A DNA stretch of 64,000 bases. Origin: Octopus vulgaris. Taxonomy: Eukaryota. The notes under the pieces were generated by a model. The model did no database searches and was not told the DNA's origin. It was given only the letters and a program-made list of their open reading frames with translations. The translations under genes were made by a program, and so were the position numbers. The stretch covers positions 105,214,001 to 105,278,000 of the forward strand of contig OX597817.1 in NCBI GenBank assembly GCA_951406725.2, written 5' to 3'. This document shows positions 1 through 64,000 of the stretch, one piece after another; position 1 is the first letter of the stretch, and the number at the start of each line of letters is the position of its first letter.

Positions 1-216
1 TTTGTGAGAGCAAATGATTGTAATATTCATGGAGATGTAAAATTGAAAATGAGAAGTTGGAAGGATGATGGAATGAGATGAGATGAAGTACATACAGTGT
101 GATTAGAGTTAATCGAAGGATTACCAGGTTTATAGGCACGTCGCTCTTGCACCTCTGACTTGAGCCATAAAAGCTCAACACTCTACTCACAAGCATAGGC
201 ACGCACGCACGCGCAT

Positions 217-308
<92 letters not shown>

Positions 309-338
309 GCACACACATACACACACACACACACACAC
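217..338. repeat. (CA)n microsatellite
   Basis: Direct read; it explains the ORFs at 187-372 and 215-421. Confidence 0.97.
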
Positions 339-566
339 TCAAGCACACACGTGTACCATTGTGTTCTGACATTCAAATATACTTAGCTGCAGACGTTGCT
401 GTCATACTAATACTATCATAGTTGCTGCCAGTTGGTTTTTCAAAATTTGGTGGGTGAGCAGTTATGGTAGTATTGGTTGCATTGGCTTTGATGTTGGCAA
501 TAGTAGTGGCGGTGACGGTGGGGCATTGTTGTTGTGGTGGCCATCTTGTTCTTGTTAATTATATTG

Positions 567-598
<32 letters not shown>

Positions 599-1219
599 GC
601 TTAGTTTCAAATCAAACTTCATTGACCAAAAGTCAAAACTGTTTCATTCATCTTTTAAAATACACCAGAGAATCATGTTATCTCGTGTAACTACTTTCTT
701 TCTTTATTTGAGATGGTATTGCTTATCTTGTTTATACTATTTATGTTGTGGATCATTAAAGAGTTGTGGGTGTTGTAGTGGTAGTGATTATACTGGTATT
801 GGTGTTGACGCTGGTTGTATTGGTGTCCACGGTAGATAATGGCGCTGTAAAGTATATAGTGCCTGTGGCCGGCTTTTGGCGATCACTACTATATTTTGGA
901 CCCTATGCCAAGGAAAGTGTTTGGATATGTTCTCTCTTGCGATGAGTGAATAGTATTAACATCCGGTATAGAAATTTGAACCCCAGTAGCTTTGAAATTA
1001 GACACCTAACAGCTTGAATATATCCAAACACCTCCCTAAGGTATTTGGATATATACAAACCGAAGACAGTTAGGATAGTTCTAATTATTTTAAATGTAAA
1101 GTATCAAAATCTATCTAATTAAGAATGGGAATTAATATAAGTAAAGGGCATTTAAAAGTAATAATTTGAGCTCGTAATCGGAGCTTATAAATAAATAAAT
1201 GAATAAATTATAACAGGAT

Positions 1220-1330
1220 TGGGTGTGGCTGTATTGTAAGAAATTTACTTACGAGGTTCCAGGTTCAGTCTTACTGCATGACACCTGAGGCAAGTGTCAT
1301 CTACTAGTGGAAACACAAAGAAGCGTATTG
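1220..1330 (+). mobile_element. Decayed tRNA-derived SINE fragment
   Basis: gtgtggctgtattgtaag...ggttccaggttcagtcttactgcatgacacctgaggcaagtgtc resembles the fuller copy at 23394-23789. Confidence 0.65.
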
Positions 1331-3402
1331 TGTATACATACATATATATATAAAGTAAAGCCTATTTGCCAACATAATGTGGCTGCCCCGAAAGGGACGA
1401 TGTTACTGTTGTTTTAACCCCAAGAAACATCGTTTCTTGCTGGCTATACTACACACTATCTGTGTCCTTATATTTTCGAACAGGGAGCTCAGCACTCCCA
1501 TCTAGCGTAAAACAACATCTGTGAACTAGTTTCTGGGTTATTGCTCTTTATCAACACAGAGTGGCTGCTTTGGTCAGATGGCGTCGCTGAATTCTATATG
1601 TTCGGACTATATGTTCGAACGGTGAATAAATAAAGTAAAATAAAATTACTTGTTTCCCAAAGGAAAAAAAGAAACTAAAAGGGGAGATGCAGTGAAAATG
1701 GTACACTCCTTCCCACGTGACATAGTCAGCCACTATAAAGTCAGACAGTTACTCGTTGTAGGAGGTCAGTAGTAGTAGTAGAGTCGTTGTACGAGTTCTC
1801 AGCGGGAGTCAGCGTCAGTTACGTGATATTTACGAGTTTGAGTTACCGTCAAGGTAGACGTTGCAAGTCGTTGTCTTGCAGAGCTATCAGCGATAGCACG
1901 AGGGAGGAGTCAAAAATAATAAGACGCGGAATACCGCCACAACATAATAGTGGCAACAAGAATATTATAGTGCCGACGACAACATACAAGTGGATGAAGA
2001 TCCAGATTATAACAAAAAGTAAAATGCAATGAAAATTAGATGGGAAAATAAGGTAATGGATATAGGAGAATAGAAATAATATAAACTTGCGAGACCCGTG
2101 AATGTTTCAGGGAATTAATGGTAAACTTATTGAGTTATTTCTGAAAACTAACTAAAAAAATCCCGAAAGCGTAGCCCGTGTTGTGTCTGTATGGGAAGAT
2201 AGTCGCTCACCTGCAACTCATTGAAAAATGAAAGAAATTGGAATACGATGATTACTTAATGCACTTCATATGCTTTATGCACAGTTTTATAAATTTAATA
2301 TACAGCACTCATAAAATAAATATTCACTCTTATTTTCCCATTTTTCTCGTAAACAACAATAAAAAATATCCCGTACATATGATACAACCTTTTGTTAAAT
2401 TGCATATATCTGCCACGTAAATAAGGGTGACTATTTCACGGAGTTGCACTTATGCGCATGTGTTAAGTGATAGGTGATATAAAAAAAACTGTAAAAAATG
2501 CACTTTTCACTATCCACGTACCACCGCCACCTCCTCCTCCACCAACACCACCACCACCACCACCACCACTACCATCATCTTCCTCTCCCTCTCCCTCCCT
2601 CTCTCTCTTTGCCTTTCTTTAACCTTAGCATCAGAACATTAATCCTCTGCTAAAATTATATTTCTAACTCTATATCACTACCTTCAACAAACTTTTTTAA
2701 CCACGTAATAAATATTACGTTTCCCCTACCACACGTCATGGACACATTTTTCTCTCTCCGTCCTTTCTCTCTCACTCTTCCCCTTATCCTTTTTTCTCTC
2801 TCCTTTTTCTTTCTCCTCTCTTTAGCTTCAACTAATCACTTAAAAGTGTTACAATTACGTTCCATCTACCTTCCGTCATGGTTGCTTTTCTCTCTCTCTC
2901 TTTCTCTTCTACTTTTCTTTCTCCCTCTTTTTCTCTAATCATGTGAAAGCGTTACCGACGGGCTAAGCAACGTAATGACAAGCAGAATTATTATATAAGA
3001 TGGATATGTTCGTCACAAAAAAAAAAATTGAGAAAAACGAAAAGAGATCTGTGATTGGATGAACTAAGCAAAAATGACAAGTGGTATTTAATTTAAATAT
3101 GTATCATCCCTCATCTGTTGAGCCAGGAGGGCTTGTGGATGTCTTATCGTATTTCTCTCATGATTAATTATCGAGGAAATCATCCGGAGGTTTTGTTGTA
3201 AATATGTTTACCTCGTACCGCTAATTGCTGTCTTTTATTTCTCGTTTTCCCTACATCATAAGATAGTGCACTGCTCCGTATCGGCCACTTAATATTATAC
3301 TTTGTTTTTATCTTTAAGCTGTCAAATTAGTTTGCTTAATGAAGTCGAGCTTTCTTTATTTCTGTGTTTAAATGATGAGACGTGGTTATAATATCGAGAT
3401 TT

Positions 3403-3880
3403 GGGTACACTAGGTATATGCATCGCAACCATATGCGCGTGACATGATGACCTCTTATCAAGATAAACAACTTTTGACCTTGCAGGTGGGGCCCAGTCTA
3501 AATTTTCTTCAGGTCTAGTAGCCCAACCCGCTCAAAAGGTCCCTGGATAAAGGTTGTTTAAGGATGATGAACGAAACACCATGTTTCCAGAAGTGAATTA
3601 TTTAAACCCCAAAGAGTCCCACTCAGCACATGGCTATGATGCTCCCCCACTATTCCTGTTCATGATCAGAAACGCACATATCGTCAGACTTTAACTAGTT
3701 GAGCCGGTTAAAGCTCAACTGGTTAAAGTCAAGTAACTTACAAGCAATCTCTTATATTGAGCAGAATATTTGCTTTAACCCATCTTTTATACCAGGACAA
3801 AACATGTACTTGGTAACACTTCCAATCAGTTAAAATAAAAAGCCAAGAGAACCACTGTCTGGTATTGCATCAGAACAGTT
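3403..3880 (-). mobile_element. Non-autonomous retroelement associated with (TAA)n, partial copy
   Basis: 3403-3793 aligns by eye with 4422-4782; it abuts a tta/ttg simple repeat. Confidence 0.75.
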
Positions 3881-3909
3881 ATTATTATTGTTGTTATTGT
3901 TGTTGCTAT

Positions 3910-4159
3910 TGATTTAACTCAGCTTCGGTCTTATTCCTAGCAGGGTTTATATGAATAGCAGATTATTACATGTAACCTTAGGTATCTGATAGCTTTCAAT
4001 AGTCTTTCAAGTGCTTAGAATCCTCATGATAATCTTTCCTATCTCTAAGAGGCAAACTTTCTGTACAAACTCTACAGTGCTTTCTATACTAACCTCCTTC
4101 AACCATTTGTCTATATCATTGCTTACAGTTCCACTGCACTAATTATTATAGGCACAACC

Positions 4160-4160
<1 letters not shown>
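3910..4160 (-). mobile_element. 3' end of an R4/Dong-type LINE (C-terminus of the RLE domain plus 3' UTR)
   Basis: Minus strand translates (one frameshift) as KVVPIIISA..GTVSNDIDKWLKEV...VQKVCLLEIGKIIMRILST*, matching the VVPIVIGALG...LQKAxLLGTARILR ending of R4/Dong ORFs; flanked by (TAA)n. Confidence 0.75.
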
Positions 4161-4210
<50 letters not shown>

Positions 4211-4259
4211 GTTATTGTTATTGTTGCTGTTGTTGTTGTTGTTGTTATTGTTATTGTTG

Positions 4260-4333
<74 letters not shown>
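4160..4333. repeat. (TTA)n/(TTG)n microsatellite; tail and target of Dong-like elements
   Basis: Direct read. Confidence 0.97.
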
Positions 4334-5393
4334 TAGTGAGAGAGCAGTTCATGCCATCAAAGTGACACTGGGGTAAAATATACGAAGCCCAATATACCCA
4401 TCATGACTACCCGTCTGATAAAGGTACACTAGGCACATGCATCACAACCATATGTGCGCGACATGGTGATCTCATATCAAGATAAACAGCACATGACCTT
4501 GCAGGTGGGGCCCAGTTAGAATTTTCTTCAGGTCGAGTAGCCCATCCCGCTCAAACGGTCCCTGAATAAGAACCACCCATGTTTCCAGAGGTGAACTATT
4601 CAAACCCCAAAGAATCCCTCTCAACACACGGCTATGATGCTCCTCCACTACTTCTGCTCGTGATCAGAGATGCACATATCGTCAGCCACTAAGGGACATG
4701 CTCAACTGGTTAAGGTCAAACAACTGACAAGCAAATCTGTGGTATTGAGCAGAATATTTGCTGTAGCCCATCTTTTATACCATTTGTACTCTATAGATGC
4801 TAAAACCTTACATCCAGAGATTAGGTGGTCGACTGTTTCTATCCCATCGTTGCAGTATGGGCACTTTGGTTCTACACCATTTTTCATCATATTGGCTTGA
4901 TAGTTCCGGGTCAATAAGCTCTGACCTTGGGCAGCCAAGATAAAGCCTTCACTCTCTGCCTTTAGCCCTGAGCTCCGTAGCCACTGATGGGTGTGCTTCT
5001 GGTCTACATCAGCTTGTTTGCTACGGGTCGCATATTTGCCATGGGTGGTTTTTGTTCCCACCCATCAGCCAATTGTTCTAGCGCATTTTACTTTGATCTT
5101 GATTTCACCTCCTTTGCAACTACAGTTGCTGCACTTCCTTCACGCTGTTCAACCTGGGTATTATGCATAAACTCACTTGAAAAGTGTTTTGCTCTCCTTC
5201 ATAACAGAATGAAGCTTCTCACGTCTTTCATGGTTTTCAACGAGCTTTAGCAGCCAGTCATTTGATGTTTAAAGATATTTTGCCAATCCAATTGTGGTGG
5301 TTTTGTATGAGATTTCAAACTGGATCAAACCTCGACCTCCTTGAGCTCTGGGTAGGTAAAGACGATCTGCGTCTGCCTTTTGGGTGGGACATC

Positions 5394-6260
5394 TTATTGC
5401 AAGTCAGCAACTCTCTCTCTCTCTTTTACTCTTTTACTTGTTTCAGTCATTTGACTGCGGCCATGCTGGAGCACCGCCTTTTTGTCAATCTTCCTTATTT
5501 CGCTCATATTCCAGTTCAACACATTGAAACTGTAAATAACAACAGGAACTGCTAATGAATTTATAGCTAACACCTTGTTACGTGCATTTAACTCAGATTT
5601 TAGGACTGCCCGAACTCTCCTGTAAGACTCCTTCTCTTTCATACTTGCATGTTGAATGCCAGAGCCCTCATTTATTCCGAGGTATTTGTAAGTTTGTTCC
5701 TGCTCGAGCTCTTTTATGACTGTGTCAACATCCAACACCACTGAATGTGAGATATTCAGTTTCCCTTTCTGGAAAGTAGCCTTGGCACATTTATCAAGAT
5801 CAAATTCCATCCCAATGTCATCACTGAATGCTTTCACAGTACGTAGTAGTTCTTCAAGCTCATCATCGTCTTTGCCATAAAGTTTTAAGTCAACCATATC
5901 AAATAGATGACTTATTTTCTTCTCGCCAATTTTATATCTATACCCTCTTCTGTTGAGTTCACTTGTAAGGGGTATTAGGGCTATGCAGAAAATTAGAGGT
6001 GAAAGTGAGTGACCTTGGAAAATGTCGCAGTTGATATTAATATTTTTTGTGGTCAGTACTCCATCAGAGACGTATAACTGGAGATTTGTATTCCACATTG
6101 ACATGTTGTGTTTCAGGAAGTTTGAAATCACAGGAGAAATTTTGAAGATATCCAGCGATTTCAAGATCCATGAATGCTGTGTGCTGTCGAAGGCAATTTT
6201 ATAATCAATCCATGCAGAACTAAGATTTCTGCGTTTGTTATGACAGTTCTCAAGGATCAT
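5394..6260 (-). pseudogene. Reverse transcriptase core fragment of the R4/Dong LINE
   Basis: RT motifs in the 288-aa ORF; catalytic YxDD mutated to DMVD; interrupted near 5411-5478 by a SINE 3' fragment. Confidence 0.9.
5411..5478 (-). mobile_element. SINE 3' fragment inserted into the LINE
   Basis: cttttacttgtttcagtcatttgactgcggccatgctggagcaccgcc is the reverse complement of the SINE end at ~23729-23780; LINE coding resumes on each side (KIDKK | LLTCNKMSHPK). Confidence 0.85.
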
Positions 6261-6901
6261 GCGATTGATTAGGAGTTAGTCTTTGCATCCATATAAGCCT
6301 CGTCGGCACCCTTTTTGTTTAGTAGGGAAAATATCGTTCTATTCCATAAATGTGTATATTTTCTCCACGAGAAAGTTTATACGTGGTTGATAGACATGTT
6401 ATGGGCCGGTAGTTTTGGGGAAATTTGGTTTCATTACTCTTCGGGAGTAGGTAAGTAATACCTCTTGCTAACCAGTCGGGTGTTTTTGCACGGCCTCTCA
6501 TAATTTCATTGATTAACTGGACTAACTTTTCGTGTGCGCACGGGAGCGAGGCGAGCCAAAAATTCGGTACCCTATCATTAGCAGATTTCCAATTATGAGC
6601 CTTTGTAAGTGTCATCCTTAGGTCTGCTATTGTGATATCTTCTCTTGCTTGCACTGGTAAGTTTTGGTAGGATCCAGCCTGCATTTTCCTTATAAGTCTT
6701 TTCATTACTCTAGATATTTTCCCAGAAGTTTTCAACTTCTTCCATGGCTTCTTCAACAGTTATTTTCTTCTTCCCTATTTCTCTGTAGATCGTTTTCGCA
6801 TTGGATTTGAACAACTTATTTTGTCTGTAAAATTTGTTTCTCTTATCAAATCTTCGTATTCTTTGAGATTTGGCTTGGACTAATTATCATCATCATCATC
6901 A

Positions 6902-6954
<53 letters not shown>

Positions 6955-7550
6955 GGTTCCAACCCTACATTTATTTCTTCTGTCATCACTGTTGACCTTA
7001 TCCCTATTGTTTTTGTTATTAACTTTTATTACTATCATTATCACCATCTTTTTAAAGAGTTCCGTTGTACTAAAAAGTATTGTTGTTAGTATTGTTTTCA
7101 TTAGAATTTACCTGTTTAGTATCACCGTCTCTAACATCTATATAATAACCTGCTTGTTCGTTCACCCATTATACTTTAGCTAGTTAGAGAGGTGGAGTGA
7201 GTGAGAGATGGCGGTGGAATGAGTGAGAGGTAGAGGTGGAGTAAAAGTGTGCGTGTGAGAGAGAGACAGAGAGGGAGATGTGAGTAAGAAAAAAGGGAGG
7301 AAGAAGAAGAGAAAGATGTATAATACGGCCAAATGTGTCACGTGGTTAGTCGAAGGGAGAGGCGAAGAGCGAGAGAAAAAGACGGTAAGAGAAAAGAAGG
7401 AGTGAGAAGTGTTAACGACGTGGTATAGGGCGGAGAGGGAAAGATAAAGAGAAAGTGATATGTTTAGGATACAATAGTCAGTAGAGGGTGATATTCTGGT
7501 GGACAGTTTAAAGAAAGGCCGGTAGAGATAGATGGAAAGGGGGCAGTTAC

Positions 7551-7553
<3 letters not shown>

Positions 7554-7621
<68 letters not shown>
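7554..7621. repeat. (GA)n microsatellite
   Basis: Direct read. Confidence 0.97.
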
Positions 7622-7625
<4 letters not shown>

Positions 7626-8261
7626 GCGTTTGTATTGTCAGAGTAGAGCCTCATCGACAGGAAAAAAGATTAAACAAACAGTTGAACTGAAATTAAATGA
7701 GCTTTGTTACTGAAAACTATAGTGATGATGATGATGATGATGATGATGATGGTGGTGGTGGCATGTTGATACTAAAAAGTATTTTTTATCGAACTAAATG
7801 TATAATATTATTCTTTACACTTTACACTTTAGTTTGTCAGAGAGGAGGAGGAGGTGCAGTGAGAAAGAGGAAGAGGGAATGTGAGAGTAAGTGAGAGAGC
7901 AGATAGCCAACTGATGGATTATACTGTCACTCATATGGTTAGTGGAAGTGAAAGGTGCAGAGAAAGAGAGAAATATTAAAGAGATGCAGAAGGGAATCAC
8001 ATGGTTAGTAAGTTGATTGAAGTAGAGAGACTATTGTATCCTAAATATAAAGTGCTTAGAAGAAGGCGATTTTAAAATCATATGTTATTGTGACTGGAAG
8101 TGAATTAACTCAGCAAAATAAAAATAAAAATGCAAGTCATCATTTCTCTCTTAAATAGATTCTCTTAATCTTTTTCGTTCTGTGGAAATTCCACGAGTGT
8201 CACTAGTTATTAATAGACTGACTATTGGTATAAAAGCTATCACTACTATTATACCTACTAT

Positions 8262-8390
8262 TCTTGTTGTTGCTGCTGCTGTTGTTGTTGTTGTTGTTGT
8301 TGTTCTTCTTCTTCTTCTTCTTCTTCTTCTTCTTCTTCTTCTTCTTCTTCTTCTTCTTCTTCTTCTTCTTCTTCTTCTTCTTCTTCTTTC
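8262..8390. repeat. Compound (TTG)n-(CTT)n microsatellite
   Basis: Direct read; source of the poly-R/K/L/F ORFs. Confidence 0.97.
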
Positions 8391-8515
8391 TTCCCCCCTC
8401 TCTCTCTCTATATATATATACACACATACTATATTTATATAGATATATATATATATACATGAATATACATTATATATATATTATATATATATATATATAT
8501 ACGTAACATACGGTA

Positions 8516-8554
<39 letters not shown>

Positions 8555-9280
8555 AGAGAGAGAAAGAAAGGGTGAGGGAGAACAAGAGATAGATAGATGC
8601 AAAAACAATATATGCACAAATATTCACGTTGAAAATTTCTACGCCCCACATGGTGTTTATAGTAAATCATACTCAAACACAGGGACACACTGACACACGC
8701 CCATAGACACGCACGTACACACGTATTTGTATGCGCGTGTGTGTGTGTGTGTAATTATAATGCTGTAAAGCACAAGCTTCGCTAGAAATAGGAGTCAAAT
8801 GAACCCCTAAACCACATAGAGCTCATTTAAAACAAGGATGGTGACAGCCGTGCGGTGAATAAAAATTATTGGTCTCACCTCTGCGAAGATCGCAAAAGGA
8901 ATGGCAGATAAATTAGAATCGATTTCTGGATTTGCGCCAAGGGGCGCTTGTCCTTCTTTAACCAAGTCTACTGTAAACAGCCAAAATTTAAAAGATACTT
9001 TAGTAATTATGACTATTCAAAACTAGTTAGAAGGAGAAACATATTGTTGAGAACAATGCATTTCGTTGGGTGTCTGTTATCTCTATTCTAGCTTTTGGTG
9101 GCCTAGAAGAGGTTAGAACGGTCAAATGGCAAAGGCATTATATTGCTTAGCGAAGGCATCTGGTAAACGTAACTGCTGTCACTCACAGAAAAATTGTTGT
9201 TTTACCATGAGAAAAGTGCTGTTGAACTGATAAGTGAAATTTGGTGATCAGGATCGAATCTACGGTATGCCTGCATGAAG

Positions 9281-9344
<64 letters not shown>

Positions 9345-9919
9345 ACTCACACACACACATATATACGCATTATATTTACACGTATGTATGCGTGTATGTG
9401 TGTATGTATACATGTATCGTGATTATAACTATTCAAATTGTTAACTATGCTTTGATCTTAAATAGCACGTCAAATAATGGCTTTTTGATTAAGAAGGGAG
9501 TGCGGTTTTTAATTTCTTAGAATTTATCCGAGTCTCCGTAAGCGCGGAATCCTGTAACGTGAGGTGACCGTAACTTGCGTGCGCGTGTATGTGTGCTTCT
9601 ACTTTCACATTTAACTATCGTTTACTTTTTCTACCAACAACATATATCATTCTCAAGCGCCCAACATTTATTTTACTGACCATTCATTTCTTAAGTACGG
9701 TTGATATTGTAGCTGAGGTTCACCATTATCATATAATGTGTCTAGCAACAAACACCAAAGAATAGATTCTCTTGTGGTTTATGTGTCTAGTCCTATACTA
9801 GCTAACGCAGTGACACCTGATCGATTAAACCACCAATGAAAAGGTTAACAAGTATGTCACAGATATTGATGTTTTATAGTAGTAGAGTTTTATCTATACA
9901 ATATATATGTGTGTATGTG

Positions 9920-9964
<45 letters not shown>

Positions 9965-10158
9965 CACGCGCACGCGCGCACTTTTTTTGTGTGTGTTGTG
10001 TGTATACATATGTGTGTGTGTGAGAGAGTGCGTTTGAATGTATACGTATAAAGAAAATAAAATACAAAATGCGACAGATCGAAAGGACGTTCACAATTAA
10101 TAAAATTGTTAGGCTGACCGTTCAAAGAAGGAGAACGAGTAAAATTTATTGCGTCAAA

Positions 10159-10193
10159 GTATAACGTTTCGGACGTAGTTCTTCGTCGAATAC
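10159..10193 (-). ncRNA. Degenerate minimal type I hammerhead ribozyme (Penelope pLTR type)
   Basis: Reverse complement gtat-TCGACGA-agaactacgtcc-GAAACGTT-atac: stem I gtat/atac pairs, stem III is the palindromic AACGTT, and the core deviates from CUGANGA at two positions. Confidence 0.45.
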
Positions 10194-10336
10194 GAAAAAA
10201 AATTCAAAAAGAGACAAGAAACTGAGGAAAGAAAGGGGAAATAGGAGATAAGAAAAGAGAGAAGAGAGCCAGGAATAAAACACACGTTGGTTACTTAGCA
10301 TGTTCGACTTCTGACTAACCGGAAAAGTGAGAGATA

Positions 10337-11581
10337 TGAGAGGTGTTCATTAAAGAATTCCTATGACCCACTTCCCTTGGACTGGAATAAACTTGGCATG
10401 ATTATTAGCCCTTCTCTGCATAACCACCACCAATGGCGACACACTTCTTCCATCGCTTGATGCAGCTGTGAAGACCTCGTTTGTAGAAGTCAGTAGGTTG
10501 CGCCTGGTGCCAAGACTTCAACTCGAAAATAAGTTCATCATCATCCAAAAAGTGCTTCCTTTTCAAAAGATACTTCATGGTTTGGAAAGAGGTCAGATGG
10601 TGCGAGATCGGGAGTGTAAGGGGGATGAGGAAGGATTTCATAACCGCAGGAGTGTGATTTCTTCTGGGCAACGTGCGCATTGTGAACTGGAATGTTGTCT
10701 TGGAGGAGGCAGACTCCTTTGGTCAGCATACCCGACTTTCTGCTTTGATGGCGTCCCGCAATTTCTGTCGAAGAGAAGCATAATATTGTGGTACCCTTTG
10801 CCAGAAAATCCACCATCACTAACCCGCGCTGGTCCCAAAAACCTGTGAGCATCACCTTGCCTGCTGAGGGTTGGACACGAACCTTCATTGGAGGTGATGA
10901 GTTATCATGCTTCCATTGCTTCAATTGGACTTTAGTCTCATGATCATAATGACGGACCCATGCTTCATCCTGTGTGATAAATCTACCGAAAAAGCTCTCC
11001 TCGTTTATTGGCACATTGCCAAAAGAGGCTGGGAGCAATTGACTCGTTCCTGCTTCTGAAAAGGTGTGAGCATACGGGGAATATATCGTGCAGATAACAT
11101 CCGCATGTGCACATGGTTGTAAATTATTTTTTTCACGGATCCTACACTTATCTTCACTTCTTGGGCTAGGTGCTGAATGCGGTGATCCTCCAAAATGGCG
11201 GCTTCCACTTTATGAATGGCGTCGTCATCAATGTCGGAATGTGGTTGTCCACCGATGTCCAACCGCATTTGAACTTACGATGCCAGTGCTTGACTATGTC
11301 GTATGACGGTGCATCGTCACTATAAACTTCTTTCATCTCATCGGAAGTCTCTTTGGTGTACAACTTTTCAAGTATAAGAACCTGATCACTGATCTGCATT
11401 CAACTGGCTCCATTATAACATCTTAGTCCATTTCAGCAATCGTAAAAGACAAATGAATACTAGTGGAAAGCTGCGATTTACAATGTGACATGTAGAGACA
11501 TGTATCATTATATTTGTACAAGTTCCATTTCCTGCACTAACCGGAAGTGGGTCAGAGGTAATCTTTAATGAACACCTCTCG
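10337..11581 (-). mobile_element. Full-length decayed mariner transposon
   Basis: ~38-bp TIRs (gagaggtgttcattaaaga...tgacccacttcc) with TA at both ends; transposase motifs TQDEAWV, LLQDN, HPPYTPDLAPSD and YIPRML (WVPHEL-like); frameshifted. Confidence 0.93.
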
Positions 11582-12139
11582 TAATTGTAGTTTTTAAAGG
11601 CGAGAGAGTACCCGTTGGCATGCATGTGTATGTGAATGAATACGTGTATGTGTGAAAACGCGCGTATGCATGACTATAGAGGGTACGAGCAGTGTGCTTG
11701 TGTGAGGGAGTGCTTGGTTGGTTAGATTAGCAGTGTCTGTGTGTGATTAGAGTGTGGTATAGGTTAGTTGTGTGTATGTGTTTAGGTGCATTGTGTGTGT
11801 GTGTGTGTGTGCGTGTGTGCGTGTATGTGTGCGTGTATGTGTGCGTGTGTGTTTATGTGTGAGTATATAGGAGGCATGAGTAGTGTGGGTACAGGTGTGT
11901 AGGTGCCTACATACCTACACGCACATTACTCATACCTCTCTATACGGACAATGATAGGGTAATGGGATTGGCAGTGTATGCGTCAGTGACTGTGCGTGTC
12001 TGTGTTTATGTATATGAGTGTATGTGTACCGCGCTCACACACTCACACACTCACACACTCACACACTCACACACACACGCGCGCGCGCGCGCGCAAATTA
12101 ACGCATGCATGTACATATGATTATACCCATGCGAAAATA

Positions 12140-13401
12140 TCAGGTTATTAAGAATGCAATCTCTGATTTTGAACTGGAAGTTTATTTTACTTTATCTCAA
12201 CAAAATGCCATGCAGTTAATCAAAGTATGCATCTAAATTATCAACACAATTTTGCCATTTTATCGGTAGCTTATTTATACCGGTTGCGAAGAATTCTGGA
12301 AAGCAAGAGGTGATGAAATCACGAAAGGTTGTTTTTGCATCTTCTTCAGATTTGAAGTTCTTTCCTTGCAAAATGTTGTCTAACACCTGGAAAACGTGAT
12401 AGTCAGTTGGTGCAAAGTCTGGTGAATATGATGGATAACATAGTACTTCCAAGTTCAGTTCTTGTAACTTGGGTAGCGTTCTTTGTGCAACATGTGGAGC
12501 ATTGTCTTGCAAGAGAATTGGACTGTCTCTATTGACCAATCTCGGTTGTTTAATTGCAAGTTCACTCATCATTTCATCCAACTGGTTGATGTATACATCC
12601 GCTGTAATTGACTTACCAGGTCTTATGAAGCTGTAGTGGATGACACCAGCGCTGGACCACTAAACTGACACCATTAGCATTTTTTGGTGAATATTCTTTT
12701 TTGGATTGTGTTTTGGAACTTCGTCTTTATCTAACCACCGTGAAAAACGCTTGCTATTGTTTAAAAGAATCCGTTTTTCATCACACGTAACAATATGATG
12801 CAAAAATGGTTCGCTTTTATGCCGTGACAGCAAAGAACTTCAAGTTTCAAGACGACGTGTCATTTGATGCTCGTTGAGTTCGTGTGGTACCCACTTGTCC
12901 AGCTTCTTTACTTTGCCGATTAGTATCAGATGGTGCAATACAGTTGGAATCAAAACATAAAACCCTACTGCTAACTCACGCATAGTTTGAGATGTATCCA
13001 CTTCCACTACAGTTTCCAACTCATCCACCTTGGACTCAGGTTTGATTGTCAAGAGTAAAGTCACCAGACCGGCACTTCTCAATCTATCGCCATACAGTGC
13101 GCTCATTCGTCACGTCTTCACCAAACACCTCATTGATGTTTCGAGTTGTTTGGGATGCATTGGTCCCAAGACGGAACTTATATTCATAAACACGAATTTT
13201 TTTATCTATCCATGGGTTCACAAAAATTGATTTACAAGAAAAACTTACAATATAATTAGACATCCCGAATTGCATTTCGGAAAGCGATGATGTAACTCAT
13301 CAATGTTGTAAAACAAAGAATTGTCAGGATAAAACATGTTAGTCAATGACTAACAAACATGGTGCATAAGAAAATCAGACATTTCATTCTTAATGACCTG
13401 A
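12140..13401 (-). mobile_element. Full-length decayed mariner transposon, second family (Hsmar1-like)
   Basis: TIRs tcaggttattaagaatg.aat.tctgatttt with TA flanks; KWVPHEL, ILLQDNA and YSPDFAPTDYH motifs; multiple frameshifts. Confidence 0.93.
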
Positions 13402-13669
13402 TATATTTAAAAGTACATATAAAAGTTAGTGTATTTCTGTATTTTTGCGTGTGAGTCAATGTTATAAGCATTCGTGTGTGTGTGTGTTTTATGTGTGTAT
13501 AAATATAAATATCTATGTTATGTATGTACGCATGCAGAAGAAAAAATTCATTGGAAAAGAAAGTGAATGAGACTAAAAAGGGGAGAGAAACTTGGGCCTG
13601 AACCTGGTAGTTGGTTGGTGTGTCCGTATGTATGTGTGTGTGTATAAGTGTGTTCATATAATTATATAC

Positions 13670-13730
<61 letters not shown>

Positions 13731-13944
13731 GCATGTACGTATATGTGTGCGTGTGTATGAAAGTGTTTACTGGGTTGAGGCTGGCAATGTGTGTATGAGA
13801 GTGTGTGTGTGTGCTTGTGTGTGCGTGTACGTATAAGTGTATGTGTTCGTGGCTATGTGTGTATGGCTGTGTATGTGGCTTATATTCTATGCGCGTGTGT
13901 ATGTAACTGTATGTATCTCTGTGTGGGCGTGTAGTATGTTACAG

Positions 13945-14335
13945 GAAGATCGGTGGTGATTTGAGACCGGGTGGTACATGAGTCTTAAGGGAAGAGATGA
14001 ATCGTAGTTCTTTGCGATGTCTGGATTTTGTGGATAAGTTTATAAAGCCAAGCCAAACATACTAGAGTGTTGTGTGAAGTACGGCAAGCGGAAATAAATG
14101 GAAACTAAGTTTTGTATCCGGAAACAGATGTCTCGAAAGTGCTCGGTATATCAGTCCGCTAAACGGTGACCCGTTTCGCTTATGTTGTAAAGCAAATGAT
14201 GTTGGTGGAGGTGCGAATGAAAGAGTTAAAGATGTGTACTTTGTCGTGGTTCGGTCCTATCATGGAGGTGATCTTAGTGAGGAACTGGACGTGGAGATGG
14301 GCGGAATTGTGAGAGAGAATGGCTCTACCGCCTGG
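13945..14335 (-). mobile_element. Penelope-like element: GIY-YIG endonuclease remnant
   Basis: Minus-strand pieces FNSFIRTSTNII, ISETGHRLAD*YTEHFRDI and HRKELRFISSLKTHVPPGL match the PLE pattern YIGETxRxLxxRxxEH...ExxxIxxLxTxxPxGLN; absent from the ORF track. Confidence 0.8.
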
Positions 14336-14809
14336 TGGTCACGTAGATTTTGGGTATACATACAGTCATGTATACATACGTACGAACATACATACACATC
14401 CATCCATCCATCCATCCATCCATTCATACATAGTACATACATACATACTTGCATACACACATTATATGTGTGTACGTTTGTATGTGTACATACACATACA
14501 AAGAGAAAGTAACGGTGACACTAGCATATTTGGTGCTGTAATATAAGAAATGTTAATTGAAGTTATATACGTAGTGAGAAGAACAATAAGATTTTGTTTT
14601 GATGATCCTTAGCATGCTGATGTAGTACCGACATAGGTTTCCTATCACTATATTCTTTCTAGTGATGCGCTATTCTCTCAGCCAGGCTCGAGGCAGTTTC
14701 TCCCAATATATGCTGTGGTGAATTCTTAAGGTGTGTTTGGACTAAATATGACAGTTTGCATAAAAGGAAAAGAAAGCGCATTATCCCATCCAAAAATATA
14801 AGTAACTTT

Positions 14810-15180
14810 AAAAATAAAAAAGTATCAACTAAATGATGGTTGGGAAATAATAGTTTGCCCAGAGTAGCTGCCCCCAGCTTCTAACACGGACTCAAGGTAG
14901 CTCCGGAAACTGGCGCATGCTTTTCTCATTGTAACCCTTGGAAGATCTTCGAATACCTCTTTGATCTTGACCACCATGTCGGCCTTGATTTGCGGGCAGA
15001 GCGGTTGATACCTTTCTCATCTGTATCTCACACATAGGAATCCATGGCATTACAATCGGAGGAATATGGAGACTAGAAATTTGAGCTGGTGAAACTGTAG
15101 AAATTCTCCGACAACCACTCCTTTTGAGAAGTATGGCAAGGAACAGAAAATAATACCGACGGAAGTTTCTTATCACTGTA
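14810..15180 (-). mobile_element. Tc1/mariner-superfamily transposase C-terminal remnant
   Basis: Alternative frame gives ..SPYSSDCNAMDSYV.. (SPDxNPxDY-like) and a ..ACASFRSYLESVLEAGG.. ending. Confidence 0.6.
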
Positions 15181-15376
15181 TTCTTTCTTATGCTCCTCCA
15201 TTCTCTGAACCAAGCTGGCTATAGAAGGCCTACGTCAGTACTTTAACGCCATGTTTAGGATAAACATGAAGGCATGTTGAATATCATAGACCTACAAATC
15301 ATCCTATGACGTAACTTGACGACAGATACGTGAATCTCATTTAATAAAATAAAAATACGGATAAAGTATAATGCCC

Positions 15377-15398
15377 ACACCACCACCACCACCACCAT

Positions 15399-15470
<72 letters not shown>

Positions 15471-15490
15471 AACTATTGCTGCTGCTGCTA
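15377..15490. repeat. (CAC)n-(TAC)n microsatellite
   Basis: Direct read. Confidence 0.95.
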
Positions 15491-15865
15491 CAAAAATATT
15501 AAACTATTTACTATCATTTATGAATTTACATGTATATGCATACCTTTATAATGCTGATGTATGCCACAAAGAATAGGCACCTTGGCATTAGATTGGTCGT
15601 GGTGGTATACAAATTCGCATATATGTATGTTCCTGTATATTATAGTTGCAGACCACCATGTAGTTGCATATTGATATCAAATTGGTCGATAAACACAATG
15701 TAAATCAGATACTGCGGCGGACCACAGCATTTATAAAGGAAACTGGTCCCACTACCACAACCACCAGAGGAAAAAATTATAGACCTATGAGTTAATAAAC
15801 ATACATCGTCATGTGTGTTAGTTTAGTAAATATACATTGGCTTATTAAACATACATTTTTGTGAT

Positions 15866-15913
<48 letters not shown>

Positions 15914-17436
15914 GTGTGTGTGTGTGTGTGTTTGCGCCCGCGCGCAGTAGAGTGTGTGCTTATATGATTTGCTTATACATATGTTAAGTATAGCACATTG
16001 ATAGATAAATTCATTATTCCTTTGCGCTATTAGAATGAAAGAGAAAGAGAGATTTAAAAAATTGTAATATGATCCGCACCATTCCGAAAATAAATATAGT
16101 TATTAGTCTTGAATGTCCATACACGCACTCACACGCATCAACGTACACCTACATACACACGCATTCCATTCGGAGAGACAAAAATACTAACCATAGAATA
16201 AACAAATAAATTGATAAATAAATAAACGTTTAAGCATTCACACCTTTTACAGAGTCCACACCATAGGCATACACAGGAACGCACACACCCCTCTCTCTCT
16301 CATATATTGTCATTCACATCCCCAGTAAATATAAAATATGGAATTTGTGAACAGGCCTGGAGCAGAGCTAGAGTAAACTGGGCGTATGTCATTGATGAGG
16401 TGACGAAACGCTTGATCAAACAATCGATTAATATGGTAATAGGGTAAATGGTTAACTAGGTGACTTATAATAATAAAAGAAATGAAATAGAAACACTGTT
16501 TATTATTAGTATAAGGTCCCTCCCGAGATACAATAAAAAGGATATAATAACAAGCCATAAACGGAGATATTCTTAGTCACTCATTTCTAAGAACTACTGC
16601 ATGATTACATGTCAAAGCAGAGCCTTTGTGTAATCAGGTCGCATGTTGTCTGACTGACTACAGTTCCCTAAAGTAGTGATAAGCAGACAGAAAGAAAAAT
16701 ATTTGAATGTGCGTTGGATAACATTTGTTGTGTTATCGACAGAACAACAGTGATAGGTGAATATTTATTACTATTAAGAAGAGCATTTGATTAATAATAT
16801 GTTACATACATAGTAAAGATATTAAAACATGGGTGATCTTTTAGAAAAGGTATCTAAAATGGCCGACACTAAAGTGAATTAAACGACACTAAAGAAAATG
16901 AAGACCACCAATGAAATTCGGTGTTAAAATGAAATAAGTCATGTTGATTCTTCTGTTTTGCTTAATATTTTGAATAAATAGCCGAAAGTGAATGCATGGA
17001 ACTTCTGACAATGTTCTCAATGTATCTTCAAAATTTCGGATGGCGTCGGGTTCACAAAGATAATACTCTCATCGACTGGACACGACCTTATGTAATAAAT
17101 TTCTTCCATTTTTTATTTTTGCATTTTAATAGAATAATTTTACAAATAAATTCATGGAAATTTAATGAAATAACAGCTACGTTTTAGGTTCTTTCAGACA
17201 AATATATTTTATCACCGATTTTCATGAGTCCATTCATTATATGAGCATATAATAAAAGATTATTAAAGCATTAATTAAAAGCATTAACAAAATCTGTCAA
17301 ACAAGAGAGAAAACGAGATTTCTTCTCGCAACAATGTTCTACATTAAATAAATATTGCAATGTATAATAATTATATAGTGTTCTGTATGCTCGTAGTTAG
17401 TTTCGTTTTATCTTTTGTATTACCTCAATCCAAAGC

Positions 17437-17489
<53 letters not shown>

Positions 17490-17750
17490 TATATATATAT
17501 ATGGTCAGTTTTAGTTGAGAATAAAATCACTAATCAAACGTACGCGTAACAGCTTAGTCGGTGACCTCAAAGTATGCACAAGACACATTCTTTCAGTTTG
17601 CTTGCTGATAACAAAATAGGACAAAATAACAAATCTGATAGGGCGTATGTCAATCAACTAACTAACTATATCCTGTTTTGAAGATGAAATTTAATGACTA
17701 TTGAAGTTTGAGTGACAAATTAAAAAATGCATATCTATTTATGTATATAA

Positions 17751-17805
<55 letters not shown>

Positions 17806-17834
17806 CATATAAGTACAGATATATATATATGTGA

Positions 17835-17899
<65 letters not shown>

Positions 17900-18335
17900 C
17901 ACATAAATATACACATAATATATTCGTATGTATATATACAAAGACAAATACCAATGTTAAATACAACATGAATTAACGATGTATTAAAATTATCTCCACC
18001 GCTAGAGAATGATTTGTAATTATCAAATGGCTACTAAGACCGGCTCCACTTCAGGAAGGGAGATAATTTCACGATTGAAGATTTCCCCATAATTGATAAG
18101 CCATTAAGGAAAGTAACAGATTATTTTCTGGAGTTGAGAGTAAAGTTGTGGACATGAGCTTGTGGCTCAGTTGTCTGAGCCACAAGATTTGAACTTTTGA
18201 TGGGAGATGTAACAATTAACCATAACTTAGATACTCAAAACTGAAACGATATTTTACTTTCAAGTTAAACAGTTCATACCGTAAAATCCGTAAAGTAATA
18301 TAACATATTTAAAAGGATTTATACAAATAAATTTC

Positions 18336-18383
<48 letters not shown>

Positions 18384-18523
18384 CGTGCGTGTGCGAGCGC
18401 GTGTGTGTGTCTGTTTCTGTCTCTGTCCCTATCTCTTCCTCCTTCTCTCTCTCTCTCCCTCTCTCTCTCTCCCTCCTGTCTCTCTCTCTTTCTGACTGTC
18501 TATCAAGCGAGCGATCTGTCTTG

Positions 18524-18611
<88 letters not shown>

Positions 18612-18845
18612 ACATTTTATCTTTTACTTGTTTCGGTCACTGAAGCATTTAGCCGTACAAATCGACCTCAGTACTTCTTTTTTCAAAGCCTGGTTCTTAT
18701 TCTTTCGGTCTGTTTTTGCCAGGCCGCTAGGGTACAGGTACGTAAACAAGCCAACACCGGATCTCAAGCAGTGGGGTGGACAAACACGAACACCTTCCAC
18801 GCTACAATTGTCTGTATATATAATATATATATATATGTGTATGTG

Positions 18846-18897
<52 letters not shown>

Positions 18898-18900
18898 GTT

Positions 18901-18931
<31 letters not shown>

Positions 18932-19137
18932 ATGTATGTATGTATGTATGTATGTATACGACGGGTTTCAGACCCAGATGTTCAGACCCAGATTCGTCAT
19001 GTCTGTGAATAGCTAGGAACTAAGGTGTTCCAGCCATGATCGTCCCGTATATATTTTTTTCATTTAAACATAATATATGTAGGACCAATGTTTCTCTCAG
19101 ATATAGTGCATTTACGATCGCGTGATCCAGCTTGTTC

Positions 19138-19355
19138 TTTTATCTTTTACTTTTTCATACATTGAACCGCGGCCATGCTTGGGCACCAACTCGAAAGGTT
19201 TAGTCAAACAAATCGACCGCCAATACTCTTTTTAATTCTTTAAGCCAGGTACTTATTCTATGTTTCTTTATTTCTTTTTACCGAACTGCAAAGTTATGGG
19301 GACTTAAAAAAATAACCCCGGTTGTCAAACGGTGGGAGGGGAAAAGCACAAAGAT

Positions 19356-19396
<41 letters not shown>

Positions 19397-19555
19397 CACA
19401 CACACGCGCGCGCACGACGGACTTTCAATTTCTGTCTACCAAATCCACTGACAAGGCTTTGATCAGCCTGGGTGCTATAGTAGAAGAGACTTTCAGTGGG
19501 GCTGAACCCGAAACCATGTGGTTGAGAAGCCAACTTCTTACTACACAGCCATACA
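19138..19555 (-). mobile_element. tRNA-derived SINE with internal (CA)n, same family as 23394-23789
   Basis: Reverse-complement match to head (ggctgtgtagtaagaagttggcttctcaaccacatgg) and 3' end; similar pieces at 18615-18790, 35560-35690, 38330-38582, 55880-56080, 57015-57170, 58750-59130, 60905-61110 and 62117-62245. Confidence 0.85.
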
Positions 19556-19703
19556 TTTGTTTTTTTAAAAAAGATCACTGTAATAGGTCGAGCGACCTTA
19601 TGAAGGCTCTTACGCTGGCTCCTTTATTTAAATGTGCCCTTAAGGTACACCTTCAAACAATGTGTAAATCGTTGGGGCAGTTTAGCTTAACTTTCATCTA
19701 AAT

Positions 19704-20031
19704 CAGGGGTTCTCAGCCATTTTTTTTTTATCTATGGACCCCTTTGGTTACTATTTTATTCGGGTGGACCCCGATAGCCATTTGATATTTAAAAACTAAT
19801 TTTATAGAAACTTCTTTCAAAATTCCTTTATAGTTTTTCACACATTAAATTGTGTAGGTTGAACTATGTTATATGTACATACTAGTTCATACATTTAAAG
19901 CAAAATGCTTTCAGGGGCCCTTAAAATACTATTGTGAATCCCTAATTTACTATTTTGTTAATTTGGCCACCCCACCCAAAAATCTTATACGGACACTCAG
20001 TGACCATATGGACCCTGGTTGAGACCCACTG
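19704..20031. mobile_element. hAT (Charlie-like) MITE
   Basis: TIRs caggggttctcagcca / tggttgagacccactg; imperfect 8-bp TSD atctaaat/ttctaaac; a related end lies near 29990-30070. Confidence 0.75.
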
Positions 20032-20064
20032 TTCTAAACCATTACACGTCTACGCATAAATATT

Positions 20065-20462
20065 CCTTTCTACTCTAGGTACAAGGCCCGAAATTTTGGG
20101 GGAGGGGGCCAGTCGATTAGATCCACCCCAGTACGCAACTGGTACTTAATTTATCGACCCCGAAAGGATGAAAGGCAAGGTCGACCTCGGCGGAATATGA
20201 ACTCACAACGTAAAGCCAGACGAAATACCTATTTCTTTACTACCTACAAGGGGCTAAACACAGAGGAGACAAACAAAGACAGACAGACGGATTAAGTCGA
20301 TTATATCGATCCCAGTGCGTAAATGGTACTTAATTTATCGACCTCGAAAAGATGAAAAGCAAAGTCGACCTCGGCGGAATTTGAACTCAGAACGTAACGG
20401 CAGACGAAATACAGCTACGCATTTCGCCCGACGTGGTAACGATTCTGCCAGCTCGCCGCCTT
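20065..20462 (-). mobile_element. Dimeric tRNA-derived SINE (head aaggcggcgagctggcag)
   Basis: B-box-like gagttcaaattcc; duplicated body; ~17-bp TSD gtctacgca(t/g)aa(a/g)tatt at 20048-20064 and 20463-20479. Confidence 0.88.
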
Positions 20463-21175
20463 GTCTACGCAGAAGTATTATCTGATACTGTGGGATAGGA
20501 ATCAGAGAATATTTAGCACGGATATACGATATATTTCTTTGCCATAACAAATAGCTAGCCAAGTACGCAGCTCAGTTACTATTTCCGGTTAGAGAAACTT
20601 CGCTTCCTTTTTATACTGCTACTTTCTGTAGCTTTCAATCTTACAAAAACATTTTATTCACTAAAGGGTTTTTAGTCTCTTTTTTTCTCAACTTTCCGAA
20701 TCAATTTATTCTCAAGGATTATTCTCCCTATCATCAGAAGTGTAAGAGAAAAGTCATACATACACGCATCCATCCATCCATCTATCCATCAATCCATCCA
20801 TCCATTCATACATGCATACATGCATCCATTCATACATACATACATACATACATACATACATACATACATACATACATACATACATACATACATTAATGGT
20901 TGTCTTTATATTGAGTTATAATGAAAACAATGTTATCCTAAACTGAAGGATAACTGAGTACTCTTTGTAAAGGACATATTCATTATTCTTTAACAAGAAT
21001 GGTATTGACAGTGACTTCGAAATCACTGTCAATACTATTCTTGTTAAAGAATATATATATATATACACATACACACAAATATATATACACATCCATTCAT
21101 TCATCTATTCATACATACATACGTACATACATACATATATACATGCATGTATGCATACATACATACATACATACA

Positions 21176-21209
<34 letters not shown>

Positions 21210-21697
21210 CATACATGCATACATACATACATACATACATACATACATACAAACATACATGCTTACATATATGCATACATATATATGTGATATAACCAGA
21301 AATGGCTCTGATGAAAGTAGCATTAATTTTCTTAGGTCGTTCAAATTTTTCTCAATTCATCAACTGACCAATAGAGTTAACCTGTCATTAATATACCTAT
21401 AATGACTACCAGAAACAGGTGTAAGCCAAATTTGCTCTAATAAAGGAAAAATATGTAATGGCCATTATATTTAGCATGTTCTTTTTTATATATCACTCTG
21501 GGTAAAAACCAGTATGTCTGGAGTCCATACATGGATTTACAATGTAGAATTGTGACGAACCATAACCTTGGACCCTGCCATAAGAATACCTGAAGTTTTT
21601 CACTAATCTAAATAATATTGTTAACCTGGAGTGTCAAAAGAGAGGTTTATGAAGTATTTTGCTCCGATTGATAATACATCGCTGTTAGCTCTGTTTT

Positions 21698-21755
<58 letters not shown>

Positions 21756-21919
21756 TCACACATCCAAACAAATAATAGTGCAGAAGAAACGACTGAAGAT
21801 GAAAATGCACAGACCAGAGATGATGATTTTGTATTTTAATACATACATACATGCATGCATACATACATACATACATACATACATACATACATACATACAT
21901 ACATACATACATAGACACA

Positions 21920-22040
21920 CACATGCAAAAATACCTGCTGATGTCGTTGAAATTCCAACGAAGGAGCCTTGGATCTAGGTAATAAACAGTCTCTTTCTCT
22001 ATTGACAAGAAATCTTGAAATAAAACTGAATAATGACATA
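21920..22040 (+). mobile_element. 3' end of a retroelement inserted in (CATA)n
   Basis: Unique island between (CATA)n tracts ending ..ctgaataatga-catacatac; loosely similar to the R4-like 3' end at 48890-48960. Confidence 0.5.
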
Positions 22041-22064
22041 CATACATACATACGTTCATGTAGG

Positions 22065-22568
22065 TTTTAAATTTTAGCACAATACCAGCAATTTCGGGTT
22101 TGAGGCTAAGTCGATTACATCGATCCCAGTATTTCACTGGTACTTACTTTATCGACCTTGGCGGCATTTGAACTCAGAACGCAAAGACGTACGAAATCCT
22201 ACTAAGCATTTTATCCGGCGTGCTAACGATTCTTATTTTTTTACTGCCCAAAAAGGGCTACACACAGAGAGGACAAACAAGGACAGACAAAGGGATTAAG
22301 TGCGTAACTGGTACTTAATTTATCGACCCCGAAAGGATGAAAGACAAAGTCGACCTCGGCGGAATTTAAACTCAGTACGTAACGGCAGACGAAATACCTA
22401 TTTCTTTACTACCCACAAGGGGCTACACAGAAAGGACAAACAAGGACAGACAAACGGATTAAGTCGATTACATCAACCCCAGTGCGTAAATGGTACTTAA
22501 TTTATCGACCCCGAAAGGATGAAAGGCAAAGTCGACCAGCGTGCTAACGTTTCTGCCAGCTCGCCGCC

Positions 22569-22570
<2 letters not shown>
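22065..22570 (-). mobile_element. Multimeric cluster of the same SINE family as 20065-20462
   Basis: Three repeats of the ggtactt..tttatcgacc.. body and two copies of the tttctttact..ggacagacaa tail; other copies at 40530-40753 and 49300-49490. Confidence 0.88.
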
Positions 22571-22599
<29 letters not shown>

Positions 22600-22633
22600 C
22601 ATACATACATACATACATACATACATACATACA

Positions 22634-22666
<33 letters not shown>

Positions 22667-23036
22667 GCTAATGTTTGATTTTTATGTGAAATTACATATA
22701 AAAACGATTTAACTTTAAACTGAAATATTCCTCAAATTTTGGCAGATGGCAGGAAATTGTGAGAAGAATGGGCAAATTAAATGGACATCAGTACTTGACT
22801 GGTATGTACGTCATCGACATAAATAATGATGAAAGGCGAAATCGACCTCAGCGGAATTACTTTTTCCCGTCGTATTGCAAGTCAGCCAATTCGTCGCCGC
22901 GCCATTAAATTGAAATATTACTCAATGCTTTTCAGAAGAATATCACTTTTTACGAGGAAAGGGTTGACATTGTGTGAGTGTGCGCGCGCGTCTGCATCTG
23001 TGTATGTGTGCGTGCGTGCGTGCGTGCGTGCGTGTG

Positions 23037-23080
<44 letters not shown>

Positions 23081-23212
23081 GCGTAGATGATACAAATATG
23101 AGTTAAGAGAAATAAATCAGAGTAACCAGTGGAATAAGGCTATATTAAATACCATCCAATATAGATTTTTGATTTATTGTAAAAATATATCTCTGCTTCA
23201 AGAGAAGGTATT

Positions 23213-23286
<74 letters not shown>

Positions 23287-23334
23287 TACATACATGCATA
23301 TATACATACACATACATACATACATACACATACA

Positions 23335-23367
<33 letters not shown>

Positions 23368-23393
23368 GCATATATATATATATATATTTATAT

Positions 23394-23788
23394 AGGCGCA
23401 GGAGTGGTTGTGTGGTAAGTAGCTTGCTTACCAACCACATGGTTCCGGGTTCAGTCCCACTGCGTGGCATCTTGGGCAAGTGTCCTGCTATAGCCCCGGG
23501 CCGACCAATGCTTTGTGTGTGGATTTGGTAGACGGAAACTGAAAGAAGCCTGTCGTATATATGTATATATATATATATGTATGTGTGTGTATATGCTTGT
23601 GTGTCTGTGTTTGTCCCCCTAGCATTGCTTGACAACCGATGCTAGTGTGTTTATGTCCCCGTCACTTAGCGATAGAATAAGTACTGGGCATACAAAGAAT
23701 AAGTCCCGGGGTCGATCTGCTCGACTAAAGGCGGTGCTCCAGCATGGCCGCAGTCAAATGACTGAAACAAGTAAAAGAGAGAAAAGAG

Positions 23789-23789
<1 letters not shown>
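23394..23789 (+). mobile_element. Near full-length tRNA-derived SINE with internal microsatellite
   Basis: A-box-like tggttgtgtggtaag, B-box-like gggttcagtccc, body ..cttgggcaagtgtc.., 3' end gcatggccgcagtcaaatgactgaaacaagtaaaag; many copies in the window. Confidence 0.88.
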
Positions 23790-23835
<46 letters not shown>

Positions 23836-24128
23836 CATACATACAATATGTGTATGTGTGTGTAAACATTGGTTAGGCTCTAAACAATGCTTTCTATTCT
23901 TTTATAGAATATGCCTAAGTGATTCATCTGATGAAGGCAAGGTAGGATAATTACTGTGCTGATAACGCATATTGAGGCAGAGATACATGTCAACAGCAGT
24001 TCTCTTCTGTTCCAAGGAGAATTTGTTGATTCAGCTTACTTGCATGTATACATACATACATACATACAAACATACATACATACATACATACATACATACA
24101 TACATACATACATACATACATACATACA

Positions 24129-24164
<36 letters not shown>

Positions 24165-24236
24165 TGCATATATATTCACATATAATATATACATATGTGT
24201 ACACATGTAACGTATATATATATATATATAAATAAA

Positions 24237-24280
<44 letters not shown>

Positions 24281-24285
<5 letters not shown>

Positions 24286-24844
24286 AAGAAAAATAAGTTG
24301 GCTAGCAGCAAGCTGTTTCGCCTCATACCGAAGGAATTAGAAATGGCAGAATTTTGGAAGGAAAATTTACGTTCCCAGGCGTTACTTGGTTTTAACATCT
24401 GCGCACTTCCCCCCACTATCTGATGTCGCTGGGTCAGAAGTGAGGGCTGGTGGCATTTGATAAAGCTAACGAATATAGCGCTGATGACGGAATTCAAACT
24501 CACCCTTTTTTTATATGTTTGTGATCCAGAAACACCGTGTTCGCTATTAACGGTAAGTGACTGAATTCGTATATTTGCTACTCCGGTTTTGTGTATGTGA
24601 GCCGCAAGGGCCTTCGTTTTTGGAACCTCCACTTATAGAAATGGAAAAACGGTCTTTGACTGCCATTTCTAATTCCTTCGGTATGAGGCGAAACAGCTTG
24701 CTGCTAGCCAACTTATTTTTCTTTACTATATACTGAACCTTACAAAGGTCTTGACAATTATTTTGTCGTATTTACATACCGAAATTTACCGGTAAATAAT
24801 TGTTGGTTACATGAAAAACCACAGGAAAATTATTTACCATTTTT

Positions 24845-24848
<4 letters not shown>
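24281..24848 (+). mobile_element. (TA)n-inserted hammerhead-bearing element with 69-bp inverted repeats (Penelope-derived or retrozyme-like)
   Basis: 24281-24349 is the reverse complement of 24660-24728; HHR fold between the arms; (TA)n on both sides. Confidence 0.7.
24475..24547 (+). ncRNA. Type I hammerhead ribozyme candidate
   Basis: atagcg-CTGATGA-c-gga..caaac..gtttg..tcc-a-GAAA-cac.cgtgt-T-cgctat: perfect 6-bp stem I, intact core boxes, GUU cleavage triplet; C.A mismatch at the base of stem II. Confidence 0.68.
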
Positions 24849-24894
<46 letters not shown>

Positions 24895-24904
<10 letters not shown>

Positions 24905-25750
24905 TGAGAATGTGTGTCTGTCTGTTTCCCTAAAACTTGAGAACTACTCAACCAATTTCATTCAACTTTTACACATGCCTTACTTAGGGTCCGGGGAGTG
25001 TCATCGGCAAAAAAATTAAATTTTTTTGCCTAGGGCGAGCCCACACCAATATCATATCTTCTCCACTACGATACCCTAAAACTTGAGAACTACACAACCA
25101 ATTTCATTCAAATTTTACACATGCCTTACTTAGGGTCCATGTAGTTTCATGGGCAAAAAAAAGTTCAACTTCTTGCCTAGAGCGAGCCCATAGCAATATC
25201 ATATCTTCTCCACTATTTCAGTATTACGTGTTAAAAGTGAAACAAAAATATTTCTCTATTTTATGCCAGATGCTTTCACTTTAATAATAAAAATAATAAT
25301 AACAATTGAATTATATGTAGTAAGTAATAATTAAAATCAAACTAAAGTATAATATAATCGTAACATAACAAAAGTAAAAATAGCAATTGGTCTAAAATTG
25401 CATCAATGATTTGAACTTGAATAAGTGGTTTCACATGAATGGGAATAAATTAAAAATAAAATTAGCGTGCAGAAATGGAATAGTCCAGATGGATAATAAA
25501 AAATTAAATTAAAGAAAAGACTATTGTCTATGAAGTATACAATGTAGAGAAAAAAGAAGAGCTAACAATTCCAGTCTGTTATATATTTTGAGTATTGTTA
25601 TCACTAGCGATATCAAGATATAACTTTGTATTTTGCATTTTATGTGTAGATGTATATATATAGATGTACATGTAATATGTACACATATATATACACATAT
25701 ATACATGCACTAGCACTATGACCCGGCAACGACGGGTCTTTAATGTTAGT
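24895..25750 (+). mobile_element. Non-autonomous Helitron
   Basis: 5' tatatataaaactgagaatgtgtgtctgtctg; 3' GC-rich hairpin gacccggcaacgacgggtc shortly before (g)ttag|t, a decayed CTAG end; internal ~145-bp tandem duplication 24928-25068 / 25074-25215. Confidence 0.72.
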
Positions 25751-25783
25751 ATATATATATATGTATAGATCATACATGCACAC

Positions 25784-25841
<58 letters not shown>

Positions 25842-25893
25842 TTATATATATACACTCATACATATATATATATATATACATATATTTACATAC

Positions 25894-25978
<85 letters not shown>

Positions 25979-27887
25979 AGTATGCATGTGTGTGTGTGTG
26001 TGTGTGTGTGCGTGTGTGTGTGTACACGCCTACATAGGCGCGGGCATGGTCAAGTGGATAAGACATTTGTTTCACAATACTTAGCGAGATCCGTAAAATA
26101 TATTCCAGTCACAATACTAGGGTGAAAATAACTCGACTGCAACACTTGAAGGCAAGGAGTTCCAGCACGATCGTCGTTTAATGACTATAGCTAATAAAAG
26201 TAGAAAAGAATAAATCTCTGATTACTTTTTATGGTTTCCTTATCTCCATTACGCACACAAAAGCAACTGATGGGTTGACTACGACGTTGAATATAGCCTC
26301 AAAACCGCCTGCTTGTAAAGCCTTGTTTGATCACTAAATAGAAGCATCGTTCAAAAGTCCTTTAACATGAGGGCGAGAAAGATAAAATATTTTATAAACC
26401 CTTCAGAGAATTGAAGGTATTATGAATGATCACAGAAATAAAAGCGCAAGTATTTTTTTTTTTTACAAATAAAAATAACATGTTTATCAGGTTATCTTTT
26501 TAAAGTGACTACATTAGTAATAAAATAAGAGCGATAATATACTTGTACAGTGGTTGTTTGACTCATAAATAACACTTGCCAAAAATTATTATTTATACAA
26601 ATTGTCTATAACAGCTAATTTAGATTCATTCGAATGTAAGTGTAATGACAATAGAAACTAACTAGTGATGAAAATAAGAACGAACAAAAAAATTCAAAAC
26701 ACGTTTTACTATGACGGCGGATGAATACATTGACAAATATCGTTGTGATGAATCACGATTGCAAACAACTAACAGATTGCCTCGCACATAATATGACGGA
26801 AATGTTATGGTTTGAAGATCACAATACCTTAAAGGAAAAACAACGTCGGCAAGTAACTAGTCACGTTATTGCCTCGTTCAAGAGTTAGAAACATCAATTC
26901 ACTAATATCTCGCTTTAAATATTAGAGCAGACTGATAGATTCTGAATATTGTATGACAAAAGCGGCCTTTCTAAAATAGTAGAGATAGGAAAAAGTGAAC
27001 ATTACAAATATGTACACCACGAACAAATAACAATATGAAAGCTGCCAAATAATTAATTGTGTACAGTCAATACAACAATCTTTTACATAACCACCCCATA
27101 CTTTTATTATTCTCTCTCTCTCTTTCTTCTCCCTCTCCCTTCTTTTTAGCAGAATTTGGCATGCAATACACTGCATGACAAAGTTTGTAACGGGAAAACG
27201 AACCATGCCTTATAAATGTCTTTAAATAAACTCTCATTCGGCGGAATCCAATTTAGTAGCTATAAAACGGTTTATTTTGGTTATTTTGCTGTCTTCGGTT
27301 TCTTCTTTTTATATACCTTTCAGAACACGGTAAACTTTGGCATGAAGAACTAGATGCAATTTACATGCGCGCGCGCGTGTGCGTCTGTGTGCATGCGTGT
27401 GCGTTGTGTATGTATGTATGTATGTATGTATGTATGTATGTATGTATGTATGTATGTATGTATGTATGTATGTACACGATCCAATGGAGGCAAGCAGGCC
27501 GAAACTTTGAAGTCACTGTCACGACTCATAAATGTATAATAAATATGTACTCCACAAAGGGTATTGAGTAATCCTTCAGTTTCATGCAAAATTGATTTTA
27601 TTAGACGGCAAGGTGGAAAAATCGTTAGCACATCGGACAAAATACTTAGCGACATTTTCTGCAGCTCTTTACAGTTCAAATTCCGCCAAAGTCGAAAATA
27701 TATCATGAGCATTGTGTAAATGATGCTAATATCAAGTTTAAAAGCCATTCAGATTTTGAATACCGTGCTATTTGCCTACTAGGAAAATTCAATTTACAGT
27801 ACATATCTTCATTGCAAAACAACTTGCTTCCATGCAGTCGGCCCTTAAAAAACAGTTCCCTTTGCAGCATAGGCTCTATAGAATCGT

Positions 27888-28105
27888 TAACCCTTTAGGA
27901 ATTACATTACTCTGTGAAATGCAATGCTTGTTTATTCACATTGTTTGGAATTAATCACGCATTATCGTGTAACTGTGAGATTTCGATGATATGAGACTTT
28001 ATGTTTAGAGTGATATTGTTGGCTAAGTATGAGACACTGGATCTGACCACTTTTAACATAAAACAGGCAAATTATTTGGGTTGAATGTGGCCAATTTAAA
28101 AGCTA
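27888..28105. mobile_element. piggyBac-like MITE remnant
   Basis: Begins ttaa|cccttta; related pieces at 40760-40810 and a complementary taaagggttaa end near 41700-41710. Confidence 0.5.
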
Positions 28106-28388
28106 CTGTAGCAGCACACTACTATAGTAAAGTTCCTAACTTTGACCAAATCCTTGATTAAATTTTTTTTTCAAAGCTAGTTAAGCTTTCTAGAGGTAAT
28201 ATTTCTCCTTCTGATCTTTTTCGGAAATTTATGCATACATAGATAACTGCACACATATGCACTTAGGTATATGCACATTAACACATAAATATGGAAGCAC
28301 ACATATCTATACATATATAAGCAAATATGCTAGTTCTAAAATCTCTCTAAGAAATCAACGCAGTAGTTGTACTAATAAGTAATGTTCA

Positions 28389-28760
28389 TAGCCACTTCAA
28401 CATAACTATCTGTTCAAACGGACTTTGCTGCGATTTTTTAACTCCAAGAAGACATCTCCTCTAGCTGGTTACGATGCACAGCTGCATCCGAAATATTGCG
28501 AGCAAGGGAGCGAACCTCTACCTCCTTCTGGCAACGGGACCAGCTGCTTTCGGGCTATTTCTACCTCTCTTCAGTAGTAGACACCTCGTCTGCGAGAGAT
28601 GACCGTAGCTCGTTTCCGCTCGCAATACTTATAATTTCAAGTGACATACAGTTGCTGATTTTGCAGCTGTGCATCGTTAACCAGCTAGAGGAGATGTCCT
28701 CTTGGGGTTAAAAAATCGCAGCTAAGTCCGTTCGAACGGACAGCCATGGTGAAGTAGCTA
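28389..28760. mobile_element. Fold-back / MITE with ~100-bp imperfect inverted arms
   Basis: 28389-28486 pairs with 28662-28760; inner arms tattgcgagc/gctcgcaata. Confidence 0.8.
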
Positions 28761-31046
28761 CCATGACGATTATTACGAATATAAAATATCATAGTTTTCT
28801 TGCGTTTGTGTGTTTGTGTACGTACCCCCCTCTCTCTGCATGTATGAATGTGTGTGAGCGTGTGAGTGTGTATAAGAGTGTTTTAGTGTGTATGCGTGTG
28901 TTAGTGTGTGTGTGTGTGTGTTAGTGTGTGTGTGTGTGTGTGTGTGTGTTCTCTCGATTACGACTGACATGGGACAAAACAATCACGACTACTCCAGCTT
29001 ATTTAGTTATAAACTTTTGATTCTTTCCTCTTTGCATCGTTATATTGTTATCTATTTTAAACTTTCTAGTGAGCAAAATAAAACTATATTTTAACGTTAT
29101 TAATGTGGGTGTTTAAAAGAAAAGCGTGAGATAGAGAGAGGGAGAGGACATGCCTGTGTGTGTGTGTGAATGTGCACATGTGTGTGTGAATGTGCACATG
29201 TGTGTGTGCGTGCATGGGTATGTGTATTTTGAAGAAAAACAGTAATTTCATTGGTTGAAAAGCATTGACATAAAACCGGTTTTGCTCCCCAGTTGTGTTC
29301 GATGCATGCCCTATACGAGAAGAAAAGACTCGGGGAATAATGTATTTCTTCTTCTTCTTCTGATATATCTGTGTGTGTGTGTGTGTGTGTGTTTACATAC
29401 ACACACATCACAAACACATTTATCTGTTTGTTTGTTTGTCTGTCTGTCTGTATGAATGTATGCATGTAAGAAACTTTATATCTGGTCCATGAGGTATCAA
29501 TCCAGGTCTTCAAACACGCTTTCTTACTACAGACTGGTTTCATGCAAGACAATTTTCTGAAAGACTGAGAAATCACACGCATAACAAAACACATAATGTA
29601 TCATTTAATTATTACATATATAATATATGTATACAATGCCAAAATGTCCTGTAGACTTCGGCAGTCAATAAAAGAAAAAGATTTTAAAATGTATACTCCT
29701 TGTGCGGACCGTGGCCTGGTACAGCTCCGCGGCCCAGCGGCTGAGGTCTCCTGAATTAGAGCATTGACTTTTCGAAAAATCACTTTGTTATCAAAGTGAC
29801 TTTTAATTCCACTAAATAATCGACGCCATTCATGTGAATTGATCTCCAAAAGAATTTTGATTTAGATGTATTTATGGTAAGAAGCAACTAAATTTCCTTC
29901 TCAAAAGTTCTACGTAATTCAACCTACACAAGTTAATGTGTGAATAACAAAATATGAATTTTGAAAGAAGTATCTATAAAACTAGCTTTAAACATCGAAT
30001 GGCTATGGGGGTCCACCAGAACAGAATAGTAATCAAAGGGACCCATGGTTGGAAAATGATTGAGAACTACTAATTTAAACCAATGAAATTAGAATAACAC
30101 TTGATAAAAATGACATCCTCCTACTCGTGAACATTCTATTACTTTCATGTATAGTAACCTTTTTTCTTTTTCTTTCTTTATTTTCTTTATTTATTTTTGC
30201 TTTTCTGAAATATGACTGACTAGCTTCGTTTTAAACAAGCGATGATATTTAGCATTCATATTGCAATTTTAGTCTTATTTTTCTTTTAAAGAAAATATCG
30301 TCTGGGTTACGCACGAAGACATTTAATTGTTTCCCAACTGAAATCTTTTGTTAGAGCTTTCAAGTATTGTATTTGTTAGACGTTTTAGAATTGAGCTCGT
30401 CCATTTCATGATTGCACCACGCACAATATTTTGCTGAATTTCTTATATCTGATGTTACTCAAGTGAACTTTATGCCAACTTGATATTTAATTTAGAGCTA
30501 TGCCTTTTTCCTGGAACATAAATATCTCAAAGCTTTGACATACATTTTACATTTGACTTGCTTTGATATTTTTCTTTTTGCAAATTACTAAATTAAAAAG
30601 AAATTGTTTGAAAATTAATTTAGATCACTGCTATCAAAATGTACGAGGTTTTATTTTATTCTTTACAAATTTAGCGAGTATTTTCTTCCGTGTGAACTAT
30701 TTTCAAAGTTAGTGGCCTCATTGTAATATCTACTGGAGCTAAGTTTTATATTTTCCCTTTCAATACTCTCTCTCACTCTCTCTCTCTCACACACACAAAA
30801 AGGCCGAACACAAACGTATGGAATATTTTTTCTGTATATGTGTTAGAATGTATTTTGCACTTTTAATCGGTTGCAGAATGAAATAGAATTGCTCTCCTCC
30901 TATTTTCAAGTATATTTCTATTAACAATAATTCATCTTTTCATTCCCAATACGTTTTGGTAGATTTGGACTCGAATACCTTGTCGCTGTTGTTTTCCATC
31001 ATCGAAAGACATCTCTTTTTACACAAGCGATTCACCGGAGTAAGGA

Positions 31047-31101
31047 AACTTTGAGACACCAAGGTGTTTCGACCTTATTGCGTGTCTCCTCAATCAAAGT
31101 T
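31047..31101 (-). ncRNA. Type I hammerhead ribozyme, copy 1 of a tandem pair
   Basis: Reverse complement aactttga-TTGAGGA-gac(acgcaataag)gtc-GAAA-cac(cttg)gtg-TC-tcaaagtt: 8-bp stem I, 3-bp stem II, 4-bp stem III, GUC cleavage site; only C3>U deviates. Confidence 0.8.
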
Positions 31102-31375
31102 ACACCAATGAACTAATAAATGTAACAAGAGTGCAGGCTCTTGTTTATAGAAATCAGCAAACAAATTATTTTCTGATGCGTGATGATGTCTTTCAGACAG
31201 ATAATAATTCATGAGATGCACGCAGAACACCGGGAATCAAAACAATAAAATATCTATCAATTTATGTGTTCTAGTAGAATATCTGATAGTTATTGATTCC
31301 CCCCTCCCCATCGGAAAATATCTCTTTCCTTTAGACTATGTATTCATACCACACGCATTTCACCGGTGTGAGAGG

Positions 31376-31429
31376 ACCTTGAGACACCGAAGTGTTTCGA
31401 CTTTACTGCGTGCCTCCTAACTCAAAGTT
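31376..31429 (-). ncRNA. Type I hammerhead ribozyme, copy 2 (core decayed)
   Basis: Reverse complement aactttga-GTTAGGA-ggc(acgcagtaaa)gtc-GAAA-cac(ttcg)gtg-TC-tcaaggt; stems retained, with a cUUCGg loop on stem III. Confidence 0.65.
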
Positions 31430-32864
31430 ACTCCACCGGACAGATGAGCTCTAACAAGAGTTAGAGGTGCGTTATTGATTAGATCCCCGCTGTTCTGTAT
31501 GCGTCCCGTGGATTATACTATTCTTATTGTATTTCACTTTCTTTTTAATTAATTTCTTTTTTGTATAGCATATGTTATCAGGAATAGAGCTGTGTCTTAA
31601 AGATAGACTTGTGTAAAAAAAAAGTAAAATTACCAAAAAAAAAAAAAGGTTAGTTGCATCAGTAAAAGGTTTGGACATCCTAGCTTCAGTAGCGTTTCTG
31701 TGGTTCCAAAACATGGCAAAAAAAAAAAAACATTGTGTTACCTAGTCTTTTGGTGATTGGGTTTGTATATGGGAAATTGGATGATGGCAGAAAGGCAAAA
31801 AAATACAATAAAAACAAAGATTTAAATATGAAATATAAAATTGGTGATGCTATAAACTAATAAAATATTGTCTTTCTCCTTTAGAGATAAAACAAACTAG
31901 CCTCCTTCAACGGCTGAAAGATACAGCCATTACACAGATGAAAAAGTCTTGTAACACTACTCCTTCCATACTGAGGAAAAACAAAGCTAAAACTGTTGAG
32001 TTGCCGGCAGATCAACCTCACAAATGAAATACCAAAGTATTTCGGGTAAACGTTATTTGAGGATGCCAATAATATAAAAGTAAATTAACAGAGAAATGAA
32101 ACTAAATTTTTTTTTAAAGGGGTGGGAATGGTAATAGTAACATTGGAAATAAATAAAAAATAAACTGCACGTCTCATTAACGTAGTGCATCCCAATATAA
32201 GCGTTAACCGTTTTACGAGATATGCGCTTAATCTCGAGTACTTGGTTTTCATAAAGTGATAAAACTTTATATTCATGAAGTTATTAATGACTTAATGCCT
32301 TTCGTGGGCCCAAATATTGACGGTGATGAGCATTCATATGCAGACTATTGAACAGAAATGGATGGATGTCAACAAAGAAAAAATGCAATAACAATACGGA
32401 AATGAGCGATGCTTTTGTCCACATCTTGTTCGCAAGATACATACAGCGGATTTAAAATTGATAATCATGAATACATATTCGCGATTCTAATTCGTTCTAT
32501 AAATGAAAATTTTATTATAATATAAATATATGGTTTTCATGTTATGTAATGACATTAAGTTTCATTATTTTGGTTTCTTTTATTTCTTTCCTATTTTACT
32601 GTCGTTACTTCCGTTTTTTTCACTTTAATTTCTTTCTTTTTTTCCATTTTTTACAGTCTAAAATAAGAATTAACTGGATTCTCGCTGTCCTTTAGCCTCT
32701 TGTCTGTTGATAATATTCTGAGATCAAACATTATCACCTCTTGCATCCGCATCGGTCTTCATCTACCAGAGCGTCTTCCGTTACCAGTACCTCTTTCCAT
32801 GACTCATCGTCATTTTGCTTCCCACATCATGCTAGCTGGTCGTTACTCCTGCACACGTCAGTCC

Positions 32865-33526
32865 TCTACGTTAGTAATGCCAGATCATCAGCATAGTCTA
32901 GGTCTGTTACTGTTACTGCTTGATACCGTCTACTTCTTTGCTTGTGCTGTTTGAAACCCAGTTCTTCTTCCTTGCCCTCTTACGTTCTACGTATTACATA
33001 GTTCAGAACGATGGCGAAGCGATAAGGTGCTAGCGTGTCGTCTTGTAATACTCCGGCTTTGTCTTTAAAGTATTCCGTTTCTCCATGAGGAGTGATCACT
33101 TTCGCTCTGGTGTTCTCATTCAGCTTACTTATTGCTCTTAGAATTCTTGGTGGAATGTTATATGCTGTTATACAAGGATGCTTAGAATGGTACTCAAAGT
33201 CTCCTGGAAGCGTCATACAACAAACTCCGACTTATACCAAGGACTACCAAAAGTAACGTTGAAGATACGGGATAGAAGGATGAAGTTAGCTGGACACGGC
33301 ATCAGACACACCGATGAAATTGCTAGCAAGCTAGTGCTCTGGCAACCAACGGAAGGAAGAACCAGGAGAGGAAGGAGGAAGATGACCTATATCGACAACT
33401 TACTGGAGGATACTGGTATGGAACGGGTACAGGAGCTGAGGACCATTATGGAAGATCGAGATGAATGGGGAAAACGTGTGGAAACAGTTTTGGGGCGTCC
33501 TGTGGCACGACCTAGATAGATAGATA
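32865..33526. mobile_element. RTE-clade (RTE-X-like) LINE fragment with 5' inversion
   Basis: Minus strand 33170->32865: AYNIP..GVLQDDTLAP..TDLDYADDLALL; plus strand 33170-33519: YTRMLRMVLKVSWK..RRMKLAGH..LVLWQP..RGRRKMTYID..; (TAGA)n tail. Confidence 0.88.
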
Positions 33527-33635
33527 ATGTACACGTACTTCAGGAAGTCGGCCACAGTAGATTACATGAGCCTCAAAAACCTGTTACGCAGCGTATGCAG
33601 CCGGATCACTTTGTCGGCATTATTAGCAAAAATGA

Positions 33636-33698
<63 letters not shown>

Positions 33699-33742
33699 AA
33701 CAAACAAACAAACGCACGCACACACACACAGACTTGTATATG

Positions 33743-34705
33743 CAGGAATCCCTCGTTTTACGGAAATAATGCGTTCCTGAAATTCCGTTGTACGAAATTA
33801 ATTTTCTTATTGATTTTCGTATTATCAATATTTAAATATACACCGTAGAATACAGATGCATAAAAATACAAAACTTTTCAAGAGGAATACGTTAGGGAAT
33901 TAATACGTATCGTAATATTGTAAGCGTATGCTCTTACCACAAAAAATGTTGACTATTGTGTGAGGGTGGTGGTGGAATGAACGTTACTAGGAGGATGAGG
34001 GACAATACTTACTATCTTATCGTTCATTATCCCGAACATCAACTTGTCCAAAGTTGTTAGTTGTTTGTGATGCGTCATCTCTTATGTTCATGATTAGGAT
34101 CATTATCAGCAAGAACCTGCAGAGCTTTCCTGTATAAGTGCCAATCCTGAACAAATAATTTTTGTAGTCAATTTAAGTTGTGTAGGTGGAACTTCCGTTA
34201 TCTCATCTGTATTCTCAGCTTGTTCTTTTTCTAACAGCATCAGCTCCTCGTTAGATAAACTTTCTCTCTGAAACATTAGAAACTCAATCATATCATCCTT
34301 TATGACTTTTTCGAATCCTACATCCTTTGCAAATATCACGATATCTTGCCGAATTTGACGTAGACTTTCTACCCAAGGAAAACTTGTAATGTTACGGATA
34401 CAGTCTGGCTATAAACTTTTCCAAGAACTTTACAAAGTTGAAGGTTTCAGTTCATCCGATGACTCACCTAAATTATCCACAGCATCATGTTAAAATTTCT
34501 TTCAAAAATCTCAAACTGTATGTTTATACTCCCTATCAATTGCTTAAGATGTTTGAAAGTGCACATATGATATGCTTTGAAGTTAACTTCGATTTATTGG
34601 CTGGAGCAAAGTTGCATTCTTAAGGACATACATATATTCCAGTCACTTTATCAGTAAGATTATCTAAATTTGCAGGGTGGCTCGGTACATTGTCAAAAAG
34701 AAGTT
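33743..34705 (-). mobile_element. Tigger/pogo transposon remnant
   Basis: TIR-like caggaatccctcgttttacg; minus-strand LLFDNVPSHP and ..TLLQP.. (pogo DDE_1 LDNAPGHP / TSLLQPMD); C-terminal ..ESLSNEELMLLE.. Confidence 0.72.
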
Positions 34706-35465
34706 TCACTAGATTTTATAGACAATTCGCCTCTTACATTTCTGACTTAAGACAAAAATACACACACACATACACACACCCATATACATACACAAACACT
34801 TATACACATTACACACTCATGCACATACGTGTTTGTGTATGTGCTGCTATCTGTTGCAGCCAGTTGGATTCAAAAGTTGATGGGTTGATAGTGGGGGATG
34901 ATGGATGCAGATTACATTGCTTTAGATGTTAATGAGGGTGGGTGGGTATTGTTGGTGTTGTAGCGATTATATTGTTCCTGGTAGTTGTATTGTTGTCGCT
35001 ATTTAATCTCCAGTCAGTCCTCATAGACATAAGATGAAAGGCGTTTCATTCAACTTTTTAAATACACCACGTGATATGTTTTTATTTGCTTATCTTCTCT
35101 ATACTATATGTTATTGTTGCTGTTGGTTGTTGTGTTGGTGCTGATGAGAGAAAAGACACACACACACATACATATATTCACATACATATATGTGTGTGTG
35201 TGCGTGTGCGTGTGTATACACTTCCATTATGTACATTATATATAGTGTGTATATGTATGCGTTTATGTGCGTAACGTGATGATAGTTTTCCAAATCGTTA
35301 ACTCATCTTTAACTAAAACGCAAGGGGCTATTGAGCTAAGAAGAAAGTGTAGTTTTAAATTAACTAGACAAGAGCGAAATTACAGACCGTATCCCGAAAT
35401 TAATGGTCATATTTTACAATTTCCGTAAACGTGAAATACCGTAACCTGAGGCATATAAACATACA

Positions 35466-35496
<31 letters not shown>

Positions 35497-35712
35497 TGTA
35501 TGTATGTATGTATGTATGTATGTATGTATGTATAGACACACATATGCGCGCGCATATTTATTATTCTTTTAAAGCATATTACTTATTCTATCGGTCTCTT
35601 TTGAAGAACCGCTAGGTTACGGGGTCGTAAACACACCACCACCGGTTGTCAAGCGGTGTAGGGAGACACACAGACACAGAGGCGAGAACTCACACATAGA
35701 TATATAAATAAA

Positions 35713-36145
35713 TTAATAAATATATAATTGTCTTTGTGAACTTTTGTATCTCTGCCGCAAGGCTTCATTTCCAAACACGCCAGCTGAATTCAGTTCGTCC
35801 CTAGTCGAAAGACACCTGTTGTTATGTCCTGTTATTATTATTTTTATTGTATTTATATTGTATTTATATTTGTGTAACATTGTCTGTTTTTCCGTCCTTG
35901 TTTTTGTATACATTCGATGCTTTCTTCCAAGGAATCTAATGCTCTTCTTAGCTTTTCCTTGGGGCTGGCCAGTTTGGAGCAATCTCAAGATTAATCAGCC
36001 GAAATTGCGAGGATGATCTGGTTCTTGACTGAGGATAGAAAGCTTCAAATGACCCATCCTTGTTTTTTTGTATCGACTATCTGGACGTTTTGTTGTCCAT
36101 TTTTGTATCACCTAGTTGTCCGATGTTTTGCGTTCTTGTCCCATT

Positions 36146-36146
<1 letters not shown>
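35713..36146. mobile_element. (TA)n-associated non-coding repeat, probably Penelope-derived
   Basis: Unique segment ending in (TA)n; architecture resembles the 43937-45092 element. Confidence 0.4.
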
Positions 36147-36193
<47 letters not shown>

Positions 36194-36216
36194 GCGGCGT
36201 ACGTACAATTTGTTCT

Positions 36217-36286
<70 letters not shown>

Positions 36287-36406
36287 CATATATACATACA
36301 TACATACACACACACAAAACACACAAAACGCACACACATACATACACATAATAAGGGTAGCTTGTTAACAATTTTTCAACCGAAAGGCAAAAATATATAC
36401 GTCACA

Positions 36407-36610
36407 AAAGCAACTGAGGGCACTAGGCAGCACCAATATTGCTAGAAATAAGAGCGAAAACAACTCATAGCCACAATAACGCACCGTCTTATTTACTGAC
36501 AAAGGAGAAGGAGCTTGACTCTCTTGTTAGTAAATAAGACGGCGCGCTCTGAATTGTTTTGAATCTTATTTCTAGCAATACTGGTGCTCAATGGTACTCA
36601 CAGTCGCTTT
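36407..36610. repeat. ~200-bp imperfect palindrome (fold-back)
   Basis: gcaccaatattgctagaaataaga / tcttatttctagcaatactggtgc and gcaccgtcttatttactgacaa / ttgttagtaaataagacggcgc. Confidence 0.82.
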
Positions 36611-36632
36611 AGTCACACACGCACACACACAT

Positions 36633-36687
<55 letters not shown>

Positions 36688-36809
36688 TGTATGTGTTGTG
36701 GTGGACGCCCCAGACGAGAAGTGGGCTGGTCCACTACGAATAAATAGTGGACGGACACAGCCAGTAACGTTGTTCGGCGAAGGTACGCCGTTGAACCTGC
36801 GATACATCA

Positions 36810-36840
<31 letters not shown>

Positions 36841-36886
36841 TGTATGTATGTATGTATGTATGTATGTATGTATGTATGTATGTATG

Positions 36887-36937
<51 letters not shown>

Positions 36938-37500
36938 AGAGTAGATCGTATACGAGTGGGTATATATTTGTAAAAAAGAAGTTTGAAAACGCCACTATAT
37001 TAGATAAATTTTTATTTTCTTATGAATTTTACATGTTTCGGTTCTTGAAAAAACGAACCTTATAAAATATATTATAAAAAGTGCAATAGAAAAGTTCATA
37101 ATCGTTTCTTACAGTTCTCAATAGAATCCATGTGGTGGTGTTTTGTCGGTAGTTGGTATAATCGCTATATTACTGTTGAGTGTAGTGAAGAAGTCCATTA
37201 TTGTTTCTTGCTGGTATCAAAAGGAACCGCTTTTTTGTTACCTTGTGTTCCAATGGTAGCAACAGTAGTGATTGTTGGTCGTAGTAGTAGTAACCTGTGG
37301 CTGTTACTGTTGGTCGTAATTTTGGCAACCTTGGTGGTGGTTGGGGTTGTAGCAGTTAAGCTGTGGCCGTGGCAGCAGCAGCAGCAGTAGTAGAGGACTG
37401 TTGATCGTAGCAGCAATAGTAGTCGGTTCACTGGCAATGCTCACTGACGTCACATAATTCCAAACCAATCAAAACCAAACTTCAACGAATACAAAGAAAA

Positions 37501-37705
37501 GACCCATAACTGTATCCTGTAAGGAAACCAACCAAGCAGAACGACAAGCTTGACCACGGAAGAAAAATGTCATCAATTTTTTGACGAATCAAAATCAGAT
37601 CTGACTCATAACTCTATCCTGTAAGGAAACCAACCAAGCAGAATGACAAGCTTGATCACGGAAGAAAAACGTCATCAATTTTTTAACGAATCAAAATCAG
37701 ATCTG
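37501..37705. repeat. Tandem duplication, 102-bp period
   Basis: gac.cataact.tatcctgtaaggaaaccaaccaagcagaa...caaaatcagatctg occurs twice, starting at 37501 and 37603. Confidence 0.92.
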
Positions 37706-38592
37706 CTCGTAGCAAAATTTTTTTTTTATAAATTCATCTTTCCCTAAAACATACCACTGCAAGCGGGAGTGACTGTTTAAAGATCTGAGAAATTGTTTTA
37801 TGTATATGTATGTATATGTATAAGTATGAATATATGTGTGTATTTATATTTATAACTTAACCTTATGTACTTTCTAAAATCTCTGACGAAGCCTAGAGAA
37901 ACCAATTTTTCTCCATACCACCTACCATCGACTTGCTCCCTTCCTCGAAATTGCTGGCCTAGTGCCAAAATTTGAAATCAATATTACAGCCACTACTAGC
38001 AATAATATCCCTACCAAATTCCCAACTTATCAAGTCGATAACTAACTCTACCCATACGTACCTCAAACCACGAACTCTACCTCAGACACGCTATATTTAA
38101 TCTGTCCATCTTCAGCAACATACACAAACTATAACTTGTACTGTTCTCTCTACTTTCCAGGGTTTCCTTTAAAGAAACTTAATACTGAAAGATTCCATTT
38201 ACCTCTCCATCATGAAAGAAAGAGTTTTTTTTTTGTGTTGCTAATCAGAATACCTACAAGGACCAGAAGCTTGAACGCCACAGCAACAAGTTATACACCA
38301 AGACAAAGAAGTCGCACTAAGATATATATCCTTGTGAGTAGATGTGGTAGACGGAAACTGAAAGAAACCCGTCGTATATGTGGGTGTGTATGTGTGAGAG
38401 TGAAGTGTTTGTATTTGACCCCTACATCGCCTGAAAACTGGTGCTGGGGTGTATACGTCGATAGAATAAGTAGCAGGTTTAAACAGAAAGTACTGGGGTC
38501 GATGTATTCAGTTAAAAATTCTCCAAAGTGGTGTCCCAACATGGCTGCAGTCTGAATGATTGAAGCGAGTAAAAGATAAAGACAATAACCTG

Positions 38593-38646
<54 letters not shown>

Positions 38647-39845
38647 ACATGAGTTAAAATAATAAAATAAGAACAGTAATAAACGAGTGAAGAAAAAATA
38701 AATAGTGCGTGTGTTTATTTGGCAAAAACAAAATAACCATCCTGATACACACACACACACACTTACAGAGGCATACTTATGTTTTATAAAATATTCTCTA
38801 TATCACCATATATTTTTTATTTGTTTTTTTCCACTTCGGTATTGTGTGGTAGCCCCGCACCCCAATCTTTATACTATTAAATATGTTCGCGATGACCGAC
38901 GTAAAACTGAATACATTGACTGAAATTGAAGTTTATTTTCCAAATTATTAAAAAAAAACAAACTATGTAAAGTCGAAAAAGACGTAACTCGAAATGACGT
39001 AAGTTGAGATACGCCCGTGTGTATGTGTGTGTGCACGCGCGCGCGTACACATACACATATACACAAGCATACAAGTGTGCGTACTCTTCCTTCGAGAGCA
39101 GTTGTCATTGTTGACGTTGATGAATGATGCATGATGATGATCTAAAGAAATATGAAACTAAGAAAATATAAGACAATACAATGAAACCCGAAAAGATTTA
39201 TTGAACACCAACACCACCACCACTACTACCTCCAACCCTATTTCCACCCCACACCAACACCGTTATTTTCAAGTTGAACGTTAATTAAAATAGATTATTA
39301 TCGTGAGGCATATGCCGAACTTATGGAGCTAGTACGAATCTAATGTTACAACTGCTTCTAATCATTTGAACTATAATATATATAATTATTATATATATAT
39401 ATAAAGAGAAGCAAGCGTGCTGATATCTAGTTATGAATTTATCTGAATTAAGTATCCAGCTGAAACGAACACGACTCTGTAACATCAACAAAAAGAAATG
39501 TAGGGTAGTAGCAGCGGGCTTAGACGTGACCTATTTACTTACCTCAATGATTTATATTGACTGTCATTGCGATAGCCTCTCCTCTCTCTCCCACTCTCTC
39601 TTTCTGTCTCTCTCTCTCTCTCTTTCTGGAAACTGTATCCTGGTAAGGGTACATGGCAGATCAAAGTATTTTTTCAAGGTCAAGGTCAAACGTGAACGTG
39701 GCAAACACGTACACAATTATACGCACGCGTGCGCTCGCATACACACATACACACAAACACACACTCACACACACATATACACTCATATTTGCATACGTGT
39801 GCAAGTATACATATATGTATATGTATGTATATATATATATATATA

Positions 39846-40470
39846 CAGCAGTTGGGCAAAATGGAAACGCCTTAAAATTTTAAGCAAATCTATTTTAATA
39901 TGAGGTAGGACCACTTTGGCAGTAATTACAGCTTGAGTTGTACGAGGCATGGACTCGTACAAAGTTTGAATTGTTTCTAAAGGAATTTTTGTCCATTTTT
40001 CAGCTAAAACAGTCTCCAGTTCTTGTAGTGATGATGGTGGAGGATATCGACTCCTTACTTGTTTTTCTAAAATGCACCATAAATGTTCAATAATATTGAA
40101 ATCTGGGGACTGTGATGGCCTGATAAGATGTTCAACTTCACTAGAATGTTCCTCGTGTCGTTCAGTAACAACTTTAGCTGTGTGAATTGGTGCATTATCA
40201 TCCTGAAAGATTGCGTTTCCCTCCGGAAACAGTTCCGCGACCATATGATGAATTTGATCAGATAAAATGCTTAAATAGTCTTGACTATTAATTCTGCCAT
40301 GAAGGGAAACCATTGGGTCGGCAGATTTCCAAGATATAGCCCCCCACCCACCAGATCATCACAGATCCTCCTCCACGTTTAACAGTTGGAAGAAGGCAGT
40401 CTGGGTCAAATGGTTCTTTTGGCTGTCTCTACACCTACACTCGGCCGGTGGTCGGAAATAAGGTAAATAA
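39846..40470 (-). mobile_element. Tc1-family transposon 3' half
   Basis: TA|cagcagttgggcaaaa end; PTVKRGGGSVMIW, IFQDDNAPIH and SQSPDFNIIEHLW motifs. Confidence 0.9.
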
Positions 40471-41715
40471 CATTTTCTCGGAGGCTTCTTTTCACCATCT
40501 CACCACACCAGTCCGAAACGATTTTGACATTTTTTTCTTTACTACCCACAAGGGGTTAAACATAGAGGGGACAGACAAAGGGATTAAGTCGATTACATCG
40601 ACCCCAGTGCGTAACTGGAACTTAATTTATCGACCCCGAAAGGATGAAAGGCAAAGTCGACCTCGGCGGAATTTGAACTCGGAACGTAATAACAGATGAA
40701 ATACGGCCACGCATTACGCCCGGCGTGCTAACGTTTCTGCCAGCTCGCCGCCTTCGACATATTAATCTGTCAAATGTAATGCTTATTTGTTCCCATTATT
40801 TTGAATTATTCAGGTTCAAGAGAGGTGTCCACAATATTTGCTAGTAACTTTGTAAATTTTTTACATACGGATTTGAAATGTTGTCAGAAGGTGCATTATA
40901 TACCACTGGTTTATTTTATAATTTTAGCTGATCTTGCTGACTAAATTTGACTTTTATGGGGAGGTAATTTTAATTAACAGGTGTAAAAGCAATAACATTA
41001 TGGATAAACACTAAAGTTGAAATTCTTAATGCATCTTACCTGTTTGATTTTTACTAATATTATCCCAGATGGCAACCGACAAAAATTTTGCCACTTTTCA
41101 AGATGAGGTACATTAATTTGAATAAATTATAATACAGATGTAATCGGTACAAGATTTTATTCTTTCGATAAATATTTCGTCCTCGGTGTGGAATGATTTT
41201 TTCCCGAGTTTTTTTTTTTTTTTTTCTGGTGCATCTAACTTAAAAAACCGCCGCAAGCCACTTTTGTTTTCCAGAAAAGAAAGGTGGGAGGGTGGTGGAG
41301 AGCTCGAAGTTTCTTACTAAGGGAGTTTTGTTTCGCGATTTTTTTCTTTTCCAGGTTATTTTGCACGCTTTCAACGAATGTGACATCAAAATCACGGGTT
41401 AACGGCTTCTTTTTCCGGCAAAAGAAAGATTTGGTTGCTATTTCTAGCATGCTCTGCTACCACGTAGCAGCAATTTGCGCTCACACCGAAATATTTACCA
41501 ACTTTTCCTTCCATTTATTTTTTCCACCTTATGAAAGTCAATATTTTCTCTGTTGATATCAGTTAATTTTGCTTTTCTCCCAGTTCAGTGCTTTCTGGAG
41601 GAAATGCGCTCACATTATCTCAAAGTTACGAGAATTCACTAACGTGATTTGTTTATTTTTTAAAAAGATTTCGTGGAGGGTTTAGGCCAGTTTAAACAAT
41701 AAAGGGTTAAAAAGT

Positions 41716-41880
41716 GCCAAAACTAAAAAATCAGCATTTTGGGCCTTTTTGAGGGCTTTAGAACCCCAAAACTATAGTTTTTCTGTTTATTATTATTATT
41801 TTTGCTTAGAGTTAAAAAATGCTGATTTTATAGTTTTAATTTTCAAAGGGCCTTAAAAAGGCTAATTTCATAGTTTTGGC
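41716..41880. repeat. Imperfect fold-back repeat
   Basis: gccaaaacta/tagttttggc, aaaatcagcatttt/aaaatgctgatttt, gcctttttgagg/ccttaaaaaggc. Confidence 0.55.
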
Positions 41881-42127
41881 CCTTATTAAAGGCTTTTAGA
41901 GCCAGAAAAGAGTGAAAAATACTAAAATGAAACACAATATTAGTATTAAACTAAAAAAAATTATTGATAAAGTGGCTTTAAAAAAATAAAAATAATAAAA
42001 ATGAAAACACACAATATATGCAGTTCTATATTTAAAAGATGAGGAATTATGTACATTACTTACATTTGACGGATATTTGCCCTCATCTTGTTTGTTTTTA
42101 ACACGTTTCGGCTGATATACCTTCCAG

Positions 42128-43860
42128 TTTTGAAATTGTTGTTTGCTCTCACTAGTATTTTTTGAACTGCTTTTTTTCTTCCCATTTATGGGAGAACCAA
42201 CGAGAAGTGCTATGCAAGCTGAACCAGCCAAGAGCCACAGTTATGCGGCTGCAACTGGAAAAGGTGTTGAAGCCCAGGATTTGGAAGTACGAGAGGTGAA
42301 AATCGAGCCGGAAAGGTTGAAGGAATGCGGCAACCTTTTAGAAAGGGAAAGCCACAATCGAAAACTGACGCCTCCACTCGATTTAAAATATGGTGTAAAG
42401 AGAAAAACCATAATTTATAAAACTCTGAAAGTAACGTCGAAGAAAATTGAAGTAGCACCAATTGAAGAAATTGAGAAGAGTTTACAAGTAATTAAAAGAA
42501 AGACTACTTTCATAACAAGAGGAAGAAAATATGGCACAGTGGAAGTGCGTTTCGATATCGACGTCGATGCGATATTGTCTCCACTGACGCCATTAAATCG
42601 AAAGAGTGAGTTTTCCTACCAACTTACTGCGACAGAAGAGTTAACCGAGTGAGGGTGGGTAAAATACCACCAGAATTGGAGGAGACATGGCTGGTTGCAG
42701 CGATATTACACAATATGGAAGAAGATGCCAGGATACTAAGTGTGACAAGAACGAGAAAGGTAGACTGGTGGAGATACGGCATCAGGATCTCACTTTAGAC
42801 AACTGAAAGTGATAGGATCAAGATCCCAGAAGAAGTAATTCTACCAGATGATGTGAGATTGAGAGTAGTGGTGGAGGGCAGGCCTCCCAGATGATATCTA
42901 TGTGGCGAGAGAGGTCACACGAAGGCGAAGTTCCCTCAGAAAGAAGAAAAGGAACAAGAAATAGAACAGTCGGAGGAGCAGGAGAAAGTGAATGATGGGG
43001 TACAGGAGGAGGAGAAAGAGGCAGAGGAGGGATTCGAAGTGGTAAAAAAAAAGAAGAAAGGGCTCTCTGCCTGAGAGACATAAAAAGAAAAAAGAAACAA
43101 AGGAGATAGGCGAAGCAGTTGTAAATGAGGTTGAAAAGGAGATTGAGAGAGAGGTGGAAAAGGGGGTTGAGAAGGAAGTAATGGAGGAGGAAAAGATGGA
43201 AGCAGGCAGACTGGAGGCTTGTGTAACCCATGAAGTGGAACAGCAGCGAGAGGAGGAAGCGACAGCAACTGAAATGGGTTGAGTGACGCCAAGAGCAGAA
43301 CACAGTGAGCAAGAGCGGAGAAAGTACAAGTGGTATTTTGTAAAATACGGCACAAAATGTATGCACGGAAAAGATGATTAAGCAAGATGAAATCGGTCAT
43401 AAGGGTGAAGTTGCCAAAAGAAAATTACGCTGAGAATGTGAAGGTGATTATAAAAGACAAGGAAAGGTACAGCAGGAGGAAAGAAAAATGCAGATTCGAA
43501 CCACCAACTTTTTAGGTAGAGTTCGACGAACTACCATCGAACTAAATGAATTAAGGCCGTATATAAAAGGAATTTTAAAAAAGAGAGAGTAACTTGTGTT
43601 TATGAAAAAAAAAAAAGAAAAAAAGATCAAAACAAAAGATGCAAAGAGACTAAAAACATGGATTATAAAACGGACAGTAAGAACGTTTAAATGGTACTAT
43701 GTGTGAATGGGGCGCATGCAGCCATTTCATCTTCATCAATTTCATTGTACGTATTACCATTTTTCATTTTTCATTCGTTTTATGTTTTTGTCCCCACTGT
43801 GCTGTCCTGTCTGTCTTTGTATTGTCCCCTCTGTGTTAGGCCCTTGTAGCTGTAATAATC
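42128..43860 (+). mobile_element. Decayed ORF1/gag-only LINE-like element (L1/Tx1-type ORF1)
   Basis: SYAAA motif, RRM-like ..TRGRKYGTVEVRF.., then VVVEGRPPR*YLCGERGHTKAKFP (decayed CX2CX4HX4C) and an E/K-rich region; no EN or RT; 3' tail shared with SINEs. Confidence 0.72.
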
Positions 43861-43936
43861 ATTATTTATAATTTCCTAACAGTGTGTGTATAAGCATAAC
43901 TCATACATACATACAAGCATATATATATATATATAT

Positions 43937-45089
43937 ATATGTTAATAAAATATATGCATATATATAAACATATATGTACGTACCTACCTCTACATGTACA
44001 TATACACGCATATATGTGTACAGGACACCAAAAGGACGTCGAACACATAGAGAGACGAAAAACATAGACACAAACCAAGGAACAAGACAAGCAAAAAAAA
44101 GGAGATACAGGACAATAAGCACAACGAAAAACCCCCTTCTTCAGTCGCTAAAGTTTCATCTACTAAACGTTTCAAAGGATAAAAGCGAGACGTATACTTC
44201 GAATGAAAAATTCCTTCCTACGAAAAGCAAATCAATTAAAATTCTGAGATCTTGTCGCAGAGGGGTAAAAAAAGCAAGACGGTAATGACAGTACAAACAT
44301 ATAAACAGTAAAAAATATATATATAAACAGTGGAAAAATAAATATATAACAGTGAGAGACAGGACAAGGAGAACAAGATAAGAAGGGCTGTTAACGCCAG
44401 ACGAAAAAAGTATTGCAAACGCTGGATTATAGTGGACGACGAGAGAGGAAGATGTCGACCAGTGGCCTTAGAAGGCAGGTGAGAAAAGACGGGATAGCAG
44501 TTACGACGGAAGTACGTCGCAGATGGACGACGGGAATGGGGGAGGAGGAGTAAGAGGAAGAGAGAGAAGAAGGGGAATGGTGTGAGGAGACCATGAAGAA
44601 CAGTGAGGGGGAGAGAGAGAGGAAGAGACAAGTTAAGTGAGGGAAAAAAAGACGAAAAAGGGAATGGGAGAGAAAGAAAGAAAGATGCAGAGTCGCGTGA
44701 GAGTTAATATCAAGGCGAACTTGATAAACAGAACAATCTTACTTAATAGGGTGCGTGCGTTTAGTCGTATAATATGTTAATAAAATATATGCATATATAT
44801 AAACATATATGTACGTACCTACCTCTACATGTACATATACACGCATATATGTGTACAGGACACCAAAGGACGTCGAACACATAGAGACGAAAAACATAGA
44901 CACAAACCAAGGAACAAGACAAGCAAAAAAAGGAGATACAGGACAATAAGCACAACGAAAAATCCCCTTCTTCAGTCGCTAAAGTTTCATCTACTAAACG
45001 TTTCAAAGGATAAAAGCGAGACGTATACTTCGAATGAAAAATTCCTTCCTGCGAAAAGCAAATCAATTAAAATTCTGAGATCTTGTCGC

Positions 45090-45092
<3 letters not shown>
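43937..45092. mobile_element. (TA)n-inserted element with ~322-bp direct terminal repeats (Penelope pLTR-like partial tandem)
   Basis: 43937-44261 is nearly identical to 44772-45092; non-coding purine-rich spacer; no TG..CA LTR ends. Confidence 0.72.
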
Positions 45093-45167
<75 letters not shown>

Positions 45168-45338
45168 TTTTAAGAATACATCTCAGAAAAATACAGGCAC
45201 TCGCATGTGTCAATAGAGTGCAAGTATTAATCTTAATCCATTTCAGCCAATCTTAGCAATCAGTTTCGCACAAGAAAGTAGGTGATTGCCTAACACTCAG
45301 AGAGTCCGGCATAGGATAATAGGACAACGGTTCTCTGC

Positions 45339-45452
<114 letters not shown>

Positions 45453-46729
45453 ACTGTAAATTTCACATGATCACATTATAACGCTGACTGATACGAGTCA
45501 GATTTTTATTATTGCTAAAACTAAAATAATGGTAGCAAAACTTCAGAGGATTTGGTAATCATGCCCAGAAACAGCGTAAGAAACAAGAGGAAAATAGTTA
45601 TGGAAAATTGATGAGCAGATAAACAACTTGAATAATTCAATTTCTGTTTATTAGATCTGGAGTCTCCGGTAAGGCGGATTAAATACTGCAATTATACTAA
45701 TAATTATTTTTTACCACTTTCCTGCTGGCATTGACTTACAATTGTTTAAACGGTACACTTACAGCGCCAAGCTCAGTTGTTATATATATAAAAAAGAGTT
45801 CTGTTTGGAATGTATTTCGTCGTCTTGCTGTAGTGTGCATTCAGAGAAATATTTGATGGTGTTCTCTATCAGATGAGTTCCTATTCAAGTTAGCCGAAAT
45901 GAGAGAAAAACTCAACAAAAAGCAGAAAATAAATCGCAGTTCATCATTCAAGATCTACTCTTTTATAAAGATGCAGTACTAGTTGCTGACAGTAAGTCGA
46001 CTTTGCAAAACAATGGCTATTAAGCTTTCCTTAGCATGCAAAACCGTTTCACAAGATGCAGGTATAATGAAATTATCATATCACAAAAAGTAATTACCTT
46101 GTTTATATCGCCTATCATAACTTTTCCTATTTGAGATCTAATGCGACATCATTGGTATATTTGGATGAATAAATCAACATTAGGACACGAAAACATCTAC
46201 AATGTTTAGAAAAATTACAGGAAAGATCATAGAACAACAAAATATTAAACACAAAATCTAAGATCAGAAGCTATGAAGCATATGTCCTCAGCACATTGCT
46301 GCATGGTTCTGAGTCACAGACTACAAACTCAAGACTTGTGCGTTATTGTTTCTGGTTACGATAGCTTCATAAGATCACCAACATCGCAGTGTTGCAACTT
46401 GTGCAACTACCAAGTTTAATGTCAATGATGGCTAAGCCATGTTGAACGTATGGAAGACAATAGGGTTCCTAAACAGTTGTTCTTCAGTAAGCGTTCTCAA
46501 GCAGCACGAATAAGAAGTAAGGAAAAGAAAAAAAAACTGAATCAGCTTTCCGATGACATATGTCAAAGCAAAAATGACATGGACAATAAAAACTAAATAT
46601 CCCGCTATGTATGGCACTTTAAACAATCTATTAAAAACGTATGTGTGTATGTATGTATGTATGTATGTATGTATGTATGTTTGTATGTTTGTATGTATGT
46701 ATGTTTGTGTGCGCGGATGTATACACACA

Positions 46730-48964
46730 GGATGGCGCCCTCGACATCAGACGGGCAGGCGTAGAGGGCCGTTTAAAAACATTTTTTTAATGCTCCCTTC
46801 TACATTTATGCCGACTCCGCCAGCCTAAATGAGTAACTGGTTTATTTCTCCCATTATAAATAAGAGAAACACATTTTACCAACCAATGCAGCGCTATTCA
46901 GACCGGATTTTAAAAATATATTTTATACCACGTGAAACACGATTATGGCTGAAACTAACAACACCACCACCAACGAAAACAGCACTACATCAACAGTAAG
47001 TTATCTGAGAAGGCGTAAGTACTCCTCTCATTTTACTTGGACTCTACATTTAAATCAAGAACTACTTCGATGCTATGAAAAAGCCTGTGAAGACACTTCT
47101 AACGAATATATGAAGGAGTTTAAAAAATACTGGGATGAATCTTACCCCAACTTAAGCAACTTTACTGCGAAACAACTTCGACAACAAGCATATTTTTTAA
47201 AGAAAAATTACTTGCTCTCATGATGCAAATCGATTTTCTCAAGACGCTGAGAACTGGCCAAAACCTGCCAAAAGTGAGGTCGAAAACAACGTAAACAAAC
47301 CGCTACAGCCATCAATAAATTCTCGTGTCTCTCCAAATGTAGCTGAGTCAAGAGAGACAACTATGGAACATATTCAAATTAGAAATATCCTGAAACCACA
47401 GTTCGTAGAAAAAATTTCTATTTTTTCAAAACTATCATTAAACAACGGGCCACTCTTAACAAGACTAAGAAAAATCTAGGAGCTCTAATGTTGAAAGTTA
47501 TCGACGATGTCGCTGATGAACACAAGGAGTCATGTGATGTTAATTACTGGAGTATTTATATCCTCATATACACACAATGCTATAACTCTTACGAGAAATC
47601 TGCAGTATGCATGGTAATGAAAGTACTAAACCGAAACAAAGTAGATGGAAAACAAAACTTGAAGAAAACATCAACAATTTATGCCGCCATGTTAGATGGT
47701 GATGGTGAACAACGATATTAAAATGTAAGAGGAACAATGAGTTTACACGTCATCAGCCACATCTTATAAACAACTTAACAAAACTGTATGGTGACACTTT
47801 ACAACAAGCTCTTGAGGGGAGGTTAATTCCTCTGAAATACGAACTCAGGGCTCTGAGTGAAAATCTTCGCTACCGCAAACGAATTTTTAAATGAGCCTGT
47901 ATAAATCACAAGTTTGCTTCTAACCCACAGTCAGTAAATAGAAAGATGAAGAAGGAAAATATTACCGTTAAGAAAGCCCCCCACCTCAAGAAGATCTTGA
48001 ATCATTCTAGTTGAAAATCTGGAGCGAAAAGTGGAATCTCAACCTCAGTGCATCGTGGCTAAATGCAGTAAAAAGAGAATACCGTATCAACATCAAGAGT
48101 AAAATATATGCAAATGACCCGGAAATTTTCATCATAGCTGTATACAAACTGTATTATGGGAAGGCACCCGGAAGAGACCTAATAGTTGGATACTGGTAAA
48201 AGAGGCTGATATTTTATAACAATCCACAAATAAGTATATTCAAAAGTACTATGGAAGTTTAAGACTGACTAAATTCGTTTGCTATAACACGGACGAATCT
48301 TGCTGCCAAGAATGAAACCACCGAGTTGCCTGAAAACTACACGCCTATTGCTTGCCTAAATATTATGTATAAACTGTACACAAGCTGCTGCAACAAATTC
48401 CTCTAGGATTATTGTGAAAAACAATATGTAATGCCTTTCGGAAAGAAAAGACTGTCCTGGAATAAATATAGAGAATTCCCCCTGTTACTGAATGCGTACA
48501 CAAATAGCAGCACAAGGAATACTGGCGGAACATTCCCATCAAAACATATGTCGGATATTGTTGCTTGAGACAGACAGGAAAAAGTATGTACCATCATAGA
48601 GGTTAGTTGTCCTACTGATGTGAATATCTCTTTGAAAATCAAAGAGAAAGAAAATAATTTTGGCCAACTGCTTCGAAACCTCCAGCTTCTATATCCGGAT
48701 TGCAAATATGTATTTATACCAATCATAATTGGTTTAATATCAATTATAATTTGGTTTCGTAAGTAAATGCCTCACTGACAATCCGGATAAGCTTGGATTT
48801 TCAGAAAAAGAAACCAACCGACTCTCACAATACAAATGCAATCTGTAAGCAGAACAGTAGAACTATGTAAGACTTTTCTCAGGTTTAAAAGATGGAGCTC
48901 TTTATCTTTGTTAGAAACCAGCTCCTTCTTCAGATGAATAATTTAAATGAGACAAACATACATA
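46730..48964 (+). mobile_element. R4-clade non-LTR retrotransposon with internal deletion of the RT core
   Basis: N-terminal W..ELLRCY..EYMKEFKKYWDESYP..FTAKQLRQQA; GKAPGRDLIVGYW; NYTPIACLNIMYKLYT; then directly RLE-like SDIV..TIIEVSCPTDVNI..KEKENNF..FIPIIIG; flanked by (TATG)n and catacata. Confidence 0.82.
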
Positions 48965-51315
48965 AAAAAGGGTCAAAGGTCATTCTTAGACCGTGGGCTC
49001 TTAAGACTGGTTTCCAGGATTCTGTGGCGTAAATATCCTGTACTGGACGAGACGTTGGCCCGTCGCAGGATTACTCATATTCGCCAGCTGAGTGGACAGG
49101 CGCAACGTGAAATGAAGTGTTTTTGCTCAAGAACACAGGAATCAAAAGCACAACCTTAGGATCATGAGAGAAACACCCTAACTACTAAACCAAGCACATC
49201 CATCATCCATATATACATGCATGCACACATACAAACACACATGCCTGAAACTGCATAGCCATACGTACGTATACAGTTGAAGAGTTTGCTTGGTATTGAT
49301 TTCAAATTTTGGGCACAAGGCCAGCTGTTTTGGGAGAGGGGCCAAGTCAACTGCTACTTATTTTATCGACCACGAAAGAATGAAAGGCAAAGCTAGCTTC
49401 AGTGGGATTTGAACTCAGAACGTAGATACAGACAAAATGCTGCTAAGCATTTTACCCGTCATGCAAAACGACTCTGCCAGTTCGCCAGAGTTTGCCTGAT
49501 ATCAATCACAGAGACTGAACGTTTTCACAGTATTCGTCAGACGCATTTACACATTACTACTCTGTTTAATTAATGTTTCAGTTTACAAATTATATAACAA
49601 AACAAAATAAATCAAAATTTAAACAAAACCATACTTGTTCGCGTTTGACGGTTTTCCCTCACCAATGTGTGTGTGTGTGTGTGTGTGTCTGTGTGTGTGT
49701 GTATAAAATTATATATAATATACACATGCACGCGTATATATACATACACGCATACACACTCACATATACATGCACACTCAAACGTTTAAGATGGTATGAT
49801 GAATTTTAGGGACATTTAGTTGCTATTTCTAACAGGTTGAGTTGCCTCTTCAAAGGCGTTTTGTGTGTCACTTTGTTCTCTATAGTAAGACTTGAAGACG
49901 ATAAATTATCAAAAATATATGTACCTCATTAAATATGTAAATGTGTTTATACATACATGCACACACATATACATACAAACAACATATAAGTACGCATACA
50001 TACATACACATACATATATACAAACACACACATATATTTACATAGAAAGCCACGTACATACTACATACATGTATGCATGCCTGCAACCGTCTTTCCATAC
50101 ATATGTACATAATTGAAGAATGTGTAAATTCATGCATGTGCATTTTTGTGCATCTATTTATCAGTAAGTTAAATTAATGATTTCATTTGATTTTAATAAA
50201 AGTGTGTGTCTGTGAGAGAGACGGGGGAAGAGAGAGAAAGAGAGTAAGAGACAGACACGCAGAGACAAAGACGGAGAGCGTACACAGTTCTTTATTTTCT
50301 ACAAGGTTGCATTGACATTTCACGGAAGATTGTTGACTTATCAATAAAGAATATCGTTCGACCTTCATTAGCTAACGATGTTGTGTATTCATCTATTGAT
50401 CACTTTCTTTCTTGTTAGGTTTTATTAAATTTAATTTTATTTAACGTTGAACTTTCAGATCTCTAACTATGGCAAAACAAATCACATGAAACAATTATCT
50501 TTTGTTTGACCGATCTGGATCCTAGAATATTTTTTCTTATTTCACTTTAACAAACATCTAAAAGAGATGTGTTGCCGATATGGAAGTCGTGCAAACAACG
50601 TGCAGTAGTGGTAGCAATTTCTTGGCTGGAACTGGGTTCCTGATCAGCTTCTCTCCCACCTGTATATACACATTCTATTTGTAATTAAATTTAATTAATT
50701 AAAATTTTAAGAATTTCTCCTGTGCCTTTATTTGAACCTAGTTGATCACCCTCCTCACTATGTATGTAGTTTTAACTGAAGCATATTGATGCATTACATA
50801 AACAGTGTAAGCATTGAGTTTGTTATATAACCAACTTCGAACAATACAGCAGTACCATAACAGGATATGGCACTGCGCTCTGAAAATAGATAATTTTAAA
50901 TATGTGCATCTACGCCATTAAGTAGAAATAACCGCTTGTACAACATACAGCCCGCGGCAGGATCCGACCTGCTGAGACTAATTATTTGGTACGGTGAAGG
51001 ATATATTAAAAAATATGTTATAACATGTAATAAAAATTTCATCAAGAATGATAGAGAAAACGATGTTCTGTGAATCACAGCAATTAAAAAATTTCTGCCT
51101 TGTCACGATTTATAACCATATAAACAAATAAATGTATAAATGGATAACTAACTCAATAAATAAATAAAATAGGAAAAAAATTGAAGTATTCATTTCTTTT
51201 AATTGAAAATGTAGTATGACCTGCAGTGGTCTCATGATAGTAATATGACCTCTGATTTGTGTAGATTGTTATCTAACAGTTGTTGATGTCAATGTTGTGC
51301 TTACACTCACGCGTA

Positions 51316-51542
51316 TACGAGAAGGATGGGATGCCGAAAAGTTCCTGGCTTTGGGTAAAAGAAAATTCAGGAGGATCAGGTAATTATGGTTTTATTCAAC
51401 ATATTCTCCTCTCAGAATCATACACTTATTGCAGCGGTCTTTGAGTTTTTCAAAGCTCTGTAAAAGAAGTCGGAAGGTTGGGCTTCCAACAAGGCATTTC
51501 ACGATACCCTTAAAGCCTGGAACTTTCCGGTATCACTTCGTA
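51316..51542. mobile_element. Mariner-type MITE
   Basis: gatgccgaaaagttcctggcttt / aaagcctggaactttccggtatcacttcgta TIRs with TA ends. Confidence 0.75.
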
Positions 51543-52039
51543 TATTCATCAACTCATTGATGAGCAAATGAAATGTCATCCCGTTGTTATTATATGAAAA
51601 TGTGTCGAGTCATGTGATATTTTCAATTCGTTATGTTTCACAGAAATGTAATAATTGCTCATTTCTTGCTTCTATGAACACTCGAAATTAAGACGAATGA
51701 AGGGAATTGATGGGAATGATATATCTACTCAATCATTCTCTGTCTAGTATATCGATAGTCCAAAATCAGCAAAGAATACTCGGAGCAACGAGTGTAACTT
51801 GACTGTTCGTCAACATTTACCATTAGATGCAAACTCTAATATTTTGAAGGTAAGTTAAATCGGATATTGAGATACTTTCAACAATATTAACATTAGCGTG
51901 GAATCAGTAAAGCAGATTCAACAAAGAATCGAAATTCTGTTGCGATTTAGCCTGCCATTAAACTCATGATGATAATTTTGTTAATATAACTGAGTTTTCG
52001 CCGTACTTTGACTATACGACAGGGAAAAAAATGATAATT

Positions 52040-52112
52040 ATGTATGGGGGAATCGAACCTACACCTAACATTTTTGCGATAAATGTGATGACCGATTACA
52101 CCAACATATGCA
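52040..52112 (-). pseudogene. tRNA-like sequence (decayed tRNA or SINE head; anticodon position reads CGC)
   Basis: Reverse complement has A box tggtgtaatcgg, stem-loop cattt-atCGCaa-aaatg and B box ggttcgattcc; acceptor and T stems pair poorly. Confidence 0.45.
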
Positions 52113-54266
52113 TCCATTTTCCCCCCTGTTAAATGTAGGAACTATGATTTTATGGCGGTAAGAGTGTAAACATTTGCGTATTCTGTGTAAGTTTTTTTAC
52201 TTACGTAGAGTATGTACATTGGCTGTTTATATAAAAAATATAGTCCGAAATGAATGCTTTTTATATACGAAGTCAGAGTACAAGATAGTGTATTCGAAGT
52301 CTCACTGGCTATCTGGTTTATTCCAACAGTCAGTTTTGAAAAGCTACATACCTGTCAAAATTTCAAACACGGTTTAATGAGCGAAAGTAGATTTGTTAGT
52401 TAACAACCTTGAATATTTACCTGCCTTCTTAAAATCATCGATCAGATCAATCACTCGTTGTTGGATATTTTTTATCACTAAAAGTCTAATAAATGATTAT
52501 TTCGTTGTATTCGTTCACAGAATGAATAATTATTCATTTATTAATTATTTTAATAAAGAATAACTATAAAAAAAAAGAATGTAGAGCAGGTGGTGATGAG
52601 ATTACGTAACATTAATGCTTTTCTTCAGAATATTAGCAGAATAATTAAAGTGAATAAATAGATTCAACTGATAAAGGAAAAGTTAACGATCTCAGCTTGC
52701 AGACGCAGCTCGTCGAGATTATATATAGTACACTAAATTGTTGCTATTTTTATCATTTACATAACAGCGCAATAGTGATAACATAGATGGTTAACACTAG
52801 CTTTGCCTCTGTTCGTTCAAATTATTCTCTTTCATAACTCCGTAGTTTTATTAGATCCAGCACTAAACTCTTTCCGAAACCTTATTTCCCAGCATGACAT
52901 TCTTCTTCAATCTCTCTCATTTATGCTGACGGTATTTCTTCCCCAAGTATTAATTGCAACAGTTCAAATACAGTATTATTTAATTCGGATCATCTATAAG
53001 TATATCTAATTTCTTCATTTTCGTTTTTATTCATTTGTTAGTCAAAAGAAGATGTGCAATGCTTATGATATTTTCAGACCTTCCTTGAGTGATGAGATCG
53101 ATGTTGGTTGTACTTAGTGTGAACATTTGCCGGTCGGTGATTGTTGGGTGATCATGGTCTGGGAAAGAAATTCCACTGATTAAAAATTCAGGGAAAAATT
53201 ATTTGAGAGGACAGTGCATAGTTTTAGATCTGACAGGTGAGACATTATATATGATAAGGAGAAGAGAGACCAGTCTGTCGATTAAGTTTGAGTGAAAGCG
53301 GGGCCGACCCTATGGTAGCTGACGCTCTGAGCAAGTTAAAGTTTGGCGGCAACATAGGAGATTTACACAAGGAAGAAAAACTGTATATGTTGGGATTAAG
53401 TATTTATTGCAATATACAATCATAATAGAAATTTTTAAAATCAACATCAAAGGTTTATTATCTTGTCATTTATATATAACTAAAAGTGAGAGAGACGGTA
53501 CCTACAAACTCTGATTGGAAGATGTATTGGTGAAAGAATGTCTGAAAGGTACTGTTAATTACTTGTAGACTAACAGGTTTTCTCCGAATAAATTAAAGAA
53601 TATGAACACAGAAACAGATGCCAAAAATACTTTTTTCTCGGCTTAAAATCAAAAGGTATTTTCGTAAACACTGTATATCTCTCTTTTCCATGGTATCATT
53701 TGCTCACCTATGTAACATTTTAAAAGAAGCTAATCTCCACTCGAGAGATGTTGGTAGGGCACTGCCCATGGACTGATAACGTACGAACTGTAGACAGGAA
53801 CTTAACTTCGGACTAGCTCACTAGCTAGTCCGCAGAGAAGGGACTTCCGGTTAAAGGAGAGAGGTGTCTGGGGATTTGAATGTCCGATCGTACTCGTCTT
53901 CACAGCGTGTAGCCAACTGAAACGAAATAAACAATACATCGACAGACTCTTGTTCCGGATTATCTTTATGTATAGCTTAACTAGGCTATATATGTTCATA
54001 TTCTACTTAATTTTATATCCTATTTTCACATTTTATCTTTGTATTTGGAAGATTCTAAAACACATGATGTAATGTCCGCTAGCACATGATGACCTGGTAA
54101 CTGCCAAAATTTCTGGTACCTTCAGCCAGCCCTGGATAGCGAGATAAAAGTGTTTACAAACAAGAACGACACCAGAGTAAGCAACATCGTAGGACATCTC
54201 TTATCCCAGTTTCGACTGCTTGCTTATACTATCACGAGCGATAGCTTACGCTATATATTATATTAG

Positions 54267-54604
54267 AAGAAGGAAGAAGGAGCTCTCCGTCGGTTACGAC
54301 GACGAGCGTCCCAGCTGATACGATCAGCGGAACAGCTTGCTCGTGAAATTAACGTGCAAGTGGCTGAGCACTCCACAGACACGTGTACCCTTAACGTAGT
54401 TCTCAGGGAGATTCAGTGTGACACAGAGTGAGACAAGACTGGCCCTTTGAAATACAGGTACTACTCATTTTTGCCAGCTGACTGGACTGGAGCAACGTGA
54501 AATAAAGTGTTTTGTTCAAGCACACAACTCGTTGCCGGGAATTGAACACACGCCCATTACCATCGTGAGCCGAATGCCCTGACCACTAAGCCACGCGCCT
54601 TCAC
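54267..54604 (-). mobile_element. Full-length tRNA-derived SINE, third family
   Basis: Head gtgaaggcgcgtggcttagtggtcagg..gttcaattccc; tail cttcttct; 14-bp TSD atatattat(a/t)ttag at 54253-54266 and 54605-54618; partial copy near 49060-49200. Confidence 0.88.
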
Positions 54605-55055
54605 ATATATTATTTTAGTTCAGTATTGTATCAATAGTTCATCATCTTAAGATATTGTATCAATAAGTGAGTTATTAGGTCAATTTTCTGCTAAATCATT
54701 GTTCGAGGAGTGGCTTCACCTGCTCCTTTTATTACTGAGTTTTCATTGGTTGAAGAAATCTTATCCAAATTATTCAAAATTTGTACGACTTCTCTTGGAT
54801 TTAGCGTCCTAGTCCGATCACCTAGTTTGCTTAATGTGTAGTGCTAGCCTTCTTCACACAAACACTTCTCTTTCTCTTCATTGTCATGATTTATTTTCCC
54901 TCTTTACTTTTCGCCTCTCCCTCAGACTGACGATCAAAAACGTATGAGTAATATTTTATTCGTGAACATTGGTGGTAGATTCTCAATGGCCAGAGTTCAA
55001 CGACCGGAAGTAAGTTGTTTAAGTAACTCGGTTAATGACCTTCGGTATTAACTCG

Positions 55056-55088
<33 letters not shown>

Positions 55089-56092
55089 CACCTCTCTTTC
55101 TCTCTCAATTTCCTTGAAGTCATCAATCGTATCAATCACTCGCTATTGGATATTTTTTTATCTCGAAAGGTCAACTAAACGATTATATCGCATTCATGGA
55201 AAAAAATAATCATTTATTTATACTTCATTTTTACATTTATTGTAACAACTGATATTGCAACAACTGATATAACTGCTAGTGAATCTAGTCTATGTATTAC
55301 TATCGTGACACTTCGTCACACTAATATCTGAATATTGAATACACACACACAACGCGCGCGCGCGCGCACGCACACACACACACACACACATACACACACT
55401 AGAGGCGTACAGCGGTTATTGTCATAAGGGATACGATATGCTGCTGTGCTTAACCTACAAATCTGGCACGAGTATTATTTAAAATAAACAAATAAACGTA
55501 CAGGGTTTAGGCTTTTCACATATTTAAATAACGCAAAATCTACGTAATATTTACGTAATACGATTTCGATCTGATTTAATCCTTGCATCTAAGAATGTAT
55601 TAGTTAAAACGAGAACAAACTACAATATTGTATATCACAATACTACTGGTGTAGCATCATAAGAAAAACAAGCTCCAGTTAGAGAGTTCTCCACTAAGTT
55701 TTACGAAGTTTCAACCTCAAAAATGAACTCAAGTTATGCATTGGCGGAATGTCGCGAACCCTTGAGTCCTGATTTTGTTAATCCCTCATTATCTTTCCAA
55801 ACCTATGACTAAATGTCACAGGAAGCTTCAATAAAAGACGGATTTAGCAGTATTTTTGTTTCATTATTTTTTTAAAAGTTATCTTTTATCTTTCACCAGT
55901 TTCAATCATTGGATTGCAGCTATACAGGGGCTGAAGAATTACAATCGAACAAACCAACCCAAGTATTTATCATTAGATTTTTTTAAAAATTTGTCTTTTA
56001 GTCTGATATTTATTCTAGCGTTCTCTGCCGAAATGCTAAGTTACGAGGTGAGGGGACACGCACAAACACAGACAAACACACATATATACATA

Positions 56093-56143
<51 letters not shown>

Positions 56144-56906
56144 GAAAGATGAATAATCTTGTAGTAGATTAATCAAAAGTAGATTAATCAAAACGCCGTC
56201 TACCAATGCAAGGTTTACACGGACTCAGATGTCTTCATTTATGTAGGGGCCTCATCCTCAAGATTGTCTTTGCGTGTCTCCACTTGGTTTTTTCACAGCG
56301 GGGGGTTTCCTTGACAAGGCAGGCTTAGATGAGAACACACACACACATAAAACATGAGATATATATATTTTTTTTCTGCCACCCAACGGTCATCACGGCA
56401 GTAGCCACTGACAGCCGAACGATCAAACGCACACACGTACACAAAAAATGTTTTCTACCCCTACGCCAACACACACGTATATAGAACAGTATACACACAC
56501 ACACGTCTCTAAGTAGATTTTTCTCGCCCCTTATAAAACATCCAATATTCCTTAAATAGTCAGAACTTTATTCTCGGTCACAAAGAACATCTACGCCCCC
56601 TCACCCACATGATTGACCGATGCCTGACCCGTTGAATTCTTCAGCCACCGGTTCTCAACATACACTGATAAACAGTTTCGCCATGGGCTCTTAGGAGCAT
56701 AGTTCGATTTGTTTTTGCTCCGCCTCTGTTCTGTTTTTGTTTTTCCAACGGATTTCCTATTTTCTTCCTGAAGAGAAAGACACAATATGGTCCCATTATT
56801 CCATCGGATTTTGGTAATTTGTGCCTTTCGAAACACGTGTAGAATGAAATAAAACGATTTCTGTTCAATCTGCGTTCAGCTCCATTTCTTCAATTCACCA
56901 ATAATG

Positions 56907-56951
<45 letters not shown>

Positions 56952-58479
56952 CATATATATATATGTATGTGTGTGTGTGTGTATGTGTGTGTGTGTGTTA
57001 GGGTGTACAACCTGTTTCATTCACTTTCCGTCTACCAAATCCACTCACAAAGTTTTGGTCAGCCCGGGAATATAAGTAGAAAATATTTGCCCAAGGTTCC
57101 ATGTAGTGGGACTGAACCCGAAGCCAGGGGGTTGGGAAGCAAACTTCTACCACACAGCCATACCTGCGCTTATATTGCATAAAACGTATCTGTTTTTCAA
57201 GTATGTATTATACCATTGAATAAAAGTCATGTATTTATCAGGTAATAAGTGACTCTAAATATTATTTGTTTGATTTATTATTTGTGATATTGAAATGAAA
57301 TCCCACAATTTTTCCCTGTGACTTTTTGCTTGACCACATGTGATTTTTCTTTGCCGACATGTGATTTTTTCCCCATTTACCATCCCACCATCCATCAAAT
57401 ACCCACTGCCATAATACTTCATTATGAATCATAAAAAGTTATTTCCTATTATGATCCTTAATAATATCATGGCGTGGGCCTTAGTATTAATGGGTGGGTG
57501 AGCTGCACTCATCTAACACACCAAGAATATACGCTCATGATATTTCTATATGTATAGGTATAAGATTTATGAAGCAACTTTCACTCATCTATTAACAATG
57601 GTTCCTTTTTTCTTTCCCAGTAATATTTTCTCTCTCAAATACGTTTAATGTACAATAATATAATAAAATTACAACAACCAATAACTATAAAAAAATAAAA
57701 TTACTTGTAAATAAAATGGCATTCTTTGTAATACTTCTGTTTTGTCTGTAGTCATGTGATGTGCCGTCTGCTTATTTTCGTTTAGTCACATGGTATGTGT
57801 GACTCAAAAGAAAGTCACAATGAGTCGTATCTACTTCTCGGTAGTAACTGTTAGCTGTCTTTTCTTTCTATGTGTCACAGCCTCTTACTGCTTTGTTTCA
57901 TTATTCTCTCGTCCCCTCCGCAAGCTTCATTTGTTACTCTAATATCCTCTCTCTTTGGATACGTTATTCACTACTTCCTCCAGTTGCGCTTCTCAGTTCC
58001 TCTTTTTTTTCTGCTTTTTTTATCTTTTCCAGTGTCTGAACTGTTAAATACATCTCCCCACACTTTCGGTTTCTTGAATAGCGAGCAAAATATTCAATAC
58101 ATAGCGTAAAGTATGTTATAGTTTATTAGAAGCTGTAGACTTTTGAACCCTAACGCTAGGTTTCATGTCACCGATGACTGAAATTCAATAGATAATCTGT
58201 AAAGCGAAGTTAGTAATGATTCAGAACCAGTGCGTGTGTGTGCACGTGTGTGCGCGCGAGCATGTATGTGCGTGCATGCGCGTACATGCGCGTGTGTGTG
58301 AGTGCTTGCATATGTGTGTATGCGTTTACACAACATATACGCATGCATACGTGTACACACACACATCTATATATATATATATACAGTCATATATGTCTGT
58401 CTTTCCATGACACACATTTATGTATCGATATATACGTGAGTGTGCGTGCATTTATAAATATAATATGTATATATTCGAT

Positions 58480-58742
<263 letters not shown>

Positions 58743-58967
58743 TTTTTCGTTTTCTTTTTACTTGTTTCAGTCATTAGACTGGGCCCATGTTGCAGCACTG
58801 CCTCGCAGAATCTTTAGTCGAATGAAATGACCCCAGTACTTATTTTTTATTTTAAGCATGTCACTTATTCTATCGGTTTCGTTTGCCGAACCGCTAGATT
58901 TGGACGTAAACACACCAATACCAGTTTTCGTGCGCTGGTAGGGGAAATACACACGCACACACACGCA

Positions 58968-59006
<39 letters not shown>

Positions 59007-59239
59007 TAGGCGGTCTTCTTTTAGTTTCTATTTACCAAATCCACTCACAAGGACCTGGTTGGTCTGAAGCTATGAGACTGAACCCGGAACCATGTGGCAT
59101 GGAATCAAACTTCTTACCACACATCCACGCCAACTATCTATTTAACAGAACCATTACGTTCTTTAAGTTTTGCCATAAATTGAGATCCAGCCAACACAGA
59201 GCCTATTTCCCAGTGACTTCCATGCTCTTTGACCCATCG

Positions 59240-59663
59240 AGGCCCTAAGCACTTAGAAGATTTTGGTTCCCCCATAAAAGATTATGTGATTCAAAATATA
59301 AACAAAAACAAACCATAAAATAAATTTTTATTTTTCAAAACGAAACAAAACAGTAAGAGGGGAAAAATAATGTTTATTTTTGTATACTTCCACTTTATTT
59401 GTATTTGAAACGTTTCCTCCTACATTTTTGAATTGCAAAGTATTTGATCAAATCCTCAAAATTAATCTTAGGTAACACATCTGCATCTATACTTAACAGA
59501 GATAAAGATATCCCGAATATCATTTTAGTAAGTTTAAAGTGATTTCTTTGGTTCCGTAAACCATTTACCATTTCTGTGGTGCCCCCTTCTTCCCTTGATG
59601 CCCCCTTCTTCCCTTGATGCCCTGAGCACATGCTTATTTTGCTTAATGGTTAATCCAGCGCTG
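59240..59663. mobile_element. Non-autonomous hAT derivative retaining part of the dimerisation domain
   Basis: Minus strand LSLLSIDADVLPKINFEDLIKYFAIQKCRR resembles the hATC ending; terminal ggttaatccagcgctg; short subterminal repeats gcccccttcttcccttgat x2. Confidence 0.6.
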
Positions 59664-61123
59664 GTTCCATGAAGCGTGAATGTGAAGGATAAATAGCTTC
59701 CGTGTTGTAGAATTACACGTTTTGACAAATTTTTCAGAAATGCCTTGTTTCCGTAAGCTTTGCTCTTCTTAAGTTTGAGACACACGTTTTCACTTTGGCC
59801 GACGCTGTACTATACGTATGTCTAATAAAGAAATAATACTATACGTATGTCTATACTATTAACCTTTCCTATGCTGTTACTTCCTCTCCTATCCCATTAC
59901 ATCATATCCTATCCAGTAGTACCTCAGCATCATGTCTAAATATTACACACTCTTGCATTCAGCTATCGCCTGCATGATGGTAATCTCACCAAGCCATTTC
60001 TCTTTGTTCATCATTTCTCATACCGCATGAGATGATGTCAGAGCTTATTAAAAAAATATTCTATTTTAAGCAATTTTGCTGTGAAAACTTCTTATCAACG
60101 CGAAAACTAGCGTTAAGTAGCGAAGTGCGTTAAATATCTTCTCTGGGCTATCTGTAGAAAGAATTGTGTCCTGTACATTTAACTACATGTGAAGCAAATA
60201 CTTGAATTTTTCATTTGAAATTTCTTTTGTTTTTGTTACAAGCTGAAAGCGATTTTTAATATGTGTTGGTTGACAATATTATGATATTAATTACTTCATA
60301 GCAAATAATGTTTCATGGTTGTTGCGAAGATTGGGCTGGAGTACATACGGTATTGTAATAGCCATCAGTTATACTATTATAGTAAAAAAGAATGAAGTAA
60401 ACGGATTTCCGTTTGTTTCTACAATGAGTATTCGTTCGATCAACTGAAGTATCTTTGGCTGAATATTCCATAGAAACTGGTATCTTTCAACGTAATTTTC
60501 AGGCGGAATCAGTATGACACTGTGATAATGACTGGACTTTAAAATTACAGATAAAATCAATCTGACAAGTTTCCACGCAGATTTCGTCTACCATATTTTA
60601 CTTACTGGGCTTCAGTCGACGCGGACCGATGGTAAAAAGTACTAGATGTCACGCAGAGGAAACGAACGGAGGGAATAAATGGACACAAATAACACTATTT
60701 TGATTAAAATCCATAACCCTCGTGCCTTCCGCTAACACTTCCTCTATCACCAGCGCAACGAGAAGTGGTAACATGGACCTTCGGCCTGTTAGAAATAGCA
60801 CCAAAACCGTCTTCAATAAATAATGAAAGGACACTTGGATAACGTTGTCATACATATACCGGAAAAGATAAGGTGGTCACGGTTGGAATACCTGTTAGAT
60901 TATTATTCTTTTATTCTTTTATTCGTTTCAGTCACATGACTGCGACCATGCTGGAGCACTGCCTTTAGTCGAGCAGATCGACCCCACGACATATTCTTTG
61001 TAAGCCTAGTAATTATTCTACCGGTCTCTTTTGCCGAACCGCTAAGTTACGGGGACGTAAACCCACGAACATCGATTCTTAAGCGATGCTTGTGGGTGGG
61101 GGGGAACACAGACACACATACAT

Positions 61124-61177
<54 letters not shown>

Positions 61178-61414
61178 AATGTGAGGTTAAAATTCTTTTT
61201 CTCGAAAAAAAATTTATCAATGGCCAGCATATTAAAAAATATCTTTAACCGGTTAAATTTATAAGCAATTCATAAATGAGGGCAAAGGAAAAAATTCTAA
61301 TGCCAAATATGCCGAAAAATTGGACATATTGTCCATTAACCATATAATTTTTTCACAATACGCACGTTACTCGAAAAAAGGTCGACAGAAATTTCTAAAA
61401 TATTCCATTATTAC

Positions 61415-61473
61415 CATATCGGACCGATTTCAGAGTTAGCTACTAAGAGCCCTCTCTTCGTCAGTGATACATG
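61415..61473 (-). ncRNA. Minimal type I hammerhead ribozyme (left arm)
   Basis: Reverse complement of the fold at 61892-61950. Confidence 0.65.
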
Positions 61474-61891
61474 TGGTAAAAGAAATAAATGAGGTACTTA
61501 CTCATACCCATGGAAGAAGCAAATACTAAGTCATGGGCACAACTAAGTACCCCAAATACATCCAAAATAGAAATACTCCAGCCCATTCGAGGCATGTGCG
61601 ATTTGAACTGAGGCTCTCATAGAGTGAGTTAGTTAGTTCGGAAGTGAACGCTTAAATTTATATCAAATTTATATCAAAATTTTTTTCGAAAAAAATTTTA
61701 TCCTCACATTTAAGCGTTCACTTCCGAACTAACTAACTCACTCTGTGAGAGCCTCAGTTCAAATCGCACGTGCCTCGAATGGGCTGGAGTATTTCTATTT
61801 TGGATGTATTTGGGGTACTTAGTTGTGCCCATGACGTAGTATTTGCTTCTTCCATGGGTATGAGTAAGTATCTCATTTATTTCTTTTGCCA

Positions 61892-61950
61892 CATGTATCA
61901 CTGACGAAGAGAGGGCTTTTAGTAGCTAACTCTGAAATCGGTCCGATATG
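61892..61950 (+). ncRNA. Minimal type I hammerhead ribozyme (right arm)
   Basis: gtatca-CTGACGA-agag.ag.ggct(tttagt)agct.aa.ctct-GAAA-tcg-GTC-cgatat: intact core, 4+4-bp stem II, short near-palindromic stem III (ATCGGT), stem I with an A.C mismatch next to the core. Confidence 0.68.
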
Positions 61951-62802
61951 GTAATAATGGAATATTTTAGAAATTTCTGTCGACCTTTTTTCGAGTAGCG
62001 TGCGTATTGTGAAAAAATTATATGGTTAATGGACAATATGTCCAATTTTTCGGCATATTTGGCATTAGAATTTTTTTCCTTTGCCCTCATTTATGAATTG
62101 TATATATATATATATATGACGGGCTTCTTTCAGTTTCCATGTACCAAATCCACTCATAAGGCTTCGGTCGGCTCAAGGTGCCACGCAGTGGGACTGAACT
62201 CGGAACCATGTGGTTGGTAAGCAAGCTTCTTACCGTACGGCTACACTTGGGCCTCTTATTTTAGATTTTTATTATGCATTTCTTGAATGTAAACCAATCC
62301 CTGTATTTGAACGGTATTTTATTTATTTTGTTTTGCCTTTCATCTTCCTGAATGAAAGACCAAATTTAGCGTCGGAAGGGTTGAGAACGTAAGAAGCGTA
62401 ACTAAATTCTGCACGCAGTAAATCGCAGTATTTGTCCCGACTCTTCTACTTTCTGAGTTCAAATATCACCTACGTTAACTTTACCTTTATCCTTTCGGGA
62501 TCGATAAAAATAAAAAAAAAGCACCGGTGGATAGGAGGAGCTATTAGAACGTCGGATTGGATGCTTTGCAATAGTTGTTCAAGGAAGTTTGAGTTCTGAG
62601 CATGACCTACATGGTTAGTAGACGTAAACCATCTCCTTATTTAACAGTACCATTAAGCACTTTGGGTGCCTTAAGTGGGGTTCAATTTGTTGCAAGCATT
62701 CAGACAAAGATTCGTTCCGCCTCTGTTCCAGTCCCGAAGCCCTGACGTGAACCGAAGGCAAATGATTTCCCTCTGTTGATCGGTAATGTATATATATATA
62801 TA

Positions 62803-64000
62803 TCCACTTTTGTAACCAGGATCATCCTTCCATGTTGAAGGGTCTTTGTCGAAGAAATCGATGCTGATAGAAAATCTTGTGAAGAAAGTTTTTGTACCAG
62901 GAGTTAAAAAAGACGAAAACTCGATGTTTGTACAGGAAGAAAAGTCATTTTGGTGCAGAATGTACCTCTTCAGTTGACTTTTTTCTTCTCCCTATTCTTC
63001 ACCTTTGCTTGCTTCCAGCATAACTTGAACAATATTTGGTTTCCCCTCTGTTGGAATATTGTCATCAAATATGGATCGAGCCACATTTTCGGGAGCTAAC
63101 TACCAGAGATGGCTGGGAAATGTTTTCGCAGCAGCCTTACTGATTATCGGATCAATACCCTGATAATTTATCAGTTGACGCATGAAAAGGAAATCATGAT
63201 AAGGTGCTTTAATTGCTTCTGATGACAGAAACCAGACTCGAACATACGCTCGAGCAAGAAAAATACATATTCTTCTTAAAGAGTTCTTCTTTAGAACATA
63301 ACTGAAATTGATCTTGAAACAGATATATCTTGAATGCGTAAATTGCTTTTGACATCCACCTCATGCTGACTTACAGTTCCTGATGTACGAATCGATATCC
63401 CGTTCTTCGGAATGCCGCCAAGAAAGATCATCGTTAACTCCAACAATTCTTGGTAATCATATCCCTGTTACTTCTGCGTAGAAAGGTGTTATTCAAGAAA
63501 TCCAAGAATGGTAGAGAAGGCATCATCAGGCACTTCATTGCTTCCAGTTATATAAACCTTCTTGTTGAGTTTCGTTCAGGTTTCTCTAAATCTTTTAAAA
63601 AACGCCATGCCAGGACCAGAAGTTGCACCCATCAGTGAGTCAAAACAGCTCCTAAAAACTAATTCAAAAATGTGATGACGGCAAGGGAAGTACAACAGGT
63701 CGCGATTGAACAATTTTTCTAGATTTGTACTGGTACCATTCACTCGACCTGTGTTGCTTGCTGTCGTATCACAGCAAAGTGCCTGAATTTTGTCGGTTAT
63801 ACCTCACTCACTTCTCCGCTGCTTGGTAAACAGCCATGGCTTGCTGTTCTCCTGATGATGTTGGAATTTCAGAGGCTCCCAACAATTGCTCCTTATCTTG
63901 AAAAGTTACTATTATTGCCAGTCTATCAATCTTTTCAACGCCTGTGAGTGCTGGGACCAGCTTTCTATCCCAGTGCAACACTAATTCTTGACAATCGTTC
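62803..64000 (-). mobile_element. Decayed hAT-related (hATm-like) DDE transposase, running off the window edge
   Basis: Minus-strand translation: LHWDRKLVPALTG..DRLAI..EQLLG, CCDTTASNTG, LLYFPCRHHIFEL (CxxH), RWMSKAIYAFKIYLF, SHLW*L; stops and frameshifts; absent from the ORF track; subfamily name recalled, not searched. Confidence 0.78.

Follow-up and report, generated by a model that had tools for sequence, protein, structure and literature searches.

A pair of diverged type I hammerhead motifs on the minus strand of a 64-kb stretch of octopus DNA (the whole of which was analysed and is called the window here) is best read as the fossil of a non-autonomous Penelope-type hammerhead repeat, a non-LTR retrozyme in the broad sense, and we put the probability of this reading at about 0.7. 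The features that speak for it are a spacing of 328 nt between units, the absence of coding sequence, a partial tandem of about 1.7 units, an inverted piece at the 5′ end and damaged hammerhead cores. The window itself has a GC content of 29–43% and is rich in microsatellites and dispersed repeats; its repeats seem to be of an octopod type.

The direct repeat consists of two blocks on the minus strand, copy A on the right (31350–31461) and copy B on the left (31022–31132), which were delimited by BLAST and local alignment and are identical in 86 of 111 columns (25 differences). The repeat is not a product of chance, because BLAST returns an E value of 6e-18 within the window and the local alignment scores 90, against a maximum of 30 among 300 shuffles. 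Descriptor and structure alignment place one hammerhead motif in each block, and both copies display the same anatomy: three helices (stem II being 3 bp long with a 10-nt loop, and helix III 4 bp long with a tetraloop), a core of 7 nt, GAAA and a GUC site. In the left (downstream) motif (31048–31100, minus strand), stem I pairs 31100–31094 with 31054–31048 (8 bp counting the next pair), the core UUGAGGA at 31093–31087 supplies U3 U4 G5 A6 G7 G8 A9, stem II is GAC/GUC with its 10-nt loop, GAAA lies at 31070–31067, stem III is CAC/GUG plus A15.1–U16.1 with the loop CUUG, and a distal stem joins 31105–31112 with 31031–31038. The right (upstream) motif (31376–31428, minus strand) has a 7-bp stem I with one G–U pair (31428–31422 with 31382–31376), the core GUUAGGA at 31421–31415 (G3 U4 U5 A6 G7 G8 A9), stem II GGC/GUC, the loop UUCG, and a distal stem of 31431–31439 with 31363–31372. 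The central observation of the earlier note, minus-strand type I hammerheads in two diverged direct repeats, is thereby confirmed as real.

Cleavage is predicted after C17, which is position 31055 in the left copy and 31383 in the right, where G3 is able to pair with C17. The predicted cut sites are 328 nt apart—the 329 bp reported before is valid only 5′ of a 1-nt indel—and they bound a monomer at 31055–31382 (minus strand) with 37.5% GC. No ORF had been seen between the copies, and the monomer does prove to be non-coding: its longest open stretch is 48 codons on the hammerhead strand and 58 on the other, the longest Met-started stretches of the repeat are 40 and 69 codons, respectively, and no Pfam family was found in or beside the repeat in the frames scanned. 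Folded as a circle, the 328-nt monomer is 62% paired at −80.3 kcal/mol (z −2.2), a modest gain, with 4 of 150 shuffles as good. It contains an imperfect hairpin at 31232–31301 (minus strand, −17.2 kcal/mol).

About 90–100 nt downstream of each hammerhead are weakly homologous: the tail after the left hammerhead (30923–31018, minus strand) matches 31241–31327 at 58 of 82 aligned bases with 3 gaps, and 5 of 500 shuffles are as good (p about 0.01). This homology stops at 30923, about 130 nt beyond the cut site, where, judging from the alignment, the insertion probably has its 3′ end. The right hammerhead has just 30–40 nt of homology on its upstream side. What had been described as an old dimer is indeed an old non-coding hammerhead repeat, but a partial tandem rather than a clean dimer. 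Head-to-head with the tandem's 5′ end lies an inverted copy of 31204–31248, at 31472–31516 on the plus strand (45 nt, 35 of 45 identical, no gaps), a piece absent from the earlier note. None of 300 and none of 1000 shuffles matched as well, and every other 45-mer in the window stays below 26 of 45; an attempt to extend the piece failed, with 240 of 1000 shuffles as good. Of the segment that recurs in inverted form, the internal hairpin spans just the first third, and the idea that the piece is the hairpin's other arm was rejected, as the arm accounts for about 17 of the 45 nt. Past the inversion there is no support for a further, third hammerhead in decayed form on the plus strand (shuffles did as well in 14 of 1000 and 776 of 1000 cases). 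Numbered along the monomer, the insertion begins with +135 to +179 in inverted orientation, continues with about +241 to +328 and one complete monomer, and closes with +1 to about +130. The two 5′ ends abut at the junction, and the two 3′ ends point away from it. The inferred ends show no target-site duplication (one 7-mer occurs elsewhere), and the flanks are AT-rich with no microsatellite at either end, the ends being too decayed to show a tail.

A partial tandem carrying an inverted, 5′-truncated copy at its 5′ end has been described for Penelope-like insertions (PMC8557442 and its preprint), and the same geometry is present at 31472–31516 versus 31204–31248. A retrozyme and a Penelope end had been treated as opposites in the earlier note, but the locus shows Penelope insertion geometry, and a 2026 preprint derives animal retrozymes from Penelope. 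We propose that an ancestral multimeric transcript would have cut itself at successive hammerheads into monomers of about 330 nt, which, by analogy with the families that have been studied (PMC7229834, PMC7761336, 10.64898/2026.07.22.740005), would have been circularised. A Penelope-type reverse transcriptase (RT)/endonuclease acting in trans may then have reverse-transcribed more than a unit length from a start about 100–130 nt 3′ of a hammerhead; a second priming event or a template switch could have added the head-to-head inverted piece, and the inserted copy would have decayed thereafter. In an anole element, reverse transcription starts 111–118 nt into the ORF and the hammerhead cuts at nt 26 (PMC11167929), a start comparable with the end of homology in the octopus repeat about 130 nt past the cut. 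The fossil Penelope-type reading gains support from another non-coding hammerhead element of the window, unrelated to this one, in which the equivalent geometry is still fresh (see below). Counting against it are a difference of 22–29% between units, larger than expected from one recent rolling-circle copy; the lack of a third copy in the 64-kb window; and the missing target-site duplication and end microsatellite, the shortness of the inverted piece, the weakness of the tail and the lack of compensatory changes.

An autonomous Penelope-like element could have left a similar trace if two of its termini, the pseudo-LTRs (pLTRs), stood in partial tandem and the coding part was deleted or never copied. 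A partial tandem with an inverted 5′ piece is an autonomous signature (PMC8557442), hammerheads reside in pLTRs (PMC4209133), and Xenopus retrozymes match pLTRs (10.64898/2026.07.22.740005). However, metazoan pLTR hammerheads are described as mostly minimal (helix III slight or absent, helix II long, an additional base following A9), and those in direct pairs are about 3 kb from each other (PMC4209133), whereas the octopus copies have a 3-bp helix II, a 4-bp helix III, no extra base and the much closer spacing given above; the stable stem III, unlike that of the minimal pLTR type, had been pointed out before and is borne out. Coding remnants were sought with Pfam in 150 frames, made up of 132 of the 242 longer non-repetitive frames of the window and 18 short frames near the hammerhead locus, a set in which frames below 50–63 codons are mostly not included. 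Eight of the 150 match LINE RT or mariner/Tc1 families and one more is a sub-threshold Kelch match; none contains a GIY-YIG domain or a host gene, and neither these frames nor a six-frame reading revealed an RT or GIY-YIG remnant near the hammerhead repeat. We regard an origin from such termini as unlikely.

Duplication and partial inversion of a solitary hammerhead fragment at the DNA level, yielding a tandem without any RNA intermediate, appears distinctly improbable. Such an origin would suit a repeat of just 1.7 units with no further copy in the 64-kb window (nhmmer), in a window where other local duplications and palindromes exist. On the other hand, the unit is of retrozyme length, the inverted piece lies head-to-head precisely at the 5′ end, and the stems are better preserved than the remainder: differences between the copies affect 2 of 26 stem positions versus 45 of 154 positions in loops, flanks and tails (Fisher p 0.03; core 2 of 13), a test with a built-in bias, since intact stems were what drew attention to the locus. 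Such preservation would be expected under the fossil reading if selection acted on the fold as the two units drifted apart. The non-stem distance between units is 0.37 (Jukes–Cantor, JC), and a Penelope expansion in O. vulgaris has been dated at JC 0.2 (PMC13282606); provided that the host is octopus and that insertion preceded all of the divergence, 0.18 per copy would lie near that expansion. Neither hammerhead motif was found in the supplement of that repeat study. Pattern scans for the hammerhead of the 328-nt repeat gave no match in viral and none in metagenome collections, and a single chance match in prokaryote genomes, on a contig of 58% GC without the core; none of these three collections is expected to contain the repeat.

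The state of the stems and cores bears on whether either ribozyme could still act. All 14 pairs of stems I–III are kept in both copies, and the earlier statement that differences between the copies preserve pairing holds for these stems, through two one-sided G–U changes only; no pair was altered on both sides (0 of 23 and 0 of 22), so that compensatory change is not part of the picture. Both of the distal stem I extensions noted before are real, yet they do not share a register: 4 of the 9 pairs in the right copy's register are broken in the left copy, and 2 of the 8 pairs in the left copy's register are broken in the right. The case for structure-preserving differences is accordingly weaker than the earlier note had it. 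Core mutations and possible inactivity had also been suggested, and the cores do deviate, at one position in the left copy (U3) and at two in the right (G3 and U5). G5 is essential in the hammerhead. Published variants are informative for the other positions: in the Penelope hammerhead of the anole, C3G alone abolished cleavage (PMC11167929), naturally occurring U3 is usually accompanied by A8 (PMC4209133, PMC3088659), and a halophile variant with U3/G8 is mentioned (PMC7151607); a search for literature on C3U in hammerheads found nothing. By analogy, the right ribozyme (G3 with G8, and U5) is predicted to be dead, and the left one (U3 with G8) may keep weak activity. Neither a monomer nor a circle is therefore expected to come from this locus today.

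It is accordingly very improbable that the pair still works, or was recruited by the host, to cut a transcript or make a circle. The fully paired stems and the halophile precedent would fit a working pair, as would the distribution of the locus: 30700–31700 is partly present, by sampled words, in DNA runs from 10 studies; among the runs listed, 7 of 24 contain at least half of the 95 sampled words, and three organism labels contain at least 0.72 of them. Words common to runs of three organism labels imply that the insertion predates those labels or that the labels are near kin. No RNA run is listed for the locus, which has no bearing on its expression; a share of 0.14 in organism E and one of 0.10 in a run that may be RNA were set aside. 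Against a working pair stand the right core, where G3 alone should eliminate activity and U5 is added to it, the usual pairing of natural U3 with A8, and the finding that predicted-active Xenopus dimers cleaved in 1 of 9 cases (10.64898/2026.07.22.740005).

The hammerhead pattern was weighed against 2366 dinucleotide-shuffled windows with a strict descriptor allowing at most one core mismatch and demanding stems of at least 7/3/3 bp. At this stringency the real window has one match, the left copy, and 13 of the 2366 shuffled windows match as well; with up to two mismatches both copies are recovered, and 100 of 2366 shuffled windows contain at least one match. A zero-mismatch descriptor misses both copies, and in an earlier trial of the hammerhead descriptor none of 20 shuffled windows matched. 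As the two copies are homologous, the pair counts as one event, with p about 0.005. Rfam, proposed in the earlier note as a check, yielded no match of its hammerhead families (clan CL00010) to the window at the gathering threshold or at E up to 10. It was also blind to an intact hammerhead pair elsewhere in the window, so its blank for the left and right copies carries no weight, and since such hammerheads are missed even when intact, hammerhead counts in these genomes must be too low. A relaxed intact-core pattern picked out 7 metagenome loci (two identical), hammerheads with similarly short stems and with no homology beyond the motif, which served solely as folding and Rfam controls; Rfam matched 3 of 6 of these intact motifs, all below gathering. 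The lowest-energy fold is not the hammerhead in either copy (penalties of 9.7 and 3.4 kcal/mol), and the intact hammerheads elsewhere in the window pay a comparable penalty (9.8 and 10.4 kcal/mol); folding energy was rejected as a test of activity, as intact controls span 0–10 kcal/mol. That an old duplicated repeat resembles a hammerhead by chance is hardly credible: the absent Rfam match, the two imperfect cores, the lack of covariation and the one bacterial contig that fits a 23-letter pattern without the upstream core would allow it, but few shuffled windows equal the left copy, Rfam is blind to the intact pair as well, and distal stems, spacing and inversion all fit a hammerhead repeat. 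Overall, the earlier interpretation is partly supported, namely in the old non-coding repeat, its type I hammerheads, the stable helix III and the damaged cores.

The window also contains a young hammerhead element at 61176–62112 (no strand assigned), found by descriptor and self-alignment, which has no significant similarity to the 328-nt repeat. Intact cores at 61901 (plus) and 61464 (minus), a pattern matched in none of 20 shuffled windows, both sit in an 860-nt head-to-head inversion (61254–62112, 94.7%) whose arms differ at 12 of 400 bases. The flanks align contiguously to a copy of a dispersed repeat at 23394–23787 and overlap in an (AT)n tract, which means that the element was inserted into a microsatellite. 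A 39-nt A/T-rich central motif has a second copy at the outer end of the left arm (33 of 36, one gap), suggesting a unit of about 474 nt; the longest open stretch is 71 codons. The target and tail expected of a Penelope-type insertion (a microsatellite or AT-rich target and a tail of 30–40 nt) are found here. The element shows that young non-coding hammerhead repeats inserted in like manner exist in this genome, although it may instead be an autonomous element's truncated end, and it is a better test object than the 328-nt repeat.

Taken together, the two loci hint at a wider pattern, which we offer tentatively and hold to be possible rather than probable: short non-coding repeats whose type I hammerheads are canonical and monomer-competent, inserted with a Penelope signature (partial tandem, head-to-head 5′ inversion, microsatellite target), represented within 64 kb by two unrelated families, one old (328 nt) and one young (about 474 nt). 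If true, this would be evidence from structure, and from an invertebrate, for the mobilisation of animal retrozymes in trans by Penelope machinery, a process that could be tested on the young family. So far, the case for Penelope mobilisation of retrozymes rests on co-occurrence and on pLTR likeness in vertebrates (10.64898/2026.07.22.740005, PMC7761336). The preprint presents animal retrozymes as non-autonomous Penelope derivatives, with evidence that it limits to vertebrates (10.64898/2026.07.22.740005).

Non-LTR retrozymes are known from coral, mussel and axolotl, and animal retrozymes have units of 150–450 bp (350–390 bp in mussel) with a GC content below 50% (PMC7229834). As a class they lack LTRs, a primer-binding site and a polypurine tract, occur in numerous genomic copies, and self-cleave to give abundant circular RNA monomers with a high degree of self-pairing; where they have target-site duplications, these exceed 4 bp. 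The octopus repeat resembles the animal non-LTR retrozymes (PMC7229834; Li, Clavereau and Pollet 2026) in the type I architecture of each unit, a non-coding tandem unit of a few hundred nucleotides and a GC content below 50%, and its stable helix III is like that of invertebrate retrozymes. It differs from them in its damaged cores, in units that are 22–29% apart and number only 1.7, and in the 5′ inverted piece, which is not described for retrozymes in the available portions of these sources. Active retrozymes are recognised by a complete hammerhead in two consecutive units (Li et al. 2026; 10.64898/2026.07.22.740005), whereas the two octopus units carry 1 and 2 core mismatches. The locus is most likely a copy, probably dead, of a published class, in which case it matters little by itself. 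A search for literature on octopus retrozymes or inverted retrozyme insertions found none, although supplementary lists may include cephalopod examples. In the giant squid, 235 loci of Rfam Hammerhead_1 (RF00163) were counted, with no description as repeats in the accessible text (PMC6962438); this places type I hammerheads in a cephalopod genome. Those loci were Rfam matches, whereas the octopus locus is below any Rfam threshold.

Salamander satellite-2 and axolotl Rtz_331/353 likewise have a unit of about 330 nt with a type I hammerhead, a likeness drawn from their published description, but their helix III is 1–2 bp and they act as dimers (PMC7229834), whereas that of the octopus repeat is 4 bp. 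Retrozyme repeats are stated to carry no motif that identifies the mobilising enzyme (PMC7761336), and the inversion is a clue to which enzyme moves animal retrozymes. Compared with Penelope-like elements, the octopus repeat is without an RT/GIY-YIG frame and a microsatellite target, and its hammerhead is canonical-like rather than minimal; it shares with them the partial tandem, the inverted 5′-truncated piece and a hammerhead shortly before the 3′ end (PMC8557442, PMC4209133, PMC11167929).

The 61176-62112 element, which is young and non-coding, carries two intact type I hammerheads, one on the plus strand (core at 61901, predicted cut after 61948) and the other on the minus strand (core at 61464, predicted cut after 61417); an Rfam scan detected neither of them. 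Both lie in a head-to-head inversion of 860 nt with arms that are 94.7% identical and a short natural palindrome at its centre, near 61676-61699; the element was inserted into an (AT)n tract within a dispersed repeat. Its repeat unit is possibly 474 nt. As a possible active retrozyme family, it is a stronger candidate than the decayed pair at 31048-31428.

Both copies of the decayed pair include a segment with alternative pairing (31055-31086 in the left copy and 31383-31414 in the right), in which the core end and the 5′ strand of stem II can pair with the cut-site strand over 7 bp. This alternative fold would conceal the cut site in either copy. The copies differ at a single position in this segment, and both pairings are retained there through G-U. 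The intact motif at 61901 likewise favours a non-hammerhead fold.

Palindromes or inverted pairs were also found at 36401-36616 (71%), 39017-39064 (88%), 20984-21053 (94%) and 24277-24349 with 24660-24732 (100%), and the hammerhead descriptor returned no matches at any of these four. Direct duplications comprise 43932-44261 and 44768-45092 (330 nt, 98%), two copies of a 102-nt unit at 37501-37705 (94%), and 3404-3794 and 4423-4782 (390 nt, 79%). Pfam identified broken pieces of LINE reverse transcriptase or mariner/Tc1 transposase at 4705-6759, 10544-13296 and 39786-40355, and gave no match in 32983-33516 or 34109-34408, the first of which resembles the end of a LINE and the second that of a pogo-type transposase.

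Intact type I hammerheads are also present on metagenome contigs (L001:1501, L003:289, L004 and L006). Several short direct repeats flank those in L001 and L006, and L003 shows 83% similarity to L004 across 440 nt.

Follow-up and report, generated by a model that had tools for sequence, protein, structure and literature searches.

The locus under study in the 64-kb window (the whole stretch of DNA that was analysed) is a mirror-image double copy of a high-copy repeat of ~490 nt without a detectable gene. It lies within the (TA)n microsatellite of an older repeat. Its features are listed below with their strand and the evidence for each, which includes contigs from four public sequencing runs (X1, X3, X6 and X9).

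60907 to 61117, minus strand: host SINE-like repeat left of the insert, its strand inferred from a putative tRNA-like head on the right side (paralogues 23599-23787 and 58741-58918)
61118 to 61175, no strand: left part of the target microsatellite, TA-rich and ending in pure (TA)n (tandem-repeat detection)
61171 to 61668, minus strand: left arm, one full unit plus ~10 nt, with the hammerhead sense pointing outward (family contigs match the window as far as 61668 and continue into the start of the unit)
61177 to 61215, plus strand: terminally repeated segment, first copy, the unit start on the plus strand (84.6% alike to 61711-61676)
61177 to 61265, minus strand: 3' extension of 89 nt, left arm only (arm comparison; (AT)n loose ends in the family)
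61416 to 61470, minus strand: predicted type I hammerhead, left (motif, fold and helix II variation in the family)
61658 to 61707, no strand: pivot between the arms, with a duplicated 11-mer, the palindrome and the start of the inverted copy (tandem repeat 61654-61678 with a period of 11; arm comparison)
61676 to 61699, no strand: perfect palindrome of 24 nt where the arms invert, which likely primed the snap-back (palindrome search and shuffles)
61676 to 61711, minus strand: terminally repeated segment, second copy, joined to the unit's end (same order in contigs of X1, X3, X6 and X9)
61708 to 62100, plus strand: right arm, an inverted copy with outward hammerhead sense and a shorter 3' end (arm comparison)
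61895 to 61949, plus strand: predicted type I hammerhead, right, with its core from 61901 and its predicted cut at 61943/61944 (motif and descriptor)
62101 to 62117, no strand: right part of the target microsatellite, a 17-nt TA tract (tandem-repeat detection)
62118 to 62234, minus strand: host SINE-like repeat on the right side of the insert, a part that contains the putative tRNA-like head (paralogues 23414-23554, 57016-57148 and 59011-59118)

Self-comparison within the window aligned 61266-61657 (392 nt) with 61708-62100 (393 nt) in inverted orientation. The arms differ by seven substitutions, six of which are transitions, and by one 1-nt indel, and are ~98% alike; the near-identical inverted arms of ~392 bp between (TA)n tracts that the first-pass annotation had described are therefore present. 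Read on the minus strand, the right arm runs through the unit's end straight into its start, also as claimed. The left arm extends 89 nt beyond the outer end of the right arm. Measured in window coordinates, the unit repeats every 488 nt, and its G+C content is 34% across 61177-61668; no further copies of it were found within the 64-kb window. On a scale on which a divergence of 0.09 corresponds to 25 million years (PMC13282606), the arm divergence of 2.0% would give an insertion age of ~3 million years for an octopus host, provided no conversion occurred, so that the youth proposed for the insertion is relative.

A single host repeat supplies both flanks of the fold-back, its two halves standing in the correct order. 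In the empty paralogues 23414-23787 and 58741-59118, the microsatellite alone separates the halves (~44 nt in 23414-23787), and the TA tracts are therefore the target and not part of the element. A microsatellite (TA)n target, which is a trait of Penelope-type insertions, was thus found at the locus, and (AT)n loose ends occur in family contigs as well. The host repeat is putatively a tRNA-derived octopus SINE; ARAGORN found no tRNA.

Part of the stretch was contained in 20 of the 24 listed public sequencing runs (10 studies, five organism labels); none of the runs containing it is recorded as RNA, which says nothing on expression. Four runs, all of them consisting of contigs, were aligned to 61171-61720 at 80% likeness. 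X1 and X3 are probably DNA; X6 carries no label and was counted as DNA because of its size, and for X9 the assignment to RNA is a guess. The fitting contigs numbered 4779, 2410, 2439, and 153 in X1, X3, X6, and X9, respectively, showing that the family is a high-copy repeat; the summed contig depth does not amount to a copy number.

Each arm carries a predicted hammerhead with an intact core (CUGACGA, GAAA, and GUC), which begins at 61464 on the minus strand in the left arm and at 61901 on the plus strand in the right arm; a motif scan bore out the intact cores reported earlier. In the left hammerhead, the core lies at 61464-61458, helix II (4+4 bp) at 61457-61432, the GAAA box at 61431-61428, and the helix III hexamer at 61428-61423, and the predicted cut falls between 61422 and 61421. 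The loose core pattern is weak evidence by itself, since a shuffled window would yield 0.19 matches by chance and both matches here come from a single sequence. A descriptor of helices I, II, and III in full, which was composed after the motif had been seen and tolerates its one mismatch, matched these two sites only and none of 300 window shuffles or 20,000 unit shuffles. Rfam gave no hammerhead match at the gathering score or at E values up to 10; the matches found at E values up to 10 were of hairpin type (e.g., microRNA precursors) and were judged to reflect the fold-back and the TA tracts. A metagenome scan with a 21-letter pattern gave one match (L001), which shared 23 nt, lacked the rest of the motif, and was attributed to chance.

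The helices differ in quality. Helix II has pair probabilities of 0.84 to 1.0. For helix I, 5 bp are possible beyond the first position, which is an A-C mismatch in both arms; its pair probability is ~0.34, and the lowest-energy monomer fold pairs the core elsewhere. The helix III hexamer is self-complementary when G-U pairs are included, a trait suited to action as a dimer. The Penelope-type minimal hammerhead consensus has G10.1-C11.1 and an extra base between positions 9 and 10.1 (PMC4209133), whereas the motif at the locus has A10.1-U11.1 and no extra base after A9, in addition to the A-C mismatch at the base of helix I. These non-canonical helix I and II bases suggest that cleavage may be weak.

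Variation in the family falls into pairs in helix II. The pair 61455/61434 shifts from A-U towards G-C at matched shares (0.34/0.36, 0.59/0.68, 0.57/0.59, and 0.59/0.41), and the pair 61449/61440 shifts from C-G towards U-G or U-A with nested shares. The chance that four of the 16 paired helix II positions make two full pairs is 0.015. This covariation was read from column shares, which are unphased, with 40 of the 62 variant rows listed; among those 40, the remaining helix II variants sit in the loop and no core substitution occurs. A 1-nt insertion behind 61423 is found in ~3 to 10% of the depth. Loose ends behind 61419 (X3 and X6) and before 61383 (X3 and X9) mark diverged subfamilies, one of which seemingly lacks the usual cleavage triplet after the GAAA box, so that the ribozyme may be missing or altered in part of the family.

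The core starts of the two hammerheads are 437 nt apart on opposite strands, and this locus is therefore unable to yield a cleaving dimer. In either read-through transcript, the antisense copy would be made first and so would pair with the only sense hammerhead. The prediction for the fold-back locus is that no cleavage occurs, as pairing with the antisense copy would block the hammerhead. In direct tandems elsewhere in the family, it would work as a dimer. The locus is most likely a dead copy. The first-pass annotation had also foreseen a long hairpin open to ADAR or small-RNA processing, and its folding part held on either strand (approximately −700 kcal/mol and 418 to 426 pairs, as computed). 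As to editing, A>G and T>C sites in X9 (5 and 12) were not in excess of those in the DNA runs (3 to 4 and 9 to 10), a comparison of contigs, which cannot reveal editing and so does not speak against it; the differences between the arms are not A-to-G on the hammerhead strand.

The arms meet in a pivot that holds a duplicated 11-mer and the 24-nt palindrome, a length that was reached in one of 2000 shuffles. The palindrome lies within the second copy of the unit's start. The two copies of this repeated start are 84.6% alike over 39 columns, compared with 98% between the arms, and differ by at least three to four events where 0.8 are expected (P from 0.047 to 0.009, values that are understated because the region is rich in homopolymers, which mutate fast). 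As a hairpin, the centre is imperfect: on the left there is a 7-nt replacement, and the right lacks the 11-mer that is present in family contigs. Some family copies seemingly carry a palindrome of a T-run, CG, and an A-run twice in succession near the unit start, as judged from piece lengths (X9 record 32 and loose ends before 61197), and the left arm's end holds one degenerate copy of it.

Among the contigs of the four public runs, none of the listed pieces spans the centre of this locus, and the window's own letter at 61672 is scarce in depth (16 of 122 in X1, 0 of 199 in X3, and 0 of 46 in X6). Both points would fit an inversion that arose as an assembly or amplification chimera. We nevertheless regard this as very improbable, because the arms differ at eight places and six of their seven substitutions are transitions, each arm shows derived letters not found in the other, the outer ends differ, and the flanks are the two host-repeat halves in the right order.

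Both arms carry letters that are held by 1 to 16% of the family depth at 61401, 61524, and 61536. These three shared rare alleles point to one template molecule or one rare subfamily, and since they are rare in the family and common to both arms, the arms are likely to come from one template. At the positions where the arms differ, the family matches the right arm at five of the seven substitutions, with no change listed at the other two; relative to the family, the left arm has five derived letters and the right arm two. Shared rare alleles and a pivot palindrome are accounted for equally well if a single insertion was later duplicated in inverted orientation at the DNA level (by fork reversal or break repair at a palindrome), or if two copies were homogenised by gene conversion, and the small changes at the centre are of a microhomology type. 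However, the inverted arm has no host flank and ends on (TA)n near the apparent ends of other copies (the X1 loose ends before 61284), and three joints in three runs reach 61675-61681 from other points of the unit, although their orientation is ambiguous. A DNA-level origin of the second arm is thus decidedly unlikely.

The ends of the unit were examined in the family contigs, which track the window to 61668; those that continue go into the unit's own start. An end-to-start joint (61663 to 61171) was found in X1, variant letters at 61672 in X1, X3, and X6, and a loose end after 61668 in X6. One X9 contig with an inferred cover of 61544-61668 plus 61680-61707 reproduces three depth bins exactly (13.7, 34.7, and 8.89). 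The end-to-start junction proposed earlier is therefore found in other copies, in three probable DNA runs and one possible RNA run, and the unit period in these copies is ~490 to 500 nt. The junctions are what is seen of direct tandems: the pieces are too short to hold two hammerheads, and no direct tandem lies at this locus. Depth over the junctions is small (~46 to 200, compared with 10^4 to 10^5 in the unit body).

In X3, 24 records have loose ends in (AT)n before 61198, and in X1, 28 records have them before 61284, which hints that the family shares the two 3' ends used by the arms. Copies in other runs meet (AT)n at the same place, and the expectation that copies would begin at variable permutation points was not upheld; the point looks fixed and lies ~245 nt from the predicted cleavage site. 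Towards the other end, depth drops from 61551-69 to 61646-64 by ~15-fold in X1, 24-fold in X3, and 22-fold in X6, which hints at 5' truncation in the family. In other copies, joints at 61587-61677, 61594-61675, and 61623-61681 (one contig each) jump from inner points to the palindrome, and joints at 61459-61204 and 61574-61207 (one contig each) lead back to near the 3' end. Such joints from inner points are what partial tandems or further fold-backs would give. Opposite-strand joints at 61201/61361, 61243/61422, and 61513/61628 (one contig each) and several skips were also seen and are not relied on.

Long inverted arms, a short spacer, and a TA context are also what a fold-back DNA transposon (MITE) with long terminal inverted repeats would show after insertion at TA. 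For this locus, such an origin is barely credible: the true ends are not inverted repeats, as the left arm is 89 nt longer; few if any family contigs show the centre found here, in contrast to the abundant body; the junctions are head-to-tail; and the variation in helix II is as expected of a hammerhead.

Comparison of the six frames of the insert with Pfam gave two sub-threshold matches that do not support a gene. Word searches with two frames retained 0 of 4 and 0 of 138 candidates, and a phmmer search with one frame against 1.84 billion proteins gave no match; the other three frames were compared with Pfam only, and such blanks are weak evidence. To that extent, the unit lacks coding sequence, as had been supposed. 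No reading frame for a reverse transcriptase and GIY-YIG nuclease was found in the insert, and a likeness of plus-strand 61177-61250 to a nuclease C-terminus, seen by eye, found no support. Elsewhere in the window, decayed elements lie on the minus strand at 5394-6275, 10541-11209, and 39783-40355, with domains of a reverse transcriptase (RVT_1, E value 2e-13) and two DDE transposase fragments (9e-11 and 3e-11), and a two-copy tandem repeat of 102 nt (94% alike) lies at 37501-37705. The list of open reading frames shows no evident host gene near the fold-back. The minus strand of 62800-64000 holds a broken, multi-frame coding sequence that presumably resembles a DNA transposase; it gave no Pfam match.

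The arms could be the 5'-truncated end (pseudo-LTR) of an autonomous Penelope-like element, with the end-to-start joins as its partial tandems. Such elements typically show truncated copies in inverted orientation, hammerheads, and (TA)n targets, the depth falls steeply to the 5' end, and continuation past 61668 is listed for a minority of contigs (547 loose ends are unlisted). The contigs that do pass 61668, however, go into the unit's own start and not into new sequence, and the protein searches described above gave no coding remnant, for what such blanks are worth; we consider this origin quite unlikely.

Very likely, the locus is a non-coding repeat with a hammerhead that was inserted in inverted form in the manner of Penelope elements. 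The Penelope or retrozyme type of origin proposed at first has a documented counterpart, in that Penelope elements of Adineta show head-to-head inversions with junction palindromes, which Arkhipova and colleagues read as self-priming on an antisense template (PMC3846280). Other Penelope-like elements show an inverted 5'-truncated copy, a tail, and a (TA)n bias (PMC8557442), dual minimal hammerheads occur 100 to 700 bp apart on opposite strands (PMC4209133), and the Anolis element PAc initiates internally, cleavage not being needed (PMC11167929). An autonomous partner or a similarity to a named Penelope-like element was not found, and two short hammerhead motifs were absent from the available part of the PMC8557442 supplement. 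In that part, the hammerhead of Hydra-1_Obim differs from that of the unit, and Naiad ends were compared by eye only. The unit's last six letters before (AT)n (61171-61182, hammerhead strand) are those of Naiad_Ovul in the same supplement, a likeness seen by eye and too short for significance.

As to the template, the predicted cut site lies in the middle of the unit, ~245 nt from either end, and the template was therefore not a cut linear monomer. We infer that copying began at a fixed internal start, on either a head-to-tail transcript left uncleaved or a circle closed by ligation. In the classical cycle of non-LTR retrozymes, dimeric hammerhead cleavage and ligation would provide a circular monomer, which the same enzymes would have read slightly more than once before the snap-back. 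The inserted unit extends across the predicted cut site, which a circle would permit, and the end-to-start junction occurs in the possible RNA run X9; circles are produced by animal retrozymes (PMC7229834) and have been proposed for Penelope-like elements (PMC4209133). Nevertheless, reading one circle twice predicts identical repeated starts, in conflict with the divergence given above, the junction is found in the DNA runs too, and the RNA nature of X9 is a guess. In addition, the non-canonical helix bases suggest weak cleavage, and eight of nine predicted Xenopus dimers failed to cleave (10.64898/2026.07.22.740005). A circular template is thus unlikely. Because the repeated-start copies differ more than the arms do, an uncleaved tandem RNA is mildly favoured over a circle; of the template first suggested, a circular or head-to-tail RNA, the head-to-tail form agrees with the end-to-start junctions elsewhere, and the circular form fits less well.

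The account that we prefer has, in full, about an even chance of being right: an inverted double copy of a gene-less unit of ~490 nt with a predicted hammerhead would have entered the (TA)n of an older repeat in one event, with a Penelope-like reverse transcriptase and GIY-YIG nuclease supplied in trans. The nuclease would nick (TA)n, and reverse transcription would begin inside an uncleaved head-to-tail transcript, at a fixed position ~245 nt downstream of where the hammerhead would cut, and pass through one unit into the next. At the 24-nt palindrome just beyond the unit junction, the new strand would snap back and prime itself, producing the head-to-head arm. The second copy would end 89 nt early and rejoin (TA)n. 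Two small changes beside the pivot, through later or concurrent microhomology repair, would leave the centre imperfect.

The unit works like a Penelope-mobilised retrozyme and, being gene-less, is not established as a strict member of either family. Retrozymes have been regarded as non-autonomous Penelope derivatives (10.64898/2026.07.22.740005, Li, Clavereau and Pollet 2026). Animal non-LTR retrozymes (Cervera and de la Pena 2020, PMC7229834; 10.64898/2026.07.22.740005) share with it a short, gene-less unit of low G+C content, a type I hammerhead with a weak self-complementary helix III, head-to-tail junctions, and the proposed use of Penelope-like enzymes in trans. The unit, at ~490 to 500 nt, is longer than the 170 to 400 nt given in PMC7229834 and falls within the 51 to 972 nt given in 10.64898/2026.07.22.740005. 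Unlike those retrozymes, the locus is inverted and not tandem, has an apparent fixed 3' end and 5' truncation, and is known here from DNA letters and a predicted ribozyme.

With endonuclease-bearing Penelope-like elements that have inverted pseudo-LTRs (Adineta vaga Penelope, PMC3846280; Hydra, Neptune, and Naiad, PMC8557442; Anolis PAc, PMC11167929), the locus shares the head-to-head inversion, the junction palindrome, the extension of one arm, the (TA)n target, the sense hammerhead near the 3' end, and insertion ends that lie away from the cut site. It differs from them in having no reverse transcriptase or nuclease frame, and no sequence link to a named family was found in the accessible parts of these sources. 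Its one-sided extension is 89 nt, compared with a Penelope tail of 30 to 40 nt. Metazoan Penelope-like minimal hammerheads (PMC4209133) likewise have a long helix II, a 5-bp helix I, and a palindromic helix III, and opposite-strand hammerhead pairs in Schistosoma, 100 to 700 bp apart, correspond to the distance between core starts found here. Non-autonomous Chlamys elements such as MRC1 (PMC8557442) are also non-coding and of Penelope type, with pseudo-LTRs and head-to-tail copies, but they mostly lack canonical hammerheads and their 3' end resembles that of autonomous partners. Each feature of the fold-back is thus already in print, and its layout is known for Penelope-like elements. A description of this family was found neither in the literature search nor among the octopus elements in the available part of the PMC8557442 supplement, a search to which Repbase, Dfam, and the supplements of PMC7229834 and of the 2026 preprint did not belong.

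A family that is short, abundant, and gene-less, and that combines a fixed start with a unit junction followed closely by a palindrome, is a compact test case for how Penelope-like elements make head-to-head inversions and for whether the template of animal retrozymes is a circle or an uncleaved tandem transcript; pivot counts and the repeated-start comparison over many loci could separate these models. A wider picture, which we hold to be doubtful, would be that of a high-copy family in several related (probably cephalopod) species, in which dimeric hammerheads yield circles, Penelope-like enzymes copy from a fixed start, and a built-in palindrome folds the enzyme back past one unit, with the resulting hairpins feeding ADAR editing and small-RNA pathways. 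In octopus, such hairpins would bear on the unusually high potential for double-stranded RNA and on hyper-editing (PMC5625713).
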